Origin: a virus
Virus record (IMG/VR): IMGVR_UViG_3300045988_081423
Direction: 5' to 3' (one strand)
DNA length: 64,000 bases
Shown here: positions 1 to 64,000 of the stretch, piece after piece
Layout of the letters: each line of letters opens with the position of its first letter
How positions within the stretch are numbered: position 1 is the first letter of the stretch
Program-made: the position numbers and the translations under genes
The notes under the pieces: model-generated
Databases searched by the model: none
What the model saw: only the letters and a program-made list of their open reading frames with translations
Told to the model about the DNA's origin: nothing

Positions 1-405
1 TTTAACAAGAAGAGCATTGTGGCTTTATGGGTATTTGGAACTGTTAATTTTGTGATACAGTTTTTGCCAAATTTAGTATATGGTGAAAACTGCTTCCTTT
101 TTGTTTCTTTTATTTCAAATTATTTAATTATACCAGTATCAATGCTATTTTTCTATAATTTGGTTTCTTTTAAAATTAATTATTTTACTTGTTTAATGTG
201 TCAAATAATAAATTGTTTGTTTATATTAATTATAGTAAGTATATTTAATAGTATTGCATATTCTTATAATTTGTTTTGTCCTGCAAACAGATTTCATGAG
301 TTTATTTCTAATTTTGTAATATTCTTCATGCAAATCATGTTATATACTATTATAAAACATAGGAGATTTTACTATGAAAAATGTTGTAAAAATCATCGCA
401 AATAA
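1..405 (+). CDS. polytopic membrane protein, C-terminal part (frame open to the window edge)
   Basis: Frame 1 has no stop from nt 1. The product is almost entirely hydrophobic helices and ends KHRRFYYEKCCKNHRK. Its 3' end is overlapped by an AgrD-like peptide gene, so it may be an AgrB-type partner, but no R..GG.H motif is visible in the part present. Confidence 0.35.
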   Translation, partial: FNKKSIVALWVFGTVNFVIQFLPNLVYGENCFLFVSFISNYLIIPVSMLFFYNLVSFKINYFTCLMCQIINCLFILIIVSIFNSIAYSYNLFCPANRFHEFISNFVIFFMQIMLYTIIKHRRFYYEKCCKNHRK

Positions 406-505
406 TTCTGTTGAGAAGGCTTTTACATCTTTTAATTATTATCAGCCTAAAATGCCAAATTCTCTAATGGAAAAGGCTATTAACGAAAATAAGAAGGAGA
501 ACTAA
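374..505 (+). CDS. AgrD-like autoinducing-peptide precursor candidate (43 aa, no cysteine)
   Basis: AGGAGA at 361-366 precedes ATG 374, with stop TAA at 503-505. Sequence: MKNVVKIIANNSVEKAFTSFNYYQPKMPNSLMEKAINENKKEN. It has a leader helix, a short core, then a QPxxPxSL motif and a charged tail, resembling the P-x-x-L recognition tail of AgrD (S. aureus ...EVEVPKELTQLHE). It falls below the 60-aa ORF-track cutoff. Confidence 0.55.
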   Translation: MKNVVKIIANNSVEKAFTSFNYYQPKMPNSLMEKAINENKKEN

Positions 506-542
506 TCCGACTTATATTATTATAGACATTATAGAATAATAT

Positions 543-579
543 AGGGGAGTCGGCTTGTTAGCTGGCTCCCTATTTTTTT
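543..579 (+). terminator. rho-independent terminator after the peptide gene
   Basis: Stem AGGGGAGTCGGC / GCTGGCTCCCT (one bulge, two G-U pairs), loop TTGTTA, then a T7 run at 573-579. Confidence 0.7.
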
Positions 580-600
580 GTAAATAAGGAATATTCTGTT

Positions 601-1206
601 ATGGATATTTTTAGATATATTGAAGACATATCTTATAAACTCGGTTTAAAGGTTGCGAACTATTTCCATGAGGACAGTGATGGAATTGAAGAGACGCAAT
701 ACGGTATGTTTGCTATTTTAAGCTTTTTGTTTGAATTTGGAACTGGGCTTATTATATCGCTTATTTTTGGATATGTCAAGTATTTTCTTGTATTTCAAAT
801 TACTTATTGTTTTCTACGTTCTGTTTGCGGTGGTGAACACTGTAAGACATTTGCTTCTTGTTGGGCAGTAACAAACATTATCTCATTTATTGGAAGTATG
901 ATGGCTATTTTATTATCCGTAAATAATATGTTTGTAATGATTGGAGTTATTATTACATTTCTGTCATCTGTTGATATGTTTTATATTATTCCAAAGCCAA
1001 GCGAAAATTCTCCTAGTAGAGGAAGTAGAGATATTGAGTTTAAAAGACGTTATATTAAGGGAACTTGTGTGCTAATTTTCTTATCTTGTATTTTGGTGTT
1101 TTTTAATATGCAATTTGTTTCTGCTTCTATTTGCTCTGCCTATATTATGTGTTATATTATGCTTTCCAAATATGGAAAGAAATTTATGAATATGTTTAAG
1201 TTTTAA
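601..1206 (+). CDS. agrB: AgrB-family accessory gene regulator protein B (peptide-processing membrane protease)
   Basis: 201 aa with multiple TM helices. LRSVCGGEHCKTFASC matches the AgrB catalytic His/Cys spacing (S. aureus RRHAHGAHAPSSFWC). A downstream Pro-rich loop reads IIPKPSENSPSRG. Confidence 0.8.
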   Translation: MDIFRYIEDISYKLGLKVANYFHEDSDGIEETQYGMFAILSFLFEFGTGLIISLIFGYVKYFLVFQITYCFLRSVCGGEHCKTFASCWAVTNIISFIGSMMAILLSVNNMFVMIGVIITFLSSVDMFYIIPKPSENSPSRGSRDIEFKRRYIKGTCVLIFLSCILVFFNMQFVSASICSAYIMCYIMLSKYGKKFMNMFKF

Positions 1207-1212
1207 TTAATT

Positions 1213-1294
1213 AAAGACCAGAGGATAGAAACATTAAGCTGCTATCACCCATTGTTAGGAGATACAGGTTCTTTGGCTTGCCTGTCTGGTCTTT
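1213..1294. repeat. 10-bp inverted repeat AAAGACCAGA / TCTGGTCTTT enclosing about 62 nt
   Basis: Read directly from the sequence; followed by TTATTATTT. It could be a long-loop terminator for agrB or flank structure of the IscB element. No cloverleaf is present. Confidence 0.4.
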
Positions 1295-1303
1295 ATTATT
1301 TAT

Positions 1304-1651
1304 AATTGTAGTCGTACAATTGTGGGACGCTATAGGCTCTTTGTGTTCTATGATTGTAGGTATCTACAAACTATAAGAGTTTGTAGTTTCCATTAAATAG
1401 CCTACCAGACTTAGTTACCAGAAATGATAACTACGATATTTAGGTTATGACACCCTCGGTTGACGCAACAGACCGTCGCTCTGTCGTATATATTTAAGTT
1501 AGGTTGGAGTAATAGTAGCCTTGTGATATATACGCTAAAGCCTTTATATCATTGTCGAGTTGAGGTCGGAAAAGCTATGTGGTAATAGTATAGCAATACG
1601 CACAACCATTACATAAGTAATGGAGTTATTTTTACGAAAGGGGTGTCTAGT
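1304..1651 (+). ncRNA. candidate omega-RNA (IscB guide-scaffold RNA); 5' end uncertain
   Basis: About 350 nt without an ORF lie directly upstream of, and in the same orientation as, iscB. The stretch is dense in stems: TTGTAG/CTACAA, CTACAAAC/GTTTGTAG, TAGTTA/TAACTA, TGATATA/TATATCA, CCATTAC/GTAATGG. Confidence 0.55.
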
Positions 1652-2908
1652 ATGGTATATGTATTGAATATTGATGGACAACCGCTTATGCCAACTACTA
1701 GGCACGGTAAAGTCAAACATCTTCTAAAAGATGGTAAGGCTAAAGTAGTTAAGCGTTGTCCATTCACAATTAAACTTCTATACGAGACTCCTAATTGCAC
1801 ACAAGATTTAACTCTTGGGATTGATACAGGAAGTGGCGCAATAGGAACTGCCGTTTCTACCGATGATGGCGAAATAGTTTATATGTCGGAAGTAGTTGTT
1901 AGAAATGACATTACTGACAAAATGACTCAAAGGGCCAAATACCGCAGAAATAGACGTAGCAGAAAAACTCGTTATAGAAAAGCAAGATGGCTAAATCGCA
2001 AAAATTCAATTAAGAAGGATAGATTTAGTCCCACGATGGTAAGTAAACTCCATAGCCACGTTAAAGAAATAGAATATATCAAATCTATTCTCCCTATAAC
2101 TACTATGGTCTTTGAAACAGGAACATTTGATACTTACCTTATGAAAAATCCAAGCCTTGTAAATGAAAATGTAAGACATTGGGGATACCAAAAAGGAACA
2201 AATTATGGGTTTGAAAATACCAAGGCTATGGTTTTAAATCGAGATAATTATACTTGTCAGTATTGCAAAGGTAAACATAAAGATAGTAAACTGGAAGTTC
2301 ATCATATTGTGTTTCGCAGCAAACATGGTTCAGACGAAGAAAGTAATTTGATTACACTTTGTCATACTTGCCATAAGGCGTTGCATAGTGGTAAAATTAG
2401 TCTTAAATTAGAAGGTAAGGTCAAAGGGAATCTAAAATATGCTACACAGATGAATAGTATTCGTAAACAATTATTTAGAATCTACTCGGAAGCAATTGAA
2501 ACTTTTGGTTATATAACAAAGGCAAATCGTCTAAAACTTGGAGTAGATAAAGAGCATTTTTATGACGCTTGTGTTATTGCAACACATGGAAATAAATTTA
2601 GCGTAAGATGCAATTTATACAAAAAGAAATGTGTTTCAGATGGGGATTTTCAACAGACTAAGGGAGTTCGTTCTGAGCAGCGCATTCCAACGTGTAAAAT
2701 TCAGGGGTTCAGAAAGTTTGATAAGGTGAGATATTTTGGTAAAGAATATTTTATAAAAGGAAGGCTTTCTACTGGGTATGCAATACTTATGGATATAGAT
2801 GGTAATAAATCCGATTTTTCTTATATGCCGAAAGGTTTTAAAACGCCTAAAATTATAAATCTAAAAAGATTAGAAGCTCGTTCATCGTGGATAGTAATTT
2901 TTAAATGA
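1652..2908 (+). CDS. iscB: IscB RNA-guided nuclease (PLMP, split RuvC, HNH, C-terminal target-interaction-like domain)
   Basis: AAAGGGG RBS then ATG 1652 (the track start GTG 1643 is less likely). Motifs in order: DGQPLMPTT; LGIDTGSGAIG; RAKYRRNRRSRKTRYRKARW; MVFETGTFD; CQYC..EVHHIVFRSKHGSDEESNLITLCHTCH; HFYDACVIA; GRLSTGYAILMDIDG. Confidence 0.85.
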   Translation: MVYVLNIDGQPLMPTTRHGKVKHLLKDGKAKVVKRCPFTIKLLYETPNCTQDLTLGIDTGSGAIGTAVSTDDGEIVYMSEVVVRNDITDKMTQRAKYRRNRRSRKTRYRKARWLNRKNSIKKDRFSPTMVSKLHSHVKEIEYIKSILPITTMVFETGTFDTYLMKNPSLVNENVRHWGYQKGTNYGFENTKAMVLNRDNYTCQYCKGKHKDSKLEVHHIVFRSKHGSDEESNLITLCHTCHKALHSGKISLKLEGKVKGNLKYATQMNSIRKQLFRIYSEAIETFGYITKANRLKLGVDKEHFYDACVIATHGNKFSVRCNLYKKKCVSDGDFQQTKGVRSEQRIPTCKIQGFRKFDKVRYFGKEYFIKGRLSTGYAILMDIDGNKSDFSYMPKGFKTPKIINLKRLEARSSWIVIFK

Positions 2909-2948
2909 CATAAAAATAATTGTACGACTATTTTTGTGAGGTGGTCGT

Positions 2949-3215
2949 ATGATTATAAATGATTTAGCAACAATAGCAAATTCTGATTTAATATCAGGAG
3001 CTGCAAACATTAGTCAATTTATAAATGTCTATCAAGCGACTAAAGGTGCGACATCATCTCAGTTAAATACAGAGCTAATCAAGCAAAACCAGCATATTGA
3101 AAATAAACTTGACGAACAAACGAATATGTTGCTTGAAAAATTATTGTCTGAATTAAAGATTATAGAAGAACAAAATATTGAAATAATTAAACTTCTGGAT
3201 GGTGGCGTCAAATGA
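2949..3215 (+). CDS. hypothetical small coiled-coil protein
   Basis: GAGGTGG RBS. 88 aa with no TM segment. The C-terminal heptad-like segment EEQNIEIIKLL resembles that of the next ORF. Confidence 0.5.
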   Translation: MIINDLATIANSDLISGAANISQFINVYQATKGATSSQLNTELIKQNQHIENKLDEQTNMLLEKLLSELKIIEEQNIEIIKLLDGGVK

Positions 3216-3436
3216 TTCTTAATACTAATGCAGAATTAGGTGGATTAGATGCTATTGGTGTTGCAGACACGATTATTGCTTCATTGTTATTGAATTATTC
3301 AGAGAAATCTTATAAGTTAAATCTTGATAACACCTCGGAAAATAAAAAGGTTATTTCTCTATTAAACGAAATAAATGAAAATGAAAAAACTATTATTTCC
3401 TTATTACAAGGAATAATAGAAGATAATAAGCATTAG
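3212..3436 (+). CDS. hypothetical small coiled-coil protein (distant paralogue of the previous ORF)
   Basis: ATGA start/stop overlap with 2949-3215. 74 aa, containing NENEKTIISLLQGI. Confidence 0.5.
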   Translation: MILNTNAELGGLDAIGVADTIIASLLLNYSEKSYKLNLDNTSENKKVISLLNEINENEKTIISLLQGIIEDNKH

Positions 3437-3578
3437 TCTTGTCTTATCGGTAAAATAATCCAGACTGAAATAAACGAGTGACGGTTTTGACTCGTTGTAA
3501 AAATAAAAATTGACCGAGCGATGATTCACGATATGGAATAAAAGGGGTCAAAAATATTATAGAAAGTAGTGGGTATCA

Positions 3579-4049
3579 ATGGATGTATTGCAAATTATTA
3601 TTAATATTTGCTCTACTTTTGGTGTGTCTGGACTTCTTTTGTTCTTTGTGAAAAGGCACTATGAAAAGGAAGACGGGGCTTTAAAAGAGGAAAAACAGGA
3701 GAGAAGAGAAATTAAGGATGCGATTGATAAAATTGCTAAACAAAACGAAGAGCAGTATGCAATGATTGCATTTCAAAATGATAAGATAAGTTCTCTTTCT
3801 GATGACGTAAAGGCTTTAAGAGAACAAGGAAGTCAAAATTCTCAGGCAGACAGAGATATGCTTCGGGATGCTATGCTAAGAACATATCATAACTGTTATG
3901 AGGTAAAAGGATGGATTTCTGTTAATGACTTAGAAAGTTTTCAACATATGTTTGAGAGCTACACGGCATTACATGGGAATGGTATGATTCCGAGTGTGCG
4001 TGAAAAAATTATGAGTTTACCAACTATCCCTCCTGAGAACAAAACATAA
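3579..4049 (+). CDS. membrane-anchored coiled-coil protein (BhlA/holin-like N-terminus?)
   Basis: N-terminal TM segment IIINICSTFGVSGLLLFFV followed by a charged helix. The C-terminal segment reads RDMLRDAMLRTYHNCYEVKGWISVNDLESFQHMFESYTALHGNG. Confidence 0.5.
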   Translation: MDVLQIIINICSTFGVSGLLLFFVKRHYEKEDGALKEEKQERREIKDAIDKIAKQNEEQYAMIAFQNDKISSLSDDVKALREQGSQNSQADRDMLRDAMLRTYHNCYEVKGWISVNDLESFQHMFESYTALHGNGMIPSVREKIMSLPTIPPENKT

Positions 4050-4072
4050 TAAGAAATACTTAAATTTAAAGA

Positions 4073-6859
4073 ATGGAGGTATCCGATGTGATAGAACAAG
4101 AAATTACGTTGCTTACTAATGGTAGAATTTCTTTCCAGAAATGCGGGAATGGTCTACAGTTTGGATATTCTAAAAATCGTGGTGTATACAGTATAAAAGT
4201 AAAAACTTCTGGTGAATGGAATGGTTTAACGATTCGCGCATTTTGGCATATCCCGGACATTAAAGAGCCAATCACCTCTTTATTAGTAGACAATGTTATT
4301 AGAGTTCCTGCATTGGTTACTAGTTATAAAGGTGAGGGGAGGATTGTATTTGAGGGTTCCGATGGAGTCAAAACTGTAACGAGTGCAGACATTCGCTATT
4401 ATGTAAACAAAAATAGCGGAACCTGTGACGGTACAATTCCAGAACCGGGAACGCCAGCTTGGCAAGAGCTTGTTGGCACTGTAAAGAAATATTCCGATAC
4501 TGCTGTTGAAGCAAAGGAGTCTGCTAAAAAATCAGCGGATGAAGCAAAACAAGCTCTTGAAGATACAAAAGATGTAAAGAGTCAGGCTATTGAAGAAATT
4601 AATTCTTCAAAAACTGCGGTAATCGAAGAGATTGAGAACAAAAAAAATTTATCAATTGAAGAAATTAACAGTGTAAAAGAAGATGCAAAAGGAGAGCTAG
4701 AGACCCTTTGTGATTCTACCCGGGATTTTGCAAATCAGGCAAAAGAAGCCGCAGACAGAGCAAAAGCAAGCGAACTTGCCGCAAAAGACTCTGAATTAAA
4801 ATCTAAAGAAAGCGAAAGACTGGCAAGTGAATACAAAAATTCAGCTAATGAAAGTGCAAACGCTGCATTAAAATCAGAAGAGAACGCTTCAATAAGCGAA
4901 TCTAATGCGACCGAGGCAGCCAATAGAGCATTGATATCTGAAAATAATGCAAAATTATCTGAGACAGCCAGTGATAATAGCTCTAAAAAAGCATTTGATA
5001 GCGAAACAAAAGCAAAAGCATCCGAAATAAATTCTTCAAATAACGCTGTCAACGCAGAACACTCTGCAATAAATGCTGCGGCATCGGCTGATGCCGCAAA
5101 AGGCTCTGAGGACAAAGCAAAAACAAGTGAAATTATTAGCACAGCAAATACGGCAGAAGTAGCAAAAAATCTTGAAACAGTCAGGGATATTAAAGCCGAG
5201 ATTGACATCTTAGACGCTAATGTGTCGGCTAATGCGGCAAGTTCAAATGAAAATGCGAACAATGCAAGAATCAGTGCGGAGGCAGCAAAACAATCTGAGA
5301 CGAATGCTGCATTAAGCGAGGCGTCTGCTTTAGAGAGCAAAAATGCTTCTGCGGAAAATGCTGCAAAATCTCAAAATAACGCCTCTAACGCAAAAAATAG
5401 TGCAGATAGCGCAAAAGAAAGTGAAACAAAGGCACAAGAATATTCTAATTTATCTCAGTCCAACGCTAATGCTTCGAGTGAGTCTGCAAGTAATGCAAAA
5501 GCAAGCGAAGGTGCTTCAAAAAAGAACGCAGACGATTCTGCGGCTACCCTACAAGAACTGAAAGACGGAATTGCATCTGGAAACTTTAAAGGCGAGAAAG
5601 GTGACAAAGGCGACCCCGGCCCGGCAGGCAAAGATGCCCCGCAAATTGATGATACCACCGTGAACGACTCTGCCCCATGGAGCAGCAAGCACATCGTGGA
5701 TGTGCTCTGCCCACCGATGGAGGAGACCGGAAACCCCGTGACGTGCTACCCGGTGGAAAGTTATCCGCTGGGGGTGACTGCCAGCTGGGAACCGACGCAG
5801 GAAGGCAGCGGTGACCCATCGCCTGACAATGTTCGCCCAATTAAGGGCAGGGACAGCGTGACAGTGGAGCGGTGCGGGAAGAATCTGCTAAAATTAAATG
5901 AACGAATTATCGACAAAGAAACAGTGATACTCAAAGAAAACGACCTTGTTTTCCTGTCAAAATGTTTTCACGGCAAGGACGTGACGCTCACATTTGCCTG
6001 TGACACGAAAGATATTGTTTTCTCGGACACAGCGGAAAAATGGAGAAAAAGAATCGGATATGAATGTCATGGTTTTTTGGACGATGGAACTGAGGTATGG
6101 TCTCTCCAATGCTGGCTGACTGATGGACAAGACAACCTTACAAGAAATGGAAAGCATAAAAAAACTGTTACTTTGAAGATGCCGAACATTGTGAAAGGCA
6201 CGATTAACTTTTATGCTCAAAATATAAAATCCGGCACCTTCACAGCGTATGATTTTGGAATCTACGCGGGCGGCACATTGCCAGATAATCTTGCACAATA
6301 CAACGGTGTATCTGTGCCACTAGCCTTCCCCTCCACCATCTACGGCGGGACGGTGGATGCAGTGAGCGGTGAGAGCAGTAGAACATGGCGAACTATTACT
6401 TTGACAGGCGAAGAAAGCTCTCATATTTATTCGACAATTTTCTATCTTGATTTCAATAAAGACAGTTCCTTTGTGGCAGAAGAACCTGTTGACTTAGCAA
6501 CTGGCAAAAGCAGCCACTATCGCTATACGACATATGCGAATGATTCAGTAGGAGTCACATTAGATGGATATTCCGTGGTGTATTCCAGCAATGGCAAGTA
6601 TCCTATATCTGATGAGGGTTTACGAGAATGGAAATCCTACCTCGCCGCCCAGTACGCGGCAGGAACACCTGTCCAAATCGCCTACAAGCTGGCAACTCCA
6701 ACGCCTTTCACCGCAACCGGCGCACAGCCTATCTCTTCTCTGAGCGGCGTGAACACCCTAATGACCGACGCGAACAATGTAACCGTTACCGGCAGAGCAG
6801 ACCCCATCAAGCGCATCACTGACCTTGAGGACGCTGTGGCATCAATGACCAACACATAA
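4073..6859 (+). CDS. tail-fibre-like protein (N-terminal anchor, long Ala/Ser/Glu/Asn coiled-coil shaft, short G-X-Y run, GC-rich C-terminal domain)
   Basis: The shaft is about 400 aa of SAxxAxxSExxA-type repeats, followed by GEKGDKGDPGPAGKD and a globular C-terminus. GTG 4088 (GGAGGT 4075-4080 plus 7 nt) may be the true start. Confidence 0.6.
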   Translation: MEVSDVIEQEITLLTNGRISFQKCGNGLQFGYSKNRGVYSIKVKTSGEWNGLTIRAFWHIPDIKEPITSLLVDNVIRVPALVTSYKGEGRIVFEGSDGVKTVTSADIRYYVNKNSGTCDGTIPEPGTPAWQELVGTVKKYSDTAVEAKESAKKSADEAKQALEDTKDVKSQAIEEINSSKTAVIEEIENKKNLSIEEINSVKEDAKGELETLCDSTRDFANQAKEAADRAKASELAAKDSELKSKESERLASEYKNSANESANAALKSEENASISESNATEAANRALISENNAKLSETASDNSSKKAFDSETKAKASEINSSNNAVNAEHSAINAAASADAAKGSEDKAKTSEIISTANTAEVAKNLETVRDIKAEIDILDANVSANAASSNENANNARISAEAAKQSETNAALSEASALESKNASAENAAKSQNNASNAKNSADSAKESETKAQEYSNLSQSNANASSESASNAKASEGASKKNADDSAATLQELKDGIASGNFKGEKGDKGDPGPAGKDAPQIDDTTVNDSAPWSSKHIVDVLCPPMEETGNPVTCYPVESYPLGVTASWEPTQEGSGDPSPDNVRPIKGRDSVTVERCGKNLLKLNERIIDKETVILKENDLVFLSKCFHGKDVTLTFACDTKDIVFSDTAEKWRKRIGYECHGFLDDGTEVWSLQCWLTDGQDNLTRNGKHKKTVTLKMPNIVKGTINFYAQNIKSGTFTAYDFGIYAGGTLPDNLAQYNGVSVPLAFPSTIYGGTVDAVSGESSRTWRTITLTGEESSHIYSTIFYLDFNKDSSFVAEEPVDLATGKSSHYRYTTYANDSVGVTLDGYSVVYSSNGKYPISDEGLREWKSYLAAQYAAGTPVQIAYKLATPTPFTATGAQPISSLSGVNTLMTDANNVTVTGRADPIKRITDLEDAVASMTNT

Positions 6860-6869
6860 GGAGGTACAT

Positions 6870-7100
6870 ATGGCAATTAAATCCAAAGCCCGCCATGACC
6901 TGACGCTGCGCAGCATCAAGCGGGAAATTGCAGCAGGACGCGATGTTGCATACTGGTTGGATAAGGCGTACACCCATCTGGACAACGGCTTGTTGACCGA
7001 GGACGACATCGCAGAGGTGGAAGCCCTTGCGCAGGCGTACTACGATGCGCTAGACGCGGAGGACAAGGCGAACTCTGAACAGCAGCAGACTCAAAGGTAA
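6870..7100 (+). CDS. small protein co-located with the GC-rich fibre end (fibre accessory/chaperone?)
   Basis: AGGAGG RBS, 76 aa, GC-rich like the fibre 3' end. Function unknown. Confidence 0.45.
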   Translation: MAIKSKARHDLTLRSIKREIAAGRDVAYWLDKAYTHLDNGLLTEDDIAEVEALAQAYYDALDAEDKANSEQQQTQR

Positions 7101-7313
7101 TAGGAGAAGCCATTAGGGAGCTAAAGTCTTCTTGCGTTACTGGAATTTTACAATCTAAATTTGGAAAGATAATGTTGACTTATGCTGACGGTTATACATC
7201 CGAGATAGTGATTTATGCCGTTCTTGCATAATTTATAAATAGTTGTTTTAATTAAACACATATTATACATTTTGTTAAATTATAGAATCACTTTTAACAA
7301 ATAGGTGATTATT

Positions 7314-7643
7314 ATGACGGTAAATGAATCGAAATTTATTATTCAGAAATTAATCAAGTATTCTATGGAAGAACTTGAAATGGCAGAACATTATCAAAAA
7401 ATGATGGCCCACATGGAGGATTCTTCTGCGTTCTCTAAATTTAAAGAATTTGCGAACCAAGAACTTGCTCACCATGAATACGATTTTTCAATGGCAATGT
7501 CTATGGCACAGAAACTAAAAGATGAAAATGAGATTGCAGATGTGGACGAGTTTATAAATGGTATTTATAAGCAGAATCAGACACATTGGAAGGAAAAGAT
7601 TGTTTGGAAAATTGCAAACGCAAAGCCAAAAACCTCTCGTTAA
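7314..7643 (+). CDS. hypothetical helical protein
   Basis: AGGTGA at 7303-7308 then ATG 7314 (the track start GTG 7305 is too close to the RBS). About 109 aa and His/Met-rich. Confidence 0.5.
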   Translation: MTVNESKFIIQKLIKYSMEELEMAEHYQKMMAHMEDSSAFSKFKEFANQELAHHEYDFSMAMSMAQKLKDENEIADVDEFINGIYKQNQTHWKEKIVWKIANAKPKTSR

Positions 7644-7853
7644 ATGATGCTGGGCGAAGGGACTAGAGGTCGTTAAACAGCGACGATAAATGTTAAAGGT
7701 GTTGGAATAATACCACGGTATTATACAGTATCTTTGATTTTAAATGTTTATTGCTATGGCAACTATCCATGAGTAGAAATGCTTGTGGATAGTAACGATG
7801 GCAATAAAGTCATCGTGGAATTAAAGGAGTCATTTGGAGTGAAAGGAGTACAC

Positions 7854-9029
7854 ATGGAAGATAGTCTACTTAAATGTAAAGACGAAACCGATAAGGAATA
7901 TGGTTTGCGTTTAGCTATGAATAAAGACATCTATGGTATTAGCTGGACTAAGATTTGTGACCTTATGTTTGAAGCAACTGGCGTAAGAAAAGACGAAAGT
8001 GCTTATCGTAAATATTATATGGCGTTCCTTGATGGAGTTGATTATCAAAAGAATAAAGACCCGTCTGAACAAATGGACGAGTTAATGAATAAAGAGCTAG
8101 ATATTAAATTGAAAACTGTCAAAATGCGTGATTATAGAGCGGCTCTCAACCGTGATGTTAATAAGATTGCTCGTTTTGATATGCTTAAACAAGATATTTC
8201 AGACTATGTTATTAAAAACCATTTGGAGTTTAATGATAATAAAAGTAACTTTTCATCAACCGAGAAGAGCGCTATTTTATGCCTATCTGATTTCCATTAT
8301 GGTATGGTAACTGATAATTATCTTAATAAATATAATCCTGAAATCTTCCATAAGCGCATGACCAAACTTTTTGACGCAGTTGTTAAGAAGATTTATTCTG
8401 AAAAGATTGGTACTCTGTACGTTATTAATTTAAACGATGCTATTTCTGGATATATTCATAATACTGTTCGGATTGAGAATCGTAAAAATGTTATTGAACA
8501 GGTAATGGAAGTTTCTAATGCTTTGGCAGAGTTTCTAAATGGGCTTTCTCAACATTGCAATATTGAATACTATTCTGTTATTGATAATCATTCTCGTTGT
8601 ATGGCTAATAAATATGATAGCTTGCAAAATGAAAATTTTTCTCTTCTTGTTGACTGGTATTTGAAAGCAGCTCTACGTTATGTCCATAATATTCATATTA
8701 ATGATAATGAACTTGATAATGATATTCTAACGTTCAGTATTTATAACTGGAATTATTTAGGTTCCCATGGAGATAAAGATAGCATTCATGATATAGTTCA
8801 GAATATGACACTTCTAACCCATAAGTTCTATGATGCAATGTTTATCGCACATAAACACCATGTAGAGTCTAAAGAAGTTGATGGAACTATGGTTTTTATG
8901 AATGGTTCTCTTTGTGGTACAGATAATTATGCTAAATCTTTGCGTATTACTTCTCACCCTTCCCAGACTATGTATATTGTCACTCCTGATAATCCTTATG
9001 AATCTATAAATATTATCCGTTTGGACTAA
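7854..9029 (+). CDS. calcineurin-like metallophosphoesterase (Mre11/SbcD-like motif order) with an N-terminal helical domain
   Basis: GAAAGGAG then ATG 7854. Motifs: LSDFHYG, NLNDAISG, IDNHSR, GSHGDKD, AHKHH. Confidence 0.55.
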   Translation: MEDSLLKCKDETDKEYGLRLAMNKDIYGISWTKICDLMFEATGVRKDESAYRKYYMAFLDGVDYQKNKDPSEQMDELMNKELDIKLKTVKMRDYRAALNRDVNKIARFDMLKQDISDYVIKNHLEFNDNKSNFSSTEKSAILCLSDFHYGMVTDNYLNKYNPEIFHKRMTKLFDAVVKKIYSEKIGTLYVINLNDAISGYIHNTVRIENRKNVIEQVMEVSNALAEFLNGLSQHCNIEYYSVIDNHSRCMANKYDSLQNENFSLLVDWYLKAALRYVHNIHINDNELDNDILTFSIYNWNYLGSHGDKDSIHDIVQNMTLLTHKFYDAMFIAHKHHVESKEVDGTMVFMNGSLCGTDNYAKSLRITSHPSQTMYIVTPDNPYESINIIRLD

Positions 9030-9041
9030 GGTGGTGGTTAC

Positions 9042-10097
9042 ATGGCTATTGCTAAAAAAGGAAAACAAATCGGAGAAGAGACGAAAAAGAAACTGATTTG
9101 CATTAGTTGTGGCTGTGGAGTTCAAAATAATTTCAATGCCACAAAAGATGAATATCATAAGTTCTTTAATAAGATACCATATTGTAAGGATTGTGTCAAG
9201 TCTATTTATAAAGGATACTTGGTAAAATACAACGGCAATACAAACCTCGCTATTTATTTTACTTGTAGGAAAATTGATATTCCGTACATTCATCAAGCGT
9301 ATTTGGCGGCTATGAAAGAATCTCAGAATGAAAACTCTGTGTTAAATGGAGAAGAAAACCTATTGCCAATTTATCTAAAGAATCTTGCATTCGCAGATAA
9401 AAATGGTTGGGGTTCGAGCTTTGACGATTCTCAAGGCGAAAATAATATCGAAGGTCTTAGTAACTATGATGTTTATACAAAGATTAAACGTCCCAAGAAA
9501 GTTACTGGCGAGCTTGACGATGACGATAATTATGAAGATATTGAATTTAGTACAGCATATTTGCAAAGTGTATGGGGAAGGTTTGATAATGATGACCTAG
9601 CATATCTTCAAAATGAATATATGGATTGGGAATCTAAACTGGGTCAAATTGATACTAAAGATATTGATGTTATTGTAAAGCAAATCTGTCATACGACTCT
9701 TCAAATTAATAAAGCTCGTGAAAATGGGCAAGATGTTACAAAAATGATAAACTCTCTAACATCACTTATGAATAATGGCGGCTTGCTTGAAAAGCAGAAC
9801 AAGGCTGTTCAAAATTCTAAGGTTGTTGGTCAGCGCATTGAGGATATTGAGACCTTTAGACCTGTTAAGAAGGTTGACCCTGAATTAGCTGATGTTGATA
9901 GCAACCAAATGCTATTCGATGCGTTTGTTGGTTGTACAGCAAGAGCTTTGGGTAAGAATAATAAATATGTTGAAAGATTTGAAAAAGAGTTTGAACCTTA
10001 TAGTATTGATATAATTGAAAACGGTAAGGCTCAACTTCTTGGAACGGAGGGTGATGAAGAATGTCAGAATCAGACAAAATCGTCATCCGAAGATTGA
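9042..10097 (+). CDS. Zn-ribbon protein, possible small terminase / DNA-recognition subunit
   Basis: CISCGC..(27 aa)..CKDC near the N-terminus. The call is positional (immediately upstream of and overlapping terL) and tentative. Confidence 0.3.
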   Translation: MAIAKKGKQIGEETKKKLICISCGCGVQNNFNATKDEYHKFFNKIPYCKDCVKSIYKGYLVKYNGNTNLAIYFTCRKIDIPYIHQAYLAAMKESQNENSVLNGEENLLPIYLKNLAFADKNGWGSSFDDSQGENNIEGLSNYDVYTKIKRPKKVTGELDDDDNYEDIEFSTAYLQSVWGRFDNDDLAYLQNEYMDWESKLGQIDTKDIDVIVKQICHTTLQINKARENGQDVTKMINSLTSLMNNGGLLEKQNKAVQNSKVVGQRIEDIETFRPVKKVDPELADVDSNQMLFDAFVGCTARALGKNNKYVERFEKEFEPYSIDIIENGKAQLLGTEGDEECQNQTKSSSED

Positions 10098-11304
10098 AAA
10101 AGAAACGTGTTACGCTCCAAGAACAATACAATGAAAACTTTGAAGCATGGGTGGGATATTGGAGGGCAAACCCTCAAAGATTTATAACTGAATACCTAGG
10201 CTTACCACTGTATGATTTCCAAAAGGTTTTAATTTGGGAAATGAATAATACTGCGAACTATATATTTATAGGTAGTCGCGGAATTGCGAAGTCTTCTCTT
10301 ACGCTAGACTTTTGTTGTCAAATGGCAATTCTTTATCCCGGTCTCAAAATCCTTGTAGTTTGTCCTGTTAAATCCCAAAGTAAACAATTTGTCAAAAAGA
10401 TTTATGAATATATGCGTATGAGCAAAAATCTTGAGCAAGAAATCAAGATTGATGAAATAAAAATTGGTGTTAATGAATGCCAAATCCCATTCAAAAATGG
10501 TTCTACAATTTTTACTGCAACTTACGGTGAAAATGCTTTGGGCATTCGCGCCCACATACTAATCGTTGACGAATTTGTTCGTACAGAAAAAGAAGTTATC
10601 ACTCGTGTCTTTGACCCAATGCTTTCAGACTCAAGAAAACCAAGATATCTCGATTTAACTCCTGCGCAAAGAGCAGAAGAATATAAACATGAAGAGTTAA
10701 GAAAGGTTTATCTATCTTCTATCAGACGAGCAGATGAATGGTCTTATAAAACTTTTGAAGACTATGTTGATTGGATGACGGATGGGAACAGAGATTACTG
10801 TGCGACTGTCATTAGTTATGTATTGGGCGTAAAGAATGGATTTATTAGTAAAAAGAAAGTAGAAGATACTTTTAAATCCAATCTTGAAAATATGAATATT
10901 TTACAGGCTGAATACAATGGTATCCCTGAACGTGGTACTGGTAACTCTTATTTTACATATAAAATGATGGATAGAGTCAGAACTAACTCTAAAGCATTCT
11001 GCTGTATGTCTGATGAAGAATATATTCAGTATAAAGATTGTAGAGAAAAGTATCCATACTATCAAGAAAAACTACCTAATGAAATTAGGTTACTATGTAT
11101 GGACGTTGCTGTTATTGAATCTAGCAAGAACGACAATACTGCATTTTTTATTATTAGGTTAATTCCTGATAGTGGAAGATATACAATTATTGTGCCATAC
11201 GCAGATAGTATGCACGGTCTAAACTCAATTGCTCAAACTAAGAGAATGAAACAATTATTTTATGAGTTTGAATGCGATTACATGATACTTGATACACAAG
11301 GCGT
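10061..11304 (+). CDS. terL: terminase large subunit, exon 1
   Basis: Walker A GSRGIAKS, Walker B ILIVDEF, nuclease Asp in LLCMDVAVIES. The frame runs into an intron after ...ILDTQG + GT. Confidence 0.8.
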
Positions 11305-11564
11305 GAAATGCTTGCGCCAATTATATAGTAATATATAATTAAGTATTGCGGAAAAAACTGGAAGGCTGAAACGCTAATCAGAGTGGAAGTTATATAATAA
11401 TATATATAACACACGCAACGCATAGAGATTGAAACTATTTATAGAATATAACATCTCCAAGAGTCCGCAACTCCTATTTAAATTTAGGATGAAAAGATAT
11501 GCTGAACTAATACGAATGGTAAGTGTTAGAATTTAGAGATAAAAAGCTCTAAAGATAACAAATG
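11305..11564 (+). ncRNA. group I intron (ORF-less, 260 nt) in terL
   Basis: The exon end GGCGU can pair with the intron sequence GCGCC (P1 helix with a U-G wobble at the splice site and a 9-nt loop). The intron ends in G (11564). Joining restores the frame and gives ...DTQGVGISIFDYAT... Confidence 0.75.
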
Positions 11565-12096
11565 AGGTATTTCTATTTTTGACTACGCTACCACGGAAAC
11601 CTATGATGAAAACCGTGGCGTTACTTACCCTGCATGGACGGTAGTTAACCCAGAAGATATTAAGATGGTTAACCGTACAATTGATAGAAATGCAGTCCCC
11701 GTAATTTATTCTGTTAAAACTCCAATCCAGTTGAAGTCTGCTATGTTCAGTAATATGCGTGATTTGATTACTGATGGACGAGTTAATTTACTTGTTGATA
11801 GTCAAGAGGGTCTTGATTATATGATAAAAAACTATCAGTATTATAAGATTGAAGATGAGGATTTAAAGAAACGTCTTATGAATCCTTATGTACAAACTAA
11901 TCGGCTTGTTGATGAGGCAATTAGTTTGGAACAGGTGGTTACTCAGGGCTATATTAACCTAAAGGAAAAAGCTGGGAATCGTAAAGACCGTGTTATGTCT
12001 TTGGCTTATGGTCTTTGGTATGCCAAGTTATTAGAAGACCAATACATTAATAAACAAGAAACCAACAGTTTATTAGACTGGACATTCTTTGGTTAA
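11565..12096 (+). CDS. terL: terminase large subunit, exon 2
   Basis: The frame is open from 11566 with no start codon or RBS. It continues the nuclease domain. The spliced product is 591 aa. Confidence 0.75.
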
Positions 12097-12114
12097 ACTA
12101 TAATAGAAAGGTAG

Positions 12115-13797
12115 GTGAGATGTTTGCCAAGAAAAAAGAAAGTTGAACAAGAAACATTATCTGAAAAACAAGTTAATGATGTTCTAAATGCGTATGATTA
12201 TTTTATGAATTTCTCTGATTCTTATAATCGTAGCTATTATAGTGGCGGCGCTGATTATAATACGCCAGATACTATTAATAGAAGGCTAAAAGACATTAAC
12301 TTAACACAAGTTGATACTACCGTAGCGGATATTGAAAAGGCTTTAAAGAACGCGAAGGATTCAGAGGAAATTCTTTCTAATTATGCACAGACGCTTGAGA
12401 TTACAAATATGTCCTTTAAGCGTCTAACGCAATATTTGCCAAATCTGGCGGCATTTAACTTAACTTTTGACCCAATCAATGTCACAAAAGAATCTGAGCT
12501 AAAATCTAAAGAATTTAAGAAAGATTTAGCTAAAGTAGATGAGTTTTGTAACAAGTTCGATTATCGCACAGAATTTGCGACTGCTATGCGTCAGTGTTTT
12601 AGACAAGGTGCAATGTTTAGTGTTCTCCGTGATGAAGGAGACAAATATACTCTTCAAGAGCTTCCAAAACAATTTTGCAAGATTACTGGGCGTTTTGACT
12701 ATGGTTATTTGTACGACTTTGATATGACATGGTTTCTAAATATGGATGGTGTAGATATTGATATGTACCCCACTATCTTCAAACGTATGCTAAATCGGAT
12801 TCAAAAAAGCCATAACAAACCTTATGACCCTGCAAGGCGTTTGCAATCAAGAAATACTGGTTTTAATTATTGGCAACAGACTTCTCCTGAAAATGGGTTT
12901 TGGTGTTTTAAGCTCGACCCAGAACTAGCAACTATTTTACCTTATTATTCTGGTATTCTTGGTAATGCTAGTTTCCAGCCTGTTGTTAGAGGTCTACAAC
13001 AGGATAAATACTTTATTGATGCTTCCAAGATTCTAGTTGGTATCCTTGGATTCAATAAAGAACAGAAGAGTGGTCAGGTTGCCAACTCTATCAATATGAC
13101 ACCTGAGATGATTGGTAAATTCTTAGGCGTTGCTCGTAAAGGGCTGAATAGCCAGATTGGCCTAGCTGTGCTGCCCACTGACGATGTTAAAGCTGTAGAT
13201 TTTAGTATTTCAAATACCAATTCCGATGTTGACTATGCAAGCTCTGTTGTTAAGCAGAGTGTTGCGTCTAGTGAAGCACTGTTTGGAACTGAGAAGCTAA
13301 ATAGTCACCAGTCTAAACTTGCGTCTGCTATTGATAATAATGTCATTGAAGCCCTGTATCCTGCTTTTGCTAATTTCATGGAGTTTTTCATTAACCAGCG
13401 AACCGAGAAATATAAATTCAAGATTCGTTTCCATGATGAAAATGTTCCAGACCAAAAAGCAGAACGAAAGGCACTATTCAATGATTTTTCTAAAATTGGA
13501 TTTGTAGATATGCAGCTTGCTGCAAGATGTAATGATATGAACGTCTTTGAGTATGCAAGACATCTACAAATTTCTAAGAGTTGTTTTGATGTTAAGGGAA
13601 TGGTTATTCCTCTAAATCAATATCTAACTCCCCCTGTTCAAACTAGAACTGGCACTAGCACAACAACAAAGCCACCAGAGAATCCTCTTACTAAAGGTAG
13701 CGTTGGTAGACCACCAAAACCGGAGAGTGATTCTGAGTCTACGGAAGCAAGTTGGGCTAGGGGTTCTAATGAACTCAAACAAGAATTTAACGAATAA
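12115..13797 (+). CDS. portal protein (putative)
   Basis: 560 aa, directly after terL. The start is uncertain (GTG 12115 or TTG 12124). The call is based on position and size. Confidence 0.55.
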   Translation: MRCLPRKKKVEQETLSEKQVNDVLNAYDYFMNFSDSYNRSYYSGGADYNTPDTINRRLKDINLTQVDTTVADIEKALKNAKDSEEILSNYAQTLEITNMSFKRLTQYLPNLAAFNLTFDPINVTKESELKSKEFKKDLAKVDEFCNKFDYRTEFATAMRQCFRQGAMFSVLRDEGDKYTLQELPKQFCKITGRFDYGYLYDFDMTWFLNMDGVDIDMYPTIFKRMLNRIQKSHNKPYDPARRLQSRNTGFNYWQQTSPENGFWCFKLDPELATILPYYSGILGNASFQPVVRGLQQDKYFIDASKILVGILGFNKEQKSGQVANSINMTPEMIGKFLGVARKGLNSQIGLAVLPTDDVKAVDFSISNTNSDVDYASSVVKQSVASSEALFGTEKLNSHQSKLASAIDNNVIEALYPAFANFMEFFINQRTEKYKFKIRFHDENVPDQKAERKALFNDFSKIGFVDMQLAARCNDMNVFEYARHLQISKSCFDVKGMVIPLNQYLTPPVQTRTGTSTTTKPPENPLTKGSVGRPPKPESDSESTEASWARGSNELKQEFNE

Positions 13798-13811
13798 CCG
13801 AGGTGATATAA

Positions 13812-14072
13812 TTGGCACTATCTAAAGAAGTAATTAAGGCTCTAAATAGCTCTAATGGTCTAACTCAGTCTCTAAATGTAGGTCAAGCTATTTCTGACGC
13901 TATTGATGAATGTGGCGGTTCTACTACCAATGTGCAGAACGTCACTAATGTAATTGATGCGCCTAAGATTGCGCACCACGATAAGCTAGATGGTAATGTT
14001 ACAATTGCTACTCTAAAGAGCGCTTACAATTCTCTGGTGGACGACCTGATTAAGGCTGGCCTAATGGAGTAA
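13812..14072 (+). CDS. hypothetical small virion-module protein
   Basis: GAGGTGA RBS with a TTG start. 86 aa ending LVDDLIKAGLME. Confidence 0.5.
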   Translation: MALSKEVIKALNSSNGLTQSLNVGQAISDAIDECGGSTTNVQNVTNVIDAPKIAHHDKLDGNVTIATLKSAYNSLVDDLIKAGLME

Positions 14073-14092
14073 TAATATATGTTAAATTTTAA

Positions 14093-15745
14093 TTGAATGG
14101 GGGTGACATGAGATTGGAGAATAAAAGTTTATATTTCACATTTGGTATTGACGACGTAAATGTTATTGAAGATGATGATAGGTTTGCTATCACTAAGATT
14201 CGTGCATTTGCAGAAAAAGAGAATAGTCATACTCAGCCAATTTCTTTTGATTCTCTTAAAATGACTGCTAATACTATTTATAATGTTCCTGTTGTGGTTG
14301 AGTTCACTGATTGGAATGATGATGGTATTGGCACTCACTCTAAGGCAGAAATCCCGGTTGGGTTTGTTTACTCTGAAAACAACCCTGTCACCTTTGAATA
14401 TGATGAAGAGCGAGACAAGAATTTCTTGACTATTAAAGCTCTTATTTGGAAAAACTATTCTAAAAATATTGTTGATATTATTCATAGTTCCAATGACAGA
14501 AAGAAAGTATCTGTTGAAATGACTACTACTGATTATCAAGATAATGGCCCATTTGATAAACCAGATGTTTATAGCTGGAAATATCAAGCTATTACTATTT
14601 TGTCAGACCAAGTTGCAGAGGCTTGTAAAGGAAGTAATGTTCAGCTTATGAAATTCTCTGAGGATAAAGAAAATTATATTAAAGAAAACTTTGCTGACAA
14701 AATTTCTATTGATAATTCTAAAGAAGCAGCTACAAGTGGCGAGTGGTCTAATCCCGGTCAGAAGCTATTCAAACCAATTACAGAAGCGTCTAACGCAAAG
14801 TCTTTGCTAAAAGAAGCGTATTTAATTGGTGATTTCTCCGACAATGAGTACGAAATTACGAAATTCAAGTATCCACATCACATTGTTCGTGATGGTAAAC
14901 TTATTGTTCATAAAGATGGCTTGCAGTCCGCATTTTCTAGGGCTGCACAGCAGGGAATTGTTAAAGGAGACGTGAAGTCCCACTTGCTGAAACACTATCA
15001 TGAGCTTGGTTTGGATACACAAAATTTTGCAGAATTTGGTTTCTCGCAAGATGAGTTCAATCAGTATTTTGCAGAAGATTATAAACAGGACGAGGGTGAA
15101 AACGTGGAAGAAGAGAAGAAAGTAACAGAAGCCGAAGTTACTGAAACCAAGAAGGAAGAGGAAACTAAGGTGGAGGAAGCGGAAGCAGCCAAAGAAAAGA
15201 CCGAGGAAAAGGTTGAAGAGGCTTGCGAAACCGAAATGGGTCGTGACAAGAAAATGGCTGACGATGAAGACGATAAAGATGATGATTCCGATGAGCGTCA
15301 TGATGAGTCTGACAAGGACGATGAGTCTGATAAGGAAAATATGTCTCTTGAAGAAGCTATGTCTGAAATTTCTAATCTGACTACTGAAAATGAAAAGCTA
15401 AAAAAGGATAATGAAGCATATATGGCTAAATTTGAAGCCATGTCTGATTATGATGAACTAAAGGCTTTTAAGTTTGCAGCAGAAGAAAAAGAAAAGCAAG
15501 AAGCTAATATGGTTAAAATGTGTGAAGTCCTAGACGAAATCTCTGAAAAGGGCGTTGAAATGTCTGAGGATGAACGTAATGCTTATATCGCTAAATTTAG
15601 CGAATATGATAGTGTAGCCGCATGGAGTAACATGGTAAAAGCCGCAGAGTTTGACCGAGTTGGTGCTCCCTCTGGCAACATTCACAAGATTGGTCTACCT
15701 TATGGAGAGAAGAAGAAATCTACTGGTTCCATTTGGGATAATTAA
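14093..15745 (+). CDS. putative prohead protease/scaffold-like protein with an acidic low-complexity tract
   Basis: Lies between portal and capsid. The N-terminal domain contains GIGTHS and KVSVEM (possible His/Ser pair). Central EEEKK..DDEDDKDDDSDERHDESDKDDESDK tract and a C-terminal coiled coil. Confidence 0.4.
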   Translation: MNGGDMRLENKSLYFTFGIDDVNVIEDDDRFAITKIRAFAEKENSHTQPISFDSLKMTANTIYNVPVVVEFTDWNDDGIGTHSKAEIPVGFVYSENNPVTFEYDEERDKNFLTIKALIWKNYSKNIVDIIHSSNDRKKVSVEMTTTDYQDNGPFDKPDVYSWKYQAITILSDQVAEACKGSNVQLMKFSEDKENYIKENFADKISIDNSKEAATSGEWSNPGQKLFKPITEASNAKSLLKEAYLIGDFSDNEYEITKFKYPHHIVRDGKLIVHKDGLQSAFSRAAQQGIVKGDVKSHLLKHYHELGLDTQNFAEFGFSQDEFNQYFAEDYKQDEGENVEEEKKVTEAEVTETKKEEETKVEEAEAAKEKTEEKVEEACETEMGRDKKMADDEDDKDDDSDERHDESDKDDESDKENMSLEEAMSEISNLTTENEKLKKDNEAYMAKFEAMSDYDELKAFKFAAEEKEKQEANMVKMCEVLDEISEKGVEMSEDERNAYIAKFSEYDSVAAWSNMVKAAEFDRVGAPSGNIHKIGLPYGEKKKSTGSIWDN

Positions 15746-15775
15746 AAATTATTAATTTTAGGAGGAAATTTTACT

Positions 15776-16318
15776 ATGTATGATGTTCTAATTAAGAGCG
15801 GCTACGCGGCTCTAAATGTTGATAACTGGAACCGTACTGTCGTATGCGAAGAGGACGTACCCAACGGTGCAGTTTTTGCTCTAAGTGAGTATTCTACCGA
15901 TGCTGATAGCAAGATTGTTTGGAAGGCTGGCAAGCCTGCCGCAGAAGCAAAGAATCTATGGATGGCATCTAGCCCAGAAGTCGTTATTACTACTCTACCC
16001 GATGGCACTGAGCTAAAGGGTATTGACAATAATATCCGCGACTTCGTAAATATCAAGGGTCATCCTATTGATGCTTTCAAGCTAATTGAAGACGATGTTC
16101 TTACTATTGTTCCTAGCACAGCTAATGCAACTGCAATGGCTACTGCAAAGTTCCTAATTCCTGATACTACTAAGTTCGCCCTAAAGGCAAGCACTAAGAC
16201 TGCTCCTACTGCTGGTATGTATCTAAAGGCACTGGGTGCTACTACAGCTCACATTGGCGATGGCAACCTAGTCAAGAAGGCAGTTACCGCTTACAAGTTT
16301 GTTGTCTGCGTAGCTTGA
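15776..16318 (+). CDS. head decoration-like / abundant capsid-associated protein
   Basis: TAGGAGG RBS, 180 aa, immediately upstream of the major capsid gene. Strong codon bias (11 of 13 Leu codons are CTA). Confidence 0.45.
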   Translation: MYDVLIKSGYAALNVDNWNRTVVCEEDVPNGAVFALSEYSTDADSKIVWKAGKPAAEAKNLWMASSPEVVITTLPDGTELKGIDNNIRDFVNIKGHPIDAFKLIEDDVLTIVPSTANATAMATAKFLIPDTTKFALKASTKTAPTAGMYLKALGATTAHIGDGNLVKKAVTAYKFVVCVA

Positions 16319-16347
16319 TGATATTTTAAGAAAAGGAGAATAATACT

Positions 16348-17439
16348 ATGAATGAGAAGACTCTAGCTTTCTCCGGCGATATGACTGCCGAAGTAAAGAT
16401 TAAGGATTATTTTAATGACTATGCAAAGCAGCGTGGTCAGTATGATGGCTATGTTGATACCTCTATCTCTTTTGCAGAGAAGGAGAAGAAGATTAACGAC
16501 CTACTGATGGCAGAAGTTAAAAAGCTATCTGGTCTGGATTTTAACAATTCTTTTGCTTCCATTGAGATGATGGCTAAGAATCCCACTTTCCAGTGGGCTT
16601 ACATGGCTGTAGTTAATGCGGCTATTGACATGGTTCTACCTGACTTTGTAGACCGTACCACCAGTGTTTACACTGAAATGCGTAATGGTGCTATTGGTGA
16701 TAGCTTCAAGTTTGATGTTGAATCTAACGATTTGTTCGTTGTATCTAAAGCTGGTCGGAATCAGCGTAATACTGAGTTCCAGCGCGAAGATATTGGTCAG
16801 CGCTCTATCATTCCCTTCAATCACAATATCTCTGTTTCTTCCAATAAGTATAAGGCTCTGTGTGGTAAGGAATCCATCGCTCGTTTCCTGATGAAGGCAG
16901 TTCTATCTATGGAAGCAGAACTAACCAAGGAAATTGCTCTAGCATTTGCTACCGCCATGGATGATGTTAAGGATAATGGCGCAGAGGCTCTACACGTTGC
17001 TGGTCTAGCGGATAAGAGCGTTATTAAGCTAATTCAGACTGTCTCTGCTTATAACCGTGCCCCCGCTATTCTAATGGGTACTATGAGTGCTGTTCATGAC
17101 CTACTGCCTCAGTCTGCTAATCTGCGCATGATGGTTGATTCCGATTACGTTCGCGTTGGCTATATTTCCAACATTTATGGTACTGACGTAATGGTTATGC
17201 CTCAGTATGCCGATTATGCCGCTGCTGACCAGTACAAGCTGGCTCTACCTGATGATAAGATTTATGTCATCAGCCCCTCTGCCCAGAAGCCTGTTAAGCT
17301 GTGCCTAGAGGGTGCTACCACCTCTAACACTGTTGATAGCAATGCAGATGCAGACCTAACCACCAATACTACCATTAACAAGAGCTGGGGTATTGGTGTC
17401 ATCACCAATGCTATTGCTGGTGTCATCACTGTCGGCTAA
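16348..17439 (+). CDS. major capsid protein (putative)
   Basis: AAGGAGA RBS, 363 aa, extreme codon bias, followed by a strong terminator. The call is based on position. Confidence 0.65.
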   Translation: MNEKTLAFSGDMTAEVKIKDYFNDYAKQRGQYDGYVDTSISFAEKEKKINDLLMAEVKKLSGLDFNNSFASIEMMAKNPTFQWAYMAVVNAAIDMVLPDFVDRTTSVYTEMRNGAIGDSFKFDVESNDLFVVSKAGRNQRNTEFQREDIGQRSIIPFNHNISVSSNKYKALCGKESIARFLMKAVLSMEAELTKEIALAFATAMDDVKDNGAEALHVAGLADKSVIKLIQTVSAYNRAPAILMGTMSAVHDLLPQSANLRMMVDSDYVRVGYISNIYGTDVMVMPQYADYAAADQYKLALPDDKIYVISPSAQKPVKLCLEGATTSNTVDSNADADLTTNTTINKSWGIGVITNAIAGVITVG

Positions 17440-17462
17440 TTGCTTGTTAAATTTTGAATAAT

Positions 17463-17498
17463 TACCCTACTCTTTTGGGAGTAGGGTATATATTATTC
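17463..17498 (+). terminator. rho-independent terminator after the capsid gene
   Basis: TACCCTACTC / GAGTAGGGTA forms a perfect 10-bp stem with loop TTTTGG, followed by a T-rich tail. Confidence 0.7.
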
Positions 17499-17521
17499 AT
17501 AAGGATTGAAAGGGGTATGAA

Positions 17522-18151
17522 ATGGCAACCAACACAGAGAGAATTGAAAACCTTGAAAAAGGTATGTCAGAAATGCAGGGTACGCTTGGTGAGATTCTTG
17601 CTACACTACGCGGTTTTTCTACTTCCTCTGCTCAAAATGAATCTGTTACAGTTGTACACGAGGATAGCCCATCCGAAGAAGATTATACAGAACCAGAGGA
17701 CGGAAAGAGCATTCGTGTTCGCAGTCTGTTTAATGGGACTCTTAATCTTACTTATGGGGACAGACGCTTTGTTACTTTTAATAAGTACGGTGACGAAAAT
17801 CGTGTGCTATATCGTGACTTGATTCAAATTGTGAATATGAATCATAAGTTCGCAGAAGAAGGATACTTTGAAATTGAGGATGCAAGTGCTGTTTATTTTC
17901 TTGGTATGACTTATGCTTATAATAATATTATTAAGTATAAGGATATCGAAAATATTTGCAGTTATTCCGATGATAAAGTGAAAACTCTAATTGAGAACGC
18001 AAGTGATTATCAGAAAAGCCTAGTAGCAAATCGCGTTGCTCATCAAATTGTTGATGGCAAGAACGTAGACTACAATAAGGTCAATTTGATTAACAAGTTG
18101 TGTTCCGTAGATATTAGTAAGCGTGCAGAGTCTATTCGCTCACTTGCTTAA
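17522..18151 (+). CDS. hypothetical head-module protein
   Basis: 209 aa with an N-terminal coiled coil, ERIENLEKGMSEMQGTLGEIL. Confidence 0.5.
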   Translation: MATNTERIENLEKGMSEMQGTLGEILATLRGFSTSSAQNESVTVVHEDSPSEEDYTEPEDGKSIRVRSLFNGTLNLTYGDRRFVTFNKYGDENRVLYRDLIQIVNMNHKFAEEGYFEIEDASAVYFLGMTYAYNNIIKYKDIENICSYSDDKVKTLIENASDYQKSLVANRVAHQIVDGKNVDYNKVNLINKLCSVDISKRAESIRSLA

Positions 18152-18177
18152 ATTATTTTAAATAAGAAAGGCGGTGA

Positions 18178-18729
18178 ATGGGATTGAACAATATTAGTTT
18201 ATTTAATAATGAAATAGAAAATAAACCTGTTGAAGAACCAGACGCTCCACCAGAGCAAACACAACCTTCTGGAACTAACTTTAATGAGATTTATAAACTA
18301 TTTTTAATTTCATTACAAGATTATGAGCTAAAACGACTATTTAATGATAATCCAGAAGCAGCCGATGATTTGCTTATGTGCTTCTTACTAAGAGCCATTC
18401 CTCTTTTTATAAATTGTCAAAAAGATATTGAACAATATCATCAAAATGAATTAGGAGAATATGAATTTAACGACACATTGACATTAACAGAAAAGACTAT
18501 TCTTTCAGATTTAATGGTTCAATGTTGGCTTGATTTTATAATTTCTGATACTACTCAACTTGGTGGTTTGCAAGATACTGACTTCAAGCGTGAATCCGCT
18601 TCTAATAATTTAAAAGAAAAAGCAAATTATGCTGACAGATGGCGTGAGAAAACAAATCAAAAAATTATTAATTACGGCCTGAAAAATACCCCATTTGCTG
18701 AGTGGGCGGTGGGAAATTATGGACTTTAA
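18178..18729 (+). CDS. hypothetical head-tail connector-region protein
   Basis: AAAGGCGGTGA RBS, 183 aa. Positional call only. Confidence 0.45.
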   Translation: MGLNNISLFNNEIENKPVEEPDAPPEQTQPSGTNFNEIYKLFLISLQDYELKRLFNDNPEAADDLLMCFLLRAIPLFINCQKDIEQYHQNELGEYEFNDTLTLTEKTILSDLMVQCWLDFIISDTTQLGGLQDTDFKRESASNNLKEKANYADRWREKTNQKIINYGLKNTPFAEWAVGNYGL

Positions 18730-19021
18730 TGGAATTAATTTTTCTGACAAAGAAATTCAAGAGTATAAACAATCTGTAATCAATAAATTATTTGCAATTC
18801 TTGGAATTTTTGAGGATTGCGAAGCTATAGATGATTATTCCGGGTATACTGCTTACATCAAGAGGTTAACAAGGGAATTTAACGGGTTGTACAATATGTT
18901 CGGTATTGTAAATTTCCTTTCTATTGTTAGTATTCTTGAGGGTTCGCAAGTACCCATTGAACATTCAGAGGTTAAACAGCTAGTGTTCCATTGTATCTCT
19001 CTGGTCAAAAAGGCTAGGTGA
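18719..19021 (+). CDS. hypothetical neck-region protein
   Basis: ATG 18719 after GGTGGGAA, overlapping the previous stop. The track start 18695 is a TTG further upstream. Confidence 0.45.
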   Translation: MDFNGINFSDKEIQEYKQSVINKLFAILGIFEDCEAIDDYSGYTAYIKRLTREFNGLYNMFGIVNFLSIVSILEGSQVPIEHSEVKQLVFHCISLVKKAR

Positions 19022-19026
19022 TATAT

Positions 19027-20019
19027 ATGTCATACTATGATACTTTTATGAATGTTAATAAGCACCCTGCTCAAAGATGGAGAAATCAGCTTCAAGATAC
19101 GGTTGATAAGGTCTTTGAGAATGCGTCTACTTGGTGGGACGACGTATGGGAAGAAAAAAAATTTGGTTCTAATGGTCTTGAAACAATTACAACAGACGAA
19201 GAAAAAAGAGATGAGCTATTTAATAAAATAGATATCAGAATTACATCACTTGTTGATGCCAAAACCGGGCAGCGTGTAAACGATGACTATAAGAAATTAA
19301 TTTACAAAGATTTAGATTATAGGCCAAAGCTAGGACAGAGATATTTCTTTGATGATAATATCTGGATAATTTACTCAAGGGATAATATTCGCAAGAGTTC
19401 ATCTAGTGCTTATGTTAGACGTTGTAATAATACAATCAATACTCTAGCAGAGGACGAGAAAACAATCCATCGTGAGCCATGCTATATTGAGTATAAAATT
19501 ATTGAAGACCAAATTTCCACATCGGAAGTTATTGACGTAGCTAAAGATAAAATTGAAGTTGTTTGCCAGTATAACGATTGGACAAGTCAGTACAGAATTA
19601 ATACTCGTTTTATGTTAAATGGTGTAACATATAAGATTAGACAGTTTGTCAATTTCTTAAATATGAATACGTTCCAAGATAATCCGGGCTTGCTAAAATT
19701 CTATGCAGACTTTGAAAATTACAATGTCGCAGACAATCCCGAGAATGACTTGGCTAATGACGATAAAGAACCAAAAGAGCCGGAAGAATTTACTATTCTT
19801 TTAAATGGCTCGAAAACGTTTGTTCTTGATGGCGATAACTATACGTTTGAGTGCAACAAGGATGAAACAGTGTCTAAAGATTATTATTCTTTCACATTCA
19901 CAAATAACAGTTTCAAAATCAAAAACCATCATCAAAGTACCAATCCGCTTATTGTGAATTGTTACCAAGACGGCGTACTAATAAAAACGTTTAATATTAA
20001 ATTAGGAGGTGTTATATAG
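19027..20019 (+). CDS. hypothetical neck/tail-completion-region protein
   Basis: AGGTGA then ATG 19027. About 330 aa. Confidence 0.45.
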   Translation: MSYYDTFMNVNKHPAQRWRNQLQDTVDKVFENASTWWDDVWEEKKFGSNGLETITTDEEKRDELFNKIDIRITSLVDAKTGQRVNDDYKKLIYKDLDYRPKLGQRYFFDDNIWIIYSRDNIRKSSSSAYVRRCNNTINTLAEDEKTIHREPCYIEYKIIEDQISTSEVIDVAKDKIEVVCQYNDWTSQYRINTRFMLNGVTYKIRQFVNFLNMNTFQDNPGLLKFYADFENYNVADNPENDLANDDKEPKEPEEFTILLNGSKTFVLDGDNYTFECNKDETVSKDYYSFTFTNNSFKIKNHHQSTNPLIVNCYQDGVLIKTFNIKLGGVI

Positions 20020-20634
20020 TTGTATTACGAAGAGCTTAGTCCTATCGTTTTCGCAGTTATTTATAACAGACTTCTAAGAAGTGAACGTTTGGTTAGGTTG
20101 TTGACTTGTTACAAGCGAAATACTTCTCCTTATCTTGATAAATCTTTTGACAAAGAGATTGATAGAATTGGTGGCGTAAATAATCTCGTTTATATGGGGC
20201 AAGACCTAGATAAATGCACAGACGTCCATATTTATCCACTAGAGCATATTCCTGACGCAAAATTAGACCAAAAGACATATTTAACTGTAACACTTAATGG
20301 TGGGTACACCACAGAGGTCGCACAGTATAAAAAAGTTGTTGTGTGTGTTGATGTGGTAGTTCACGATGAGCAAAGCGTTATTCTGTCTGATAATCCCGAC
20401 TATCCGATAGCTTATCGTCTTTACGATATCGTGCATGAAATTGATGCAATCATTAATGACAAAAGGCTGGAAGACTTTTCTCCCGGACGTATGAGCCTAA
20501 TAGGATTTCAACGTCGTTATTATAATGGTTATTTTAATGGTTTGCAGCTTCAATATCAACTAACACTAAACAGCACAATTGGTTGTGATGGTGGTTCTAC
20601 AAATCTACTACCTAAATTTATTCTAAAAAATTGA
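20020..20634 (+). CDS. hypothetical neck-region protein
   Basis: GGAGGTG RBS with TTG start 20020. 204 aa. Confidence 0.45.
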   Translation: MYYEELSPIVFAVIYNRLLRSERLVRLLTCYKRNTSPYLDKSFDKEIDRIGGVNNLVYMGQDLDKCTDVHIYPLEHIPDAKLDQKTYLTVTLNGGYTTEVAQYKKVVVCVDVVVHDEQSVILSDNPDYPIAYRLYDIVHEIDAIINDKRLEDFSPGRMSLIGFQRRYYNGYFNGLQLQYQLTLNSTIGCDGGSTNLLPKFILKN

Positions 20635-21515
20635 ACGCTTTACAGTTGTATAGCGGGAGACCGCTAAAATTAGCAGAAAACGTATATGTAGAACACCCAA
20701 AAGTTAATAAATTATTTAGCGACGATGTGGGAAAAGATGTCTATAGTGAATATATGAAAAATCTGACTCTTATTATTACGCAGTCGAAAGACATTGCTGA
20801 TATTTTATGGGTTGAAAATAAGATATGGTATGAAGATATCAAAAGCGAATACGAGTTTTTCATTCAAGAATGTCTAGCGGATAGCACATCAAATAATGTT
20901 TTTATTAGAGATGGTGAACTTGTCTCAGAAAAGGACGAAGAGTGTATCGTTATCAATAATGATATGTCTAATGCGCTTAATTACTTTTTAAATTTGGATG
21001 GTAAGTGGATTGTACTAGGCAGAACCATTGGAGGAAACACACAAATATTCCTTTTGAGCGTTAAATGTGAAAATGATAAGTTATATATAGAGTCTGATTC
21101 TGTTAAATTTAACGAACAGACTTATCATATATTGGTAGAATATTTAAAAGATGTAAATTGGATTCATCCTAAATATGAATTTCTTAAAGGTGCCACCAAA
21201 AAAGCGAAAAAAATAATCTTACAAAGGAACTATGAAGAAAGAGAGTACGAGGCAAGAAAAAATAAAAGCAGAGATAAAGAACAAGAAGATTTTCAATGTA
21301 TATTATCTTGTCTCGTAACTTTTAAAATATTTTCATACGAAGAACTTTTCAGCAAACCAATATATGTGATTTACGATTCGTATTTTAGATATATTCAAGC
21401 TGACAATTATAGAAATACAATGGATGCTTTACACTCCGGGTGTATTGATACAAAGAAAACCCCGATTGATATAAATAAAATTCATTGGTCTTCTATTATA
21501 AATAATGAAAGTTAA
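20631..21515 (+). CDS. hypothetical protein
   Basis: Overlaps the previous stop by 4 nt (TTGA coupling). 294 aa. Confidence 0.4.
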   Translation: MNALQLYSGRPLKLAENVYVEHPKVNKLFSDDVGKDVYSEYMKNLTLIITQSKDIADILWVENKIWYEDIKSEYEFFIQECLADSTSNNVFIRDGELVSEKDEECIVINNDMSNALNYFLNLDGKWIVLGRTIGGNTQIFLLSVKCENDKLYIESDSVKFNEQTYHILVEYLKDVNWIHPKYEFLKGATKKAKKIILQRNYEEREYEARKNKSRDKEQEDFQCILSCLVTFKIFSYEELFSKPIYVIYDSYFRYIQADNYRNTMDALHSGCIDTKKTPIDINKIHWSSIINNES

Positions 21516-21536
21516 TTATTTAAGGAGGAAATAGTT

Positions 21537-22391
21537 ATGGCAAAAGGAACACCTAAGAACTTTGTTATTCAACAGGTGTATGAAATTCTAATGCAGAAGC
21601 CATCTGATGAAAGCATCATTGGATACTTAAAGCATTGCAAGACTTCTAGCATTGAGAATACACAAGAGATGGTGTACCCTAGTGGCGGCAAGGGTAACTC
21701 CTATATCGGTCGTGGCTTTGGGCACTCAAAGCACGCTACCTTTAATATTGAAAGTGCAACTTGGAATACTGATGTGCTTGCAGCACAGAATGGTACTGAC
21801 GTTGTTATGGGCGAGACCACTTATACTAAGTATGTTCAGATTGACCTAAAGGAAGGTACTACTGAGTATGAACTGGAACTGCCAGCAGTAAAAAAGACCG
21901 GCGCAACTCTGTATATCGGCACTATTTATGGTACTCAAAAAGATGGTGACTATATAAAGGTTTTAACCGAGGATAGCGCAGCCTCTACTGGCAAGTTTAG
22001 TTATACCGCAGAGGTTACTACTAGTCCCGCTAAAAAGGCTAAGATTACTCTTGACGATAGCGATGTAACTGCAATGATTGGAACTCTTGGCTGTACTAAG
22101 ATATCTATGGCTTATACCATTAAGTCTAAGGCAACAGCACAGCGTATTAATATCAAGACTAATACAATGCCCGATACCGCACTAGTAACTGCCTATGGTC
22201 TAGTTGCAGATATTTGTGATGGTAGCTTGTATCCCTGTATCGTTCATGGCATGGCTCAGATTGATGGTAACTGGACTTGGGATTTAACTGCTGACGGAGG
22301 CCCAGCCGTGCATAATATCTCTATGGAGTTTGTTGCTGGTTGTGAATCTGACGACCTGTATTCTATTATTATTGATACTGACGAAGAGTAA
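21537..22391 (+). CDS. major tail (tube) protein (putative)
   Basis: TAAGGAGG RBS, 284 aa, followed by a strong terminator, upstream of the chaperone/TMP region. Confidence 0.55.
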   Translation: MAKGTPKNFVIQQVYEILMQKPSDESIIGYLKHCKTSSIENTQEMVYPSGGKGNSYIGRGFGHSKHATFNIESATWNTDVLAAQNGTDVVMGETTYTKYVQIDLKEGTTEYELELPAVKKTGATLYIGTIYGTQKDGDYIKVLTEDSAASTGKFSYTAEVTTSPAKKAKITLDDSDVTAMIGTLGCTKISMAYTIKSKATAQRINIKTNTMPDTALVTAYGLVADICDGSLYPCIVHGMAQIDGNWTWDLTADGGPAVHNISMEFVAGCESDDLYSIIIDTDEE

Positions 22392-22403
22392 TTCTTTACA
22401 ATT

Positions 22404-22442
22404 AAATGTAGGTAACGTATTAACGTTACCTACATTTTCTAT
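22404..22442 (+). terminator. rho-independent terminator after the tail tube gene
   Basis: AAATGTAGGTAACGT / ACGTTACCTACATTT forms a 15-bp stem with loop ATTA and a T-rich tail. Confidence 0.75.
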
Positions 22443-22470
22443 ATTTAAAATTTTATGAAAGGAGGATTTT

Positions 22471-24093
22471 ATGGCTTATGATGTAAGTAAGAAAATAAAC
22501 GTAGGTTTGGCAAAAATATATGTTCATCTTACCGATTCTCTATACCTCCGAAAAATTGATGCACAAAAAGAGTATCTTTCCTTATCTGGTGGTACTCTGA
22601 CAGGTGATACAACATTAGATAATAGCTCATTGTATCTCAAGAAAAATTCCAATGTATCTAAATTTAGTCAAAACTCAAATAATAACCTAGATATTTATAG
22701 TGATAAAAATATACAGTTCAGTACAAATGGTTCTACCTATTTCGTTGCAAATCCAAGCTATATATCTTTAGAAAATAAGCACAATAATGTGTCTGTCGAA
22801 CTTGTAAACGAAGACGGCTCTGGTTCTCCTTATGGTGGGCTTACAATTTACAGTACCAAAAACGGAGTCCCTGAGATGACAAGTGCCATTAGCTCTGGCT
22901 ATATAAATGAAACTCCGTACCAAGATTTTACAGTTGAAGATGGTGGTCTTTTTTCTTGGAATGTCGTTGACGGAGATAATATAAACGGCGTTGCAAAGAT
23001 TGACAAGGGTGGATTGACGTTATCAAACCCAGACTCAACTTCTGGTAAGTTTTCTATGCTTAAATTTGAGAGTGGAAACAATGGATTTGTATCTATATTT
23101 AGCCCAGAAGAGAATACGCTGACACTATCTGCTTCGGATTGTATTATGCTAAATAATAATCTGGGCATTTCCGATACGGCTGTTATGTTATATCAAGAAA
23201 ACAAAATTCATTTTGATGGAGGTCACGATAATGGTGTGGTTATGTACAGTAAAACAGGGTCACACGAACTAAGTATCGACTTAGAAGATAAGCATTTTGT
23301 GATTAACAAAGATGGGTTTAGCGGAAACGCAAATACAGCAACATCGGCATTGAAATTGTCCCAAGAAAGAACTGTAAATGGTGGCACGGACATCATGTTA
23401 AATTACAAATATGATGGGAGTAATGATTCTGAGGCAGAAGTAGGTTTTTACGCTTGTAATGCAAAAGTTGGCAATCAAAATAACTATCCATATCATCGTA
23501 TTGCAAGAATTGACCTGACATCGGAGAATTATAAAGATTGGTCAACAACCCTATACATTTCTCAGGGATATCTCGGTGGAGGCTTTGGCATTTGTAGAAT
23601 TGCGATGAGAACTAATGGTACTGGCGCTAGGTCTGGCGTTGAAGTAAAATGGCTTGCAAGAAACAATCTCTCTACAGACTTCGTTCAAATTGCGGTTGAT
23701 GATACTATTAATGCGACATACGCAGATGTGTTTGTAAAGATTGAATCTTCTTATGCATCTACTACAATCAGAGCTTTTGCGTCTGAATCTCGTGGGTTTA
23801 TCAAGAGAACATGGGTTCTCGTTGAATCTGAGGAAGTGGACAACACTACAGAAGATTCTAAAAATGGCTCTGTTGAATGTTATAAATCAATTTCCGATGC
23901 TGGAAATGAAATTCATAATGCACAATATACAGCTATTATAACCGGAAGTGATACGATGGCTGAGAGGGCAAATCGTGACTCTAACGGGCAACATATAGCG
24001 TCTACTTATATTACAAAGATTGAATTGTCTGGCGAAAATACGCTTAAAATTACTTATGGAGACGGTCACCATGATACGGTGGTCGTACAATAA
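22471..24093 (+). CDS. tail fibre protein
   Basis: Carries typical fibre motifs: LSLSGGTLTGDTTL, and GNANTATSALKLSQERTVNGGTDIMLNYKYDGS. 540 aa. Confidence 0.65.
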   Translation: MAYDVSKKINVGLAKIYVHLTDSLYLRKIDAQKEYLSLSGGTLTGDTTLDNSSLYLKKNSNVSKFSQNSNNNLDIYSDKNIQFSTNGSTYFVANPSYISLENKHNNVSVELVNEDGSGSPYGGLTIYSTKNGVPEMTSAISSGYINETPYQDFTVEDGGLFSWNVVDGDNINGVAKIDKGGLTLSNPDSTSGKFSMLKFESGNNGFVSIFSPEENTLTLSASDCIMLNNNLGISDTAVMLYQENKIHFDGGHDNGVVMYSKTGSHELSIDLEDKHFVINKDGFSGNANTATSALKLSQERTVNGGTDIMLNYKYDGSNDSEAEVGFYACNAKVGNQNNYPYHRIARIDLTSENYKDWSTTLYISQGYLGGGFGICRIAMRTNGTGARSGVEVKWLARNNLSTDFVQIAVDDTINATYADVFVKIESSYASTTIRAFASESRGFIKRTWVLVESEEVDNTTEDSKNGSVECYKSISDAGNEIHNAQYTAIITGSDTMAERANRDSNGQHIASTYITKIELSGENTLKITYGDGHHDTVVVQ

Positions 24094-24119
24094 ATGGAAT
24101 ATAGGAAGGGGAATTTATT

Positions 24120-24449
24120 ATGATGGAAGCTATGACTCCTGTTATCGTTAATCTGGTTCGTATTGTTATTGCGGGCGGTTTCGCACTGCTTTGCAAATCT
24201 ATTATCCCTGCTGTAACCCCTTGGTTGAAGCAGGTCGGCCTATATCAGGTTATCCGTTACTTTGTAAATGCGGCTGAAAAGATGGCTGCTACCAACCAGA
24301 TTCCAAAGGAAGCAAAGAAACAATGGGTAAAAGATATCCTCGCAAAGGTCGGTATTGAAGACAACGAGATTGTAGATGCTCTTATTGAGGGCGCTGTCGA
24401 AGAGCTAGACAATCAGAAAGGTAAAGTTGGGGACGCTTTTAATAAGTAA
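24120..24449 (+). CDS. LL-H-type holin-like membrane protein
   Basis: N-terminal TM segment VIVNLVRIVIAGGFALLC, then AAEKMA..KEAKKQWVKDILAKVGIEDNEIVDALIEGAVEEL, an architecture resembling the LL-H holin family. Confidence 0.45.
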   Translation: MMEAMTPVIVNLVRIVIAGGFALLCKSIIPAVTPWLKQVGLYQVIRYFVNAAEKMAATNQIPKEAKKQWVKDILAKVGIEDNEIVDALIEGAVEELDNQKGKVGDAFNK

Positions 24450-24475
24450 TTCCTTGTTAAATTTAAGGGACAAAA

Positions 24476-24910
24476 ATGAAACATAATAGAATTTGCGCTT
24501 ATTGTGGACGCTCTTATTATGTTTGTCTGTCTTGCGTTTCTGTTGGTTCATATAAGAACTCCTATTGTTCTGAGGATTGCTTTCGCAGAAGCGTAATGGA
24601 CAATAAGGGCTTTCAACCAATAATTATAGAAGGAGAAGAAATGAAGACTTTATTAAGAGGCAAACTCGCCAACTCTGATATCTTTGTTGATATTGTAGGC
24701 TACGACTTAGAGCTTGGTAAATTTGATTGCCATGATGGGATTACTCGTACTCCTGGCGATTTTAGATATTTCGTTGTTCCTTGTGATGAAATGAAAAACA
24801 TCAACAAGTATGTGTCTGAATTAAACGAGAAAAAGGCTAAGACTTCTGGTCGTACTTCTACCCAGAAGAAGACTGAAACAGAAAAGCCGAAGCATGAGAT
24901 TAAGCCTTAA
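24476..24910 (+). CDS. Cys-rich (Zn-ribbon-like) protein, function unknown
   Basis: CAYCGRSYYVCLSC....YCSEDC at the N-terminus, with a Lys-rich tail. Confidence 0.45.
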   Translation: MKHNRICAYCGRSYYVCLSCVSVGSYKNSYCSEDCFRRSVMDNKGFQPIIIEGEEMKTLLRGKLANSDIFVDIVGYDLELGKFDCHDGITRTPGDFRYFVVPCDEMKNINKYVSELNEKKAKTSGRTSTQKKTETEKPKHEIKP

Positions 24911-24925
24911 ATTGTAGAATACTCG

Positions 24926-24978
24926 AAAATGAGCTATTTATCCGTATATTTATGGATTTTTAGCTCATTTTCATTTTT
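24926..24978 (+). terminator. long hairpin plus T-run (a terminator, or possibly a recombinase site)
   Basis: AAAATGAGCTA / TAGCTCATTTT are perfect 11-bp arms around 24 nt that hold a nested ATCC/GGAT stem, followed by CATTTTT. Confidence 0.5.
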
Positions 24979-25093
24979 AGATGTATGACAATGAAAGTGA
25001 AATTTTATTGCTAAATAAAGTTCTGTAAACATGGGGATTTTTAAGGGTGGGTTGTGGTTGTTTACAGGATTTCGGATTGAAAGGGATAAAAAT

Positions 25094-25516
25094 ATGGATA
25101 AATGTTTCAAAATGTATATCAAAGATGTTACACACGAACAGCTAATTGGTGTATATGACTCTAAAAATTTAAACGTGAAGAGTTTATATACATCTGTAAC
25201 AAATGATGAAAATAGTTTTACTCTAACTTTTTCAGACGACCAACTTGTTGAATATCTACAATTTAACAAGAATATTATGCTACGGTTTATTATCATTTAT
25301 GAACAGTATTGTTTTAATCTGCCCGACCCGATGTATCGTCTTGAAAAGTATAGCACAATCAATTATTATCTGTCAAGAGATGATAACCCAGCAGATGAAA
25401 AATATTGGGAATTGATGCTAAATAATGTCGTAAAAAGTAATCGCAACGAATATTTCTTTACTGAAAATGGCAGGAAGCCGGAGATTAACATTGATGAATG
25501 TTGGAAAGATTTTTGA
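25094..25516 (+). CDS. hypothetical protein
   Basis: AAAGGGA then ATG 25094. 140 aa. Confidence 0.4.
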   Translation: MDKCFKMYIKDVTHEQLIGVYDSKNLNVKSLYTSVTNDENSFTLTFSDDQLVEYLQFNKNIMLRFIIIYEQYCFNLPDPMYRLEKYSTINYYLSRDDNPADEKYWELMLNNVVKSNRNEYFFTENGRKPEINIDECWKDF

Positions 25517-26036
25517 ACAAAAGTTCAAAGAGAGTATTCCTAAAGATGTGGCAGTAATTAGACTGCATGATAGCGCAAGTGGTTTTGGACAAGATAGTAG
25601 GTCAACAAGATTTTCTATGAAATCTCCGTTTGACTTTATCTTGTTCAAAACTCCTTGTATGTATTGTTTAGAACTAAAATCAACAGACAAGAAAAGTTTT
25701 TCTTTTGAACGTGAGAAACCAACGAAAGAAAATCCTACTAAACGAGAAATTCATTGGCATCAAATTCAAGCTCTTACTGAGTATAATAAATATTGTAATT
25801 GTATATGTGGTTTTGTGTTAGACTTTAGAAATGATGGAACTTATTTCTTGAGTATCAAAGATTTTAATAAATTTAAAGAAGAATCAACTAAGGTTTCAAT
25901 AAATATTCAGGACTGTATTGCGCATGGTGCTGTTCAAATAGATAAAAAATTAAAAAAGAAATATTATAGCTACGATGTGGCAAAGTTATTAGATAAGATT
26001 GGAAGTGACGAAATTGGGAAGAAGAACCGTATATAA
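25494..26036 (+). CDS. RecU-like PD-(D/E)xK Holliday-junction resolvase (putative)
   Basis: SPFDFILFKTP..YCLELKST...IHWHQIQAL matches the RecU-type D..E.K..hQ motif order. ATG 25494 is preferred over 25467. Confidence 0.5.
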   Translation: MNVGKIFEQKFKESIPKDVAVIRLHDSASGFGQDSRSTRFSMKSPFDFILFKTPCMYCLELKSTDKKSFSFEREKPTKENPTKREIHWHQIQALTEYNKYCNCICGFVLDFRNDGTYFLSIKDFNKFKEESTKVSINIQDCIAHGAVQIDKKLKKKYYSYDVAKLLDKIGSDEIGKKNRI

Positions 26037-27057
26037 TAGGATTTATACAGAAGAAATTTGGGCAAAGGTTAACGAAGACAATAAAAACTTGTTGAAAGAT
26101 TATCTTGCATATAAGACTACTGGCGGTCGTTCTCCACAGACGATTTATCAATATGAACAAATGATTCGTCTGTTTTTCTGTTGGAATTATTTGCATAATA
26201 AAGACACGTTCTTTGTAGATTTGAAGAAGCGGCAACTCGTTAGTTTCTTTAATTACGCAATCACAGAAATGGGATGGTCTAGTAATAGAATCTCTACTAT
26301 TAAATCATCTCTATCTTCTATGTCAGATTATATTGAAAATGTTCTTGATGATGAGTTTCCTGATTTTAGAAATATTGTTGTCAAACTGGAAACTCCTGTA
26401 AAGCAGACTGTTCGTGAAAAGACTGTTATGAGCGAAGAGCAGATTCAAGATTGTCTTGACAAACTAGTTGCTGCTAAACGATATCAGGCTGCTTGCTATC
26501 TTGCACTTGCCGTTAGTTGCGGTGCGAGAAAAGCAGAGCTTATTCAGTTTAAGACAAACTGGTTTACTGATGAAAATATTGTTTATGGCTGTATGTGGAA
26601 AACACCTGAACAGATTCGTACTAAAGGGCATGGTAAACAGGGCAAGTTGCTCTATAAGTTTACCTTTATTAAGTCATTTAAACCATATTATGAGATGTGG
26701 ATGAAATATCGTAAAGAAAATAATATCGAAAGCGAATGGTTGTTTATTGTGAAAAATGATGATGACACTTATCGTCAAGCAAGTATTTCAACAGCAGATA
26801 GTATTTGCAGAACAATCTCAGCCTTTATGAATACGGATTTCTATAGTCACTGCTGTAGGCATCGTTACGTTACTATGATGAAAGAATCTAAACTGCCAGA
26901 CGATGTTATTATTGCTCTTGTGGGCTGGGAAGCTGGGTCAGGAGGGGCTATGTGCGCAACTTATTGCGATTTAGACACCGCCGACACACTTGGTGATTAT
27001 TTTGATGAGAACGGTATTAAGCAAGATATTAAAACTGGTACTCTGAATGATATTTAA
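25999..27057 (+). CDS. tyrosine recombinase (phage integrase/Xer family)
   Basis: N-terminal SAM-like core-binding domain. Catalytic-type motifs: GARKAEL (Arg), HCCRHRYVT (H-x-x-R), LVGWEAGSGGAMCATYCD (Tyr). Non-ATG start, either TTG 25999 or TTG 26017. Confidence 0.75.
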   Translation: MEVTKLGRRTVYNRIYTEEIWAKVNEDNKNLLKDYLAYKTTGGRSPQTIYQYEQMIRLFFCWNYLHNKDTFFVDLKKRQLVSFFNYAITEMGWSSNRISTIKSSLSSMSDYIENVLDDEFPDFRNIVVKLETPVKQTVREKTVMSEEQIQDCLDKLVAAKRYQAACYLALAVSCGARKAELIQFKTNWFTDENIVYGCMWKTPEQIRTKGHGKQGKLLYKFTFIKSFKPYYEMWMKYRKENNIESEWLFIVKNDDDTYRQASISTADSICRTISAFMNTDFYSHCCRHRYVTMMKESKLPDDVIIALVGWEAGSGGAMCATYCDLDTADTLGDYFDENGIKQDIKTGTLNDI

Positions 27058-27078
27058 GGATTAAAAGGAGTTGAAATT

Positions 27079-27747
27079 ATGACACTAAAGACTGTTATTG
27101 ATAAACTAAACCAATACAAAAACAAGCTGATTAATAAAGAATCTCTTGACGGTTGGCTATTTGAGAATATCAATATTACTAATTATATTTCTATTGGTAA
27201 TAAGTACGCTTATATCCACAAGATTAATGAAATTTTCTCAGAAGAGATTGCTGAGATTCTAAGCAATAAACTAGATATTGAACTTGTATTTATGCGTTAT
27301 GATATGCACGTCTTGTTTGATATTCTTCTTAAATATACCGATATTGAAGTAGCAAAGGAGGATAAGTCTCCTGAGTATTATGATATTATGGTAGAAGCTG
27401 AATTTGACCGTTATCTAAAACTATCCATTGGTAATGATTGCATTAAATTTATGGATGCTTTTGAGAAGGCTTCTGGCATTAACGAAATTAATACTATGAA
27501 TATTATTAAGGGTGCTATTGACAATAATATTACTCAGGATAAGATTGACGCTCTTGATAAGGTATTTAAGAAGCTAAATACTAAGAAGAATAAAGACTTC
27601 ATAGAAGATGTAATGGCATACTCAAACCCTGCCGTTAAGGAACTAATGGACGGTATGCGTAAGTCCGCTATGGAAGATGCTAATAAGAAAATGAAGGAGA
27701 AATATTCTAAGCCGGACGGTGATTCAAATGGCAAAACAAACAGTTGA
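27079..27747 (+). CDS. hypothetical protein (tail assembly chaperone position)
   Basis: AAAGGAG RBS, 222 aa, acidic, just upstream of the TMP. Positional call only. Confidence 0.35.
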   Translation: MTLKTVIDKLNQYKNKLINKESLDGWLFENINITNYISIGNKYAYIHKINEIFSEEIAEILSNKLDIELVFMRYDMHVLFDILLKYTDIEVAKEDKSPEYYDIMVEAEFDRYLKLSIGNDCIKFMDAFEKASGINEINTMNIIKGAIDNNITQDKIDALDKVFKKLNTKKNKDFIEDVMAYSNPAVKELMDGMRKSAMEDANKKMKEKYSKPDGDSNGKTNS

Positions 27748-28348
27748 TAATAGGAAACTGCAAGATGCGATTGGCGTAAAAATAAAAAGAATCCAAAATG
27801 GTTTTTATGAATCCTACGAAAGAGAGGCTAGAAATATTTTAATGGCTATCGCTCAAGAAGGGGTCAAAAAAATTAAGGAATATATAAAAAAGTATTTTTA
27901 CGATGATACTTCTGAATCTCCTTATTATGAAAGATTAGCAGAACAAGGCGGTTTTTTAGCAACTATTAGTTATACTATTATTGACAAACATGGTATGCCA
28001 AATCAAATTAGAATTTACTGTGATTGGGACAAGCTCAAACGTGTCATTCGTCCGTATAGCCCCGGTCAAACTCCACAATTTGACGCTCACAACGGTTTCG
28101 ATAATAAGAAATTTACAGAAGGATTGTACGACTACATAATGGATGGCACTTGGAACTCACCATACGGCAACCCTAGAACAAACGGAATTGGAGAGGGTGT
28201 CAACGATGAACTTTCTAATCTTCTTACTGGTAGAGCAAGACAAGAAATTGCAGCTTATATGAAGAAATATTTCAAAGATACTACCATTAAACACCGTGTT
28301 GCTGGCGGTCTTTCTGTTAGCAGAGATACAAAGAGACATAAGAAATAA
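27728..28348 (+). CDS. hypothetical protein
   Basis: Has its own GGTGA RBS plus ATG 27728. 206 aa, upstream of the TMP. Confidence 0.4.
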   Translation: MAKQTVDNRKLQDAIGVKIKRIQNGFYESYEREARNILMAIAQEGVKKIKEYIKKYFYDDTSESPYYERLAEQGGFLATISYTIIDKHGMPNQIRIYCDWDKLKRVIRPYSPGQTPQFDAHNGFDNKKFTEGLYDYIMDGTWNSPYGNPRTNGIGEGVNDELSNLLTGRARQEIAAYMKKYFKDTTIKHRVAGGLSVSRDTKRHKK

Positions 28349-28360
28349 GGAGGTGGGTAA

Positions 28361-30181
28361 ATGGCACAAGCACAAAGCGATTTATTTAGTTTTCTAATTA
28401 CACCAGAATTTGATACAAAAGATGTTACAGATAGCGCACAAATACTACAAAAAGAGCTTGAAAAAGTTGCAGAAAAAATATCAATACAAATAAGTAAAGC
28501 AATGGGAAAGGGTTTTTCGTTCCCATCTGGTTTTCAACCAAAAGATATTAATGAAGTAACAAAATATATCGAAACCCTTGGGGGCAGCGTCAAACGTGTT
28601 GGAACTGTCATAACTTCTTCTTTCAAAGATGCAAGCGGAACAGTAACAACCCTAAAACAAAACATCAACGACGCTATAAATTCTGCTCAGTTGGCAAGCC
28701 TACAATCTATGAGTGGAAATCCTAAGAATATAGATATTATAAATAAACAGTATGCTCAACTAAGAAGTTCTAGTGCTACATACACTGGAACGGAACAGGT
28801 TAAGCAACAAAACGAATTAGAACAACAGATTATTAAATCTTTGCAAGAGCGATATAGCTTAGAGGGTAAAATATCAGACGCAAAAGCAAGCGGAAACAAG
28901 ATTACAGAAACTTATTATACGCAACTAAGAGATATTGCTGTTGCAGAAGAACAACAATTAGAATCACAATATAAAGGTTCTCAAACACGAATAAATTCCG
29001 TGAAACAGCAGTTGTCTCTTGAACAACAATTGCGACAACAAAAGGCACAATCTACTGCGGAAGAAAATAAAGCTGTTGAGGCCATAAAACAATACGCAAA
29101 ACAATATCAGACTGTCAAGCAATTAGAGAGCAAAGGTCAACAAAACACTCAGGCTTATACTGATGCTAAAAATGCTTTACAGCAGTTAACAAATACTTTA
29201 ACAACGTATGGTGTTAAAGTTGTAACAAGCTCCGACGGCACAACAAAACTTGTAGCACAACAAAATTCAATGGCTGACAGCTCCAATAAGGTTAAAACAG
29301 CGTTGGACAATGCCAATGGCAGTTTAGTAAAAACTGATACTGCACAAAATTCCCTATCGCAATCTATTCAGTCTAGTGTAGAGAACTTTATTAAATATCA
29401 GGTGGCTATGGAAGCCATCAACAAAATCACTAGCGAATTCACATCTGCAATTTATGATATGAACGAAGCCATGACACAGGTTCGTATGGTTACAATGGGT
29501 AGCTATGAAGATACTGTGGCATTGGCTGATAGTTATACTAAATTGGCAAAGCAACTTGGTACTACTACGACCACAGTTGCAGAAGGTGCAGATGCTTGGT
29601 TAAGACAGGGTTATAATGCTCAAGAAGCAATGGAGATGCTAAAACAGTCAACTACGTTGGCTGTTGTTGGTCAATTGGACGCAAGCGAGGCGACTGACCA
29701 ACTCACTGCAATCACAAAATCCTATAATGTAGCTGTAGACGATACAAGCAAAATCGTAGATAAACTTGTGCAAGTAGACCTTTCCTACGCGGCCAGCACA
29801 GGTGAAATTTCTACAGCATTACAGAAAGTCGCTAGTTCTGCTGGACAGGCGGGGTTAGGACTTGATAAACTAATCGGTCTAATTACTATTTCTGAGGAAA
29901 AGACTCGACAAGCGCCAGAAGTTATTGGGTCTGCTTGGCAGAGTATCATCTCGCGTATATCAAAAATCACGGCAAAAGTAGATTTGGATGACCTCGTTGA
30001 TGAGCAAGGTATAACCCACACAATCAATGATGCAGATAAAGTTCTATCCAAATACGGAATTACACTAGTTGATACAAACGGTAAAATGCGCGAAATTGGT
30101 ACTGTTCTTGATGAAATCGGTGCAAAATGGAACAGCATGAGCACTCTTGAACAGAACCAGTTGGCTTATGTTGTCGCCGGT
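28361..30181 (+). CDS. tail tape measure protein, exon 1
   Basis: AGGAGGTGGG RBS. Coiled-coil-rich, with the conserved TMP core (...LGTTTTTVAEGADAWLRQGY...QLAYVVAG). The frame is lost after GGT at 30181. Confidence 0.75.
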
Positions 30182-30235
30182 TCGATAAGTGCTGGCGTAA
30201 AACGTACTTAATTGACGGGAAACCCCTTTAGAGTC

Positions 30236-30265
30236 TTGACAACTAAGTTATTATAGTGATATAAT
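30236..30265 (+). promoter_or_regulatory. sigma-70-like promoter inside the intron, upstream of the HNH ORF
   Basis: TTGACA at 30236-30241, an 18-nt spacer, and TATAAT at 30260-30265. Confidence 0.45.
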
Positions 30266-30525
30266 AATGGTTGGAAGTAATCAATCCAAGTATAGTAAAA
30301 TAGTCAAGAATTGGGCAACCCGCAACCAAGCAACTATGAAAATAGTTGAAGGCTCAACGACTATCCAGTTAGCGTTAAATTAACGCAATAGGAGTAGGGC
30401 GCAATTCGCTACTGCGTGGGTGAAAACCCCTTAAATCGAAATGGTACGGCATATCATAGATATGCAAGATATAGTCTATTCTCATGCAAAAGCATGAGCA
30501 TTTTTATGTTATATTGAGGTTATAA

Positions 30526-31518
30526 ATGGGAAAAGTAATCAGATGGACAGACGAAGAAATTCAATTATTAAAAGAGCATTATCCTAATGATTCATGGGAT
30601 AATATTTTATCTTTTATTCATAGAGAAAAAGGAAATATTATTACCAAAGCAAGTAAACTTGGAATCGTAAGGAATAGTCCAAATAAAAAGATTGAATGGT
30701 CTGACGAAGAGGTTGAAATTCTTAGAGGTGTTTATCTAACAACAAGGCTAGAAGACATTCCGAGACTGCATTTACCAAATAAATCCAAAGATGCCATTAT
30801 TAGAAAAATGGGAGAACTAAGGTTGCTAAAATCAAAACCTTGGACACAAGGAGAAATAGAAAAATTTATCAAATTATATCCAAACACAGACAATAAAGAA
30901 CTTTGTAAAATATTTGGAAGAACAAAGAATGCCATAATCAACGAATCTCAAAAACTTAATTTATATAAAAGCAATAGATTCACAGAGGAAGATATTGCTT
31001 TTATAAGAAACAACTATCTTAAAATGTCAGATTTTGAAATCGGAGAAATTCTCGGCCATCATTGGAGAGTCGTAAAGGATAAGCGTTTGTCTTACGGATG
31101 GAAACATTCTGAACCAATCTTAGGACAAGGATATAAAAGTATTGTTGAATTTTGTCGTAAAAGCACACCCGGTTGGAGAAATGAGAGTATTGCATATTGT
31201 AATCATAAATGTGTAATCACAGGAGAAGAATTTGACGACGTTCATCATCTTTATTCTGCGAATCTCATTATAAAAGAAGTCGCAGACATTATTCCTCTTG
31301 AACCAAACGCTTCTCCCGAAATGTATGACGAGGAATATCTTGGAGAGATTCTTGACTTATTTGATAAGAAACAGCGAGAGTATGGACACGGAGTTTGTTT
31401 GACAAAAGAAATTCATACGATGTTTCATAAAGAATATGGATTCGGGAATAATACAAAAGGACAGTTTCTTGATTTCGTAGATAAACATAGTTTTAAATTA
31501 TTAGTCGATATAACATAA
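30526..31518 (+). CDS. HNH homing endonuclease with four SANT/Myb-like W-x-[DE]-E-E repeats
   Basis: Repeats: IRWTDEEIQLLKEHY, IEWSDEEVEILRGVY, KPWTQGEIEKFIKLY, NRFTEEDIAFIRNNY. HNH region: CNHKC..DDVHHLYS...CLTKEIHTMFH. Confidence 0.75.
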   Translation: MGKVIRWTDEEIQLLKEHYPNDSWDNILSFIHREKGNIITKASKLGIVRNSPNKKIEWSDEEVEILRGVYLTTRLEDIPRLHLPNKSKDAIIRKMGELRLLKSKPWTQGEIEKFIKLYPNTDNKELCKIFGRTKNAIINESQKLNLYKSNRFTEEDIAFIRNNYLKMSDFEIGEILGHHWRVVKDKRLSYGWKHSEPILGQGYKSIVEFCRKSTPGWRNESIAYCNHKCVITGEEFDDVHHLYSANLIIKEVADIIPLEPNASPEMYDEEYLGEILDLFDKKQREYGHGVCLTKEIHTMFHKEYGFGNNTKGQFLDFVDKHSFKLLVDIT

Positions 31519-31564
31519 TATACAAAGATAGCAACTTTGTGAAATAAATAACAAAACAAGACAG

Positions 31565-34500
31565 CGCAACGTCTTTATTGCTGCTATGGAGGATTATAAC
31601 CGTGTATTAGAAGCAACTGAAGTTGCAGAAAATGCAAACGGTGTTGCCGCTGAAAAGATGACGGTTTATAACGAGTCTCTTGAAGCTGCACAAAATAGAT
31701 TAACCGCAAGTGTTCAACAATTTGCACAGGATTCTAACCTTGATAGAACCCTTGCATTAGCCTACGACGGTCTGTCCAAAATCGTAGAAATTCTAAATAT
31801 TTTACTAAATAAAATTCCAGTTTTAAGTCCACTAATTAAAGCCCTTGGTGTTGCTCTAGCAACAGCTTTCGCAGGCAATATACTTAAAAATATATGGGAG
31901 ACATCCAATTTAATCGGGCAACTTCCAAGTCTTGCGATGACTGCCACAAGTGCGATTGGGGCGCTAAATACAACATTATTTACAATAGGTTCTGTTGCAG
32001 TACCAATATGGGGTGTAGTAGCAGCCATTACCGCCATTGGAGCTGTTGCGAAAGTTGCATGGAACGCTTGGAAAGATGCTCAACCAGAGGCACAAATCAA
32101 AAAAGCAAACGAAGCCTTGCAAGAGAGCCAACAGAGTCTTGATGAGACAAATAATAAAATAACTGAAATTAACAAACAAATCTCAGAAATCAACTCTAAA
32201 GGTACTTTAACTTTAGCAGATGAGCAACAAAAAGAGAACCTTCAAGAGCAACTTGATTTGCTCGAAGAAATTAAAACAACACAAGAAGCTATAAATAAAG
32301 AAAAATCTGCACAGGCATTATCTGCCGAACAAGCAAAAGCTAAAAAAATGACACCATATAGTTCAGAAGATGTGTCTCAGTATCAAGCAGGGCTTCAATC
32401 TACACAAAATTATGCGACCGCAATATCTACTGAAAATATAAACGAATTGATTGCGGCATATCAACAACTTGAGAAAGAAAAGAAAAATCTGAACTCAGCA
32501 GACGAAGATTATGCAGAACAATTAAAAACCAACGAACAACTAACATCTTCTTTTACCACAAAGTTGTTAGAGCAAAAACAGTCTTACCTAGATGAGATGA
32601 AGGCTCTTTCAAATTTAGGAGATACAAGTTCAGAAACATATAAGGCGTTACAGCAAGCTGTTGACATGATAAATGTCACACTTGACCCGTCTAATTTTGA
32701 AACACTTAAAGTCCAAAATCTAATTGACACATCTGGAATTGAAGACAAAATTAAAGAGGCTGTTCAGGCTGGCGATAAAGCCGGTGGCGAAATGGCTACG
32801 GCATACGCTAAGAGTTTCGCAGAAAAAATATTAAAAGATACTAGCATGAAACAATCGTTTGCTGAGGCAATGGGTGTCAACGTAAACGAGTTAAATATAG
32901 ACAATTTAACACAAGAAATCCTCAGCAAATTCCAACAGATGTATAATAATATTTCTGATGGATACAATGATGTTGTACAGAATGTTTTTAGTAAAACAGA
33001 TGTTGTTAGTGCTTATGCTAGTATTCTTGAAAAAGTAAACGAAAAGACAAAGGTTTTGTCAAAAGCATACAAAGAATTGACGAAACAGGGTAGCTTAACG
33101 ACTGACACAACTCAAAAACTTATCGAACTATACCCAGACCTTGCAAAACAACTTGATTTTACAAGTGGTAAAATTACTCTCAATGTAAACGTTCTTAAAG
33201 ACCTCTATAATGCAGAATACAAGTCCGCAGAAGCAACGGTTAAGGCAGAAATTCAAAAAACAAAAGCTACTATTGCTGGCGTAGAAGCAAGAATTGCGGC
33301 ACTAGAAGCAGAGAAACAAAAACTTCTGCAAACTTTAGATGCGGGTGTTTTAAGCGGTCGAGATGAGGCGTTTGCCGAAAAGCAAATGTTGCTTCTTGAG
33401 CAATCTGGTTCTAAAGCTAATGCGAATTTGGAAAAAGCGGAAGAGCATTTAAAAGATTTAAATAGTTTACTTGGTCTTGTTCAAAACACTGCAAAATCTG
33501 GGCTAGGCTCCGGTACAAAGGATAGCTCTTCTGGGAAATCTGGTAAATCTGCCGCTGATAAAGCTGCAAAAGAATTTGAGAATGAAATCAAAGAAAAGGT
33601 TCAAAACCTAAAGAGTATTGTACAGTTGTATTCTGAGAATGCTAACTGGGATGACCCAACTGTCATCAAAGAGTTCCAAGACAGATACGACAAAATCTTA
33701 AATGAAGTCATAAACGACCCAAAAGCCAGAAAAGTTCTAGCTGATGCGTTTAATCTTGATATAAGCAATATGCCAGTTGAACAACAAATTCAAGAACTAA
33801 CAACGCTATGGCAAAAACAAGCTGGTACAATTCAAGAATCGTATCAAAAACTTCTAAAGAATCTAGCTAAAGAAGATTTGAGTTCTGCCAAGGCTGTTAT
33901 AGAAAAATATAAAAATGGTATTTATGGCGCTTGGAGTTCTGACGAAGCACTGAATGCAGCAAAAGCTGATTATCAGAAGTTTATTGACAAAATCACCAAT
34001 GACGCAGATTACAGAGCTGCTATGGCAGAAGCGTTAAACCTTGGGGATATTAGTGGAGAACCAGTAGAGAAACAAGTAGAAGCTGTTATAAACGCCTTAC
34101 TAAAGTCTACTGGTACACTTGATAACACCCAGCAAGACCTATATGATGACGCTTCTAAGAATATCAAAGCATTACAAGATGAAATCGAGGACATGATTGA
34201 TACAGCAATCGGTTTGCTTGAAAAGGCTGGCGATTTTCTGTTTGATATGTTGGATAAGATTTCTGACAGATATGATGCTCAGATTGACAATCTTGATAAG
34301 ATTTCTGACGAACTTGATGACCAAAAAGATGCCTTTGAAGATAAGATTGACCAGCAAAAAGAACTCCTGAAACTTCAAAAAGAAGAGATGGATAACGCTG
34401 ACGAGCTTGCTGAAAAGAATAAATCTATTGCAGATATTGATGCCCAATTGATGGAATTGCAATATGACAATTCAGCGGAAGCACAGGCTAAACGTCTTAA

Positions 34501-35896
34501 ACTTCTCGATGAAAGAGCACAAAAAGAAAAAGACCTTGCTGATTGGCAAAAAGATAACGATTATAATACCAAGATTGACGCCCTTGATAAAGAAAAATCA
34601 GAATATGAAAAGACAATTGAAGCAGAAAAGAAAGCAATAGAAGCACAAAAACAAACTTTGCAAGATGCTCAGAAACAATTTGAAACTACTCTGGGGAATA
34701 TCCAAAATGGTTTCAATACATTTATTAAAATTCTTAGTAGTGATTTTGTCAAGAACCTAATTAGCAAAGCACTAATTGGCACTGGTCAAGATACAGTGAC
34801 ACAATTGCTTACTGGTTATAATAAATTATTTGGTACTGGTATTGATTCTGACGTAACTGGGATAATCAAAGAAGGATATAAAAGTCTAGCAGATATTGGT
34901 AGTGACACGCTAAATAATGTTTCAAATTATAATAACAGAATTGTCAAGAGTGCGACAAAAGGTATAAAAAGTATTATCAGCAATACGACAAATGGCGTTA
35001 AGTCTATTTTTGATTCCAGTAATGGATTTATGAAAAGATTAACATCTAATGGTATATCTTCGCTAAATACGATTGGGACAAATGGCAAGGGAATTATTTC
35101 CAGTCTAGCTGGAACGGCAAATAGTTTACTGAGCAATTTGAATAGATTTGCCAGTGGGATAGGGCAGATTGCAACCAAAGGCATATCTGGTATATTCTCT
35201 GGTATTGGAGGAATGACTAGTGGAGTTGCAGGCGGTATGGGAGGCATTGGTTTAGCTGGTGCTGGCCTATCTAGCGCACTTCCAATCGCTGCAATAGGAG
35301 CGGGTGTTTTGTCTGGTGCTTTGGCAAATGTTAGTACATGGTACAATAACATCAAGCTCTGGAAAGACAAAGACAAATCTACTGGTAAAAAAATACTTGG
35401 AACAATCGGAAATCTGATACTCCCTTTCTTGCCCGGTGGTATGCTGATATCAGCCGGGAAAGCCCTATCTAGTCTATTTAAAAAACACCATACTGGTGCT
35501 GATTATGTAAAAAAACAGAATCCTATGTTGGACAAAATGTTAGGACTCGGAAGTGACGAGACTGTATCCATTCTAAAAGTTGGAGAGGCTATTGTGCCCA
35601 CATGGGCAAATGGAGCAAATAGTTCCGGCAGCAGTAATAGATTTACGGGAAGTCCATTTGGAAGTGCTGTAGACTCTGCCGTTAAAACCGCAAGAGTAAA
35701 TACCAGAACGTACTCTAGTTCCAACAGCTCTTCTATTAATATCTCTATGCCTATTAATATTCAGGGAGACGCAGATGCTTCTACTGTAAACTCTTTGAGG
35801 AAAGAGGCAGACAACATTGTGAATAAAGTTCTAAAAACTATCAATAACCAAACTAGAATTGGTGGCTATAGAAATATAAAAGCAGCAACGATTTAA
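31565..35896 (+). CDS. tail tape measure protein, exon 2
   Basis: Open frame with no RBS at the track ATG 31586. Contains long coiled coils, a Gly-rich TM segment (GIGGMTSGVAGGMGGIGLAGAGL) and a C-terminal domain. The spliced TMP is 2050 aa. Confidence 0.75.
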   Translation, partial: RNVFIAAMEDYNRVLEATEVAENANGVAAEKMTVYNESLEAAQNRLTASVQQFAQDSNLDRTLALAYDGLSKIVEILNILLNKIPVLSPLIKALGVALATAFAGNILKNIWETSNLIGQLPSLAMTATSAIGALNTTLFTIGSVAVPIWGVVAAITAIGAVAKVAWNAWKDAQPEAQIKKANEALQESQQSLDETNNKITEINKQISEINSKGTLTLADEQQKENLQEQLDLLEEIKTTQEAINKEKSAQALSAEQAKAKKMTPYSSEDVSQYQAGLQSTQNYATAISTENINELIAAYQQLEKEKKNLNSADEDYAEQLKTNEQLTSSFTTKLLEQKQSYLDEMKALSNLGDTSSETYKALQQAVDMINVTLDPSNFETLKVQNLIDTSGIEDKIKEAVQAGDKAGGEMATAYAKSFAEKILKDTSMKQSFAEAMGVNVNELNIDNLTQEILSKFQQMYNNISDGYNDVVQNVFSKTDVVSAYASILEKVNEKTKVLSKAYKELTKQGSLTTDTTQKLIELYPDLAKQLDFTSGKITLNVNVLKDLYNAEYKSAEATVKAEIQKTKATIAGVEARIAALEAEKQKLLQTLDAGVLSGRDEAFAEKQMLLLEQSGSKANANLEKAEEHLKDLNSLLGLVQNTAKSGLGSGTKDSSSGKSGKSAADKAAKEFENEIKEKVQNLKSIVQLYSENANWDDPTVIKEFQDRYDKILNEVINDPKARKVLADAFNLDISNMPVEQQIQELTTLWQKQAGTIQESYQKLLKNLAKEDLSSAKAVIEKYKNGIYGAWSSDEALNAAKADYQKFIDKITNDADYRAAMAEALNLGDISGEPVEKQVEAVINALLKSTGTLDNTQQDLYDDASKNIKALQDEIEDMIDTAIGLLEKAGDFLFDMLDKISDRYDAQIDNLDKISDELDDQKDAFEDKIDQQKELLKLQKEEMDNADELAEKNKSIADIDAQLMELQYDNSAEAQAKRLKLLDERAQKEKDLADWQKDNDYNTKIDALDKEKSEYEKTIEAEKKAIEAQKQTLQDAQKQFETTLGNIQNGFNTFIKILSSDFVKNLISKALIGTGQDTVTQLLTGYNKLFGTGIDSDVTGIIKEGYKSLADIGSDTLNNVSNYNNRIVKSATKGIKSIISNTTNGVKSIFDSSNGFMKRLTSNGISSLNTIGTNGKGIISSLAGTANSLLSNLNRFASGIGQIATKGISGIFSGIGGMTSGVAGGMGGIGLAGAGLSSALPIAAIGAGVLSGALANVSTWYNNIKLWKDKDKSTGKKILGTIGNLILPFLPGGMLISAGKALSSLFKKHHTGADYVKKQNPMLDKMLGLGSDETVSILKVGEAIVPTWANGANSSGSSNRFTGSPFGSAVDSAVKTARVNTRTYSSSNSSSINISMPINIQGDADASTVNSLRKEADNIVNKVLKTINNQTRIGGYRNIKAATI

Positions 35897-35964
35897 TTGT
35901 TAAATTGCCGATACTATTGAGCGTGCTTAATAAGTCGGCTTTATTTATAAAGAGGTGATATTTA

Positions 35965-36894
35965 ATGCCGATGGGATATCCTTTTGTTTTCAATGGCATT
36001 CAAAGTGAGTTGCGAAATGTCTCTTTGGTATTTATTGACAACTCTTATACAAATCGAACTTCTGGTGGAGACAAAAGTCTTGTTACAGCCTCTATTAGAA
36101 GAAATCCAAATAAACAATATCTTGACACAGAATATGACAGCGTGTTGCAGTTTCCTGTCGAAATTGTTTATGACCAAGCAGTTGATATTTATGAGTTAAC
36201 CGACTTAAAGAACTGGTTAACTTCTCCTGTTGGGTATGAACAGCTTCAAATCTGTGCAGAAAACTTTGACCGGTTCTATTATAACTGCATTATCCATTTA
36301 AATGAAGATTTAATTTATGCTGACGGATATCGTGGAGTATCTGCCACAGTAGAATGTGATGCTCCATATGCACATGAGTTTGACAGAATCCAAAAGTATA
36401 CTCTAAATTCAGATGTAACAAAAGTTGACACATTTCAATTTGTGAATTATTCAGACGATTTTGAGCTTATGAAGCCAGTTCTTAAATTTCATATGGCAAA
36501 AGACGGCAATTTCAGCATTAACGTAAAACATTATAGTGAAGGTAAATACATGGTTGAGAAAGATGGAAGTATTCTGTTAAATAATTCAACATATAATGAA
36601 TGCAGCTGTTATTGCAGAATGAATAATCTTCCTATTTCTTGCATTACAAAGGCTTTGGATTATAACGTTACAACCAATTTCTCTAATTTATCTGCAAATG
36701 ACACTGTTTATCTTGATAATAAGAACTGTATCATGATGCTAAATGATTCATACTCAGAAGATTTATTCTCTAAATTTAACAAGAATTTTCTTAAAATTCC
36801 TAGAGGGTTAAGTGTGCTATCTGTATATGGGGTTGCAGACAGTATGTATATAGTCTATCAAAATGCTAAACGGTTAGGGGGGAGTTACTATTAA
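35965..36894 (+). CDS. distal tail protein (Dit-like)
   Basis: AGAGGTGA RBS, directly after the TMP. The N-terminus, FVFNGIQSELRNVSLVFIDNSY...SLVTASIRRNPNKQYL, is typical of siphovirus Dit proteins. Confidence 0.65.
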   Translation: MPMGYPFVFNGIQSELRNVSLVFIDNSYTNRTSGGDKSLVTASIRRNPNKQYLDTEYDSVLQFPVEIVYDQAVDIYELTDLKNWLTSPVGYEQLQICAENFDRFYYNCIIHLNEDLIYADGYRGVSATVECDAPYAHEFDRIQKYTLNSDVTKVDTFQFVNYSDDFELMKPVLKFHMAKDGNFSINVKHYSEGKYMVEKDGSILLNNSTYNECSCYCRMNNLPISCITKALDYNVTTNFSNLSANDTVYLDNKNCIMMLNDSYSEDLFSKFNKNFLKIPRGLSVLSVYGVADSMYIVYQNAKRLGGSYY

Positions 36895-39800
36895 TTTTAC
36901 TTTTGATTTAAATAAAAGGTATGAATACCCATTTATTGAATTATGTAACCCAAATAAAAAAACAATTGGAATTGTTTCTGGTATTTCCGAGCTAGTAATC
37001 TCTCCTAAATGGGGTTCTTGTTCAGAAGTTACCTTTACAATGTATCGCAAGACAAACAATAAAGTTAACCCCTGTTACAAAAGACTAAAGAAGAATAAGC
37101 TCATTCATATTGATGGGTTTGGCTACTTCACTATTGTTAGTGATGATGAAGAATTTGAAGACAAAGTTCCTCATAAATCAATTGTTGCTTATTCTGCTGA
37201 ATATCTTTTAAATAATAAAGGAATCAATCTAACCTTTATAACAACTGCTGGCGATATCAACGATACATCAAGCACTACAATTGTCACAAGTAATTATTTC
37301 TTTTATCGAGAATCTCAACCCGAAAAATCTTTGCTTCATCAGCTAATCGAAGTAGCGCCTCAATGGTCTATTGGTTATATTAGTCCTTCCCTAAAAAGCA
37401 AATCTCGCTCTTTTAGCGAAACAGACAAAGGCTTATATGGTTTTTTGACGAATGAAGTATCTCAGTCCTACGAGGCTTTGTTTGTATTTGATAACGAAAA
37501 TTATGTCGTAAACGCATATGATACTTCTGAGGTTATCAAAAATACAAGTATTGTGTTGTCTTTCGATAACCTTCTAAAAAGCGCCACCGTTAGTGAGCTA
37601 TCAGATGACATCTTCACCGTTTTAAACGTGTCTGGCGCAGAAGACCTAAGTATTGCGAAAGTAAACCCGAACGGCACGAAGAAGATTTTCTGTCTTGATT
37701 ATTATACTGGCGTTCTTGATAAAACCGCAAGTAATTATTACGAGAATTACAATGAGTGGATTACAAATAACGCCCTAAAGAAAAAGGTTCTTGAGTGGGA
37801 GAAAGCAAATAAAGAGGCTATTTATGATAAATCCACTGGCTCTTATGGTTATTGGACTTCCTTGCAAAAGAAATTTAACCTACTACTCTTGACCCAGAAA
37901 GCTATGCTAACACAAATGCAGACCTATTATGATTCTGCTCAACAAAATATGTCTCTATATACTGACTATTCTGATGTTGATAATCTACAGGTCTACGCTA
38001 AATGGTCTAGTTTTCTAAGTTCTAAAGAAGGATATGTCACTTTTGGAGAAGCTAAAAAGAATAACTACACTATCATAGACTACTATCAAGTTGCGGAATA
38101 TACAACAGATAGCAACCATAATATTACTCTGTACGCTTATTGGAAGAATTATTCACAGGCTTGCGAAGCTAATATGAATATTCTAAAAAATGGTGGTAAG
38201 CTATATACAGTCAAAAAAGAAGACTTTACTGATATCGGAGATACAGAAACTCCGTCAAGAAACCAAGACTATAACGTTCCCGCAAATTCTGCTCTTGTGG
38301 CAAATGGAGATTCTATTTCTGATAATGTTGTAGACCATAGTATAACTCCGGAAACAGGATATGCTAAATATTCTATCGAAGCTCTAACGAGGGAAATTGA
38401 AAATATTCAGAATGAACGAGACAAACTTGTAAAACAGTATTCTTACGAGACTAATTTTACTGACGAAGAAAAGCTAGAACTTGACCCGTTTATTATTGAA
38501 GGTAGTTTTTCAGACGATTCTTTTATTGTAACTGACAGTATGCAGACAAAGGATTATTCTAATACTTCAACAAAAGTAGAGGTTGTCCAAGCAAATGGCG
38601 ATATGGTTATCAAAACAATTGAAGAACTAAGCCAAGATGACGTTATTATGGATGATATCTATGTTGCCAATCAGCTTGTAGACGCTGGTTATGAAAAACT
38701 AAAGGTAGTAAGTCAGCCTAGTTTTAGCTTTAAACTGGATAGTACAAATTTCCTGTTCATAGAAAAATTTAAGCCATTCATCGACCAGCTACTCTCTATC
38801 GAAAAAAATAAAGGAAGTTTATTTGGTTCTATTTTAAATGTACAACTAGAAGACGACAACTGGGTTTATCCATACCTTCAAGAAATGGAAATTCAATATG
38901 ATGACCCAGATAGTTTTTCTATGACGTTTGGTAACAGATTTAGACTATCTGATGAAACGTATACCTTTAATGAACTTCACAATGAAACAACAAGCGCAGT
39001 TTCTAGCGTTGGTTCTTTGTTATCTGCCGTCTCTCAACCAGTTACTAATGGTACAATTGATGCGGTCACAAAATACACTAAGACTGCTCTAGTTGCCGCT
39101 AACCAAGCTATTAAGTCCACAGAAGATAACGAATTTACATTTGGTAGTTATGGCATTAAAGGACGTAAAAAATCGTCAGAAGATGACAATATCAACGGGT
39201 TCGACCCTGAACAACTCTGGATATCCAACAATAAGATTTGTTTTACGACTGACGGCTGGGCTACTACGAAAGCAGTATTCGGCAAGACTATTGTTGATGG
39301 AGTTGAATCTTATGGTTTGATTGCAGATAGTATTGTTGGTAAGCTAATTATGGGTAATAACCTCATCATTTCTAATTCTTCTAATACTTTTGAAGTAAAT
39401 GAAAACGGCATGTCAATCAGTAATGACAATATGAGTATTCGGATGAGTCCTGACATTGGTCTTGATATTGCCCGTAAAACAGCTGGTGATGATTTGAGCG
39501 TATTTAAAGTTGACGAAAATGGTAATTTAACAATCACTGGCGGTAAGATTATTGTTGGTGATGGAGCTAATAGTGGTTATATCATTGATGGCAACAATGG
39601 TTCTATTACGTCCATAATGAAAGACGCAAATGGCGACCCGCTATTCTCACTTACTAGAGATGGGCACATGAATACTTCTGGCGTTAGAATTGATGGCAAC
39701 GAAGTACCAAAACCAAGTGGAGAAATTACGCCAATTAAAGGCAATGACGGTGTTGTAGAGGACTCTGGTAATGGGCTTACTGGCGGCATTTGGGATTGCA

Positions 39801-40213
39801 TCAAAACTCTTGTTACGTTTTTCTTCGCTGGCCCATATATCGCTATTCTAAATCTTGTAGGGCGAAAAGACTCTGATGGATGGCGTAACATTTGGAATTA
39901 CTATTCAAGAAGAACCATAGACCAGATGATGACAGATATTAGAGAAATCGGGCATTACGAACTAGCGGATAAAACCATTGTTTCTGATATGATTTCTAAG
40001 AACAACGACACACTATACCAGTCTTTCGTAAGTATAAATACGAGCAACCTTACTTATTACAAAACTTGGACTGATACATTGCAGTATTTACAAGATAATT
40101 ACTATACAAAGGGCGATATTAACATAAAATTTAACATAGACGCTTCTACTTCTCTAAGCTGGAAAACAATTACAGTTAATGGAGAGAGTATGAATGTTCT
40201 TGTTAAATCATAA
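36890..40213 (+). CDS. tail-associated (Tal-like) tip protein; N-terminus extended to a non-canonical ATT start
   Basis: The frame is open from 36878 with no ATG, GTG or TTG before ATG 37040. The 50 extra residues (INFTFDLNKRYEYPFIELCNPNKKTIGIVSG..EVTFTM) look like a Tal N-terminus. GGGGGGAG at 36877-36884 lies 5 nt from ATT 36890. Confidence 0.5.
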   Translation: MNFTFDLNKRYEYPFIELCNPNKKTIGIVSGISELVISPKWGSCSEVTFTMYRKTNNKVNPCYKRLKKNKLIHIDGFGYFTIVSDDEEFEDKVPHKSIVAYSAEYLLNNKGINLTFITTAGDINDTSSTTIVTSNYFFYRESQPEKSLLHQLIEVAPQWSIGYISPSLKSKSRSFSETDKGLYGFLTNEVSQSYEALFVFDNENYVVNAYDTSEVIKNTSIVLSFDNLLKSATVSELSDDIFTVLNVSGAEDLSIAKVNPNGTKKIFCLDYYTGVLDKTASNYYENYNEWITNNALKKKVLEWEKANKEAIYDKSTGSYGYWTSLQKKFNLLLLTQKAMLTQMQTYYDSAQQNMSLYTDYSDVDNLQVYAKWSSFLSSKEGYVTFGEAKKNNYTIIDYYQVAEYTTDSNHNITLYAYWKNYSQACEANMNILKNGGKLYTVKKEDFTDIGDTETPSRNQDYNVPANSALVANGDSISDNVVDHSITPETGYAKYSIEALTREIENIQNERDKLVKQYSYETNFTDEEKLELDPFIIEGSFSDDSFIVTDSMQTKDYSNTSTKVEVVQANGDMVIKTIEELSQDDVIMDDIYVANQLVDAGYEKLKVVSQPSFSFKLDSTNFLFIEKFKPFIDQLLSIEKNKGSLFGSILNVQLEDDNWVYPYLQEMEIQYDDPDSFSMTFGNRFRLSDETYTFNELHNETTSAVSSVGSLLSAVSQPVTNGTIDAVTKYTKTALVAANQAIKSTEDNEFTFGSYGIKGRKKSSEDDNINGFDPEQLWISNNKICFTTDGWATTKAVFGKTIVDGVESYGLIADSIVGKLIMGNNLIISNSSNTFEVNENGMSISNDNMSIRMSPDIGLDIARKTAGDDLSVFKVDENGNLTITGGKIIVGDGANSGYIIDGNNGSITSIMKDANGDPLFSLTRDGHMNTSGVRIDGNEVPKPSGEITPIKGNDGVVEDSGNGLTGGIWDCIKTLVTFFFAGPYIAILNLVGRKDSDGWRNIWNYYSRRTIDQMMTDIREIGHYELADKTIVSDMISKNNDTLYQSFVSINTSNLTYYKTWTDTLQYLQDNYYTKGDINIKFNIDASTSLSWKTITVNGESMNVLVKS

Positions 40214-40231
40214 GGAATAAAAGGAGTAAAT

Positions 40232-40534
40232 ATGAATACACAAGATTTAATTTCTCAGGCTGAAAAAATCAAGCAGGCACTAAATGTTATTTCTGTTTCT
40301 GGTTATGGCAATATTAAAACACTCGGCAATTGTCTCGATGCTATGACGCAGCTTGAAAATGACATTGCATCCTACGAAAAAAACGTACAGGAAGCTATGC
40401 AAAAGCAAATTCAGGATATGGTAGAGTCTATCAAGGAAGAAGTAAAAAGTAACCAAGAAATTATTCCGGTTGACTCTTCTAAGCCTAAACCTAAACGTGT
40501 AAGAAAAGAGGGCGATGATATTGCAGAGAATTGA
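40232..40534 (+). CDS. hypothetical coiled-coil protein
   Basis: AAAGGAG RBS, 100 aa. Confidence 0.45.
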   Translation: MNTQDLISQAEKIKQALNVISVSGYGNIKTLGNCLDAMTQLENDIASYEKNVQEAMQKQIQDMVESIKEEVKSNQEIIPVDSSKPKPKRVRKEGDDIAEN

Positions 40535-40955
40535 TTCAAGTCAATTTAAAGTATTCGTTCAACAGATTGACGATATTGAATTTTTTCAAGGGGACACTGT
40601 AACAATCCCAATCCAATTTATTGATTACAATGAACATGAAATTCCTCTCGTTAAATCTGATACTGATACGACCACTGTTGAGTGGCGTCTATGTCCATAT
40701 GGACAGCCACAGAACCCCTTGCTTCAACTAGAGTCTACTCAAGATAACGCCAAAACGGATGATGTATATATCGACCCTGACACAAACGTTGTCTATGTAA
40801 ATTTAAGTGACGAAAATACAAAATCTCTTATTTACGGCAAATATATGCAACAGATTATCCTGCATTATGACTTTGGCGATGGAAGCCCCAGAAAAGACTT
40901 CCTCCGTGCGCAAGGGTTCGTATTATTTAAAGAAAAAATTCAAGATTACTTCTGA
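40515..40955 (+). CDS. hypothetical baseplate-region protein
   Basis: 146 aa, apparently beta-rich. Positional call only. Confidence 0.4.
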   Translation: MILQRIDSSQFKVFVQQIDDIEFFQGDTVTIPIQFIDYNEHEIPLVKSDTDTTTVEWRLCPYGQPQNPLLQLESTQDNAKTDDVYIDPDTNVVYVNLSDENTKSLIYGKYMQQIILHYDFGDGSPRKDFLRAQGFVLFKEKIQDYF

Positions 40956-40970
40956 TAAGGAGGATTATAT

Positions 40971-41399
40971 ATGATTTCTAAAGACTTTGCGAATAAGATT
41001 AACGCTGAAATTTTTGGTGGGCAGAACTACATTCCACCCTCTAACTGGTATTTTGGTCTATCTACTCAGCCCATCTCTGATGGTGTAATCCCTTCCGGTG
41101 CAGAGCCTACTAATCCCGGTTATTCTCGTGCACAGATTGCAAACAACCAGACCAATTTTACTACCCCAAACTATAATAGCACTTATACTTTGAGCTTTGT
41201 CTCTAACCGTAATGCTATTGCTATGAGCGAGATTACAGGCGGCAACCAGATTACCGTCCCTTATTTCTTTCTATCTAGTTCTGCCAGCGGTAATACTTGT
41301 GAGATTTGGGGAACTTTTGCCAATGCAAGAATCCTGACTCCCGACTCTCAGCTTATTGTTAAATCTGGCGGTGCGATTTTCTCTCTTGAGAACGTTTGA
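40971..41399 (+). CDS. hypothetical baseplate/fibre-associated protein
   Basis: AAGGAGG RBS, 142 aa. Contains WYFGLSTQPISDGVIPSGAEPTNPGYSRAQI. Confidence 0.4.
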   Translation: MISKDFANKINAEIFGGQNYIPPSNWYFGLSTQPISDGVIPSGAEPTNPGYSRAQIANNQTNFTTPNYNSTYTLSFVSNRNAIAMSEITGGNQITVPYFFLSSSASGNTCEIWGTFANARILTPDSQLIVKSGGAIFSLENV

Positions 41400-41425
41400 T
41401 TATTTAAAGAAAATGAGGTGACATA

Positions 41426-42094
41426 ATGATTTCACCTATTAAAATAAAAATCTGTGATAGAGATTATCACATGAATACTTCTTACGGAGAAAGAGAAGCA
41501 AGAGTAGAAACCGTAGACGGGGTTGTCGTAATAAAAAAGAAGGAAGACATCCTGCCAACAGATAGAATTATTTCTTACATTTCTAACGACTTTATTCAGC
41601 CTATTAAAATAAAGATAGTAGATTTAAATATTGTCTATACATTTTTGCTTGGAGCTGTTGCTAGAGTTGCGTTTTATTGCGGTGTACAAAAAACGTATTT
41701 GTTTATCCTAAGTTACGGGAAATTTGTTTCTAAATTGGCTTTCTTCTCAGAAACCGACAGAGCATTTTTTAAGTATTACATGCAGTCTGAAATTCCACTT
41801 TATAGCAAAATAGAATCTTACGACTCTTTTAGTAGATATACTGCTTCGATGAAGTCATCTAAAATAAAGGTAAGATTCTTGTCTAAAATGACAACTAGAG
41901 TTTCAGAGGGATATCTGCCATTAGAAAAAGTTGGTATCGGTATTCAAAAAATTGCTAACGTCATTATTACAAAGATTACTTATAAAAAGATAAAAGATAT
42001 TACACAAAACACGCTCGAAGAAGATTTCTTCGGAGATAAAACCATAGACAATTTAATTGAAATAAGACAAGACACGAGAAGTGTAAAAGAATAA
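41426..42094 (+). CDS. hypothetical protein
   Basis: GAGGTGA RBS, 222 aa. Confidence 0.4.
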   Translation: MISPIKIKICDRDYHMNTSYGEREARVETVDGVVVIKKKEDILPTDRIISYISNDFIQPIKIKIVDLNIVYTFLLGAVARVAFYCGVQKTYLFILSYGKFVSKLAFFSETDRAFFKYYMQSEIPLYSKIESYDSFSRYTASMKSSKIKVRFLSKMTTRVSEGYLPLEKVGIGIQKIANVIITKITYKKIKDITQNTLEEDFFGDKTIDNLIEIRQDTRSVKE

Positions 42095-42113
42095 TTTAAA
42101 TAGAGGTGATAAA

Positions 42114-43394
42114 ATGCCTAAATCTACGACAAATTTAAGTCTTTCTACATATGATTCTACTATAGACAAAGACAATCTGTCTAAGATGTGGTTTGATGAA
42201 ACGTTTGGCTATAGTAATAGCAACATGACTAAAATTGATGACGCATATGGAGAGCTAAAGGAGTCTGCTCCTACCAAGACAGGCGAGGGCGCTTCTGGTG
42301 ATTGGAATATCAACATTACCGGTACTGCTCAAACAGCTATTCATGATGGTGTCGGTAACGACATTAATTCTACTTATGTAAAAGATATCGAAGCAAAAGA
42401 CGGAACGCTTACAGTTAGAAAGGGTAACAACGCTTCTTCTACTGTCGATATTTCATCCCCAAAAGGGTATGTTTTGTCTAAGGAAGCATATTTCAATAAC
42501 TCCACTGACATCAATGAAGACGTATGGCTACATATCGGAAATATTAAAAACACATCTGATAATGATTTTCTTAAAGTCTCTGTCAATATGTATATTGACG
42601 GGACTTTAAGTACAAAAAATCAAGAAATTCAGAGCGTTATAGTAGAGGGTTTTGTTGGAGAAAATATCTGCATTCATGATAAGGTACAAGAAACCGCAGA
42701 ATTATTAAATACTGCGTACACGTTTTTTGAAGACAGTTATACAAATAACTGGAATTCTCTACAACAAGATACAACTCTAGCAGGCGATATCGAAAGTGTA
42801 TCAACCGTATATTTAGTTCCTACATCTGGTGGAAACGGTACCAGTAGTGCAGAATTATGGGTTTCTGAATTACGGGTTTCTGAGATGTCAACAAATTTAA
42901 AGGTAGCTGTAACGGTCACGACAAGTGACAAAAATAATTGGGAGTTCGTGCTGGAAGAAGGCACCAATGTAACAACGTCAGAATTTAAAATTTCTCCACT
43001 AAAAGAAACAACGATAATAACATCTGAGGACGTTGCTGGCGCAAGTAATACTGGCGTAGTGAGGATTGGTTCTGGCATTGCAGTAGATGAAGCCGGAATC
43101 ATTTCTGTTTCTCCTGCTACAAACGCATATGTTGGTGGTGTAAAAGCTGGCGGTGGCAATGTCAAAATTGCAAGCGATGGCACGATTAGCGTTCCGGACG
43201 CAACCTCCACAATAAAAGGTGCGGTTAAAATTGGTCAAAATCTGACAGTCAGTGATGGTTCTGTAAGTTTAACACAAGACAACGTAAGTTCTGCGATTGG
43301 ATTTATCCCAACTAAAATTACGGCTGGAACAACAGACCTAACAGCAGGAACTTCGCCGCTTAAAACCGGTGTAGTTTACCTATACTATGTATAA
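42114..43394 (+). CDS. tail fibre / receptor-binding protein
   Basis: The N-terminus LSLSTYDSTIDKDN...SNMTKIDDAY and the motif TGEGASGDWNINITGTAQTA are fibre-like. A G-x-V-[RK]-I-G motif repeats: GVVRIGSGIAVDEAGIISV, GGVKAGGGNVKIASDGTISV, KGAVKIGQNLTVSDGSVSL. Confidence 0.6.
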   Translation: MPKSTTNLSLSTYDSTIDKDNLSKMWFDETFGYSNSNMTKIDDAYGELKESAPTKTGEGASGDWNINITGTAQTAIHDGVGNDINSTYVKDIEAKDGTLTVRKGNNASSTVDISSPKGYVLSKEAYFNNSTDINEDVWLHIGNIKNTSDNDFLKVSVNMYIDGTLSTKNQEIQSVIVEGFVGENICIHDKVQETAELLNTAYTFFEDSYTNNWNSLQQDTTLAGDIESVSTVYLVPTSGGNGTSSAELWVSELRVSEMSTNLKVAVTVTTSDKNNWEFVLEEGTNVTTSEFKISPLKETTIITSEDVAGASNTGVVRIGSGIAVDEAGIISVSPATNAYVGGVKAGGGNVKIASDGTISVPDATSTIKGAVKIGQNLTVSDGSVSLTQDNVSSAIGFIPTKITAGTTDLTAGTSPLKTGVVYLYYV

Positions 43395-43407
43395 TAGGAG
43401 GTAAGAT

Positions 43408-44892
43408 ATGCCTAGCGGATATTTTGGAGTTAATAATACGGCCAGAAAAATACAGAATATATATATTGGACAAAACAACATTGCGTCTCAAGTCAAAAAG
43501 GCGTATATTGGTGACCAAAACGGCGTAGCAAGACTATGGTATCAGAGTATCGTTCCTATTAGTGAGCTGCCAGTAGGAAGCGTTGTAAAGGGAATATACG
43601 GAAGCGAAGAATTTATTATTGTTCATCAAGGAAACCCAAACACAACTATATATCCGCCAGATTGTAATGGTACTTGGATTATGGCTAAGGACTGCCTCGC
43701 AGCAAAATTATACAACTCCCCTAGAAACTCCTTGTTTACGTCCAGCTCTATATGTAATTGGCTTAATAATACTTTTTATAATCAATTAACTATAAAGAAA
43801 TATGTAAAAACAGCCACTATTCCATATTACAATGTGTCTGCTGATAGAAATAATGCATACACTTTAAATAATGGATTTTCGACAAAGATTTTTCTTTTAT
43901 CTGCTGTAGAAGCTGGTTTTTACAATCAGAGATATAATTCTGATGACACTTCAATATATGACAAAGACGGAGCAAAACTTGATTATTTTGACAAGACAAA
44001 TAACGCCAGTTCTAAACGAGTTGCCACTTATAATGGGACGGCTGTCGAATGGTGGATGAGAACGCCGCGCAAGGCACAGTGGCCCGGATACCAATGTGTA
44101 AAACCACAAACAAACGGAGCCTACGGACGGGGACACACTGACGAGACTCACGGGATTCGTCCAGTCATGATTCTTCCTAATGACATCCTTGTGGATAGCA
44201 ATGGAACGGTTTTGCAACAAACACTTAATGAATATTTGTGGGATTATTCTATTGGTCAAACTGTTAAAATTGACGTTAATGGTCAAAAACTGACATGGCG
44301 TATTGTGCACAGAGGAAATCCAGACACGAGTAAATACGATAGCAATTGCAACGGTGTGTGGCTTATGTTGGACGCACTTTATGAAACCAGTCGTATGAAT
44401 GGAATACAATATCCAGACAGTGACGTTGATTCCTATCTAAATACGACATTTTATAATATGATTGGAAAAGACAGTAACGTCAAAGATTATATTAGAACCG
44501 CAACAATACCATATGTCCATGTTACAAGAAATGACGATGACAGTTTTAGCTATCAGCTATATGTGCTATCAAACGGCATATCGCGCAGGGTATTTACTCC
44601 TAGCCCTATCGAGCTTGGTCAGAGTGTTCATTACAATCAGTATACTGACGGAGCCAAACTTGATTATTTTGATAGTGCTGCATCGAAAAGAATTAAAACA
44701 TTAAATGGAGTGCCGACCGAATATTGGACTAGAACCGCTTCTGCTTGGGATAGCGGACAATTTTATACTGTCACATCAAGTGGCAATCAAGGCCATAGTT
44801 ATTCCACGTCCTACACTCATGGTGTTTTGCCATGTATTATTATGAGAGATGACGCACTCATTAAAGATGGAGTAATTATTGGCAACGAATAA
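43408..44892 (+). CDS. tail-distal protein with an internally duplicated domain
   Basis: There are two copies of about 200 aa: ...IIVHQGNPNTTIYPPDCNGTWIM...DGAKLDYFD... and ...RIVHRGNPDTSKYDSNCNGVWLM...DGAKLDYFD... Confidence 0.5.
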   Translation: MPSGYFGVNNTARKIQNIYIGQNNIASQVKKAYIGDQNGVARLWYQSIVPISELPVGSVVKGIYGSEEFIIVHQGNPNTTIYPPDCNGTWIMAKDCLAAKLYNSPRNSLFTSSSICNWLNNTFYNQLTIKKYVKTATIPYYNVSADRNNAYTLNNGFSTKIFLLSAVEAGFYNQRYNSDDTSIYDKDGAKLDYFDKTNNASSKRVATYNGTAVEWWMRTPRKAQWPGYQCVKPQTNGAYGRGHTDETHGIRPVMILPNDILVDSNGTVLQQTLNEYLWDYSIGQTVKIDVNGQKLTWRIVHRGNPDTSKYDSNCNGVWLMLDALYETSRMNGIQYPDSDVDSYLNTTFYNMIGKDSNVKDYIRTATIPYVHVTRNDDDSFSYQLYVLSNGISRRVFTPSPIELGQSVHYNQYTDGAKLDYFDSAASKRIKTLNGVPTEYWTRTASAWDSGQFYTVTSSGNQGHSYSTSYTHGVLPCIIMRDDALIKDGVIIGNE

Positions 44893-44912
44893 CATTATAA
44901 AGAGGTGATAGA

Positions 44913-45851
44913 TTGAAAAACATTATAGATATTTCCTATGCGCAAGGCAAAATTTCAGACTATCAATGGGAGTATTTCAAGGATAATTTAACAGGGATTA
45001 TCATTCGCTTTGGGTATCGTGGATATGGGAACGGCGCAATAAAATTAGATAATTGTATCGCTTACAACGTTTTTAAGTGCCAACAATATAACATTCCTTA
45101 CGGCCTGTATTTCTTCTCACAAGCCATTAATAAACAAGAAGGAGTCGAAGAAGCTAGTGCTATAATTAACAGCGAATATTACAAAAATGCAACTCTTGGT
45201 ATCTGGTTCGACTCTGAATTTAGCAATGAGAAACGCAACGGTAGAGCTGATGCAATTTCTGTTAAATCCAGAACAGATGCGGCCAAAGGCTTCTGTGACA
45301 CCATTATTGCATCCGGTAAACAAGCTGGCATATATGCTTCTTCTAGTTGGTTTAAGACTAATTTGGATATGAACCAGCTACCATATCCTGTTTGGGTTGC
45401 TCATTATGCAAGCGATTATTCTTATAAAAAGAATGTCGTACTATGGCAATATTCAAGTTCTAACCCAATGAGAATCCCGGGTTTCAATAGATTAGATTGC
45501 GATAAAATTATTGACGAATCTTTCTTTGGTGGTCAGCCAAATATTAAGACCAAAAAAGACTATATCAAACAAATTCAATCTGCTCTCTGTGTAACCACAG
45601 ACGGTATTGCCGGAAGAAAAACAATTGCAGCGACAATCACTGTTAGCAAAACTAAAAATAACAGACATGCAGTCGTAAAACCATTACAAGAGTATCTGAA
45701 TTATCTTGGATATGATTGTGGCAATGCTGACGGTATTGCTGGTGCTAAATTTGATAGTGCTGTAAAGAAATTCCAAAAAGACCACGGATGTGTAATTGAT
45801 GGGGAACTGACAGCACAAAAAAATACTTGGAAAAAGCTTTTAACAGTTTAA
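44913..45851 (+). CDS. endolysin: GH25 muramidase plus two peptidoglycan-binding repeats
   Basis: AGAGGTGA RBS with a TTG start. GH25-type motifs: IIDISYAQG, GLYFFSQA, GIWFDSE, WVAHY, LWQYSS. C-terminal repeats: TDGIAGRKT and ADGIAGAKFDSAVKKFQKDHG..DG. Confidence 0.8.
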   Translation: MKNIIDISYAQGKISDYQWEYFKDNLTGIIIRFGYRGYGNGAIKLDNCIAYNVFKCQQYNIPYGLYFFSQAINKQEGVEEASAIINSEYYKNATLGIWFDSEFSNEKRNGRADAISVKSRTDAAKGFCDTIIASGKQAGIYASSSWFKTNLDMNQLPYPVWVAHYASDYSYKKNVVLWQYSSSNPMRIPGFNRLDCDKIIDESFFGGQPNIKTKKDYIKQIQSALCVTTDGIAGRKTIAATITVSKTKNNRHAVVKPLQEYLNYLGYDCGNADGIAGAKFDSAVKKFQKDHGCVIDGELTAQKNTWKKLLTV

Positions 45852-45861
45852 CCAATATATT

Positions 45862-45897
45862 AAAGGAGACGTATCGAAAGATACGTCTCCTTTTTTT
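45862..45897. terminator. bidirectional terminator between the convergent late and early modules
   Basis: AGGAGACGTATC / GATACGTCTCCT forms a 12-bp stem with loop GAAA, flanked by AAA on one side and T7 on the other. Confidence 0.8.
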
Positions 45898-45910
45898 GCG
45901 TTTTAAACTT

Positions 45911-46237
45911 TTAGGTACAAGGATACCAGAAGCCATTTAGTTCAAGCGTAGGAATACCATAATCTTTTGTTGCTTGATGCTCGATACGACAGCCACGAGC
46001 GTTCTCATAACCGTCCATAAACACAGCTAGGTCTGCTTTTGCAAGAACTTCAAGAGAACGTCCAAGATATACAAGGGACGGAACATCCTCTGCAAAATGG
46101 AAAATAGTATCAAGAATCTTAATATCTTCTCCCAGATACCTCTTTAATTCTTTAACGAGCTGTTCACGTTCCCATTCAATCTCTTCGGTTTTCTTGCCGT
46201 TCATTGGCTGGCTAATAAAAACATTCATTTTAGACAT
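45911..46237 (-). CDS. DUF4406 / nucleoside 2-deoxyribosyltransferase-like protein
   Basis: VFISQPMNGK..., ...LAKADLAVFMDGYENARGCRIEHQATKDYGIP matches the family pattern (isGPM.G ... D.v..l.GW..S.G...E...A...G). Confidence 0.5.
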   Translation of the reverse strand: MSKMNVFISQPMNGKKTEEIEWEREQLVKELKRYLGEDIKILDTIFHFAEDVPSLVYLGRSLEVLAKADLAVFMDGYENARGCRIEHQATKDYGIPTLELNGFWYPCT

Positions 46238-46527
46238 TATTTTTCCCCTTTATCTTTTGAAATCACATTGATTAGCTCAAGAGTGCCATTATAAATTAGC
46301 ATTGCATCATCAATCCAATCTTTTAGATAAAATCCAGAAATAATAACACGGGAACTACCTTTGCCATCATTAGAGAGTGTATCAGCTTCACGCTTCAATG
46401 AATTTAGAACAAGAATCAACTGTTCAAGATTAGACAAATCCATTTGAGTAAGGTAAAATTGTGTGTTGAGAAGAGTTAGAACGCCTGTAGTTTTTAACGG
46501 GTATTTAGTTTCTTTACTGTCAAACAT
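46237..46527 (-). CDS. hypothetical protein
   Basis: AAAGGAGG RBS, 96 aa, TAATG coupling to the next gene. Confidence 0.45.
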   Translation of the reverse strand: MFDSKETKYPLKTTGVLTLLNTQFYLTQMDLSNLEQLILVLNSLKREADTLSNDGKGSSRVIISGFYLKDWIDDAMLIYNGTLELINVISKDKGEK

Positions 46528-46551
46528 ATCTGTTCAACCTCCTTTATTAGT

Positions 46552-46580
46552 ATTATATCAAAGTCTCAATTAAAAGTCAA
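46552..46580 (-). promoter_or_regulatory. sigma-70 promoter (TTGACT, 17 nt, TATAAT)
   Basis: On the minus strand, the -35 box is at 46575-46580 and the -10 box at 46552-46557. The -35 lies within the hairpin AAGTCT/AGACTT just after the dUTPase stop. Confidence 0.65.
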
Positions 46581-46583
46581 GAC

Positions 46584-47105
46584 TTATTTGTTACTACTAC
46601 CAAGAGCGCCAATGCCACGTTCAGAATCAATCTTTTGTAGTTCTTCCACACTAATTTCAGAAAGATTTACAACTGGAACGTATTCAACAGCAAACTGAGC
46701 GATAGCTTTTGAGGTTGGAACATGAATTTCATCTTCGCTGTAAACAACTTCATCACCATAATTTGACAAAACAATATTTTTATCGTTGCCATTATAAATG
46801 GATACGAACCATTCTCCACGATACCCAGAGTCAATCTGTCCAGCCATAACAATCATGTTGGCTTTTGTGTTGGAACCACGCTCACGAATAGCAATGCGAT
46901 ATTTTCTGTCGAAAACACTATATAGACCAGTAGGAACTAGCTTATTTGTATGGGGTGGAATTACAAAGTTATTATCAATATTGGCATAAATATCATAGCA
47001 TCCATCTTCGTCACGCTTGGTAGGAAATTTAACCCACTGGTCTTTACGAGCAAACTTAATATCATCTACCCCACAAAAGGCATCAAAAATATCATCAAAA
47101 TACAT
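46584..47105 (-). CDS. dut: dUTPase
   Basis: GQIDSGYRGEW is dUTPase motif 3, and the C-terminal SERGIGALGSS resembles motif 5. 173 aa. Confidence 0.85.
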   Translation of the reverse strand: MYFDDIFDAFCGVDDIKFARKDQWVKFPTKRDEDGCYDIYANIDNNFVIPPHTNKLVPTGLYSVFDRKYRIAIRERGSNTKANMIVMAGQIDSGYRGEWFVSIYNGNDKNIVLSNYGDEVVYSEDEIHVPTSKAIAQFAVEYVPVVNLSEISVEELQKIDSERGIGALGSSNK

Positions 47106-47305
47106 TACAATTTCTCCTTATTCTTTTTATTTGTCATAACTTTATAATAATGGTCATCATATTCATCAAGCATACTCCATGCGTCCTGATATGTTACTCT
47201 TTTATCCGCTTTCATCAAAGAGTTAATATACCATGCTTGTTCAACGGCCTGATTTTTTCCGTATAAAAGTGACATAACAAGTTTAATATATCTCTTTCTC
47301 GTCAT
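47105..47305 (-). CDS. hypothetical protein
   Basis: AAGGAGA then ATG 47305, with an ATGA overlap onto the upstream stop. 66 aa. Confidence 0.4.
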   Translation of the reverse strand: MTRKRYIKLVMSLLYGKNQAVEQAWYINSLMKADKRVTYQDAWSMLDEYDDHYYKVMTNKKNKEKL

Positions 47306-47886
47306 ATACCAATCTCCTTTCTCCACTTATCATATTTTGCTTGCTTATTTCTTTCAATAAAGTCAAGCAAATCATCAATCTGTTTATTTACAAATTTAAT
47401 CTTTTCTTCATAAGACATTTCTTCAAAAGCTTTATGCTTTGTTTCTATAGTGTTATGATAGTCTAACTCTGTCCCTTTAACTACCTCTGATATTGGAGAC
47501 AAGCAAGTATATGATACCTGTTCACCAAATTCCGCAAGACTCTTATTACCATAATCACCTGAAACAGCCATCGTATCTTTTGTACCATCTAACGCAATAC
47601 TAATTATATTAAGCAAAGCATCATGTTGTACTGTCTCGATATTTTTCTGGTTTTGTTGTCTTTCATATTGACTTTTGTATTTTTCTACAATAGCTTTAAT
47701 GTAATAACTATTGCCACCGTTTAATCTATAATTATAATATGCCTCATAAACAAAACTATAATTATTCCAATCGCCGGACAGAGTAGCTTTACGATACTCT
47801 TTATCAATGCTGTTTCTTATATCCTCTAAGAAGGAGTCATTATTTGATTTCTTCTTTCTGGATTTGCAAACTGGTGAATAAGCCAT
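47302..47886 (-). CDS. hypothetical protein
   Basis: 194 aa with no recognisable motif. Confidence 0.45.
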   Translation of the reverse strand: MAYSPVCKSRKKKSNNDSFLEDIRNSIDKEYRKATLSGDWNNYSFVYEAYYNYRLNGGNSYYIKAIVEKYKSQYERQQNQKNIETVQHDALLNIISIALDGTKDTMAVSGDYGNKSLAEFGEQVSYTCLSPISEVVKGTELDYHNTIETKHKAFEEMSYEEKIKFVNKQIDDLLDFIERNKQAKYDKWRKEIGI

Positions 47887-47909
47887 TAAACACTCCTAAA
47901 AACAAAAAT

Positions 47910-48095
47910 TTATGAATACCATTTTTCGGTGTGTTCAAAAATATCAATACCTTTTTCAAATCCAAGTTTTTTAAGAGTATCACACATTACATCGTCCATC
48001 TCAATATGAGCGTCTTCTGTACGCCACTGATTTTCTGAGATGTATTTCATCTTCTTGTTAAATTCATCAATTATTTCTTGTGGAATATTATACAT
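47910..48095 (-). CDS. hypothetical protein
   Basis: AAGGAGAG RBS, 61 aa. Confidence 0.4.
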   Translation of the reverse strand: MYNIPQEIIDEFNKKMKYISENQWRTEDAHIEMDDVMCDTLKKLGFEKGIDIFEHTEKWYS

Positions 48096-48106
48096 AGTTA
48101 CTCTCC

Positions 48107-48382
48107 TTACTTGCTATACCAACCAAGTTGTTTCATTTTCTTTAGGATTAGCTTAGTTTCGTATCCAGTTAACCCAATACAAATATTACCCTTAAAATGC
48201 TTATCAAACGTATCCTTATCATAGGATTGAATAATATTGTTTCCATCTGTCTTATGAACAATAGTTAAGACTTGCATATATTTATAAATGTCATTATAGC
48301 GCTCATATACGACCGCCCACTTGTCTTCCTTTACTTTCTTAAAGCCGATTTCTTCTAGCTTCTTATCGGTACTCTTGAACAT
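48107..48382 (-). CDS. hypothetical protein
   Basis: AAAGGAGAATAATT then ATG 48382, abutting the upstream stop at 48385. Confidence 0.4.
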   Translation of the reverse strand: MFKSTDKKLEEIGFKKVKEDKWAVVYERYNDIYKYMQVLTIVHKTDGNNIIQSYDKDTFDKHFKGNICIGLTGYETKLILKKMKQLGWYSK

Positions 48383-48384
48383 AA

Positions 48385-48585
48385 TTATTCTCCTTTTGAA
48401 ATACAAACTGGATTTCCTCTACCACCAATCGGTTTTACTGGTTCTGGCTCTGGGATATAAGAAAACTTATAGCATTCAGGATGTTTATTGTAATCTTCAA
48501 TAAGCCATTGAACAGCATATCTCAGCATTTGCTTTTCTTGTTCTTTTGTTAATCCTTGAAGAGACCTATACTCTTTTTGTTCCAT
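48385..48585 (-). CDS. hypothetical protein
   Basis: GAGGT RBS, 66 aa. Confidence 0.4.
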   Translation of the reverse strand: MEQKEYRSLQGLTKEQEKQMLRYAVQWLIEDYNKHPECYKFSYIPEPEPVKPIGGRGNPVCISKGE

Positions 48586-48943
48586 TAATATTATACCTCT
48601 TAATTCTATTCTCTGTCAAGTGGGTAATTTGACATAAGTCAGAATTTTCTTTCTTTATAGGGTTCTCGAATATGCCATCGTTTTCAAGTTCTGCCAAATC
48701 ACCTCTACTCCCAATTTCGTTAATCATTTTAACAAAATTTGTTTGAATTGATAGTTTTGCCATTTTCTCAAGAAAATCATCCTCTTCTGAAATTTTCATC
48801 CAATACTTGTCAAATTCTTCTGCGGAAGCATATAGAAGTATACGACGCATTTCTATCCAAAATTCTTTTTCTTCTGGTTTACAAGTTCTTATAATATCTA
48901 TAGTTGCTTCTGCCATTAAAAGTTTTGATTCTAGTTCTGTCAT
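48566..48943 (-). CDS. hypothetical protein
   Basis: ATG 48943 overlaps the upstream stop (ATGA). The longer track ORF, starting at 48988, would overlap by 49 nt. Confidence 0.4.
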   Translation of the reverse strand: MTELESKLLMAEATIDIIRTCKPEEKEFWIEMRRILLYASAEEFDKYWMKISEEDDFLEKMAKLSIQTNFVKMINEIGSRGDLAELENDGIFENPIKKENSDLCQITHLTENRIKRYNINGTKRV

Positions 48944-49134
48944 AGTAGTATTATATCTCCAAACGTAATCATAATAGGGCACCCGCAATTAGGACAATTA
49001 ACATATTTACAGCCGTTTTCATTTATTTTTATATCTGTGTCATCCTTATAATAACGAATGTATTTACCACAATTAACGCAAGGCTCTGTAAAATAACGAT
49101 TATTCGGCAATTTTATATCTATTGCATAAGCCAT
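48940..49134 (-). CDS. small Zn-ribbon protein
   Basis: Two Cys pairs, CVNCGK....CPNCGC. 64 aa. Confidence 0.45.
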   Translation of the reverse strand: MAYAIDIKLPNNRYFTEPCVNCGKYIRYYKDDTDIKINENGCKYVNCPNCGCPIMITFGDIILL

Positions 49135-49167
49135 AGTCTCACCTCATTTGATAATGAAAGAAATCTT

Positions 49168-49431
49168 TTATTCCTTAATGATAGTTTTTAAAATTGTATT
49201 GTTAAGTGAGTCTGTCCACATAATAGGGATAAGAGATTCTGAAACAAATTCTACTATTTCATCACAATCAGAGAAATACCAATCGTTGCTAAAATAATCA
49301 CGTTTAATTTCGTGTACTTCAAATTTATTAGATGAAATATTTTTGAATACCATCCATATTTCTCTACTATTTGTTCCAGTAGGAAGCCCATATTCTTCTA
49401 TTGAATACCAATAAATTGTTTGTTCAATCAT
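49168..49431 (-). CDS. hypothetical protein (paralogue of 49471-49761)
   Basis: MIEQTIYWYSIEE...WMVFKN...FEVHEI...PIMWTDSLNNTILKTI aligns with the neighbouring gene. Confidence 0.45.
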   Translation of the reverse strand: MIEQTIYWYSIEEYGLPTGTNSREIWMVFKNISSNKFEVHEIKRDYFSNDWYFSDCDEIVEFVSESLIPIMWTDSLNNTILKTIIKE

Positions 49432-49470
49432 CGTTCGTCCCCGTCTTCTATTATTCTTCCAAATTATTTA

Positions 49471-49761
49471 TCAAGACATAATATCTGCGTTACCAGAAAC
49501 AATATCTTCTTCCAAGGTTTTCAGCATATCCTGATTAAACGCTTCCGTCCATGCAATAGGGGTATATGTTGCACTATCGAAATCTACTTCGTACCAGTCT
49601 TCAAAGAACCAACCTTCATCTTCAACAACATCAAAGATGCGACAAATTCTTTGAACCTCAAGTTTATCAGTAAATCCATTTCTGAATAATACCCAAACTT
49701 CTTTACACGAGTTCCGAAATCCATCTTTCATTGAATGCCAAATAACTTCTTGTTTAATCAT
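49471..49761 (-). CDS. hypothetical protein (paralogue of 49168-49431)
   Basis: MIKQEVIWHSMKD...WVLFRN...LEVQRI...PIAWTEAFNQDMLKTL. Confidence 0.45.
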   Translation of the reverse strand: MIKQEVIWHSMKDGFRNSCKEVWVLFRNGFTDKLEVQRICRIFDVVEDEGWFFEDWYEVDFDSATYTPIAWTEAFNQDMLKTLEEDIVSGNADIMS

Positions 49762-50210
49762 AGCAAATGCCTCAGTCCACTTATATATTTTTCTTTTAAC
49801 CTATCGGTTAATGTATCTAATAGAATCAAATGGTCTTTAATGTCTGCCAATTTAACAAACCATGCAATCTGACCATAACGTGTTCTAGCACTATCATGAA
49901 TACGTTCACAATAATCTTCGTACTTCTCACCTTTATTTGTAAGAAGCCTTAGAGCTTTATAGGCGCATTCATAATCAGGATACAACTCGTATGGCTCATA
50001 ATCTGTATCTTCTAACAAGTCGTGCATCATGGCAACACACCAGCATTCATTACGAATATCAATAGGAATTGCTTCATTATCAGAAGTATAATCGGATACA
50101 CGCTTGGCGTGGTCAAATGTCTCTTTGTCATAGTATGTTCTCGCCGCATGAACTGCAATCTTCATAAGTTTATAAGATGGCGTATCTAAAACAGATGGAT
50201 ATCCTTCCAT
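49758..50210 (-). CDS. HD-domain phosphohydrolase of the RelA/SpoT hydrolase type (small alarmone hydrolase-like)
   Basis: FDHAKRVSDY, VAMMHDLLEDT and VKLADIKDHL follow the SpoT/Mesh1 hydrolase motif order (H..; HDxxED; KLADR..N). Confidence 0.6.
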   Translation of the reverse strand: MEGYPSVLDTPSYKLMKIAVHAARTYYDKETFDHAKRVSDYTSDNEAIPIDIRNECWCVAMMHDLLEDTDYEPYELYPDYECAYKALRLLTNKGEKYEDYCERIHDSARTRYGQIAWFVKLADIKDHLILLDTLTDRLKEKYISGLRHLL

Positions 50211-50483
50211 TTAATACCACTTCCTTTTATAATCATTGCAAATTTCTGGTGGACTGTTAAATTTACTGGGTCTACAGTTACAATTATAAGTCCATGTTGC
50301 ATTACTATCTTTATATTTTAGGTATTTACAAGTGTCACAAAGCGGCAAATTTGACGGCTGTTCCTTTTGAGCTTTCTTTGATGCTTTATAAATCAGAATC
50401 AAAATACGAAGAATATAACTCAAACCAAGAATCAGAAGAACACCAATTCCAATTTTAATAAATTGCCAAATAAAATTAATCAT
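50211..50483 (-). CDS. small membrane protein with a Cys-rich C-terminus
   Basis: ATG 50483 follows GGAAGGA. TM segment IKIGIGVLLILGLSYILRILILIY, then CDTCKY..YNCNC..EICNDY. Confidence 0.4.
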   Translation of the reverse strand: MINFIWQFIKIGIGVLLILGLSYILRILILIYKASKKAQKEQPSNLPLCDTCKYLKYKDSNATWTYNCNCRPSKFNSPPEICNDYKRKWY

Positions 50484-50485
50484 AA

Positions 50486-50707
50486 TTAAATATCCTTCCA
50501 CCATTCTGAAATATCTCTTGAGTCAATCTCCGTATTTGTTGTTGATTCTCGGAAGCACTCACACGAACTATCCCACACTGCAATTACACATTCTGTGTCC
50601 TTTTCAATTTTATATCCATAGCGTTCATGGAAATACAAATTTAGAAGATATGGCATTCCGTTTTTGAAATATTCAGGGATAGGTTCATCAAATACATAAA
50701 CCCACAT
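50486..50707 (-). CDS. hypothetical protein
   Basis: AGGAGG RBS, 73 aa. Confidence 0.4.
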   Translation of the reverse strand: MWVYVFDEPIPEYFKNGMPYLLNLYFHERYGYKIEKDTECVIAVWDSSCECFRESTTNTEIDSRDISEWWKDI

Positions 50708-50718
50708 ATATCCTCCTG

Positions 50719-50889
50719 TTAAAAATAGCCGTTTTCTAACGCCCAGTTATCCATTGATAACAGCTTAAACATTTCGATATTTTCAGAGATATATTTTGTT
50801 GCATCTTCTTTTGTTGTACCTGTAAATGGTTTACCCACAAACTCTTGAATATCAGCAATAAAGTCAAGTTGTTTTTGGGTCGGTTTCAT
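50719..50889 (-). CDS. hypothetical protein
   Basis: GGAGG plus 7 nt then ATG 50889 (the track start 50913 lacks an RBS). Confidence 0.4.
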   Translation of the reverse strand: MKPTQKQLDFIADIQEFVGKPFTGTTKEDATKYISENIEMFKLLSMDNWALENGYF

Positions 50890-50915
50890 AAATTTACCTC
50901 CATCAAAATTCATTT

Positions 50916-52130
50916 TTATTCACCAGCTTTGAAGTTATAAACAGGTTTGATGTGATTTATAATTTCAACAGTAGGAGAAATTGCGTCGATAATTTCCTGT
51001 GATGGTTTATATGCCATTGGGCATTCATCCAGCGTATCTTCGTTCACAGAGGTTGAATAAATTCCATCCATCTGCTTCTTGAACTCGTCTATGCTAAATG
51101 CTTTCTTAGCTGCCGCCCGGCTATACATTCTGCCAGCACCATGAGGTGCAGAGTAGTTCCAATCAGAGTTTCCTTTTCCAATACAAATCAGACTCCCATC
51201 TTTCATATTGAGAGGAATAATCAACTTCTCGTCCTTTTTGGCAGAAACAGAACCTTTTCTAATAATGTTATCAGACATATCAATATAATTATGAACCGTT
51301 TGGAAAAAATGAATTTCTGGAATCTTTTTCTGTAGACCAACACCATTAAGGATTTCATTCATAATATGAAGTCTGTTCATAGTTGCAAATCTCTGGCAAA
51401 TAAGCATATCACAAAGATATGCTTCACGGTCTTCACCCTCAAGATAACAAAGTTCATTTGGGATATCAGGGAACTTAAAATTTAACTCAAAAAGTTTCTG
51501 GGAAATTTCTTTTTCTCTTCCCTCTGCCTTTAACTGCTTGACAAGAGCATTAATAGCCTCTTTCTTTTTGTTCTTACCTTTTAGATTTGAAATCGCAACA
51601 TTTTGGTGGTACTCTGCTACCTGTTTTCCAAGATTGCGGCTTCCAGTGTGAATCACTAAATACTGATTATCGTCGTCGTCTTCATCCAGTTCGATAAAGT
51701 GATTACCGCCACCAAGAGTTCCAAGACTACGAACAATCCAGTCGATATTATGCAAGAAGTCTTTACAAGTTAAATTATACAAGAAATTCTCTTCGAGAGT
51801 TGGTTTTTCATGAACAGCCATTCCGGCAGGAATACGCGCATGGATTACATCGTCTAGTTTCTTAGGGTCAATATAGTTCTTGCCAAGTTCAGCGACCAAC
51901 ATACCACAACCGATATCTACACCAACAATGGAAGGAATAACCTTATTCCCTAAGTCAGCGGTAAAACCAATAACGCAACCAGTACCAGCATGAACATCAG
52001 GCATAATACGGATTTTGCATCCATCCACAAAACTCTGATTACACAAAGTTAGAATCTGCTGAGATGCGGATTCTTCAATGTTATCAGTAAATACTTTTGC
52101 GGCAGCGTATTTACCCTCAATCAGCTTCAT
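50916..52130 (-). CDS. rtcB: RtcB RNA 3'-phosphate ligase
   Basis: MPDVHAGTGCVIGF, GVDIGCGM, GGGNHFIE, IHTGSRNLG, VHNYI, APHGAGR. This is the full RtcB metal/GMP-His motif set. Confidence 0.9.
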   Translation of the reverse strand: MKLIEGKYAAAKVFTDNIEESASQQILTLCNQSFVDGCKIRIMPDVHAGTGCVIGFTADLGNKVIPSIVGVDIGCGMLVAELGKNYIDPKKLDDVIHARIPAGMAVHEKPTLEENFLYNLTCKDFLHNIDWIVRSLGTLGGGNHFIELDEDDDDNQYLVIHTGSRNLGKQVAEYHQNVAISNLKGKNKKKEAINALVKQLKAEGREKEISQKLFELNFKFPDIPNELCYLEGEDREAYLCDMLICQRFATMNRLHIMNEILNGVGLQKKIPEIHFFQTVHNYIDMSDNIIRKGSVSAKKDEKLIIPLNMKDGSLICIGKGNSDWNYSAPHGAGRMYSRAAAKKAFSIDEFKKQMDGIYSTSVNEDTLDECPMAYKPSQEIIDAISPTVEIINHIKPVYNFKAGE

Positions 52131-52140
52131 TTAAATCACC

Positions 52141-52398
52141 TCATTCAATATAGTCATCATAAATTGTAATAACTGGAAGCGGTTTATTTCTTTCGATTAT
52201 AAGCTTGCGGTTAACTGCGCCTTCGAGCATCATTAACCCTTCGAGAGAACTAAGGTCGATAAATCCATAATGCTCAGTAAAATAAGACCTTTTTATGCTT
52301 ATTGGCGTAAAATTAAACTCTTTAAGAACAGGATATGTTTCTTCGAGCGGTTTATTCCAATAACCGACAGACTTAATCTTAAATTTCATATTATTCAC
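52141..52398 (-). CDS. hypothetical protein
   Basis: 85 aa, lying between the kinase-like gene and rtcB. Confidence 0.4.
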   Translation of the reverse strand: MNNMKFKIKSVGYWNKPLEETYPVLKEFNFTPISIKRSYFTEHYGFIDLSSLEGLMMLEGAVNRKLIIERNKPLPVITIYDDYIE

Positions 52399-52996
52399 CC
52401 AACTTAATAGTCACACCATTGTCGATTTCAATTGGATATTTACAAGTTCCATCATTAAAACATTCGTATTTAATAAACCTATCAGCATTATTCATGAGAA
52501 CTTTCTTATCATGGCGATTCCAAATAATATAGTCATAATTATAATTTAGAACGTCCATGTCGCTCTCATTGGATGCTTTTGCTTCTGCCTCTGGATTACG
52601 AATTAAAACCGTCTTTGCATGGAACTCTTTCTTATACTTATCAATTTCTTCTGGTTCACGAACATCAATAAACACAAGAGTATATTCGTAATTAAAAATA
52701 TAATTCTGTGTGATATGCGCAGTTGGTTCTGTCCAATAATGAATCTGTTTAACGGTTTCTTTAAACGGTACGTCATCATATTTCGTAAGAAGATGTTTTA
52801 GACCGCTAAGAAGGTTACGGCCCTTTTCGTCCTTGTTGCCATCCCAACCAAGCTTATATGCTATTTCTTTAACCCAACCAACGCTAGAAAACTGGAAACA
52901 AAAAATCTTGTGTCCGTCATAACCGTTACACATATTCACGAAGGTATCTTTACCAGCAGTAGATACGCCATTAAGAATATAATATTTTACATTCAT
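52391..52996 (-). CDS. P-loop kinase, T4 gp1 (dNMP kinase)-like
   Basis: ILNGVSTAGKDT P-loop, VKEIAYKLGWDG, and FIDVREPEEID..AKTVLIRNP parallel T4 Dmk (GVKRSGKDT ... DTR..E.d...GA.vi.v.R). Confidence 0.5.
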   Translation of the reverse strand: MNVKYYILNGVSTAGKDTFVNMCNGYDGHKIFCFQFSSVGWVKEIAYKLGWDGNKDEKGRNLLSGLKHLLTKYDDVPFKETVKQIHYWTEPTAHITQNYIFNYEYTLVFIDVREPEEIDKYKKEFHAKTVLIRNPEAEAKASNESDMDVLNYNYDYIIWNRHDKKVLMNNADRFIKYECFNDGTCKYPIEIDNGVTIKLGE

Positions 52997-53021
52997 TTAT
53001 AATCCCTCACTCTCTATAAGT

Positions 53022-53061
53022 ATTATAGCAAAAAGGGCAGGGTTTGTCAATACCCTGCCCT
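53022..53061 (-). promoter_or_regulatory. composite terminator/promoter: dnaE terminator hairpin with the -35 box in its loop
   Basis: On the minus strand, AGGGCAGGGT-aTTGACAa-ACCCTGCCCT is followed by TTTTT. The -35 TTGACA is at 53045-53050, the spacer is 17 nt, and TATAAT is at 53022-53027. Confidence 0.7.
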
Positions 53062-53070
53062 AAAACAATT

Positions 53071-56000
53071 TTAAATATTTACAAGGACTTCATAGTTAGT
53101 TATGTGCCAATAATCTTTCTGTTTTTCAAGATGCTTACAGAGTATTACATCGCCAACTTGAAATTCTTCATGGTAATTTTTAGAAGTAATAGTGTAATTA
53201 GATTGTTTACCGCTACCAATACTTTGTGCCGTAATCTGTCTAGCCCACGTCTTACCACTAGCCTTAGACTTTAGTGTTTTAACGTCAAGAATATACAGCT
53301 TTGGTCTATCCTCTTGCTTTCCAGTCGCAATATCGACATAACCCATGTATTCTTTTTGAATTTCTGCCTTTTCTTTAATGGTCATTGGTTTGATACCTAA
53401 TGACATAATTAGAGTTTCGCATTCATTCATAATAGCACTATTATCTAGTTGAGTATAAGACTTAGACTCCTTACCAGCTTTAGTAGTGCCGATGGAATGT
53501 CTTTCTACAATCGCCTTTACGACATCGCTGTTAGCTAGTTTTTCTTTTTTCAAAGTCTTTGCTGTGCCAAACATATCATACATCTTAACAAGACGCAGAA
53601 GTTCTTTCGCGTTACCAAATTCCTCAAAGAAGTCTAGCTTAATAAGAATATCTAATTGACGAGCATTTACAGAAGTCTTTTCGTAAATGTCTCGTAGTAG
53701 GTCTACAAAGGAATTGTAATGGTTGTCTCGTAGACTATACAGGTCGTCAGCGCAAGACTGATTCATAAATTTTACAGAACCAATACCTTTGTAAATTGAA
53801 TGAGATTCTTTATCAGGAAAATATTCGGCTTTGGAGTGTCTAAACTTAGGGGGTAGAATTTTAATTTTCTTTTTTGTTGCATAAGTTGTCGCTTCAATTG
53901 TACGCTCTGAATTTCCTTGCCATTCATTTAAGCAACAACTCAGAAATTCAAGAGGATAATAATAACGAAGCCAAGCGCACTCATAAGAGATGTAAGCGTA
54001 ACTGTAAGAGTGGATGGAAGAAAAACTATAACGAGTGGCATAAAGAATGCAATTTAGAAAAACATCCATAATTTCGTCTGTTTTGGCATCCGAAAGATGG
54101 TATCTTAGTTTTGCGTTCTCTTCAAAGCCTTTGCGAATAATCGGTAATTGGTCGCGCGTCCCTGCCTTCTTTGCAACACAATTGTGACATACAATACCGT
54201 CTGCAATAAAATTATGAGTATCTTCTACTTCAATGTCAAATACTTCGCACAAGCCATTTTCTGTAATGGACATAACACGTTGAGTTATAAAATCTCCCGT
54301 TAAAAGCTCGTAAGTGTGTGGCATATAAAGGTTTTCAGATAGCTTTTTGGCAGTTTCAATATTAATTGGATACCCGTTTGTTATATCATAGTCCCTTCCG
54401 AAAAGTTCCAAGAATAATCCTCTTGATGAAGCGCCGATGTTTTTACAGTAATCCACTGCCTCTTTTTTACAACTGCTTGGCAAGAAATACCTATAGGTGT
54501 CGTTAATATCAATCATCTCTTGCAATTCCGCTTTTTTCTTTCCAACAATAAACGGCATAATATAATGTTGAAAATTTCCAAGAGAAACTTTATCTGCAAT
54601 GGTTAATGTATAAGACAGGTAATTATACCCTTTAACCTTTTTTGAGGCAACTACAGAATAAATACCAAATTTATAAAGCTGAGCCTGTAACTGATAAGCA
54701 AGATTCGGACTGATTGTGGAATATTCGATAGCCTTTCTCGTAAAGTTGTAAGCCCCATCCGTGTTAAATAAGCCAGCCAGAAAATTTGCTAATTTTTCTG
54801 TCATAGAATATTTCTGAATTTGCAGCGGGATTTCTTTCTCTTGGGATTTGTGTTTCATATCAAATCCCAAAATTAGATTCCATACTGCATCCTTAAATTT
54901 CCCGCTATAGATATGAATATAGTGGATTTTGTCTACTGTTTTTCCATCTGCTGTAAATTCATAAAATTCAGGGGTTCCACTTTTTTGCGTTTGTTTAACT
55001 GCTGATTTAAATTTATCAATAATTTCAGGGTCAGAATTAGTAAAACTTAAATGTTCTTTTGCGAAAATAGTTCCGTCTCCAATAAGAGCGCCCAACATCC
55101 ATAGAATGTCATTTGCAGGCTTGCGATTACTTTTGATACCATCATTAAAATTTTTAAGCTTTTTAGGAGTAAAAACAAAATCTCCAACTTTGATATCTTT
55201 TGCCTCTATAAAACCTCTCTGAGTCAAAATTCTATGGTCTTTGGTACAATGAATTTTGAAACCACAATCACAATTGATGCTAATAGTGTCTTTAATACCA
55301 TTATTAAACCAATTAGTTACTTTTTTGGATGTGATTAAGTTTTTCTCTTTAGAAGCAACAAAATCTCCAACTTTAACGTCTTCAATATTTTTTAGAGAAC
55401 CATCTGACATCAAAATTCTTGAACCACGAACAATACATTTTCTGAGTTTATCGCTTTGTAGGAATGTATACCCGCAAAATTTTTGTACAAAAGACATCTG
55501 GGACTCCTGCATGATAGGATACCCCATTTCACTTGCGAGTAAATCATCAATATCTTTTACGCCAGAGACATAACCCTCACCCTGAACGGCTTTCGGATAA
55601 ACTTCTTTTCCGCAAGGACGAATCAATGCACTGATATAGGCAAATAGGTCAAACTTGGTAATAGAAGGATTAGACTTCTTGATTTTGCACCAGACTTTAT
55701 CAGAATACATCTGAGAAACAGTTCTCGCGCCGTAAGGGCTGTTAACCTCAAAAATCAAAGAGGTGTCGTCACGAACCGATTCCCAAACTTTATCGTCATT
55801 AACGTCAACAGTTTTAGCAGTTAATTTTGGAATATTTGCGAGTTTGCAACTTTTATTGATACAGGAGACGTTAGTCAAGCCTAATACGTCCTCCTTCACA
55901 AAATTCAAAGAGTCAAGCTCTTTCATATTCAGAACGGAAACAGGGTATTCATCTCCACTAAGATAACAAGTACCAATTTCTGATTCTAGGTCAACAGTAG

Positions 56001-57549
56001 CAGCAACGACACCACTTGCATGAGCACCGATACTTGTACAAACGCCCTGCGCTAAATCTACATACTTGAAAAGTTCAGCATATTTTTTACGCCAAGACTC
56101 ATCAATAACCTCTTTTTTGTTTTCTCCTTCTGATACCAAACAAATAGCGTTGCAAATTTCATTTACGGTATCAAGGGAAATTTCAAGCCCGCGTCCAAAG
56201 TCTCGAATAGCACCTCTTAGGCCAAGCGTGTTAAAGGTAATAATTTCGGTAGTTTGCATATTAGAGAAATCCATTTTGTCGTGAAGCATCCAATATTTAG
56301 TTTTATCTCTATCTTCGTTACCCCAATCCAAATCCACATCTGCCAAACTATATTTATCTTTGTTCATGAAACGCCAGAAAGCAAAGTTATGCTTCATAGG
56401 ATTGACTTCCGTAACATGAAGGATATATAGAGCAAGACTAGAGGCGGCAGAGCCACGAGCAGGGCCGCACCAAATATCATGATTGTGACACCACGTCGCA
56501 ATGTACTCCTGCAAAAGAATATAGTCTACTGCATCAACTGCAATAAACGTTTCCATCTCTTCGTTAAGACGGTCAACTACCTGTTCACGGGCAAAGCCAT
56601 CCTCCATCGCATATCTAATAGAAGTTTCATTGAATAGTTTTGAACGCAAAAGTTCGGTAGAATTTGGAAAGACCTTTGGATACTTAAAAGAGGTATCAAG
56701 AGTGATACTCTCGACCATATCTGCCATTACATTCGTGTTCTGGATTGCTTCAAGATACACGGATTCTGGCAAACAATTTTGTCTCTGATATGCTTTTACG
56801 AGTTCGTCATAGGTCTTGAATGTTAAATCCCATCCAGCTTCATCATCATTAAACTGAACCTTTTTAGATTTTTGCAAAACCTTTCTCGCTTCTGCATGGG
56901 CATCATTCAAAGCATGAGTATCAGTACCGGCAATGAGCGGGATACCATATTTTTGACTTAGCTCATAAAGATAAAGATTATACTCCTTTTGCTTTTCAAC
57001 ATTATGGTGTTGGATTTCTAGGAAGCACCTATCTTTATGTTCTGCTAAAAATTCAATAAAACGATTCTTAATATCTTCGTTTCCCTTACATAAGATTCCA
57101 CCAACACAAGCAGTTGTAATAATAATATTATCGCTTGTGTTAATAAGTTGCTCGAAAGTAATTCTTGGAGAGTAATATCTCTGTTCCTCTCTAAAAGCGA
57201 TACTAGACAGTTTGTTTAACTCTTTTAGACCAGCGAGATTTTTAGCAATTAATACGCAGTGGTAATTGTCACGGACTTTGTGTGGGGTTGGGTTATCTTC
57301 TGTCTCCCACCAAAGCTTCTCAGCTACATAGATTTCAATTCCGTGCAAATACTTCATTCCTGCTGCTTCAATGGCATCCTTTTTCTTTTTCCATAAGAAA
57401 AAGTTACCATGCTCAGAAAAGCACAGAGCGTTCATTCCGCACTCTTTAGCACGAGCAACGTAATCCTGATATTTGGTGACACTATCCATACCAGCGCCGG
57501 ATAGATTAGAGATATCTGTATGACAATGGTAAATCGTATAATTGTTCAA
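53071..57549 (-). CDS. dnaE: DNA polymerase III alpha (DnaE-type, PHP domain) interrupted by an intein
   Basis: PHP motif IYHCHTDISN, FSEHGN, polymerase core. AAAGGAG plus 8 nt then TTG 57549 is preferred over the track ATG 57615, which lies inside the upstream terminator. 1492 aa, or 1073 aa after protein splicing. Confidence 0.8.
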   Translation of the reverse strand: MNNYTIYHCHTDISNLSGAGMDSVTKYQDYVARAKECGMNALCFSEHGNFFLWKKKKDAIEAAGMKYLHGIEIYVAEKLWWETEDNPTPHKVRDNYHCVLIAKNLAGLKELNKLSSIAFREEQRYYSPRITFEQLINTSDNIIITTACVGGILCKGNEDIKNRFIEFLAEHKDRCFLEIQHHNVEKQKEYNLYLYELSQKYGIPLIAGTDTHALNDAHAEARKVLQKSKKVQFNDDEAGWDLTFKTYDELVKAYQRQNCLPESVYLEAIQNTNVMADMVESITLDTSFKYPKVFPNSTELLRSKLFNETSIRYAMEDGFAREQVVDRLNEEMETFIAVDAVDYILLQEYIATWCHNHDIWCGPARGSAASSLALYILHVTEVNPMKHNFAFWRFMNKDKYSLADVDLDWGNEDRDKTKYWMLHDKMDFSNMQTTEIITFNTLGLRGAIRDFGRGLEISLDTVNEICNAICLVSEGENKKEVIDESWRKKYAELFKYVDLAQGVCTSIGAHASGVVAATVDLESEIGTCYLSGDEYPVSVLNMKELDSLNFVKEDVLGLTNVSCINKSCKLANIPKLTAKTVDVNDDKVWESVRDDTSLIFEVNSPYGARTVSQMYSDKVWCKIKKSNPSITKFDLFAYISALIRPCGKEVYPKAVQGEGYVSGVKDIDDLLASEMGYPIMQESQMSFVQKFCGYTFLQSDKLRKCIVRGSRILMSDGSLKNIEDVKVGDFVASKEKNLITSKKVTNWFNNGIKDTISINCDCGFKIHCTKDHRILTQRGFIEAKDIKVGDFVFTPKKLKNFNDGIKSNRKPANDILWMLGALIGDGTIFAKEHLSFTNSDPEIIDKFKSAVKQTQKSGTPEFYEFTADGKTVDKIHYIHIYSGKFKDAVWNLILGFDMKHKSQEKEIPLQIQKYSMTEKLANFLAGLFNTDGAYNFTRKAIEYSTISPNLAYQLQAQLYKFGIYSVVASKKVKGYNYLSYTLTIADKVSLGNFQHYIMPFIVGKKKAELQEMIDINDTYRYFLPSSCKKEAVDYCKNIGASSRGLFLELFGRDYDITNGYPINIETAKKLSENLYMPHTYELLTGDFITQRVMSITENGLCEVFDIEVEDTHNFIADGIVCHNCVAKKAGTRDQLPIIRKGFEENAKLRYHLSDAKTDEIMDVFLNCILYATRYSFSSIHSYSYAYISYECAWLRYYYPLEFLSCCLNEWQGNSERTIEATTYATKKKIKILPPKFRHSKAEYFPDKESHSIYKGIGSVKFMNQSCADDLYSLRDNHYNSFVDLLRDIYEKTSVNARQLDILIKLDFFEEFGNAKELLRLVKMYDMFGTAKTLKKEKLANSDVVKAIVERHSIGTTKAGKESKSYTQLDNSAIMNECETLIMSLGIKPMTIKEKAEIQKEYMGYVDIATGKQEDRPKLYILDVKTLKSKASGKTWARQITAQSIGSGKQSNYTITSKNYHEEFQVGDVILCKHLEKQKDYWHITNYEVLVNI
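54181..55437 (-). mobile_element. 419-aa intein with a LAGLIDADG homing endonuclease, in DnaE
   Basis: N-terminal junction ..SDKLRK/CIVRGSRILMSDG. Block B: CTKDHRIL. LAGLIDADG motifs: LWMLGALIGDGTI and LAGLFNTDGAY. C-terminal junction THNFIADGIVCHN/CVAKK. Confidence 0.85.
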
Positions 57550-57573
57550 GTTACCAACTCCTTTCTGATTATT

Positions 57574-57612
57574 ATTATATACAAAAATAGTGCATCTGTC
57601 AAGATGCACTAT
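57574..57612 (-). promoter_or_regulatory. composite terminator/promoter between the primase-helicase gene and dnaE
   Basis: Perfect 11-bp stem ATAGTGCATCT/AGATGCACTAT (57587-57612) followed by TTTTT. The -35 TTGACA is at 57597-57602 spanning the loop, the spacer is 17 nt, and TATAAT is at 57574-57579. Confidence 0.7.
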
Positions 57613-57630
57613 CAATTTATTTGTTAAATT

Positions 57631-59670
57631 TTAGAACGGGAGATTTGGTTCTTGTGTTGATTCTGTTGGAATATCAGGTTCAGAGGCAAACGTGGGAGTA
57701 GGATTAAATTTAAGTTCAGGGATATTAGCAACAATTCTCTTGCTTAAATTATCATCATAATGAATCTTGTTACCAAGTTCACGCTCCCAGCGATAACGCA
57801 TATTAAGCTCTTGCTCATCAGAAAAAATACGCATAGAACAATTGTCATAATACAATTTTAGTTTGCTACCAGCCTTGCCCGATTGACGGTCTTTGACAAC
57901 TGATAGCTGAAAATCATAGCCCTCTGAATCTTCGTTCAGAATCTTACAAGCGATACATCTGTCAGCAATGTTGGCAATTTCCATTGCTCCGGCAACGCTT
58001 TGCAGACCAACTTCCGTTTCTCCTTGGGCAAGTTTGCGAGAGTGAGCAACAAGGGCTACTTCAACAGGATATTTACGAGTAAACATTTTAACCTGTTTGA
58101 TAAAATCTGTCTGTTTTTCCAGTTTAGTATCGCCAGCGCAACCTCTTAAATCAAGACACATCAAGTTGTCAATCACAAAACACGTTGTATTATAACGACG
58201 GTAAGCATAATCCATCTGCTGTAACAAACTCATACTCTCTGTGCTTAGAGAACTGTCGTCTGAACAGTCATCATATACAAATAGATTTTCGTGATAATAT
58301 TGACGGATTAAATCTGTAGCCTGTTTTGATACTGCATAGCCCTTTGGACGGTCTGGGCCGTTATCATATTCGATAATATGACGGTCTCCCGCAAGAGGTC
58401 TAAAAATATTACCCAGCAAGAACTGAGCAGGGATTTCGCCAGAATAAATAAATACGTTTTGATTTTGCTCCAATGGAGCGGCTACACAAATCTGATTTAG
58501 TAGGCTACTTTTGCCATTTCCGGCAAGAGCTGTAATCAAAGTAAGTGTGTTTTCAAAATTGCCGTATAGAACCTTATTTAAAGCTTTAATTCCAAAAGAA
58601 ATGTTTGGCACATTCTGTAGCTGCATCTCTTCGTAATCAAACAGATGTTTAACGCGAGGATTTTCTACCGCTTTAGCATCTGCAATCATTTTTAGAACTG
58701 CACTGCCATCAATAGCAATCATTACATTATTGGCATCTGTTTTACGGATAGGTTTCTCTTGGTTAAATTGCTTGTAATATTCTTCAACAGCTTCCTGTGC
58801 ATAATCAGGAGATTCCACAATATAACAACGATACTCGCCCAGCTTTTGAACAATCTTCTTTGTCCCTTCTTCGCCAGCAGTATCATTATCGAGCCATAGG
58901 ATAATCTTCTTAAATTTCTCAAGAAAGTCGAAGTTATACTTAATCCAGTTTAGGTCTGTTGCGCCTCCCGGAATAGACACTACATTATGATTACCAGATT
59001 GCCAAATAGCCATGGCATCGAGATAACCTTCACAAATCGTAAGAGGCTGAGTAATATCAATATGGTTGATATTAAACAGAGAATAACAAGGGGAACAATC
59101 ACCCTGCCACCAATATTTAGACTCTCCATGCTTTACAGCATGAGCATGACGATATTTAACACCAACAAGACGACCATTAATATCCTTTAGTTTAAATTGA
59201 ACGTCACCCTTTTTAGTCTGTCCAATATCAAAAAACTTAATAGTTTCTTCTGTAAATCCACGTTTCTTTAGATAAGCAGTAGCATTAGAATTGTCTTCAA
59301 CAGAATCATCAACAGGAAATTTATAATTCTCTAGGCTTTCACGCTCATCATAACCAAAACCACGCTTGAAATCAAATTCAATATGGCAACGGTCAAACAG
59401 ACGCTTTAGAGCTTGTGCGTAAGTTTCATCATAGGCATACATATATGCGTTGATGATACTATAATTACCACCATTGCTAAAATCGTGGTAACAAAGGTCT
59501 TTTTTGTTCCAAATAAAACTAGGGTTAGAATCGCTTGAAAATGGAGAAGAACCCGTTAGCTTCTCTTCATCAAAATTACGAAGATTCATTAGCTTCGCAA
59601 TCTCGATAGCCTGTTCTTCGTTTCCAAGCATCTGTTCTGCTTCTTTAATCTTATCTAGTAAATCTGCCAT
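57631..59670 (-). CDS. primase-helicase (TOPRIM plus DnaB/gp4-like helicase)
   Basis: TOPRIM: ICEGYLDAMAI ... ILWLDNDTAGEEG. Walker A ALAGNGKSS and Walker B FVIDNLMCLD. 679 aa. Confidence 0.8.
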   Translation of the reverse strand: MADLLDKIKEAEQMLGNEEQAIEIAKLMNLRNFDEEKLTGSSPFSSDSNPSFIWNKKDLCYHDFSNGGNYSIINAYMYAYDETYAQALKRLFDRCHIEFDFKRGFGYDERESLENYKFPVDDSVEDNSNATAYLKKRGFTEETIKFFDIGQTKKGDVQFKLKDINGRLVGVKYRHAHAVKHGESKYWWQGDCSPCYSLFNINHIDITQPLTICEGYLDAMAIWQSGNHNVVSIPGGATDLNWIKYNFDFLEKFKKIILWLDNDTAGEEGTKKIVQKLGEYRCYIVESPDYAQEAVEEYYKQFNQEKPIRKTDANNVMIAIDGSAVLKMIADAKAVENPRVKHLFDYEEMQLQNVPNISFGIKALNKVLYGNFENTLTLITALAGNGKSSLLNQICVAAPLEQNQNVFIYSGEIPAQFLLGNIFRPLAGDRHIIEYDNGPDRPKGYAVSKQATDLIRQYYHENLFVYDDCSDDSSLSTESMSLLQQMDYAYRRYNTTCFVIDNLMCLDLRGCAGDTKLEKQTDFIKQVKMFTRKYPVEVALVAHSRKLAQGETEVGLQSVAGAMEIANIADRCIACKILNEDSEGYDFQLSVVKDRQSGKAGSKLKLYYDNCSMRIFSDEQELNMRYRWERELGNKIHYDDNLSKRIVANIPELKFNPTPTFASEPDIPTESTQEPNLPF

Positions 59671-59685
59671 GTTAAACCCTTTCTT

Positions 59686-60600
59686 TTATTGGTGATTTAC
59701 ACAGAGTCCACAGCTATCTTTGTAACCACAAAGATTTCTTCCATAAAAGTCATTCTTGTAGTCCAAAAGCTCTGAATACTTCTTGTGTCCATCACCAAAC
59801 CGTAATTTCTTCGTGTCTGTATTATAGCACGGGTTTTCAATTTTTACAATAGGGTCTTCAAGTTCTACACAAAAATCATTTGTCTCTTCGACCTTGAAAT
59901 TATCCCAGTTTACAGAAAGGATGGCATCAATGGTACGTTTCGCCCAGTCCATAGCCATGCGATATTCTTTCTTGTCAAAAGGAATAACTACCAATTCACC
60001 CTTGCGGAACATATTGAAATAAAGGGTTTTAGGCCATTCACCATACTTCTCATGAACTGCATAAGCATATAGATATAACTGTTTTGCATAATCTGCGAGT
60101 TCTTCTTTTGACTTAAATTTAGACTTAGATTTATGGTCAATAATAATTAATCTACCACTCTTTTTACTTCTAGCAATAAGGTCAACTTTGCCATTAAACA
60201 GAGCGTAATCAGTAATAGGAATTTCAAACTCATATTCCGATTCAAGAATCTCCCAATTTGAATATCCTTCAAAATTGGTGAAATAATTCTCGCCATCTGC
60301 GTAATAGTAAGGATATAAGTCTTTTGAAAATGTATCAGACATCTTTACGACAAAGCTAGACGGGACTTCTGTTTGAAAGTTATCCTGATAATAGGATAAC
60401 ATCTCCCAAATTTCAAGCTGACCTTTCTCATACATTTCAAGAATCTTATGGCAGAATGTGCCAAACTCACTTAAACCACTTTTATCATTTTTCTTTTCAT
60501 GCAAAACGTAGTTTTTATAATAACAAATTGGACACTCACCAAAATTCTTTAGTTTAGAAAATGAGAAAGTTGGTAGTTTCTTCTGCTTCTCTTCTTCCAT
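59686..60600 (-). CDS. PD-(D/E)xK nuclease, Cas4/RecB-like, with a Cys cluster
   Basis: N-terminal Cys pair ECPICY, GKVDLIA...IIDHKSKSK (D...D/ExK), QLYLYAYA (QxxxY), and C-terminal CGYKDSCGLC. Confidence 0.7.
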   Translation of the reverse strand: MEEEKQKKLPTFSFSKLKNFGECPICYYKNYVLHEKKNDKSGLSEFGTFCHKILEMYEKGQLEIWEMLSYYQDNFQTEVPSSFVVKMSDTFSKDLYPYYYADGENYFTNFEGYSNWEILESEYEFEIPITDYALFNGKVDLIARSKKSGRLIIIDHKSKSKFKSKEELADYAKQLYLYAYAVHEKYGEWPKTLYFNMFRKGELVVIPFDKKEYRMAMDWAKRTIDAILSVNWDNFKVEETNDFCVELEDPIVKIENPCYNTDTKKLRFGDGHKKYSELLDYKNDFYGRNLCGYKDSCGLCVNHQ

Positions 60601-60619
60601 ACTTTCCCTCCTTTAATAT

Positions 60620-60650
60620 AAAATAGCCACCACCTTTCGGTGGTGGCTAA
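60620..60650 (-). terminator. rho-independent terminator after ssb
   Basis: TAGCCACCACC / GGTGGTGGCTA forms an 11-bp stem with a 4-nt loop. On the minus strand it is followed by TTTTATATT. Confidence 0.75.
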
Positions 60651-60680
60651 AACCATCAATTATTTTTAGTTAAATTTTAC

Positions 60681-61088
60681 TTAGAAAGGAAGGTCATCAG
60701 AGCCAGAAGTAGCGTTATCAGCGGGAGCGGATTCTGTCTTCTTTGCATGAGTATCGGATTCACCCTTTGCGCCACCATTAGAGACAGGGCAGAAACCCCA
60801 ACGGTCTACAATATGACTCTCACGAGTAATCTTTGTATCCTTTCCATCACCTTCGGTAGTACGGGTGTCAAAATGACCAGTAACTTCAATACCAGACCCC
60901 TTCTTGAAATACTTGCAAATAGCCTCGGCAGTCTTACCAAAAGCAGTGAAAGTGGGGAAAATAGGACGACGTTCACCATCCTTCACAGGAACGTCCTGTG
61001 CCAGACTAAAAAATACATACTTATTACCGTTAGAGTCCTTTAGTTCAGGGTCACGAGTAAAACGACCAGAATAAACAAACATATTCAT
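60681..61088 (-). CDS. ssb: single-stranded DNA-binding protein
   Basis: OB-fold N-terminus, MNMFVYSGRFTRDPELK, and the acidic C-terminal tip SGSDDLPF. Confidence 0.85.
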   Translation of the reverse strand: MNMFVYSGRFTRDPELKDSNGNKYVFFSLAQDVPVKDGERRPIFPTFTAFGKTAEAICKYFKKGSGIEVTGHFDTRTTEGDGKDTKITRESHIVDRWGFCPVSNGGAKGESDTHAKKTESAPADNATSGSDDLPF

Positions 61089-61118
61089 AAATTAAGTCTC
61101 CTTTATAATGTTAAATAT

Positions 61119-61147
61119 ATTATATATTAAAACTTGACTTATGTCAA
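61119..61147 (-). promoter_or_regulatory. sigma-70 promoter (TTGACA, 17 nt, TATAAT) upstream of ssb
   Basis: The -35 box is at 61142-61147, inside the small hairpin CTTGAC/GTCAAG and overlapping the upstream stop. The -10 box is at 61119-61124. Confidence 0.65.
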
Positions 61148-61893
61148 GCATTGTCCTTCTTTTCAGAAGATGCTTCGTTCTTGGCAACAAGGTCAACAAG
61201 AATCTTCTTTGCCACATCAATATCACTAATAGAATTGTAGTTTGCGCTACCATGATACTTAGTAATGATAGCCATCAGTTCAGGCTTAGTAATCTTTTTA
61301 TCCGAAACAAGGCTCTTTGCCAAACCATCAATCTGGATAATAGTTGCCTTTAGTTCATTCTGAACAACAGGGTCAATAGGAATTTCTTCTGGCAGGTCTT
61401 CGCCAGCATACACAAATAGACCAATACCAAACATAGCCAGATTCTTAACGAGACAACGCATAATAGCCTTGTTAATATCAAACATAGTAGCAACTTCTAC
61501 GGTCTTCATTTCCGTGCCAGTCTTTTCCTTGCGACGAGTCTGAGGATTATACTCATATTTTGCAACTTCATACTGATACGGCTCATCACGCATGGCCTTG
61601 TTAGCTCCGTCCATAACAGGAAGCCACATATCATGAGTAACGCCCTTCATGGTCACACTAGTATAAACTATATAACCAGTCTTTGGGTCAAAAGTATAAG
61701 GAAGCTGAGCCTCACCAAACTTCTTTACCTCATAAGACCAATCAGGACATACCTTTGAAACTTCTGCAACTGCCCAAGGCCAAGATAGATACGACAGCCC
61801 GTTCTTCTTCTCAATATGGCTACTTGCATCAAGATAATATAGCGTATTGAAAATATCACCAACTGTATTAGGAGTCTTCTTTTCTTCTGCCAT
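61144..61893 (-). CDS. single-strand annealing protein, DUF1071/Sak3-like
   Basis: GLSYLSWPWAVAEVSKVCPDWSY matches the characteristic DUF1071 (Sak3) N-terminal motif. It sits next to ssb and a nuclease. Confidence 0.6.
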   Translation of the reverse strand: MAEEKKTPNTVGDIFNTLYYLDASSHIEKKNGLSYLSWPWAVAEVSKVCPDWSYEVKKFGEAQLPYTFDPKTGYIVYTSVTMKGVTHDMWLPVMDGANKAMRDEPYQYEVAKYEYNPQTRRKEKTGTEMKTVEVATMFDINKAIMRCLVKNLAMFGIGLFVYAGEDLPEEIPIDPVVQNELKATIIQIDGLAKSLVSDKKITKPELMAIITKYHGSANYNSISDIDVAKKILVDLVAKNEASSEKKDNA

Positions 61894-61914
61894 TATATAA
61901 TTCTCCTTGTTAAA

Positions 61915-62133
61915 TTAGTTGTTATTGTTCTTAACAAAATTCTCACGACGCTTCTTGCAATTAGCGCAATGACAAGGGAATGTACCATGAGCATTAAACC
62001 ATTCTGCCATCTTTGCTTCCTTTACAGGGAATACGCCACCACAATCAACACAGGTATAGTACAGAATCTTTTCGGGCTTATGCTTTACCTTGTCTTCTAC
62101 AGGTTCAATCATATTGATGTGTCTTTCTTCCAT
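61915..62133 (-). CDS. small Zn-ribbon protein
   Basis: CVDCGG ... CHCANC. 72 aa. Confidence 0.45.
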   Translation of the reverse strand: MEERHINMIEPVEDKVKHKPEKILYYTCVDCGGVFPVKEAKMAEWFNAHGTFPCHCANCKKRRENFVKNNNN

Positions 62134-62148
62134 TTTTATTCTCCTTTA

Positions 62149-62517
62149 TTAGTTATTGTGGAAATGTTCTTCAACAAAATAGTCGTAAGCACACTTCATA
62201 TCTTCAATCTTGCCACACATATCATCTGCGATGCGCTCTTCCTTATCGGCAATATCCATCAGGTTCTTGGCGATTGCACGAAGATTCTTTGCCATAGTCA
62301 TGTGCTGACCGATACGGTCATCGGTAGAAAGAATATCAAACTTCTTCTTTGCAAGAGTCTTGCCAAATTCTGCATCATACTCGTCATTATCACGAGGACG
62401 AACGTGACAAGTAATGCGCTTACCCGGAATTTCAAACTCTCCAATCTTCGTGTGAACAGTCAGACGCTCAGTAGAGCCATCAGCAACCGTAGTCGTGTTA
62501 AAAATCTTCGTAATCAT
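62149..62517 (-). CDS. hypothetical protein
   Basis: TAAGGAGAAAC RBS, 122 aa. Confidence 0.45.
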   Translation of the reverse strand: MITKIFNTTTVADGSTERLTVHTKIGEFEIPGKRITCHVRPRDNDEYDAEFGKTLAKKKFDILSTDDRIGQHMTMAKNLRAIAKNLMDIADKEERIADDMCGKIEDMKCAYDYFVEEHFHNN

Positions 62518-62589
62518 TTTGTTTCTCCTTAATTTTCTTGTAAATAAAAGTCGTTTTTTAAAACCAGTCGGGATTGGTTTCTATATAAT

Positions 62590-62617
62590 ATTATACTCAG
62601 AAAAAATCATTTGTCAA
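62590..62617 (-). promoter_or_regulatory. sigma-70 promoter (TTGACA, 16 nt, TATAAT)
   Basis: The -35 box at 62612-62617 overlaps the upstream stop. The -10 box is at 62590-62595. Confidence 0.65.
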
Positions 62618-62898
62618 GAGTTATTTGGAATTATTTTTGATAAATTCTCCGGCTCTAAAAAATTGTATGCTGTATATCTACATAAACATAATTTCTGCTT
62701 CTCAGAAACATACCCATGAGCGTCATAATATGACACAATATTTCTGCATAACTTCCGATAATCTGTTTCTGGCTTATTCTTAGAATTAATCATGTCATTA
62801 ATTTGATATACGGTAAACTCCTTGTATAGCCTATCAATAACTTCTTGTCTTGGTAGACGCACAGGTTTCTGCACATCAAATAACATCCTCAAACCCAT
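62614..62898 (-). CDS. hypothetical protein
   Basis: 94 aa with no recognisable motif. Confidence 0.4.
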   Translation of the reverse strand: MGLRMLFDVQKPVRLPRQEVIDRLYKEFTVYQINDMINSKNKPETDYRKLCRNIVSYYDAHGYVSEKQKLCLCRYTAYNFLEPENLSKIIPNNS

Positions 62899-62910
62899 GC
62901 GGCACCACCA

Positions 62911-63246
62911 TTACTTTCTGGTTTTATGGTCGTTCATGCAACGAATAAGAAAGTCGTATACATCAGACCAGTTGTTCAACTCCGGGCTAGAACCATCTGC
63001 AAACTGAATATCGCCAAATTTATAATCACGAAGATAATTGCGCTCATAACAAAGATATCCAAGCCAGTCGTCATCTAGGTCATTAAACTGTTCCTGAATA
63101 ACATACATGAGTGCGCTCTCAAGACCGCTACTCATAATAGACGAATCATCGTCATAATCACGGAGCACCTTATTGATGGCTGTCTCAAAATCATCGTGTT
63201 TTGTGATTTCTTTCATAGCTTTTACAAAAGTTTTCTTACTAATCAT
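62911..63246 (-). CDS. hypothetical acidic protein
   Basis: 111 aa. Its ATG overlaps the TAA of a 27-codon upstream micro-ORF. Confidence 0.45.
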   Translation of the reverse strand: MISKKTFVKAMKEITKHDDFETAINKVLRDYDDDSSIMSSGLESALMYVIQEQFNDLDDDWLGYLCYERNYLRDYKFGDIQFADGSSPELNNWSDVYDFLIRCMNDHKTRK

Positions 63247-63430
63247 TACCGTTCACCCCAATCATCCTTTTCGTCAAATAAGCAATATAGTACAGCTGAA
63301 AGTATAAAGACACCGACAAGAAACTCCACAAGTTCACCTCTTTCCAAAAATAATATCCATTACAATAATTGCCACAAAACACATAAATAAACAATACATA
63401 TAAACTCTCCTTATTGTTTTATCTATAAGT

Positions 63431-63459
63431 ATTATAGCACATCATGCAGTTAATGTCAA
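63431..63459 (-). promoter_or_regulatory. consensus sigma-70 promoter (TTGACA, 17 nt, TATAAT)
   Basis: The -35 box is at 63454-63459 and the -10 box at 63431-63436. It shares the TATAATACTTATAGA context with the promoter at 53022. Confidence 0.7.
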
Positions 63460-63463
63460 CATC

Positions 63464-64000
63464 TTATCCCAACATTCTTTCAATTTCACAAATTTCATTT
63501 TCTATGCTCTTAATCCTCATTTCATAATAATTTCTCTTTTTACTATCACATTTTTCACTAACCTTAATTAGATGTTCAAGTTCACAGCTTCTATTTTCCA
63601 GTTCTTCGAGCAAGAAATTATTATATTCTTCTTGTTCAAATAAATTTTTATACTTCTTATATAAAATATAAATCTCTTGGCTTGGTCTACAATATGTTTT
63701 TCTCTTGCTACTATTTCCCTCTCCGCATCCATACATACATAGTGCTCTCTCTATATTACCCTCACTCTTTTCTAAATAATACCTCAACATTTTTACTCCA
63801 CATCTAATATTAGTCTTTTCATTATACAGTTCATCTTTACTCACACCTAAAAATTTAAGCACATCCTTACTTGTACTTATCTGCATCAGTCCCCTATACT
63901 TCTCTCCCACGTCTCCCTGAAATCTACTCTCATGCTCTATCACAGCCACAACCAATGCTTTCATGTTTATGTCATACTCATCTACCAGTCCCTTATTATT
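63464..64000 (-). CDS. SLT-domain lytic transglycosylase-like protein (frame open to the window edge)
   Basis: VIEHESRFQGDVGEKYRGLMQIS is the E-S ... GLMQ SLT motif. There is no in-frame stop between 63964 and 64000, so the N-terminus may lie outside the window. Confidence 0.6.
   Translation of the reverse strand, partial: NNKGLVDEYDINMKALVVAVIEHESRFQGDVGEKYRGLMQISTSKDVLKFLGVSKDELYNEKTNIRCGVKMLRYYLEKSEGNIERALCMYGCGEGNSSKRKTYCRPSQEIYILYKKYKNLFEQEEYNNFLLEELENRSCELEHLIKVSEKCDSKKRNYYEMRIKSIENEICEIERMLG

Follow-up and report, generated by a model that had tools for sequence, protein, structure and literature searches.

Genes and features of the locus

The window analysed here is a 64,000-nt stretch of viral DNA (IMG/VR record IMGVR_UViG_3300045988_081423), and its positions 1–1206 hold the right-hand part of a three-gene module with the order X–agrD–agrB. 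The following features were assigned:

1–405, + strand: 3' part of gene X (residues 32–165 of 165), cut by the window edge; a full-length form (P0035) is 99% identical
361–365, + strand: Shine–Dalgarno sequence AGGAG of agrD, read directly in the DNA and separated by 8 nt from the ATG at 374
374–505, + strand: agrD, 43-residue precursor MKNVVKIIANNSVEKAF-TSFNY-YQPKMPNSLMEKAINENKKEN, based on the NCBIfam model TIGR04223, on conservation in relatives and on the exact database match DAE07238.1
425–439, + strand: predicted core T18-S-F-N-Y22, with Thr18 as presumed ring-forming residue and Tyr22 as presumed C-terminus after AgrB cleavage, based on TIGR04223 coordinates and a motif alignment
440–502, + strand: C-terminal follower YQPKMPNSLMEK... 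with a P-x-x-P motif, the presumed AgrB recognition and cleavage region, almost completely conserved in the phage family
544–580, + strand: terminator-like hairpin and T-run between agrD and agrB (12-bp stem with 7 GC pairs, then ATTTTTTTGT), based also on the folding z-score
601–1206, + strand: agrB, 201-residue membrane cysteine endopeptidase/cyclase (activity predicted), based on the Pfam model PF04647; IMG names the exact sequence AgrB

A previous sequence-only reading had assigned the ORF at 601–1206 to AgrB by its hallmarks, and both the motif LRSVCGGEHCKTFASC and the PKPSENSPSRG loop (residues 131–141) are indeed present. The profile search that it had proposed as a check gave a full-length match to AgrB (PF04647; residues 17–188 on model positions 3–181 of 185) with an E-value of 8e-26 and 91 bits against a cutoff of 23. 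For the NCBIfam equivalog PRK01100 (cutoff 282), the match came to only 48 bits; the protein is thus an AgrB-family member but no PRK01100 ortholog. The catalytic pair corresponds to His80 (838–840) and Cys87 (859–861). In S. aureus AgrB, the catalytic residues are H77 and C84, which are also seven apart, and the AgrB of a Ruminococcus sp. has the same His-to-Cys spacing as the phage protein. Across eight phage AgrBs, down to 35% identity, H80 and C87 (GGEHCKTFASC) as well as the Pro-rich loop are invariant. Judged by its sequence, agrB codes for a genuine member of the AgrB family in which both catalytic residues, His and Cys, are in place.

The 43-codon ORF upstream had been proposed as agrD for its good Shine–Dalgarno sequence, which is confirmed at 361–365, and for its layout of leader, short core and charged tail. 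This layout is borne out, as an N-terminal leader of 17 residues precedes a core of five and a YQPKMPxSL follower, and the suggested search with the AgrD family model (TIGR04223, quorum_AgrD) yielded 23.3 bits against a cutoff of 19. This score exceeds the cutoff only modestly, which counts against our main reading. Variants of the peptide reached 30.8, 25.5, 22.1, 20.7 and 19.3 bits, one relative stayed below the cutoff with 15.4 bits, and three distant peptides did not match the profile.

Conservation in relatives, on which the sequence-only reading had made the ORF depend, was found in 16 of the 18 IMG/VR relatives and also in the distant phages L020 and L023, both with the motif F-T-x4-Y-Q-P-K-[ML]-P. 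In more than 40 related phage sequences, with AgrB identities as low as 34%, agrD lies upstream of agrB; in the window it ends 95 nt 5' of agrB, an arrangement kept in relatives. The databases contain 24 distinct AgrD variants. Nearly all members of the phage family keep the tail Y-Q-P-K-[ML]-P-x-[SA]-L; the exceptions are one database variant with YQHKMP and one distant fusion with YTPKMP. The role assigned here to the P-x-x-P motif of the AgrD tail is taken from PMC3901668. The YQPKMP tail is also common to the phage and the Ruminococcus AgrD, and on this ground alone Oscillospiraceae or Ruminococcus would be a first guess for the host.

Although absent from the ORF track of the sequence-only reading, this AgrD is not new to databases: NCBI, UniRef and IMG all name the identical peptide AgrD or cyclic lactone autoinducer peptide (DAE07238.1, "MAG TPA: AgrD [Siphoviridae sp. 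ctOSJ35]"). The same AgrD sequence is present on 128 contigs; the AgrB falls into a cluster of 416 members. At the sequence level, agrD encodes an AgrD-family precursor, and the module to which it belongs is maintained in a phage lineage that is prevalent in the human gut. Its short length and a score near the family cutoff could be taken to mean that the ORF is a chance or non-functional one and only agrB is real. However, it has a Shine–Dalgarno sequence, its tail is that of a bacterial AgrD in a complete agr locus, and three public sources annotated it independently. The invariant motif persists even where the identity of the phage AgrB has dropped to 34%, which effectively refutes the chance reading, and we give it next to no weight.

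Between the two genes, the predicted terminator was found as a hairpin with T-run at 544–580, and the folding of positions 500–600 has a z-score of −3.1 relative to shuffled sequences. The distant relative L023 has an analogous hairpin 3' of agrD; L020 has none, and its agrD–agrB gap is only about 30–40 nt. The order of membrane ORF, peptide, terminator and agrB is present as described, but it had been called non-canonical, and agrD followed by agrB also occurs in the agrA-agrC-agrD-agrB locus of the Ruminococcus sp. (MAG JAFTQW010000063.1, L033; also DAPZRL010000042.1, L024). That the genes lie on phage DNA agrees with the genes around them, which include portal, terminase, a tape-measure domain, endolysin, DNA polymerase and primase-helicase.

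The ring position and the predicted peptide

As had been noted, the core contains no Cys, and neither does the rest of the peptide in the window. The sequence-only reading had expected a lactone, as in a serine-lactone AIP, or else a linear peptide. We rejected Ser19 as the ring nucleophile, as the position is not conserved among relatives (S, N, A, M, I, F or T), whereas the preceding Thr18 is invariant in more than 40 sequences and is followed by four hypervariable residues. Thr18 corresponds to TIGR04223 model position 23 and to Cys31 of the Ruminococcus AgrD, and in the motif alignment the phage F-T-x4-YQPKMP stands opposite the Ruminococcus F-C-x4-YQPKMP (NADNF-C-AWWH-YQPKMP). The ring Cys in CPWII-HQPK of C. 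difficile AgrD1 (NSTCPWIIHQPK; AIP ANST[CPWII]; PMC8534292, PMC12312760) aligns with Thr18 as well. Thus, the ring-forming position, five before the cleavage site, lacks the canonical Cys or Ser and carries an invariant Thr, likewise a hydroxyl residue. In three more distant X–AgrD fusions, T, T or S apparently occupy this position, read by eye in a register without alignment support.

The proposed tail QPKMPNSL with P-x-x-L is a conserved AgrD tail, but by homology it starts one residue earlier, with YQPKMP, and the core is therefore TSFNY and not TSFNYY. We rejected a larger T..Y ring of six residues, which would require a cut after Y23, because comparison with the C. difficile and Ruminococcus homologues places the cut ahead of the [H/Y]QPK residue. 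A Thr-lactone of five residues, T-S-F-N-Y, is the predicted product. The [M+H]+ values computed for candidate lactones are 613.2617 (TSFNY), 760.3301 (FTSFNY), 831.3672 (AFTSFNY), 959.4621 (KAFTSFNY) and 1088.5047 (EKAFTSFNY), and the corresponding linear peptides would weigh 18.0106 Da more. By analogy to the AgrB family, AgrB would cut the Y22–Y23 bond and hold the peptide as a thioester on Cys87, which the side-chain hydroxyl of Thr18 would then attack to form the five-residue lactone, possibly with a short exocyclic N-terminal extension. A leaky terminator 3' of agrD would provide more precursor than enzyme.

Published AIP rings are closed by Cys or Ser only (PMC12312760, PMC8251862, PMC11953309), and a full-text search of the open-access literature found no Thr-ring AIP; Thr-lactone chemistry would therefore be without precedent. 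As a secondary alcohol, Thr is the poorer nucleophile, and a linear peptide might leave AgrB instead of a ring. The enzyme would then act as an endopeptidase only, with water resolving the acyl-enzyme where Thr cannot, and the product would be the linear ...AFTSFNY. The ring position without conserved Cys or Ser and the lack of a Thr-ring AIP in the literature searched (PMC12312760) speak for such a product. On the other hand, Thr is strictly invariant in more than 40 sequences amid four hypervariable neighbours, and the T, T or S read by eye in the distant fusions would fit a need for a hydroxyl at the nucleophile position. We regard the linear product as improbable. The invariant Thr could also serve in recognition by AgrB and not as the nucleophile.

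Gene X and its co-variation with the AgrD core

The sequence-only reading had noted that neither agrC nor agrA is in the window, and searches with the Ruminococcus proteins were likewise negative. A phmmer search with AgrC covered every ORF of 60 aa or more from the window, from the other 13 kb of the related genome MT835481.1 (L034) and from five relatives; no match was significant, the best being a 125-aa His-less protein in L020 (E 0.009). AgrA matched nothing in the window or in that part of MT835481.1, with a 70-aa ORF in L023 as the best hit (E 0.005). As each query was a single sequence, a very divergent kinase or regulator could be missed. The neighbouring genes of relatives also gave no AgrC-type (HATPase_c_5) Pfam matches. 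Among 185,579 GTDB representative genomes, a scan with back-translated AgrB motifs returned 68 pattern matches and zero relatives, and no host with a Thr-type or otherwise cognate agr system was found. A tblastn search of AgrB and AgrD against 50,697 GenBank phages found only MT835481.1.

The most unusual component of the module is X, a membrane protein with five predicted helices. The last 32 nt of its gene overlap the start of agrD in a different reading frame and couple the two genes translationally, and in L023 X is fused in frame with agrD. The X family comprises 47 representatives among 1.84 billion proteins, with 36–201 aa (full-length about 145–201 aa), which leaves no room for a kinase domain, as none exceeds 201 aa. 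N11 and E14 never vary, and conservation reaches 90% or more at P12, Q51, E131 and N135. An AF2 model from 39 sequences reached a pLDDT of 90 and has five helices (a model from four sequences, with a pLDDT of 55, was discarded). A conserved polar cluster of X lies toward the predicted outer face. The cytoplasmic tail comprises only ~15 residues and therefore offers no visible signalling route.

No family match was obtained for X in Pfam, PHROG or NCBIfam, apart from a single family member that matches Peptidase_U4 with an E-value of 0.006. The X profile found nothing among PDB sequences (best E 3.3), and Foldseek with the pLDDT-90 model found nothing in the PDB (best E 2.4, TM <0.35) and only the same protein in BFVD ('Uncharacterized protein [Siphoviridae sp. 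ctOSJ35]'). In hhalign, the X profile showed no similarity to the Ruminococcus AgrC (probability 0.5%), to the phage AgrB or to gp45 of Brevibacillus phage Davies. X resembles AgrC only in operon position and hypervariability. An assignment as a CPBP/MroQ-like protease was rejected, with the motifs absent and zero profile match.

The hypervariability is confined to a sharp island. Mean pairwise DNA identity is about 0.88–0.98 in the flanks, 0.56–0.60 in X, 0.77 in agrD and 0.87–0.94 in agrB, and outside the island of X and AgrD core the genomes are 90–95% identical. Phages with the same AgrD core have X proteins that are 93–100% identical; with different cores, X is 35–70% and AgrB 88–95% identical. 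The core of MT835481.1, for example, is of the type TNFAH, in contrast to TSFNY. Hence, changes in X go along with changes in the AgrD core and define discrete types, against a background of 88–95% identity in AgrB and elsewhere in the genome. The identity of X correlates with that of the core at 0.81 and with that of the leader likewise at 0.81. The co-variation could reflect physical linkage in one recombining block and not physical interaction.

Taken together, we consider it probable that X–agrD–agrB is a three-gene phage module for an Agr-type secreted peptide, with X as a candidate partner. With lower confidence, the peptide may be a type-specific extracellular signal, a 'pherotype', and X, located where agrC sits in the Ruminococcus locus, its co-evolving partner. 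For X, a kinase-less receptor appears most likely, otherwise a leader-processing or export factor, again at lower confidence. The signal might bear on a decision of the phage or serve to manipulate the host. The further step, in which X is the kinase-less receptor for the Thr-lactone and the three genes form a self-contained, pherotype-specific phage-to-phage system of the human gut, a functional counterpart of arbitrium with Agr chemistry and extracellular sensing, is a tentative proposal that we hold to be rather unlikely as a whole.

The phage lacks AgrC and AgrA, whereas the bacterial relative with the YQPKMP tail has both, which would also suit a manipulation of the host. In that case, a phage AIP mimic would activate or block the host AgrC/AgrA, and X would not be a receptor but a maturation or export factor, which strips off the leader or carries the ring peptide through the membrane as MroQ or SpsB do in staphylococci. 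The coupling or fusion of X to the gene of the precursor is typical of precursors and their processing partners; FsrB and FsrD of E. faecalis are similarly in frame. The conserved polar residues within the X helices (N11, E14, Q51, E131, N135) are enzyme- or transporter-like, the correlation of X with leader and core is equal, and with phiCDHM1 there is an earlier case of agr genes on a phage that are believed to influence the quorum sensing of the host (PMC3901668). However, MroQ is constant across agr groups (PMC12312760) while X is the most variable gene of the region, X has no similarity to CPBP/Abi or other peptidases bar the one Peptidase_U4 match, and the host scan found no matching Thr-type or cognate system. 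We see host manipulation as a possible but doubtful explanation.

Adjacent, coupled and co-diversifying genes for a small peptide and a multi-pass membrane protein are a bacteriocin-immunity signature, too, and the AgrB-processed peptide might be an antimicrobial or competition factor with X as membrane immunity protein. Yet, the characterised AgrB/AgrD products in the literature searched are all signals (PMC12312760), the searches linked X to no known immunity family, and a five-residue ring would be very small for a membrane-active toxin. A toxin-immunity pair is thus very unlikely.

While the AgrD/AgrB pair is already in databases, Thr at the ring position and X are the unusual parts, and a full-text search of the open-access literature found no prior description of an X–agrD–agrB phage module. 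Phage-encoded communication is known mainly through arbitrium and through phages that listen in on the autoinducers of their hosts. Phages with agr genes have been described as well (phiCDHM1, Brevibacillus phages), and the literature searched contained no report establishing the function of these genes. This lineage, abundant in human-gut metagenomes, offers a clean natural experiment, as near-identical genomes differ sharply only in the peptide core and one membrane protein. A Thr-lactone, if true, would widen the known chemistry of AgrB enzymes and affect the mining of AIP precursors, since at least one recent study assumes Cys or Ser as ring residue (PMC11953309). If X is a receptor, its family would be new among receptors, and gut viruses would have a novel way to discriminate kin, in which the many X/AgrD types would let co-circulating, otherwise near-identical phages separate kin from non-kin.

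Comparison with known agr and phage systems

A close bacterial counterpart, the Ruminococcus locus, shares with the phage both the agrD-then-agrB order and the F-[nucleophile]-x4-Y-Q-P-K-M-P layout of the AgrD. The two AgrBs belong to one Pfam family with the GG-H...C motif but are only 22% identical, and the ring position holds Cys in the Ruminococcus peptide and Thr in the phage peptide. Furthermore, the Ruminococcus locus encodes a LytTR response regulator and a HATPase_c_5 kinase, whereas in the phage the slot directly 5' of agrD is taken by X, a kinase-less protein of 165 aa without detectable homology to the Ruminococcus AgrC.

The C. difficile phage phiCDHM1 carries an agr3 cassette of agrC, agrB and agrD (Hargreaves et al. 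2014, PMC3901668). As in our case, agr genes lie on a phage of a clostridial host without a response regulator (PMC3901668), but phiCDHM1 carries a histidine kinase and the gut phage does not. Its genes are 54–61% identical to those of its host C. difficile, whereas the gut-phage AgrB has no relative in the GTDB representative genomes, and a pherotype-like polymorphism as in the gut phage has not been described for phiCDHM1.

The Brevibacillus phages Davies, Emery and Abouo encode AgrB, a putative AgrD and one to two membrane proteins lacking HATPase_c (PMC3901668; KC595518, L021), and Hargreaves et al. already proposed that these membrane proteins might be kinase-less AgrC analogues (PMC3901668). 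Their cassette likewise combines membrane protein(s), AgrB and a small Cys-less peptide (gp47, ...KVSIGNPVAPKELRK). Unlike in the gut phage, the order is membrane-membrane-AgrB-AgrD, the membrane proteins have about 220 aa and no profile similarity to X, the peptide does not match TIGR04223, and the phage is a temperate 46-kb myovirus of a soil bacillus.

A functional parallel to the gut-phage types is found in the AimP/AimR pherotypes of the SPbeta-like phages, the arbitrium system, although a link to lysis and lysogeny is hypothetical for the gut-phage system.

With respect to the ring, the serine-lactone AIPs of S. pseudintermedius (RIPT[STGFF]), C. difficile Agr2 (NSA[SSWVA]) and E. faecalis (GBAP) are comparable (PMC12312760), as an oxygen nucleophile in place of Cys leads to a lactone ring made by an AgrB-family enzyme. 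They use Ser, a primary alcohol, whereas the conserved residue of the gut phage is Thr and its Ser is a variable ring position.

Finally, the staphylococcal agr specificity groups are defined by a hypervariable AgrB-AgrD-AgrC segment (PMC12312760). This variable block includes AgrB, while that of the gut phage does not, and the variable partner in the gut phage is, unlike AgrC, a protein without a known family. Nevertheless, both systems share a sharply bounded hypervariable island over the peptide core and a membrane partner, which falls into discrete types within otherwise near-identical genomes.

The agr genes and their distribution

The agr region at the left end of the window is laid out as follows.

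1-405, +: 3' part of ORF X, encoding a membrane protein, ending at 405 and truncated by the left window edge (sequence reading)
374-505, +: agrD ORF, 43 codons, with AGGAG 8 nt 5' of the ATG
544-580: GC-rich hairpin and T-run between agrD and agrB (sequence, folding)
601-1206, +: agrB ORF, 201 codons, Pfam AgrB match

ORF 601-1206 is a full-length match to Pfam AgrB (E 8e-26, 91 bits, cutoff 23), and the 43-aa product reaches 23.3 bits (cutoff 19) on NCBIfam TIGR04223, the "AgrD family cyclic lactone autoinducer peptide" model. As both matches lie above their cutoffs, the sequence-only reading, which had placed agr genes at 1-1206, was correct in all checkable details of these genes. The gene content of the 64 kb is that of a phage, comprising portal, terminase, tape-measure domain and endolysin as well as a large DNA polymerase, primase-helicase, exonucleases, RtcB and an integrase-like recombinase. 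The window is about 90-92% identical to MT835481.1, a 74.7-kb unannotated "Bacteriophage sp." sequence from human faeces.

AgrB was found at 84-96% identity on 18 IMG/VR contigs of 62-150 kb and in 34 clusters of the protein database, the closest of which holds 416 member sequences. An agrD-type ORF lies immediately 5' of agrB in 16 of 18 viral loci, and the 43-aa AgrD has 24 distinct database variants. The ORF is also retained in two far more distant phages, L023 and L020 (AgrB 34% identical), with MKKFLKNIAMNSVEKAFTSMNHYQPKMPKALLSKIRSK as the product in the latter. The exact AgrD of the window, seen on 128 contigs, is deposited at NCBI as DAE07238.1, "MAG TPA: AgrD [Siphoviridae sp. ctOSJ35]" (UniRef A0A8S5PJK3), and is called "cyclic lactone autoinducer peptide" in one source, while the exact AgrB is entered in IMG as "accessory gene regulator protein AgrB". 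The identification of AgrB and AgrD in this phage is therefore not new; a search of the open-access full-text literature returned no published description of the X-agrD-agrB module.

H80 and C87 (GGEH-x6-C) and a PKPSENSPSRG loop are invariant among eight AgrBs with identities as low as 35%, and the two residues are spaced like the catalytic pair of S. aureus AgrB, H77 and C84.

Predicted core and ring residue of AgrD

Over all variants, AgrD follows the pattern F-T-x-x-x-x-Y-Q-P-K-[ML]-P-x-[SA]-L. The sequence-only reading had offered a serine-lactone ring, which is not borne out by this comparison: the residue that is serine in the window's AgrD varies to N, A, M, I, F or T in other phages, and the preceding Thr is unchanged in all variants compared. 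In three independent alignments (HMM, Ruminococcus AgrD, C. difficile AgrD1), this Thr occupies the position of the ring-forming Cys. Residues 18-32 of the phage AgrD align without gaps to positions 23-37 of TIGR04223, and residues 10-46 of the Ruminococcus AgrD to positions 2-38, so that Thr18 and Cys31, respectively, both fall on model position 23. GTDB genomes were additionally scanned by DNA pattern for F-[T/S/C]-x4-YQPKMP, and two Ruminococcus MAGs were found to encode ...NADNF-C-AWWH-YQPKMP[ND]AV..., the remaining matches being chance-like in appearance. AgrD1 of C. difficile includes ...ANSTCPWIIHQPK (PMC8534292), and its AIP is given as ANST[CPWII] (PMC12312760). Its ring ends directly before HQPK, which corresponds to the junction of T-S-F-N-Y and Y-Q-P-K in the phage. 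By homology, the predicted core would be T18-S-F-N-Y22, with the follower beginning at Y23. Three more distant X-AgrD fusions apparently carry T, T or S at the matching position, judged by eye with no alignment backing the register.

A lactone-forming AgrD would be expected to look like this, with an unchanging hydroxyl residue in the nucleophile slot and four hypervariable neighbours. In the AIP tables and reviews consulted, rings are closed via Cys or Ser only (PMC12312760, PMC8251862, PMC11953309), and our full-text literature search found no Thr-ring AIP; a Thr-lactone, which we infer from sequence, would thus be without experimental precedent. A linear product is a possible alternative to the lactone.

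Gene X and the hypervariable island

The sequence-only reading had described the gene order as non-canonical. The order of agrD followed by agrB is no phage oddity, however, since a related bacterial Ruminococcus locus, L033, has it as well (LytTR response regulator, HATPase_c_5 kinase, agrD, agrB; 133 bits for its AgrB on Pfam AgrB). The difference concerns the slot directly 5' of agrD, which is occupied by agrC in Ruminococcus, whereas in the phage it holds X. The reported absence of agrC and agrA from the window stands: phmmer with the Ruminococcus proteins found no homologue in the window, the uncovered 13 kb of MT835481.1 or five related loci, and precomputed Pfam lists gave no AgrC/AgrA-type match on neighbouring genes of relatives.

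X is a 165-aa protein, of which the window covers residues 32-165; the last 32 nt of its gene, stop included, are shared with agrD, which is read in another frame. In L023 (5001-5606), the two genes run together in one frame as a 201-aa X-AgrD ORF, within which the peptide has an SD and ATG of its own, and in-frame fusions also occur in three other cluster representatives (P0097, P0102, P0111). E. faecalis fsrD, which lies in frame with fsrB, is a similar case. Only 47 relatives of X turned up when 1.84 billion representative proteins were searched by profile, all of 36-201 aa (full-length about 145-201 aa), leaving no room for a kinase domain in any. X had no match in Pfam, PHROG, NCBIfam, PDB sequences or structure searches, and profile comparisons with AgrB, with the AgrC sensor domain and with the membrane proteins of the Brevibacillus phage agr cassette showed no similarity either. 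AlphaFold (39 sequences) models a confident five-helix bundle (pLDDT 90, pTM 0.81), and the positive-inside rule, applied by eye, predicts an external N-terminus and a cytoplasmic basic tail. N11 and E14 (N-P-x-E, helix 1) are invariant, and P12, Q51 (helix 2), E131 and N135 (E-x3-N, helix 5) are each at least 90% conserved; in the predicted topology, these six residues would lie towards the outer leaflet. Variability is greatest in helices 3-4 and the loops.

When 15 related phages were aligned over 3.2 kb, pairwise DNA identity averaged 0.88-0.98 upstream, then 0.56-0.60 over X, 0.77 over agrD and 0.87-0.94 over agrB. Where phages share an AgrD core, their X proteins are 93-100% identical, whereas with differing cores X is 35-70% identical (mean 46%) and AgrB still 88-95%; a change of one core residue (TSLGW vs TSLGH) goes along with an X identity of 70%. 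The identity of X correlates with that of the core (r = 0.81) and of the leader (r = 0.81), compared with r = 0.55 for AgrB. The co-variation could stem from linkage alone, because X adjoins agrD; that the divergence is deep and sharply bounded argues for diversifying selection. The 88-95% identity of AgrB between phage types fits an enzyme that would recognise the near-fully conserved YQPKMPxSL follower. Staphylococcal agr falls into specificity groups in which AgrD diversifies jointly with the AgrC sensor (PMC12312760). The phage X/AgrD-core types resemble these groups, but the partner is X and AgrB lies outside the variable block.

The data are best read as a phage-encoded module producing a type-specific Agr-family peptide, for which family membership, conservation and polymorphism are shown. 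Going by AgrB-family biochemistry, AgrB would cut off the follower and cyclise the peptide via Thr18, and the terminator 3' of agrD may set the precursor:enzyme ratio; a similar hairpin follows agrD in L023, and none in L020. With regards to X, its operon position, hypervariability and outward-facing polar pocket point to a kinase-less receptor, but no signalling route is visible, and we hold this role only tentatively. A leader-processing or export factor would instead suit the coupling of X to the precursor gene and their fusion, the polar residues conserved within the membrane and the way X varies along with the leader; this assignment is similarly conjectural, and an immunity protein appears improbable. 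These weightings are rough, apply within the question of X and are separate from those of other alternatives, including the product chemistry. The addressee of the peptide may be other phages or the host's own Agr system.

Two small genes lie 5' of X in distant relatives, left of the window equivalent (L001 4841-5471, L020 2780-3470, L023 4332-5004), and their products gave no family match. The first encodes about 118-126 aa, in L001 and L020 with two hydrophobic segments and then a charged, probably helical tail; the second encodes about 93-120 aa, beginning MKRNxxSNRSK[KR]WxERN in L001 and L020. Both genes may be part of the agr module, e.g. as transducer or regulator.

Neighbouring elements and known phage agr cassettes

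Further elements of the window are listed here.

1214-1293, +: skipping-rope RNA motif, Rfam RF02924, 47.7 bits (gathering 36.7)
1356-1570, 5' of IscB: HEARO / omega-RNA, Rfam RF02033, 76.3 bits (just below the gathering score of 83), E 4e-15
1643-2908: IscB RNA-guided nuclease ORF, NCBIfam guided_IscB E 4e-100; Pfam RRXRR and HNH
25999-27057, +: integrase-like tyrosine recombinase, phrog_1, E 6e-26, within the structural gene block
30157-30498, +: group I intron, Rfam RF00028, 54.8 bits
50916-52130, -: RtcB-type RNA ligase, phrog_1075, E 1.5e-130, among replication genes

The skipping-rope RNA, a structured RNA without known function (Weinberg et al. 2017, PMC5737381), begins 8 nt 3' of the agrB stop and is followed by a promoter-like site at 1278-1306; it was found only by a small-region scan, RF02924 having escaped the scan of the whole window at the gathering threshold. 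Its region is common to MT835481.1, and the IscB element is inserted directly after it. IscB and the HEARO RNA form a roughly 1.6-kb insertion (1312-2915) that MT835481.1 lacks exactly, window position 1311 being joined to 2916 there, which has the appearance of a recent mobile-element acquisition just 3' of the agr module. The group I intron lies 3' of a tape-measure-domain gene (28361-30211) and is followed by ORF 30526-31518 with HNH-endonuclease and D5-like matches and then a 1436-aa ORF, which suggests that an intron with a homing endonuclease splits a tail gene. The RtcB-type ligase may counter host tRNA-cleaving defences.

In relatives, an Mtd_N-domain protein lies a few kb 3' of agrB, in one case also with a reverse transcriptase (RVT_1) (L020 5649-7073, L023 7502-8992, L022 11367-12533), which points to a diversity-generating retroelement that would vary a receptor-binding protein. 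The equivalent place in the window (4073-6859) holds a 928-aa low-complexity, collagen-like tail-fibre candidate, with no reverse transcriptase seen there. No AgrB relatives were found in GTDB representative genomes.

Among known phage cassettes, phiCDHM1 carries agrD, agrB and a kinase, all with close relatives among host genes. The Brevibacillus phages Davies, Emery and Abouo encode AgrB, a putative Cys-less peptide and one to two membrane proteins without HATPase_c (PMC3901668), which Hargreaves et al. considered possible AgrC analogues (PMC3901668). The concept of an AgrB, a Cys-less peptide and a kinase-less membrane protein is common to these phages and the X-agrD-agrB module. Unlike them, however, the present module combines a TIGR04223-type AgrD with Thr at the nucleophile position, a membrane protein from a different, unrelated family, a marked pherotype structure and a high prevalence in the human gut.

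Follow-up and report, generated by a model that had tools for sequence, protein, structure and literature searches.

A phage-borne IscB-omega-RNA cassette that has lost a transposon end, probably spread by RNA-guided homing

The stretch of viral DNA analyzed here (64,000 nucleotides, IMG/VR record IMGVR_UViG_3300045988_081423; in the following, the window) contains at positions 1340-2959 a unit composed of an omega-RNA and a gene for the RNA-guided nuclease IscB. Judging from sequence comparisons, we consider it probable that this unit stems from an IS200/IS605-type (ISC) element and has spread by RNA-guided homing between co-infecting phages. The protein and the RNA could be identified, the boundaries of the unit were located, the guide was related to a target and a TAM, and LE was found to be lost. 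An earlier note on this DNA had proposed an intact IscB with an omega-RNA 5' of its gene, without TnpA, in a phage, and this core reading held in every test that was run.

The iscB gene (1652-2908, plus strand) encodes a protein of 418 amino acids with a PLMP/RRXRR N-terminus, a split RuvC domain, an arginine-rich bridge helix, an HNH domain and a conserved beta-rich C-terminal domain. The open reading frame is listed as 1643-2908 from a GTG, and the start homologous to those of its relatives is the ATG at 1652, located 3' of an RBS (GAAAGGGGTG) at 1636-1645. Its assignment to IscB was confirmed, and every motif that had been quoted for it was found in the sequence. The product matched Pfam RRXRR (PF14239) over the full model (6.9e-51) and Pfam HNH (6e-12), and it matched PDB IscB chains (OgeuIscB 7utn/7xht and others) at E ~1e-42 in a single-sequence search and down to E 1e-65 in a profile search. 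Hallmarks of IscB are present, namely the N-terminal PLMP/RRXRR region with the RuvC-I aspartate and the split RuvC with an inserted HNH. An alignment of 18 sequences showed D58, E155, C202, C205, H217, H218, N232, C237, H241, H245, H302 and D305 to be invariant and present in the window protein; D58 is the RuvC-I aspartate and lines up with LGID in the OgeuIscB chains. The RuvC residues E155, H302 and D305 and the HNH residues C202/C205/C237/C240, H217/H218, N232, H241 and H245 are conserved, in agreement with the claim that the catalytic residues are intact. The dN/dS ratio of iscB was 0.05-0.10 against relatives with 77-81% amino acid identity, a sign of selection on the gene. The exact protein was recovered from 28 contigs; its variants with 98-99% identity number more than 40 and are spread over many more contigs. 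A shorter listed IscB match, P0051, has 394 amino acids.

The C-terminal 100 amino acids are also conserved, with G338, G352, D357, K358, V359, G363, R371, G375 and L379 invariant in the 18-sequence alignment. The alignment of the IscB profile with HfmIscB ended at profile position 363 (of 420), and the C-terminus alone gave zero PDB IscB matches in three PDB sequence/profile searches. The target-interaction-like (TAM-interacting) domain suggested in the earlier note found confirmation neither in these searches nor in a structure model. An AlphaFold (AF2) model built from a shallow alignment was poor overall (pLDDT 39.5); within it, residues 350-410 were beta-rich with a pLDDT of 64-79. Foldseek returned IsrB 8dmb as sole match to this poor model (E 9e-5), with a TM-score that is meaningless.

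The region upstream of iscB had been described as a structured omega-RNA-like leader, and it is indeed a real structured RNA, as judged by Rfam HEARO and covariation. The scaffold, which represents the RE-derived element end, extends on the plus strand from 1356 to 1635 and consists of a HEARO core (1356-1570) and further stems 3' of it. The covariance-model search proposed in the earlier note matched Rfam HEARO (RF02033) to 1356-1570 over the full model with 76.3 bits (E 8e-15), though below the gathering score of 83. This score was exceeded by the homologous scaffolds of 16 of 20 relatives, the relatives reaching 87-109 bits, and compensatory changes were found at 47 of the 69 consensus pairs across relatives. 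The scaffold contains the RE/scaffold hairpin at 1364-1386 and a terminator-like hairpin at 1606-1623 followed by a U-run. Thus, as is typical of IscB, a cognate omega-RNA lies directly upstream of the gene and on the same strand, its HEARO score being below gathering. A whole-window Rfam search in gathering mode left HEARO unlisted (sub-gathering) and missed a skipping-rope RNA, which exceeded its own gathering score in a permissive search.

The biogenesis of IscB omega-RNA requires transcription initiated outside the element (Meers et al., PMC10055086). A consensus scan revealed a promoter-like site of the phage, TTGCCT-17-TATAAT (10 of 12 matches), at 1278-1306 on the plus strand, which is also present in all phages with an empty site. 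It is a candidate source of transcription into the guide, the omega-RNA and iscB.

The 1.6-kb insert is missing from 13 related gut phages (IMG/VR/GenBank) and from 12 metagenome contigs, so that 25 empty loci stand against about 30 filled ones at this site. Alignment of such insertion-free relatives, as suggested in the earlier note, yielded the limits of the indel, the target and the motif ATAAA. Compared to the empty phages, an indel of 1614 bp is delimited by a 9-bp direct repeat (1302-1310 and 2916-2924). The left repeat copy is the 5' arm, ATAATTGTA, of a native 5'-UTR hairpin (ATAATTGTA...TATGATTAT) that serves the downstream gene, is present in every empty phage and occurs twice in filled phages. 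The 31 nt that follow (1311-1341) stand in for the 18-nt loop and RBS part of the empty-phage hairpin; they are conserved in the filled loci with a readable left junction except for one SNP and a T/A variant in a hairpin loop. The true left boundary of the element lies at 1355|1356: relatives in other contexts resemble the window from this point on and differ 5' of it.

The perfect 7-bp hairpin AATTGTA-GTCG-TACAATT at 1304-1321 described in the earlier note exists, and in the 94%-identical cassette L117 its stem is unchanged, the loop being GTCG or GACG. The inverted repeat described together with it is also real and measures 13 nt rather than 12, since the whole of 1309-1321 recurs in inverted form, without mismatch, at 2918-2930. 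This pair suggests a fold-back or template-switch junction. The proposal that both sequences are IS200/IS605 ends had to be abandoned: both belong to a 5'-UTR hairpin of the phage itself.

At the right side, a post-stop remnant (CATAAAA, 2909-2915) joins the phage DNA, whereas canonical relatives run on into tnpA and/or an LE hairpin of ~50 nt. Homology to the canonical elements stops just past the SWIV codons, which is the position of the tnpA start in the relative L241. The remnant is followed by the second, resident copy of the 5'-UTR hairpin (2916-2959), which comprises the RBS GAGGTG, the start codon of the next gene at 2949, a mutated protospacer and a TAM. Its stem carries compensatory changes (TACGAC/GTCGTA versus TAGAAC/GTTCTA), and this second target copy gives the next gene (2949-3215, plus strand) back its RBS and start codon. 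The start of this gene overlaps the hairpin, and its product of 88 amino acids had no Pfam or PHROG match. An LE hairpin matching the scaffold hairpin was absent within 1.9 kb downstream in the window and its copies, and is present in L008-L010, L015, L016, L022, L036 and L241. The absence of TnpA was corroborated by tblastn with the TnpA proteins of L014 and L031, which gave nothing significant in the 64 kb; a second iscB was not found by tblastn in the 64 kb either. Of the features that define IS200/IS605 elements, the locus thus has one of the two subterminal hairpins (RE) but lacks the other (LE), and within the window it lacks a TnpA in cis or nearby. As tnpA and LE are lost, a TnpA transposase should no longer move the unit.

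Two origins of the duplicated target region were considered. A target-site duplication by a staggered IscB cut was rejected, because the left target copy is complete up to the TAM-proximal base and such a mechanism would not yield a copy of this extent. Canonical insertion into a pre-existing tandem duplication is unsupported, as a search of IMG/VR did not recover the predicted donor joint TTCTATGATTATAAAAATAATTGTA and the TACGAC-type hairpin was found in 0 of 25 empty sites.

The guide segment of the omega-RNA comprises the 16 nt directly 5' of the conserved scaffold boundary (1340-1355, plus strand). The earlier note had regarded the target as unknown; in fact, sister phages carry a match to the guide at their allelic empty site. 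One empty-site allele agrees with positions 1342-1355 (TGTGTTCTATGATT) in 14 of 14 nt, so that the match spans 14 of the 16 nt of the guide, and in nine empty sites (L001, L084, L085, L087, L093, L095, L105, L109, L113) it is followed by ATAAA. Altogether, the 25 empty sites fall into three alleles, T (14/14), C (one mismatch, at position 12) and G (a 7-nt seed match only), the last accounting for ~40% of the empty phages. In empty phages, the target overlaps the RBS-start region of the next gene. The guide is invariant in all 23 filled loci with a readable left junction. In sequence, this is the arrangement known for IscB, with the flank 5' of the scaffold as guide and a TAM directly 3' of the target. 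OrufIscB uses the TAM NTAAA (ATAAA optimal) and an effective guide of 13 nt with an optimum at 14-15 nt (PMC13180657). ATAAA also adjoins the insertions of a canonical relative and of a second truncated relative. The pattern recurs in a canonical relative for which an independent pair of filled and empty loci was compared (...CTTATA|element|ATAAATAAG versus ...CTTATA|ATAAATAAG), and in L119 versus L124.

The left target copy of the carrier abuts the scaffold, not a TAM. The resident copy is a mutated protospacer (AGGTGGTCGTATGATT, 2939-2954, plus strand) followed by the TAM ATAAA at 2955-2959; in it, just the seven nt next to the TAM match the guide without interruption, positions 8 and 9 being mismatched. 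This copy is guide-mismatched in all 26 filled loci checked (GGTCGT in 16, GGTTGT in 10). The guide had no further match within the 64-kb window. Outside the phage family, the exact guide plus TAM occurred only on two contigs of identical sequence, which looks like chance, and a single genome-contig scan for a host yielded nothing beyond a 24-nt match in a Bdellovibrionales MAG, which likewise looks like chance.

On the basis of these data we propose the following mechanism. Transcription would enter from the phage promoter region at ~1278-1306 and give an RNA in which 14-16 nt of 1340-1355 serve as guide, followed by the scaffold from 1356 to ~1635, and this transcript would also serve for the translation of iscB (1652-2908). 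The target of the ribonucleoprotein would be TGTGTTCTATGATT with ATAAA directly 3' of it, a sequence that forms the RBS/start-codon region in the cassette-free sister phages. Cutting of the own genome would be avoided at the left copy by the adjoining scaffold and the missing TAM, and at the right copy, where a TAM is present, by guide mismatches from position 8 on. During co-infection, a susceptible allele would be cut and then repaired off the cassette-bearing genome, the repair copying the whole block of left target copy, cassette and resistant right copy. The outcome would be a behaviour like that of homing endonucleases, also termed non-restorative homing or marker exclusion. We infer that the unit is expressed, that its product cleaves DNA and that this nuclease, not plain recombination, drives the spread.

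The population data bear on this proposal. One junction architecture, with single-base variants only, was found in 26 of 26 filled loci checked, which came from many studies. The cassettes of L002 and L003 differ from that of the window at 3 and 9 of 1644 positions, respectively (0.2-0.5%), and in the same phages the divergence is 6-10% in the adjacent flanks and reaches 28% at greater distance. Relative to DNA 100-400 bp away, the divergence of the cassette is 10-50 times lower. For two filled phages, near-isogenic partners with an empty site exist: the window and L109 (T allele) showed no difference in 447 nt upstream and four in 1500 nt downstream, and L002 and L108 (C allele) none in 650 nt upstream and none in 739 nt downstream. 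Both partner alleles are predicted to be cleavable, and the change is readable as gain or loss. These comparisons indicate that the cassette has spread in the population by recombination. The locus has the features expected of a homing gene, that is, presence or absence at one locus, a target in the T and C empty alleles and a mismatched copy in the carrier. The divergence of cassette versus flanks and the isogenic pairs are indirect evidence for a possible super-Mendelian transfer in mixed infection that would depend on the nuclease.

An unlikely alternative is that the locus is the inert relic of one IS200/IS605-IscB insertion which lost LE and tnpA and was then shuffled by general recombination, the nuclease being irrelevant. 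The phages are highly mosaic, flanks included, and recombination with hitch-hiking could by itself place the insert in several backgrounds; the sub-gathering HEARO score (76 versus 83) also fits a relic. The match of guide and target fits it too, because the guide is flank DNA and a match is expected of any IS200/IS605 insertion (PMC10055086). An inert relic is disfavoured by the ORF, which is whole with all catalytic residues kept in every one of the more than 40 near-identical variants spanning the full query, on well over a hundred contigs, and by the low divergence of the cassette relative to its surroundings. The resident target copy, mismatched in 26 of 26 filled loci, counts against a dead nuclease, which would impose no such need. 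In addition, the independent truncated relatives described below always break just past the iscB stop codon.

Still less probable is a function as a weapon or exclusion factor between phages, in which IscB would cut competitors with the T or C allele and lower their yield, copying of the cassette being incidental. The target does comprise RBS and start codon of a conserved gene, a region that a competitor needs, resistant G alleles at the frequency observed are what an arms race would predict, and there are documented cases of phage homing endonucleases that kill competitors (review PMC13565253). The isogenic filled/empty pairs argue against this by indicating that the cassette transfers between backgrounds. 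A variant with host or other mobile DNA as target is opposed by the guide having no further match in the window and chance-like matches on two off-family contigs. That the unit is a still mobilisable IS, moved as 1304-2930 by TnpA in trans with the 1304-1321 hairpin and the inverted 12/13-mer at 2918-2930 as ends, is highly improbable: both sequences bracket the indel and are mutually inverted, but IS200/IS605 elements have no terminal inverted repeats and bear subterminal hairpins resembling the scaffold hairpin, both supposed ends are duplicated parts of a hairpin present in every empty phage, relatives elsewhere become similar from 1356 and not 1304, the filled loci all share one site, and the predicted donor joint did not turn up in IMG/VR.

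Relatives of the cassette suggest how cassettes of this type might arise. Canonical relatives with 79-83% identity have both ends, some with tnpA, and the autonomous canonical relative L241 has the order omega-RNA, iscB, tnpA, LE, followed by ATAAA. The nearest relatives (88-94% amino acid identity), at five or more phage sites, have lost everything 3' of iscB from the position of the tnpA start; five truncated relatives at different sites all keep the full iscB and break just past its stop codon. At three of the truncated-relative sites, a partial, allele-different copy of the TAM-proximal target bases lies to the right of the cassette. One such site, termed site 2, is empty in the window (12080-12106, plus strand; junction 12096|12097), and L121/L122, of the same phage family, carry a sister IscB cassette (89% amino acid identity) exactly past the stop codon at 12096. 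The degenerate site-2 pattern matched more than 100 unrelated contigs, and family members alone were kept, by context. Tentatively, truncated IscB-omega-RNA cassettes without LE and tnpA might be a class of free-standing homing endonuclease genes, guided by RNA, that recurs in gut phages. Such cassettes may originate when repair at an IscB-cut site copies the donor to the end of iscB and microhomology closes the junction, which would turn a transposon into a fixed gene-drive cassette equipped with a resistant copy of its target.

ISC elements with genes for IscB and omega-RNA/HEARO were reportedly described by Altae-Tran in 2021. The window cassette resembles the IS200/IS605 (ISC) IscB elements (OgeuIscB, OrufIscB, GstIscB) in domain order, catalytic residues, the HEARO-type scaffold 5' of the ORF and a guide taken from the flank that immediately precedes the RE-derived scaffold. 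It differs from them in lacking the LE hairpin and tnpA, in its position between two diverged copies of the target region, and in being phage-borne and apparently spreading at one locus only, by recombination. Its protein has 418 amino acids compared to ~495 in OgeuIscB and OrufIscB. The TAM ATAAA conforms to the NTAAA of OrufIscB (PMC13180657) and is the reverse complement of TTTAT, the TAM of Geobacillus stearothermophilus TnpB2; the IscB of the same study used TTCAT (Meers et al., PMC10055086).

The Seg and Mob families of T-even phages perform intronless homing and localized marker exclusion (summarised in PMC13565253). As with these free-standing genes, an endonuclease gene is present or absent at a fixed locus between conserved phage genes, the target adjoins the gene in phages without it, the carrier is protected by target differences and the unit is nearly identical across divergent backgrounds. 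The window cassette differs by its predicted recognition through a 14-16-nt RNA guide and a TAM instead of a protein and by its transposon ancestry, and its homing is a proposal. As far as the review reports it, a TnpB-driven gene drive of IS605 between plasmids was termed "non-restorative homing" (Mears et al. 2025 bioRxiv, via PMC13565253). According to that summary, it would share with our proposal an OMEGA nuclease cleaving the orthologous empty site of another replicon in the same cell, copying in of the element and independence from TnpA; it concerned TnpB, plasmids and an intact IS in the laboratory, whereas the present case concerns IscB, phage populations in nature and an end-less cassette that includes a resistant copy of its target.

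The natural role of IscB and TnpB has been shown mainly in laboratory bacteria and plasmids (PMC10055086, PMC13565253), and homing into co-infecting phage genomes was a theoretical possibility in a 2026 review (PMC13565253). Our literature search found no natural phage example of homing by an OMEGA nuclease. The window locus is a concrete natural system with a defined guide, a defined TAM, three target alleles (perfect, single-mismatch, resistant), near-isogenic phages with and without the cassette, and a cassette beyond reliance on transposition. It could serve to test OMEGA nucleases as RNA-guided homing endonucleases or competition factors in viruses. It could also show how an accessory gene of a transposon becomes a stand-alone drive element, which bears on the exit of Cas9-like effectors from transposons. 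In practical terms, it offers a compact IscB of 418 amino acids, of human gut origin, whose TAM is probably ATAAA.

With respect to the genomic neighbourhood, the fibre cassette proposed downstream of the element contains a 928-amino-acid protein with PHROG tail-fibre matches, which are weak. The agr-type signalling genes proposed upstream were borne out for AgrB, which gave a clear Pfam match (8e-26).

The open reading frame at 1652-2908 (+ strand; RBS at 1636-1645) encodes a protein of 418 amino acids, which matched the Pfam families RRXRR (6.9e-51, whole model) and HNH (6e-12). IscB chains in the PDB (OgeuIscB, 7utn and 7xht, and others) were found with about 1e-42 by single sequence and down to 4.5e-65 by profile, ahead of IsrB and small Cas9 proteins with weaker scores. 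Judged from these matches, the protein is an IscB. In an alignment with 18 relatives of 40-81% identity, the RuvC residues D58, E155, H302, and D305 and the HNH and zinc ligands C202, C205, H217, H218, N232, C237, H241, and H245 were invariant and kept in the window protein. The dN/dS ratio of iscB against relatives of 77-81% identity was 0.05-0.10. Conservation extended across the C-terminal 100 residues, in which PDB searches and a structure model did not confirm a domain interacting with the TAM, the motif beside the target. Its PHROG match was phrog_119 (4e-50), annotated 'HNH endonuclease'; IscB-like proteins are common in phages under merely this label. Several phage-borne relatives adjoin tRNA gene arrays (L007, L010, L016, L018, L019), and in L009 a Pistol ribozyme (57 bits; 174-246) is located about 2.5 kb upstream of such a relative.

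The iscB gene is preceded by a structured RNA scaffold (1356 to about 1635, +), which is closed by a terminator-like hairpin (1606-1623, +) and the U-run after it. The HEARO model RF02033 matched 1356-1570 end to end with 76.3 bits (E 8e-15), short of the curated threshold (83), and homologues in 16 of 20 relatives scored 87-109 bits. The RNAalifold consensus of 16 sequences contained 69 pairs, 47 with double compensatory changes. By score and covariation the leader is assigned to HEARO/omega-RNA, and RNA and protein alike to the known IscB/HEARO family. Since similarity to thirty-odd relatives in other phage contexts began only at the scaffold start, the sequence 5' of it being context-specific, the left boundary lies between 1355 and 1356 and the 16-nt guide (1340-1355, +) belongs to the flank. 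In known IscB elements, too, the guide is flanking DNA (PMC10055086).

Canonical relatives carry iscB or iscB-tnpA followed by a terminal segment of about 50 nt, which abuts ATAAA and contains a hairpin matching a scaffold hairpin. This end (LE) was absent from the IscB-omega-RNA cassette of the window and from all its near-identical copies, and no tnpA was found in the 64 kb of the window. Homology to canonical elements stops right after the SWIV codons, the position of the tnpA start in L241, an autonomous relative. Having neither LE nor tnpA, the locus does not qualify as a transposon. In some relatives (L006, L023), IscB ends in ...EKYIQKQG, the motif that also closes the neighbouring TnpA (L014, L031, L241), which implies internal deletions fusing iscB to the tnpA tail.

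Related phages without insert, all of human gut origin, were GenBank MT835481.1 together with 12 contigs from IMG/VR and 12 from metagenomes; some contigs may occur in more than one collection. Their site reads ATAATTGTA, a loop with the RBS, one of TGTTCT, CGTTCT, or GTCGT, and ATGATT^ATAAATG (^, junction or its equivalent). The native 5'-UTR hairpin ATAATTGTA...TATGATTAT encloses RBS and start codon and is strong (-12.5 to -18.5 kcal/mol, z -3.6 to -7.3) and conserved (window 2916-2957; empty sites of L001 and L081-L115), with compensatory stem alleles (TAGAAC/GTTCTA versus TACGAC/GTCGTA). In the G allele, which is common among empty phages, the stem is broken (TAGAAC/GTCGTA), as if this allele were a recombinant. 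In the window, a second copy of the hairpin (2916-2959, +) starts 7 nt past iscB and retains RBS and ATG of the 88-aa gene; its protospacer is of the mismatched GGTCGT type (GGTTGT in 10 of 26 loci). The left copy retains the 5' arm (1302-1310) and a 14-nt T-allele segment, separated by 31 nt, in which the opening 13 nt repeat the 5' arm of the right copy perfectly but in inverted orientation. This repeat accounts for the hairpin (1304-1321) and inverted 12-mer (2918-2929) that the earlier note took to bracket the unit: both sequences exist, the inverted match being 13 nt long and derived from the phage hairpin copies. Neither target copy should be cleavable, because the left one has no TAM and the right one no complementarity past 7 nt. 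Among genome contigs, the beginning of the 88-aa gene found only a 24-nt identity in an unrelated coding region (L116 2458-2481, Bdellovibrionales MAG).

In all three alleles of the empty site, the target is followed by ATAAA. The T allele (9 sites) matches guide positions 1342-1355 in 14 of 14 nt, the C allele (6 sites) departs from the guide once, at position 12 counted from the TAM, and the G allele (10 sites) matches at the 7 TAM-proximal nt only. A canonical relative with filled site ...CTTATA^GTGAAC...GAATATTT^ATAAATAAG has the empty counterpart ...CTTATA^ATAAATAAG, without target duplication, and ATAAA also lies 3' of the insertion point of L119, a truncated cassette at another site, as seen from its empty site in MT835571.1. 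For the gut enzyme OrufIscB, the measured TAM is NTAAA, with ATAAA optimal, and the guide is effective over about 13 nt with an optimum of 14-15 nt (PMC13180657). These three lines agree in pointing to ATAAA as the TAM, and with this guide length a perfect 14-nt match beside it should be a competent target. An exact 19-nt guide-plus-TAM match (TGTGTTCTATGATTATAAA) within coding sequence on two large, unrelated viral contigs (L243 3153-3171; L244) is probably due to chance and represents a potential off-target.

The exact window IscB was present on 28 contigs; its variants of 98-99% identity numbered more than 40, each occurring on up to 41 contigs. All 26 inspected filled loci, from many independent studies, shared one site and one junction architecture with single-base variants only, and the guide was identical wherever the left junction was readable. 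The 1644-bp cassette of the window differs at 3 positions from that of filled phage L002 and at 9 from that of L003, whereas the flanks, from 60 bp left and 75 bp right, diverge by 6-10%, and by 10-28% across 1-1.4 kb. Two of the filled phages can each be paired with an empty phage that is near-isogenic: next to the site, the window and L109 (T allele) are identical over 447 nt upstream and differ at 4 of 1500 nt downstream, and L002 and L108 (C allele) are identical over 650 nt upstream and 739 nt downstream. The block of left copy, cassette, and right copy has therefore been transferred by recombination to three or more backgrounds, and two of these also exist with guide-matching alleles. 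The direction, gain or loss, and an involvement of the nuclease cannot be proven by sequence.

RNA-guided homing of the cassette between co-infecting phages is, in our assessment, a fairly probable explanation. Read-through from a putative promoter-like site of the phage (1278-1306, +) would provide guide-scaffold RNA and iscB mRNA, IscB-omega-RNA would cut T alleles of co-infecting relatives and probably also C alleles, and the block would be copied in during repair templated by the cassette-bearing genome. Such non-restorative homing is, according to a 2026 review, theoretical for phages and was shown for TnpB on plasmids (PMC13565253). That the cassette is a passive relic appears unlikely, and a role purely as a weapon in competition is more doubtful still. 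A still-mobilisable IS deserves very little credence. As a homing cassette, the locus would resemble the free-standing homing endonuclease genes of phages in its apparent workings but differ in its RNA-guided recognition; the literature searched yielded no account of IscB homing occurring naturally between phages. Just upstream of the cassette, a skipping-rope RNA (RF02924; 1214-1293, +) reached 47.7 bits (gathering score, 36.7), having been missed by the whole-window search in gathering mode. It is conserved in all empty-site relatives, and at its 3' end it overlaps the promoter-like site, a possible source of transcription into the omega-RNA.

Among the closest relatives of the window protein (88-94% amino acid identity, several sites), truncated cassettes recur: P0044 at the same site with the same junctions, P0045, P0047, and P0049 at other phage sites, and P0048 at a second site in the window's phage family. 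At this second site (12080-12106), L121 (2190-3800) and L122 carry an 89%-identical truncated cassette directly past the stop codon of a 143-aa gene, and the window (between 12096 and 12097) and about 20 relatives are empty. The empty alleles have no ATAAA TAM, and the P1 stem of the omega-RNA there appears disrupted. At the window site, the second site, and the L119 site, a partial TAM-proximal target copy lies right of the cassette, its allele differing from the guide; the right-hand CATATA at the L119 site could equally be element-derived, joined by microhomology, or a target copy. The pattern may point to a path, taken repeatedly, by which a transposon becomes an end-less cassette.

The phage also encodes an AgrB (Pfam 8e-26; 601-1206, +), and the 43-aa ORF ahead of it (374-505, +) may specify an AgrD-like propeptide; this makes a quorum-sensing module on a gut phage. 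A group I intron (RF00028; 30157-30498, +; 54.8 bits, exceeding the gathering score) and a subsequent ORF (30526-31518, 330 aa, HNH-like His motif) interrupt an apparent tape-measure gene (28361-30211 and 31586-35896) and would give the phage another homing element, one of the classical type. Finally, at 5500-7000, within the C-terminal half of a 928-aa tail-fibre-like gene, the GC content rises to 52-53%, compared to about 32% elsewhere, which suggests a horizontally acquired receptor-binding module.

What the first reader, a model, noticed from the sequence alone, without database searches (positions are those of the whole stretch)
30182..31564. Tape-measure gene interrupted by a group I intron encoding a SANT/Myb-repeat HNH endonuclease
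The TMP frame stops making sense after ...QLAYVVAG (GGT ends at 30181). It resumes at ...RNVFIAAMEDYNRVLEA... with no RBS.

Exon GCCGGU pairs with GCUGGC 9 nt into the insert (P1 helix, U-G at the splice site). This is the same loop length as in the terL intron. The only in-frame acceptor preceded by G is 31564/31565.

The insert carries a free-standing ORF (30526-31518). It has four W-x-[DE]-E-E-type SANT/Myb-like repeats fused to an HNH motif (DDVHHLYS ... CLTKEIHTMFH). This is an uncommon DNA-binding module for a homing endonuclease.

The 3' splice site is my inference and could be off by a few nt.
Basis: partly seen in the sequence, partly recalled or inferred. Interest (0 to 1): 0.65.

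Follow-up and report, generated by a model that had tools for sequence, protein, structure and literature searches.

The report
Tape-measure intron ending in A
A gut phage's tail tape-measure gene is split by a self-splicing group I intron that carries its own homing nuclease gene. This is an ordinary arrangement, except that comparison with relatives puts an A, not the near-universal G, at the intron's last position.

Summary
The tape-measure protein (TMP) frame breaks after GGT at 30181. Rfam finds a group I intron at its curated threshold (30157-30498). P1 is GCCGGU/GCUGGC with a U-G pair at the splice site. A free-standing 330-aa ORF (30526-31518) has four Myb-like repeats and an HNH-type nuclease domain that resembles phage T5 SciA.

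Every uninterrupted homologue reads AG-[TV]-[RN]-Q-x-N. The window has ACA AGA CAG (TRQ) in frame at 31556-31564. Six introns in other TMP genes that carry an endonuclease ORF of this family all end ...G| directly before their 3' exon. Four of the six sit at this same AG| site. The window type (at least 14 contigs) and a diverged sister lineage (L035) have A at that column.

The intron is therefore 30182-31555 (1374 nt) and ends in A. The guanosine-binding pair in P7 is unchanged.

Introns in TMP genes are already known. An intron lacking the terminal G is known only from hexacoral mitochondria. Whether splicing really occurs after the A is inferred and needs RT-PCR.

The parts
28361..30181 (+). 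TMP exon 1 (607 codons, ends ...QLAYVVAG)
   Evidence: ORF list. PF10145 PhageMin_Tail over residues 394-602, E 3.1e-28. Uninterrupted homologues continue AG-TRQ.
30175..30181 (+). P1 5' strand (exon CGCCGGU). U30181 is the 5' splice-site U.
   Evidence: Pairs with 30191-30197. GCCGGT is invariant in all type-1 alleles, whereas intron-less alleles have GCA GGC or GCC GGA.
30182..31555 (+). Group I intron as delimited by comparison with relatives (1374 nt). The last nucleotide is A31555.
30191..30197 (+). Internal guide sequence (GCUGGCG), the P1 3' strand
   Evidence: 7 bp with 30175-30181, including U30181-G30191. The same design is seen in L035 (GCCGGU/GCUGGC) and L032 (GCAGGU/GCUUGC).
30157..30498 (+). 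Ribozyme core, P1 to P9 (Rfam RF00028 match). It has extra hairpins between the P7 5' strand and the P3 3' strand. P7 is 30359-30363 / 30472-30476 (GACUA/UAGUC).
   Evidence: cmscan 54.8 bits against a gathering score of 50. 17 base pairs show compensatory changes among window, L035 and L032.
30504..30517 (+). 5' strand of the long-range P9.1-like helix that loops out the ORF. It overlaps the ORF's GAGG ribosome-binding site (30516-30519).
   Evidence: 14 bp with 31505-31518 (3 of 500 shuffles reach the energy). Equivalent helices with different sequence occur in L032 and L035.
30526..31518 (+). Homing endonuclease gene: four Myb-like repeats (residues ~5-190) plus a SciA-like HNH nuclease domain (~200-330)
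31505..31518 (+). 3' strand of the P9.1-like helix (covers the ORF's last codons and its stop)
31522..31540 (+). P9.2-like hairpin ACAAAG-AUAGCAA-CUUUGU
   Evidence: Compensatory A-U to G-C change in L035 (ACGAAG/CUUCGU). Other stems occur in L032, L088-L090 and L001 intron 1, with similar loops.
31541..31555 (+). A-rich single-stranded tail GAAAUAAAUAACAAA, ending in A at the position where relatives have the terminal G
   Evidence: Alignment A4. The 37-nt tail is 89.5% identical to L035, against 66-72% for the exons.
31556..31564 (+). ACA AGA CAG = T-R-Q, the first three codons of exon 2 by homology.
   Evidence: Homologues read AG[TV][RN]Q. The same 9 nt is exon sequence in a type-2 allele, L021. 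L035 has ACU AGA CAA, both changes synonymous. Uninterrupted GCCGGTACAAGACAR occurs in other TMP genes.
31556..35896 (+). TMP exon 2 (1446 codons plus stop). The spliced TMP is 2053 aa.

Best explanation
The window carries a mobile group I intron (30182-31555) in the phage tape-measure gene. It sits between the Gly and Thr codons of the conserved motif A-G-T-R-Q.

What the sequence and comparisons show:
- The ribozyme core lies at the 5' end (P1-P9, with extra hairpins of the subgroup IA kind).
- The homing endonuclease gene is looped out by a long-range P9.1-like helix.
- After the ORF come a small P9.2 hairpin and a 15-nt A-rich tail.

What is inferred:
- The endonuclease (four Myb-like DNA-binding repeats plus a SciA-like HNH nuclease) cuts intron-less TMP alleles at or near GCCGGT|ACAAGACAG and spreads the intron by homing.
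- Splicing starts conventionally. Exogenous G attacks after U30181, which sits in a U-G pair in P1.

The unusual point is the second step. By homology the 3' splice site is 31555|31556 and the terminal nucleotide is A, not the usual G, although the G-binding pair in P7 is canonical. I take the mature TMP to read ...AYVVAG-TRQRNVF..., that is, exon ligation after the A. The boundary is shown by comparison. Ligation at that phosphate is inferred.
For: (1) It is a group I intron.
- RF00028 scores above its gathering score in the window (54.8 bits), in L035 (69.6 bits) and in L032 (60.9 bits).
- 17 predicted pairs carry compensatory changes.
- BLAST similarity to introns of Staphylococcus, Bacillus and crAss-like phages.

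(2) The boundary is 31555/31556.
- Uninterrupted homologues all read AG[TV][RN]Q.N.
- Intron-less DNA in L006, L007, L019, L020 and L031 contains those codons.
- The haplotype ACA AGA CAG CGC AAC GTC is plain exon sequence in L021.
- Six introns in other TMP genes that carry an endonuclease ORF of this family end ...G| directly before their 3' exon. Four are at this same AG| site: L032, L036 and L038 before ACA, and L090 before AAU. L088 and L089 are at another site.
- In alignment A4 the terminal-nucleotide column is A, A, G.

(3) The A is old and tolerated.
- The window type occurs in at least 14 phage contigs, including two with the ORF deleted and one with a frameshifted ORF.
- L035 shares the A, although its exons are only 66-72% identical and its endonuclease 68%.

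(4) Substitution pattern between window and L035.
- TRQ has 2 synonymous and 0 non-synonymous changes.
- The next five codons have 2 synonymous changes and one replacement.
- The 24 nt upstream have 0 synonymous changes. Both of their changes would be replacements if read as codons, and one is compensatory in P9.2.

(6) Precedent. The hexacoral mitochondrial ND5-717 intron has a terminal A and is spliced in vivo (PMC8146996, PMC6545197).

(7) The endonuclease.
Against: - There are no RNA data. No ligated junction was found in any collection searched.
- The G-binding pair of P7 (G30359-C30476) is identical in lineages ending in A and in G. Standard group I chemistry, as I recall it from Tetrahymena terminal G-to-A mutants, then predicts a badly impaired second step.
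- In the window an in-frame G-preceded acceptor does exist 9 nt downstream (31564). A frameshifting one exists 5 nt downstream (31560).
- Among type-1 alleles the 9 nt ACAAGACAG never vary, while the next codon does (AGA or CGC). This is also what one would see if the 9 nt belonged to the intron.
- P10 with the proposed exon 2 is only 2-3 bp.
- The window sequence alone does not reach Pfam cut-offs for HNH or Myb.
Confidence: 0.55

Rival explanations
1. The intron is 30182-31564, G31564 is the terminal G, and the exons join as AG|RNVF. The TMP lacks T-R-Q. The 9 nt ACAAGACAG would be former exon sequence captured by the intron after the original terminal G mutated to A.
For: It obeys both chemical rules (a U before the 5' site, a G before the 3' site) and is in frame. 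Variation among type-1 alleles starts exactly at 31565. The G-binding site is canonical.
Against: It deletes three residues conserved in every homologue, down to about 33% identity. It is impossible in L035, where the codon is CAA and no nearby in-frame G acceptor exists apart from the -24 site. TRQ in L035 differs only synonymously. No P10 is possible, because the first exon nucleotides differ between alleles (CGC or AGA).
Confidence: 0.2
2. The 3' splice site is G31531|C31532, inside the P9.2 loop. The TMP gains eight residues (AG-QLCEINNK-TRQ). This obeys the U and G rules in both the window and L035.
For: It is the only canonical, in-frame, stop-free junction shared by the window, L002 and L035 that keeps AG and TRQ.
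Against: The homologous hairpin and A-rich tail are unambiguously intronic in L032, L088-L090 and L001 intron 1. The 24 nt show no synonymous change between window and L035, although flanking codons change at about one synonymous site per two codons. Both changes would be replacements (C to R, N to I), and one is a compensatory stem change. The junction would break a motif that is contiguous in all homologues. The candidate G is simply the G of the in-frame stop codon UAG.
Confidence: 0.08
3. Splicing is defective or mis-targeted (for example at G31560, which shifts the frame). The phage then makes the TMP as two polypeptides, or only a small correctly spliced fraction supports growth.
For: G31560 is the first G after the tail. 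It has the same 2-bp P10 potential (AC with G30189-U30190) as the proposed site. TMP is needed in only a few copies per virion (general knowledge), so inefficient splicing could suffice.
Against: There is no ribosome-binding site before the in-frame ATG at 31586. The ribozyme core and 3' tail are conserved, with compensatory changes, across diverged lineages and are kept in derivatives that have lost the ORF. That argues for selection on splicing.
Confidence: 0.12

Closest known systems
Group I introns in tape-measure genes of Bacillus cereus-group prophages (three positions, IVS1-3; Tourasse and Kolsto 2008, PMC2504315)
   Same: Self-splicing-type introns, some with HNH or GIY-YIG endonuclease genes, at several positions within one TMP gene. 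Relatives of this window likewise carry one to three introns at four or more positions.
   Different: A different phage group (uncultured human-gut phages) and a different endonuclease family. The terminal nucleotide here is A. I did not compare insertion sites with the Bacillus introns.
Phage T4 nrdD (sunY) intron and Twort/SPO1-type subgroup IA phage introns (from my own knowledge)
   Same: The compact core is followed by an ORF looped out downstream of P9, with a short 3'-terminal domain that must fold back to the core. There are extra hairpins between P7 and P3. BLAST similarity to Staphylococcus and Bacillus phage introns.
   Different: No P2 in the window type. Those introns end in G. 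Their endonucleases differ (e.g. I-TevIII, I-HmuI, I-TwoI) and lack Myb repeats.
Hexacoral mitochondrial ND5-717 group I intron (PMC8146996, PMC6545197)
   Same: The terminal nucleotide is A instead of the near-universal G, yet the exons are reported as precisely ligated in vivo.
   Different: An organellar, vertically inherited, giant intron carrying host genes in P8, possibly dependent on host factors. The phage intron is small, mobile, carries an endonuclease gene and has close relatives that end in G. No splicing data exist for it.
Phage T5 SciA endonuclease (PDB 9qgv, 9qgx)
   Same: Best structural match of the C-terminal nuclease domain: probability 1.00, TM 0.61-0.68, 122 aligned columns. 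The His-His pair lies near SciA's mutated catalytic H42.
   Different: Only 20% identity. SciA is a stand-alone 120-aa protein. Here the domain is fused to four Myb-like repeats and sits in an intron.

Membership tests
Group I intron (Rfam RF00028) | Covariance-model score at or above the curated gathering score | tested here: met
   54.8 bits against 50, E 3.6e-11, full model 1-253. L035 scores 69.6 and L032 scores 60.9.
Group I intron (Rfam RF00028) | P1 helix between the 5' exon and the internal guide, with a U-G wobble at the 5' splice site | tested here: met
   C30175-U30181 pairs with G30191-G30197, with U30181-G30191 at the site. The exon hexamer GCCGGT is invariant in intron-bearing alleles only.
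Group I intron (Rfam RF00028) | P7 with a G-C guanosine-binding pair | tested here: met
   GACUA 30359-30363 pairs with UAGUC 30472-30476. The sequence is the same in L035 and L032. P7 was read by eye, because the Rfam model does not annotate the pseudoknot.
Group I intron (Rfam RF00028) | Core helices supported by compensatory changes | tested here: met
   17 of 86 predicted pairs have changes on both sides that keep the pair (P3, P6, P7.1, P8, P9.2), from only three sequences.
Group I intron (Rfam RF00028) | The last intron nucleotide is G | tested here: not met
   At the boundary defined by homology (31555|31556) the nucleotide is A. Relatives L032, L036, L038, L088-L090 and L001 intron 1 have G there. 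It would be met only under the rival junctions at 31564 or 31531.
Group I intron (Rfam RF00028) | Self-splicing with exon ligation | not testable with these tools
   There are no RNA data. Scans for a ligated junction found nothing relevant.
HNH homing endonuclease | Conserved His...Asn...His catalytic and metal-binding residues | tested here: met
   H240, H241, H297 and H301 are invariant and C229 and C291 nearly invariant in 30 family members. N246 is invariant among the 7 closest sequences.
HNH homing endonuclease | Nuclease fold resembling a solved HNH-type enzyme | tested here: met
   The domain model has pLDDT 92. Foldseek matches T5 SciA at probability 1.00, TM 0.61-0.68, E 0.013. That SciA is an HNH enzyme rests on my own knowledge.
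HNH homing endonuclease | Curated Pfam HNH model at threshold | tested here: not met
   HNH_2 gives E 0.2 and 12 bits against a cut-off of 21. Only one of 30 relatives reaches E 0.007.
HNH homing endonuclease | Cleaves the intron-less allele and promotes homing | not testable with these tools
   Indirect evidence only. The same endonuclease family sits at the same AG| site in five TMP lineages (window type, L035, L032, L036, L038) and in a sixth, L090.
Myb/SANT-like DNA-binding repeats | Sequence-profile match to Myb repeats | tested here: met
   The family profile matches c-Myb R1R2R3 (1h88_C) at E 1.7e-9. 13 of 30 relatives hit PF00249, best E 7.7e-13. The window protein alone is below the cut-off (15.3 against 24.4 bits).
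Myb/SANT-like DNA-binding repeats | Three-helix repeat units | tested here: met
   AF2 gives four sets of three helices over residues 9-189. One repeat superposes on the GcrA DNA-binding domain 5yiu (TM 0.80, rmsd 1.2).
Phage tape-measure protein | PF10145 domain in a very long ORF among tail genes | tested here: met
   PF10145 at E 3.1e-28. The spliced length is 2053 aa.

The most novel reading that the evidence does not exclude
This would be a natural, mobile phage group I intron that ligates its exons after a terminal adenosine although its guanosine-binding site is canonical. The state is conserved in two lineages whose exons have diverged by about 30%. It would be the first such case outside hexacoral mitochondria. 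It would also be easy to study: small, with a natural version lacking the ORF, and with close relatives ending in G that serve as built-in controls.
Probability: 0.5. Interest if true: 0.7.

Novelty: new variant of a known kind. Interest (0 to 1): 0.55.

Why it matters
Group I introns with homing endonucleases in phage structural genes, tape-measure genes included, are well known. The basic finding is therefore ordinary.

What would matter is the terminal nucleotide. The 3'-terminal G is treated as universal and essential for exon ligation. A viable phage lineage that has kept an A there through long divergence would be informative on either outcome. If it ligates at that site, 3' splice-site choice can rest on something other than G docking. 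If it uses a cryptic site, a conserved TMP motif is dispensable. Either result can be tested directly with one RT-PCR and a short in vitro transcript.

There are also practical points. Gene callers split this TMP into three 'genes'. In addition, the endonuclease family (Myb repeats plus a SciA-like HNH domain), with 763 clusters at E <= 1e-30, is essentially unannotated.

Tried and rejected
- Metagenome scan for a ligated junction, GCCGGT N{0,9} MGMAAYRTHTTYATTGC. It returned 32 hits, all chance matches in unrelated sequence.
- Viral-contig scan for variants of this intron's tail with any base at the terminal position. It returned only the nine contigs already known, all with A.
- Prophage or host search in GTDB genomes. 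There was no relative of this TMP. Alignment A5 was too diverse for that tool. The nuclease domain gave five weak hits in metagenome-assembled genomes from several phyla. The host remains unknown.
- Foldseek with the full-length four-domain model. It gave no global match, so the nuclease domain was modelled separately.
- PDB sequence search with the single protein found nothing meaningful.
- Rfam on L036 and L038. The inserts that carry the endonuclease ORF are not recognised as RF00028, so their ribozyme class is unresolved.
- An exon 1-exon 2 helix (GUUGUC/GACAGC) proposed by RNAalifold. Rejected because it is not kept in the other type-1 alleles.
- Alternative 5' splice sites (+1, +2, +5, +9). 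Rejected because they lack a P1 with U-G and differ between lineages.
- Literature searches for a group I intron lacking the terminal G in a phage found nothing. A search for a SciA paper found nothing usable.
- Simple motif scans found no second IA-type core in the window.

Full report
**What is there**

- The ORF starting at 28361 carries a PhageMin_Tail domain (PF10145, residues 394-602, E 3.1e-28). It runs into a stop at 30209-30211, nine codons after GGT 30179-30181.
- The same frame is open again downstream and continues for more than 1400 codons to 35896.
- Between the two parts, Rfam's group I intron model matches 30157-30498 above its curated threshold (54.8 bits against 50, E 3.6e-11, full-length).
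- A 330-aa ORF follows at 30526-31518, with GAGG 7 nt upstream of its ATG.
C30175-U30181 pairs with G30191-G30197, with U30181-G30191 at the splice site and a 9-nt loop.
- The intron core resembles known introns of Staphylococcus, Bacillus and crAss-like phages at 70-73% identity.

**The ribozyme is under selection**

I collected relatives from GenBank, IMG/VR and metagenome assemblies.
- The same intron ('type 1') is present at the same place in at least 14 phage contigs: the window, L002, L003, L008-L018, L023, L024, L026 and L028-L030, some of these being the same contig fetched twice.
- L035 carries a diverged sister (endonuclease 68% identical, exons 66-72%).
- L032 carries a more distant homologue (endonuclease 54%).
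- Across these three, RNAalifold finds 17 pairs with compensatory changes, in P3, P6, P7.1, P8 and a 3' hairpin.

A 14-bp long-range helix (30504-30517 with 31505-31518) brackets the ORF. Only 3 of 500 shuffles reach its energy. Equivalent helices with different sequences exist in L032 and L035. The ORF is therefore looped out of a P9.1-like stem. After it come a hairpin (31522-31540) and a 15-nt A-rich tail.

Two contigs (L015/L016 and L029) have lost about 830 nt of the ORF but keep the core, helix, hairpin and tail. L014 has a frameshift in the ORF. This is the usual decay of a homing endonuclease gene inside a retained intron.

**The 3' boundary**

The evidence against it is as follows.
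- All uninterrupted homologues read AG-[TV]-[RN]-Q-x-N. Examples are AGVRQRNIF and AGTRQRNVF at 78-91% identity, and AGTNQANIF and AGTRQQNYF at 33-45%.
- The window has ACA AGA CAG (= TRQ) in frame at 31556-31564.
- Intron-less alleles in sister phages contain these codons (L006, L007, L019, L020, L031).
- The exact haplotype ACA AGA CAG CGC AAC GTC is ordinary exon sequence in L021, which carries a different intron 6 nt upstream.
- Uninterrupted GCC GGT ACA AGA CAR also occurs in unrelated TMP genes.
- Six other introns in TMP genes carry an endonuclease ORF of this family. Each ends with G directly before its 3' exon:
  - L032...AAUAAG|ACA AGG CAA
  - L036...AAUUG|ACA CGC CAG
  - L038...ACCG|ACA CGC CAA
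  - L090...AAAAAAAG|AAU CGU
  - L088 and L089, at another TMP site...AAAAG|AAU
- A related ORF-less intron at a second TMP site in L001 splices as GGCU|...AAAUUG|AAGACAG.
- In the alignment of window, L035 and L032 the tails line up column by column. The terminal column reads A, A, G.

**Why I prefer the A-terminal boundary to the rivals**

- L035 has ...AUAUCAAA|ACU AGA CAA CGC AAU. TRQ is kept with two synonymous changes.
- I enumerated every junction that has a U before the 5' site, a G before the 3' site, is in frame and has no stop. Only two are shared by the window and L035. One, at -24, lies inside the 3' hairpin loop and would insert eight residues. The other would delete AGTR.
- The -24 site is disfavoured for three reasons. 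The homologous hairpin and tail are clearly intronic in seven relatives. Its 24 nt show no synonymous change between window and L035. Its two changes would both be amino-acid replacements, and one is a compensatory stem change. By contrast, the eight codons from ACA onward carry four synonymous changes.
- The 37-nt tail is 89.5% identical between lineages whose exons are 66-72% identical. It evolves as constrained RNA, and codon-like evolution begins at 31556.
- Against my reading, the G-binding pair of P7 (GACUA/UAGUC) is unchanged. The 9 nt are invariant among type-1 alleles, while the next codon varies. No RNA evidence exists.
- A precedent exists. The hexacoral mitochondrial ND5-717 intron has a terminal A and is reported to be precisely spliced in vivo.

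**The endonuclease**

- The window protein alone misses all Pfam thresholds (Myb E 0.02, GcrA 0.017, HNH_2 0.2). It does hit PHROGs annotated as HNH endonuclease and transcriptional regulator through its repeats.
- At the family level the picture is clear. An exhaustive search finds 763 clusters at E <= 1e-30, many of them full length.
- 13 of 30 relatives hit Pfam Myb_DNA-binding. The family profile matches c-Myb R1R2R3 at E 1.7e-9.
- AF2 gives four three-helix repeats. One repeat superposes on the GcrA DNA-binding domain.
- The C-terminal domain (pLDDT 92) matches the phage T5 SciA endonuclease (probability 1.00, TM 0.61-0.68).
- H240, H241, H297 and H301 are invariant in the 30-sequence family alignment, and C229 and C291 nearly so. 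N246 is invariant among the 7 closest sequences.
The module is uncommon only among characterised enzymes. The family is large and unannotated; sources call its members 'hypothetical protein'.

**Context and novelty**

Group I introns at three positions in prophage TMP genes were described in the Bacillus cereus group (PMC2504315). An intron-split TMP is therefore not new. In this phage group the TMP gene is a hot spot:
- an ORF-less intron at AWL|RQG (L001);
- a second intron type with a DUF7487-family endonuclease at VV|AG (L001, L004, L005, L021 and others);
- the type-1 and L032-type introns at AG|T;
- a further intron 19 nt downstream in L032, which leaves a 19-nt mini-exon.

The one feature that lies outside the known pattern is the terminal A.

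**Verdict**

The 3' junction moves to 31555/31556. The intron is a new variant of a known kind, conditional on experimental confirmation of where ligation occurs.

Noticed in passing
window 1214-2908: A 421-aa ORF (1643-2908) has RRXRR (E 7e-51) and HNH domains, i.e. it is IscB-like. Directly upstream lie a HEARO RNA match (RF02033, 1356-1570, 76.3 bits, just under the gathering score of 83) and a skipping-rope RNA match (RF02924, 1214-1293, 47.7 bits). This looks like a phage-borne IscB/omega-RNA element.
   Followed up: partly
L001 2646-3000 (corresponds to window ~29603-29605): The closest GenBank relative (MT835481.1) has an ORF-less group I intron (Rfam 75 bits) at a second TMP site, AWL|RQG, where the window is uninterrupted (TGG TTA AGA CAG GGT). 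Its core is about 79% identical to part of the window intron. It splices canonically as GGCU|...AAAUUG|AAGACAG.
   Followed up: yes
L001 3578-4866; also L004, L005, L021, L022, L025, L027, L033: A different insert of about 1.0-1.3 kb sits 6 nt upstream of the window's site (GUGGUU|...GAUUGG|GCN GGN). It carries a 308-319-aa DUF7487 / PHROG 'homing endonuclease' ORF. Rfam does not reach threshold for it, although it contains AAAAUAUAGUC, which resembles the conserved AAGAUAUAGUC stretch that ends in the P7 3' strand of the window intron. The two intron types occupy overlapping target sites in sister phages.
   Followed up: partly
L032 276-2600: One TMP gene has three Rfam-supported group I introns within 2.6 kb. 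They include a 19-nt mini-exon (ACAAGGCAACGAAAUGUAU) between two introns.
   Followed up: partly
L014 (1-nt deletion at window-equivalent 30825); L015/L016 and L029 (about 830 nt deleted, window-equivalent ~30668-31494): The endonuclease ORF is frameshifted or mostly deleted in some alleles, while the ribozyme core, the bracketing helix and the tail are kept.
   Followed up: partly
window 25999-27057: A 352-aa Phage_integrase-family ORF (E 2.8e-11) lies directly upstream of the tail-assembly and TMP genes. This is an unusual position for an integrase. It is conserved in relatives (L002, L004, L005).
   Followed up: no
No second copy of the conserved AAGAUAUAGUC or UCAACGACUA core motifs exists in the window.
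   Followed up: partly
L036 ~2420-3716 and L038 ~2363-3613: Inserts at the same AG|T site carry homologous endonuclease ORFs (P0072, P0074) but are not recognised as RF00028 at E <= 0.01. They may be a different ribozyme scaffold carrying the same endonuclease family.
   Followed up: no
window 30526-31518 and L001 3752-4675: PHROG 5104 (unknown function) matches the C-terminal nuclease region of the window endonuclease (residues 207-318, profile positions 131-227). It also matches the N-terminal part of the unrelated-looking type-2 endonuclease (residues 1-149, profile positions 1-113). That PHROG seems to combine two modules.
   Followed up: no
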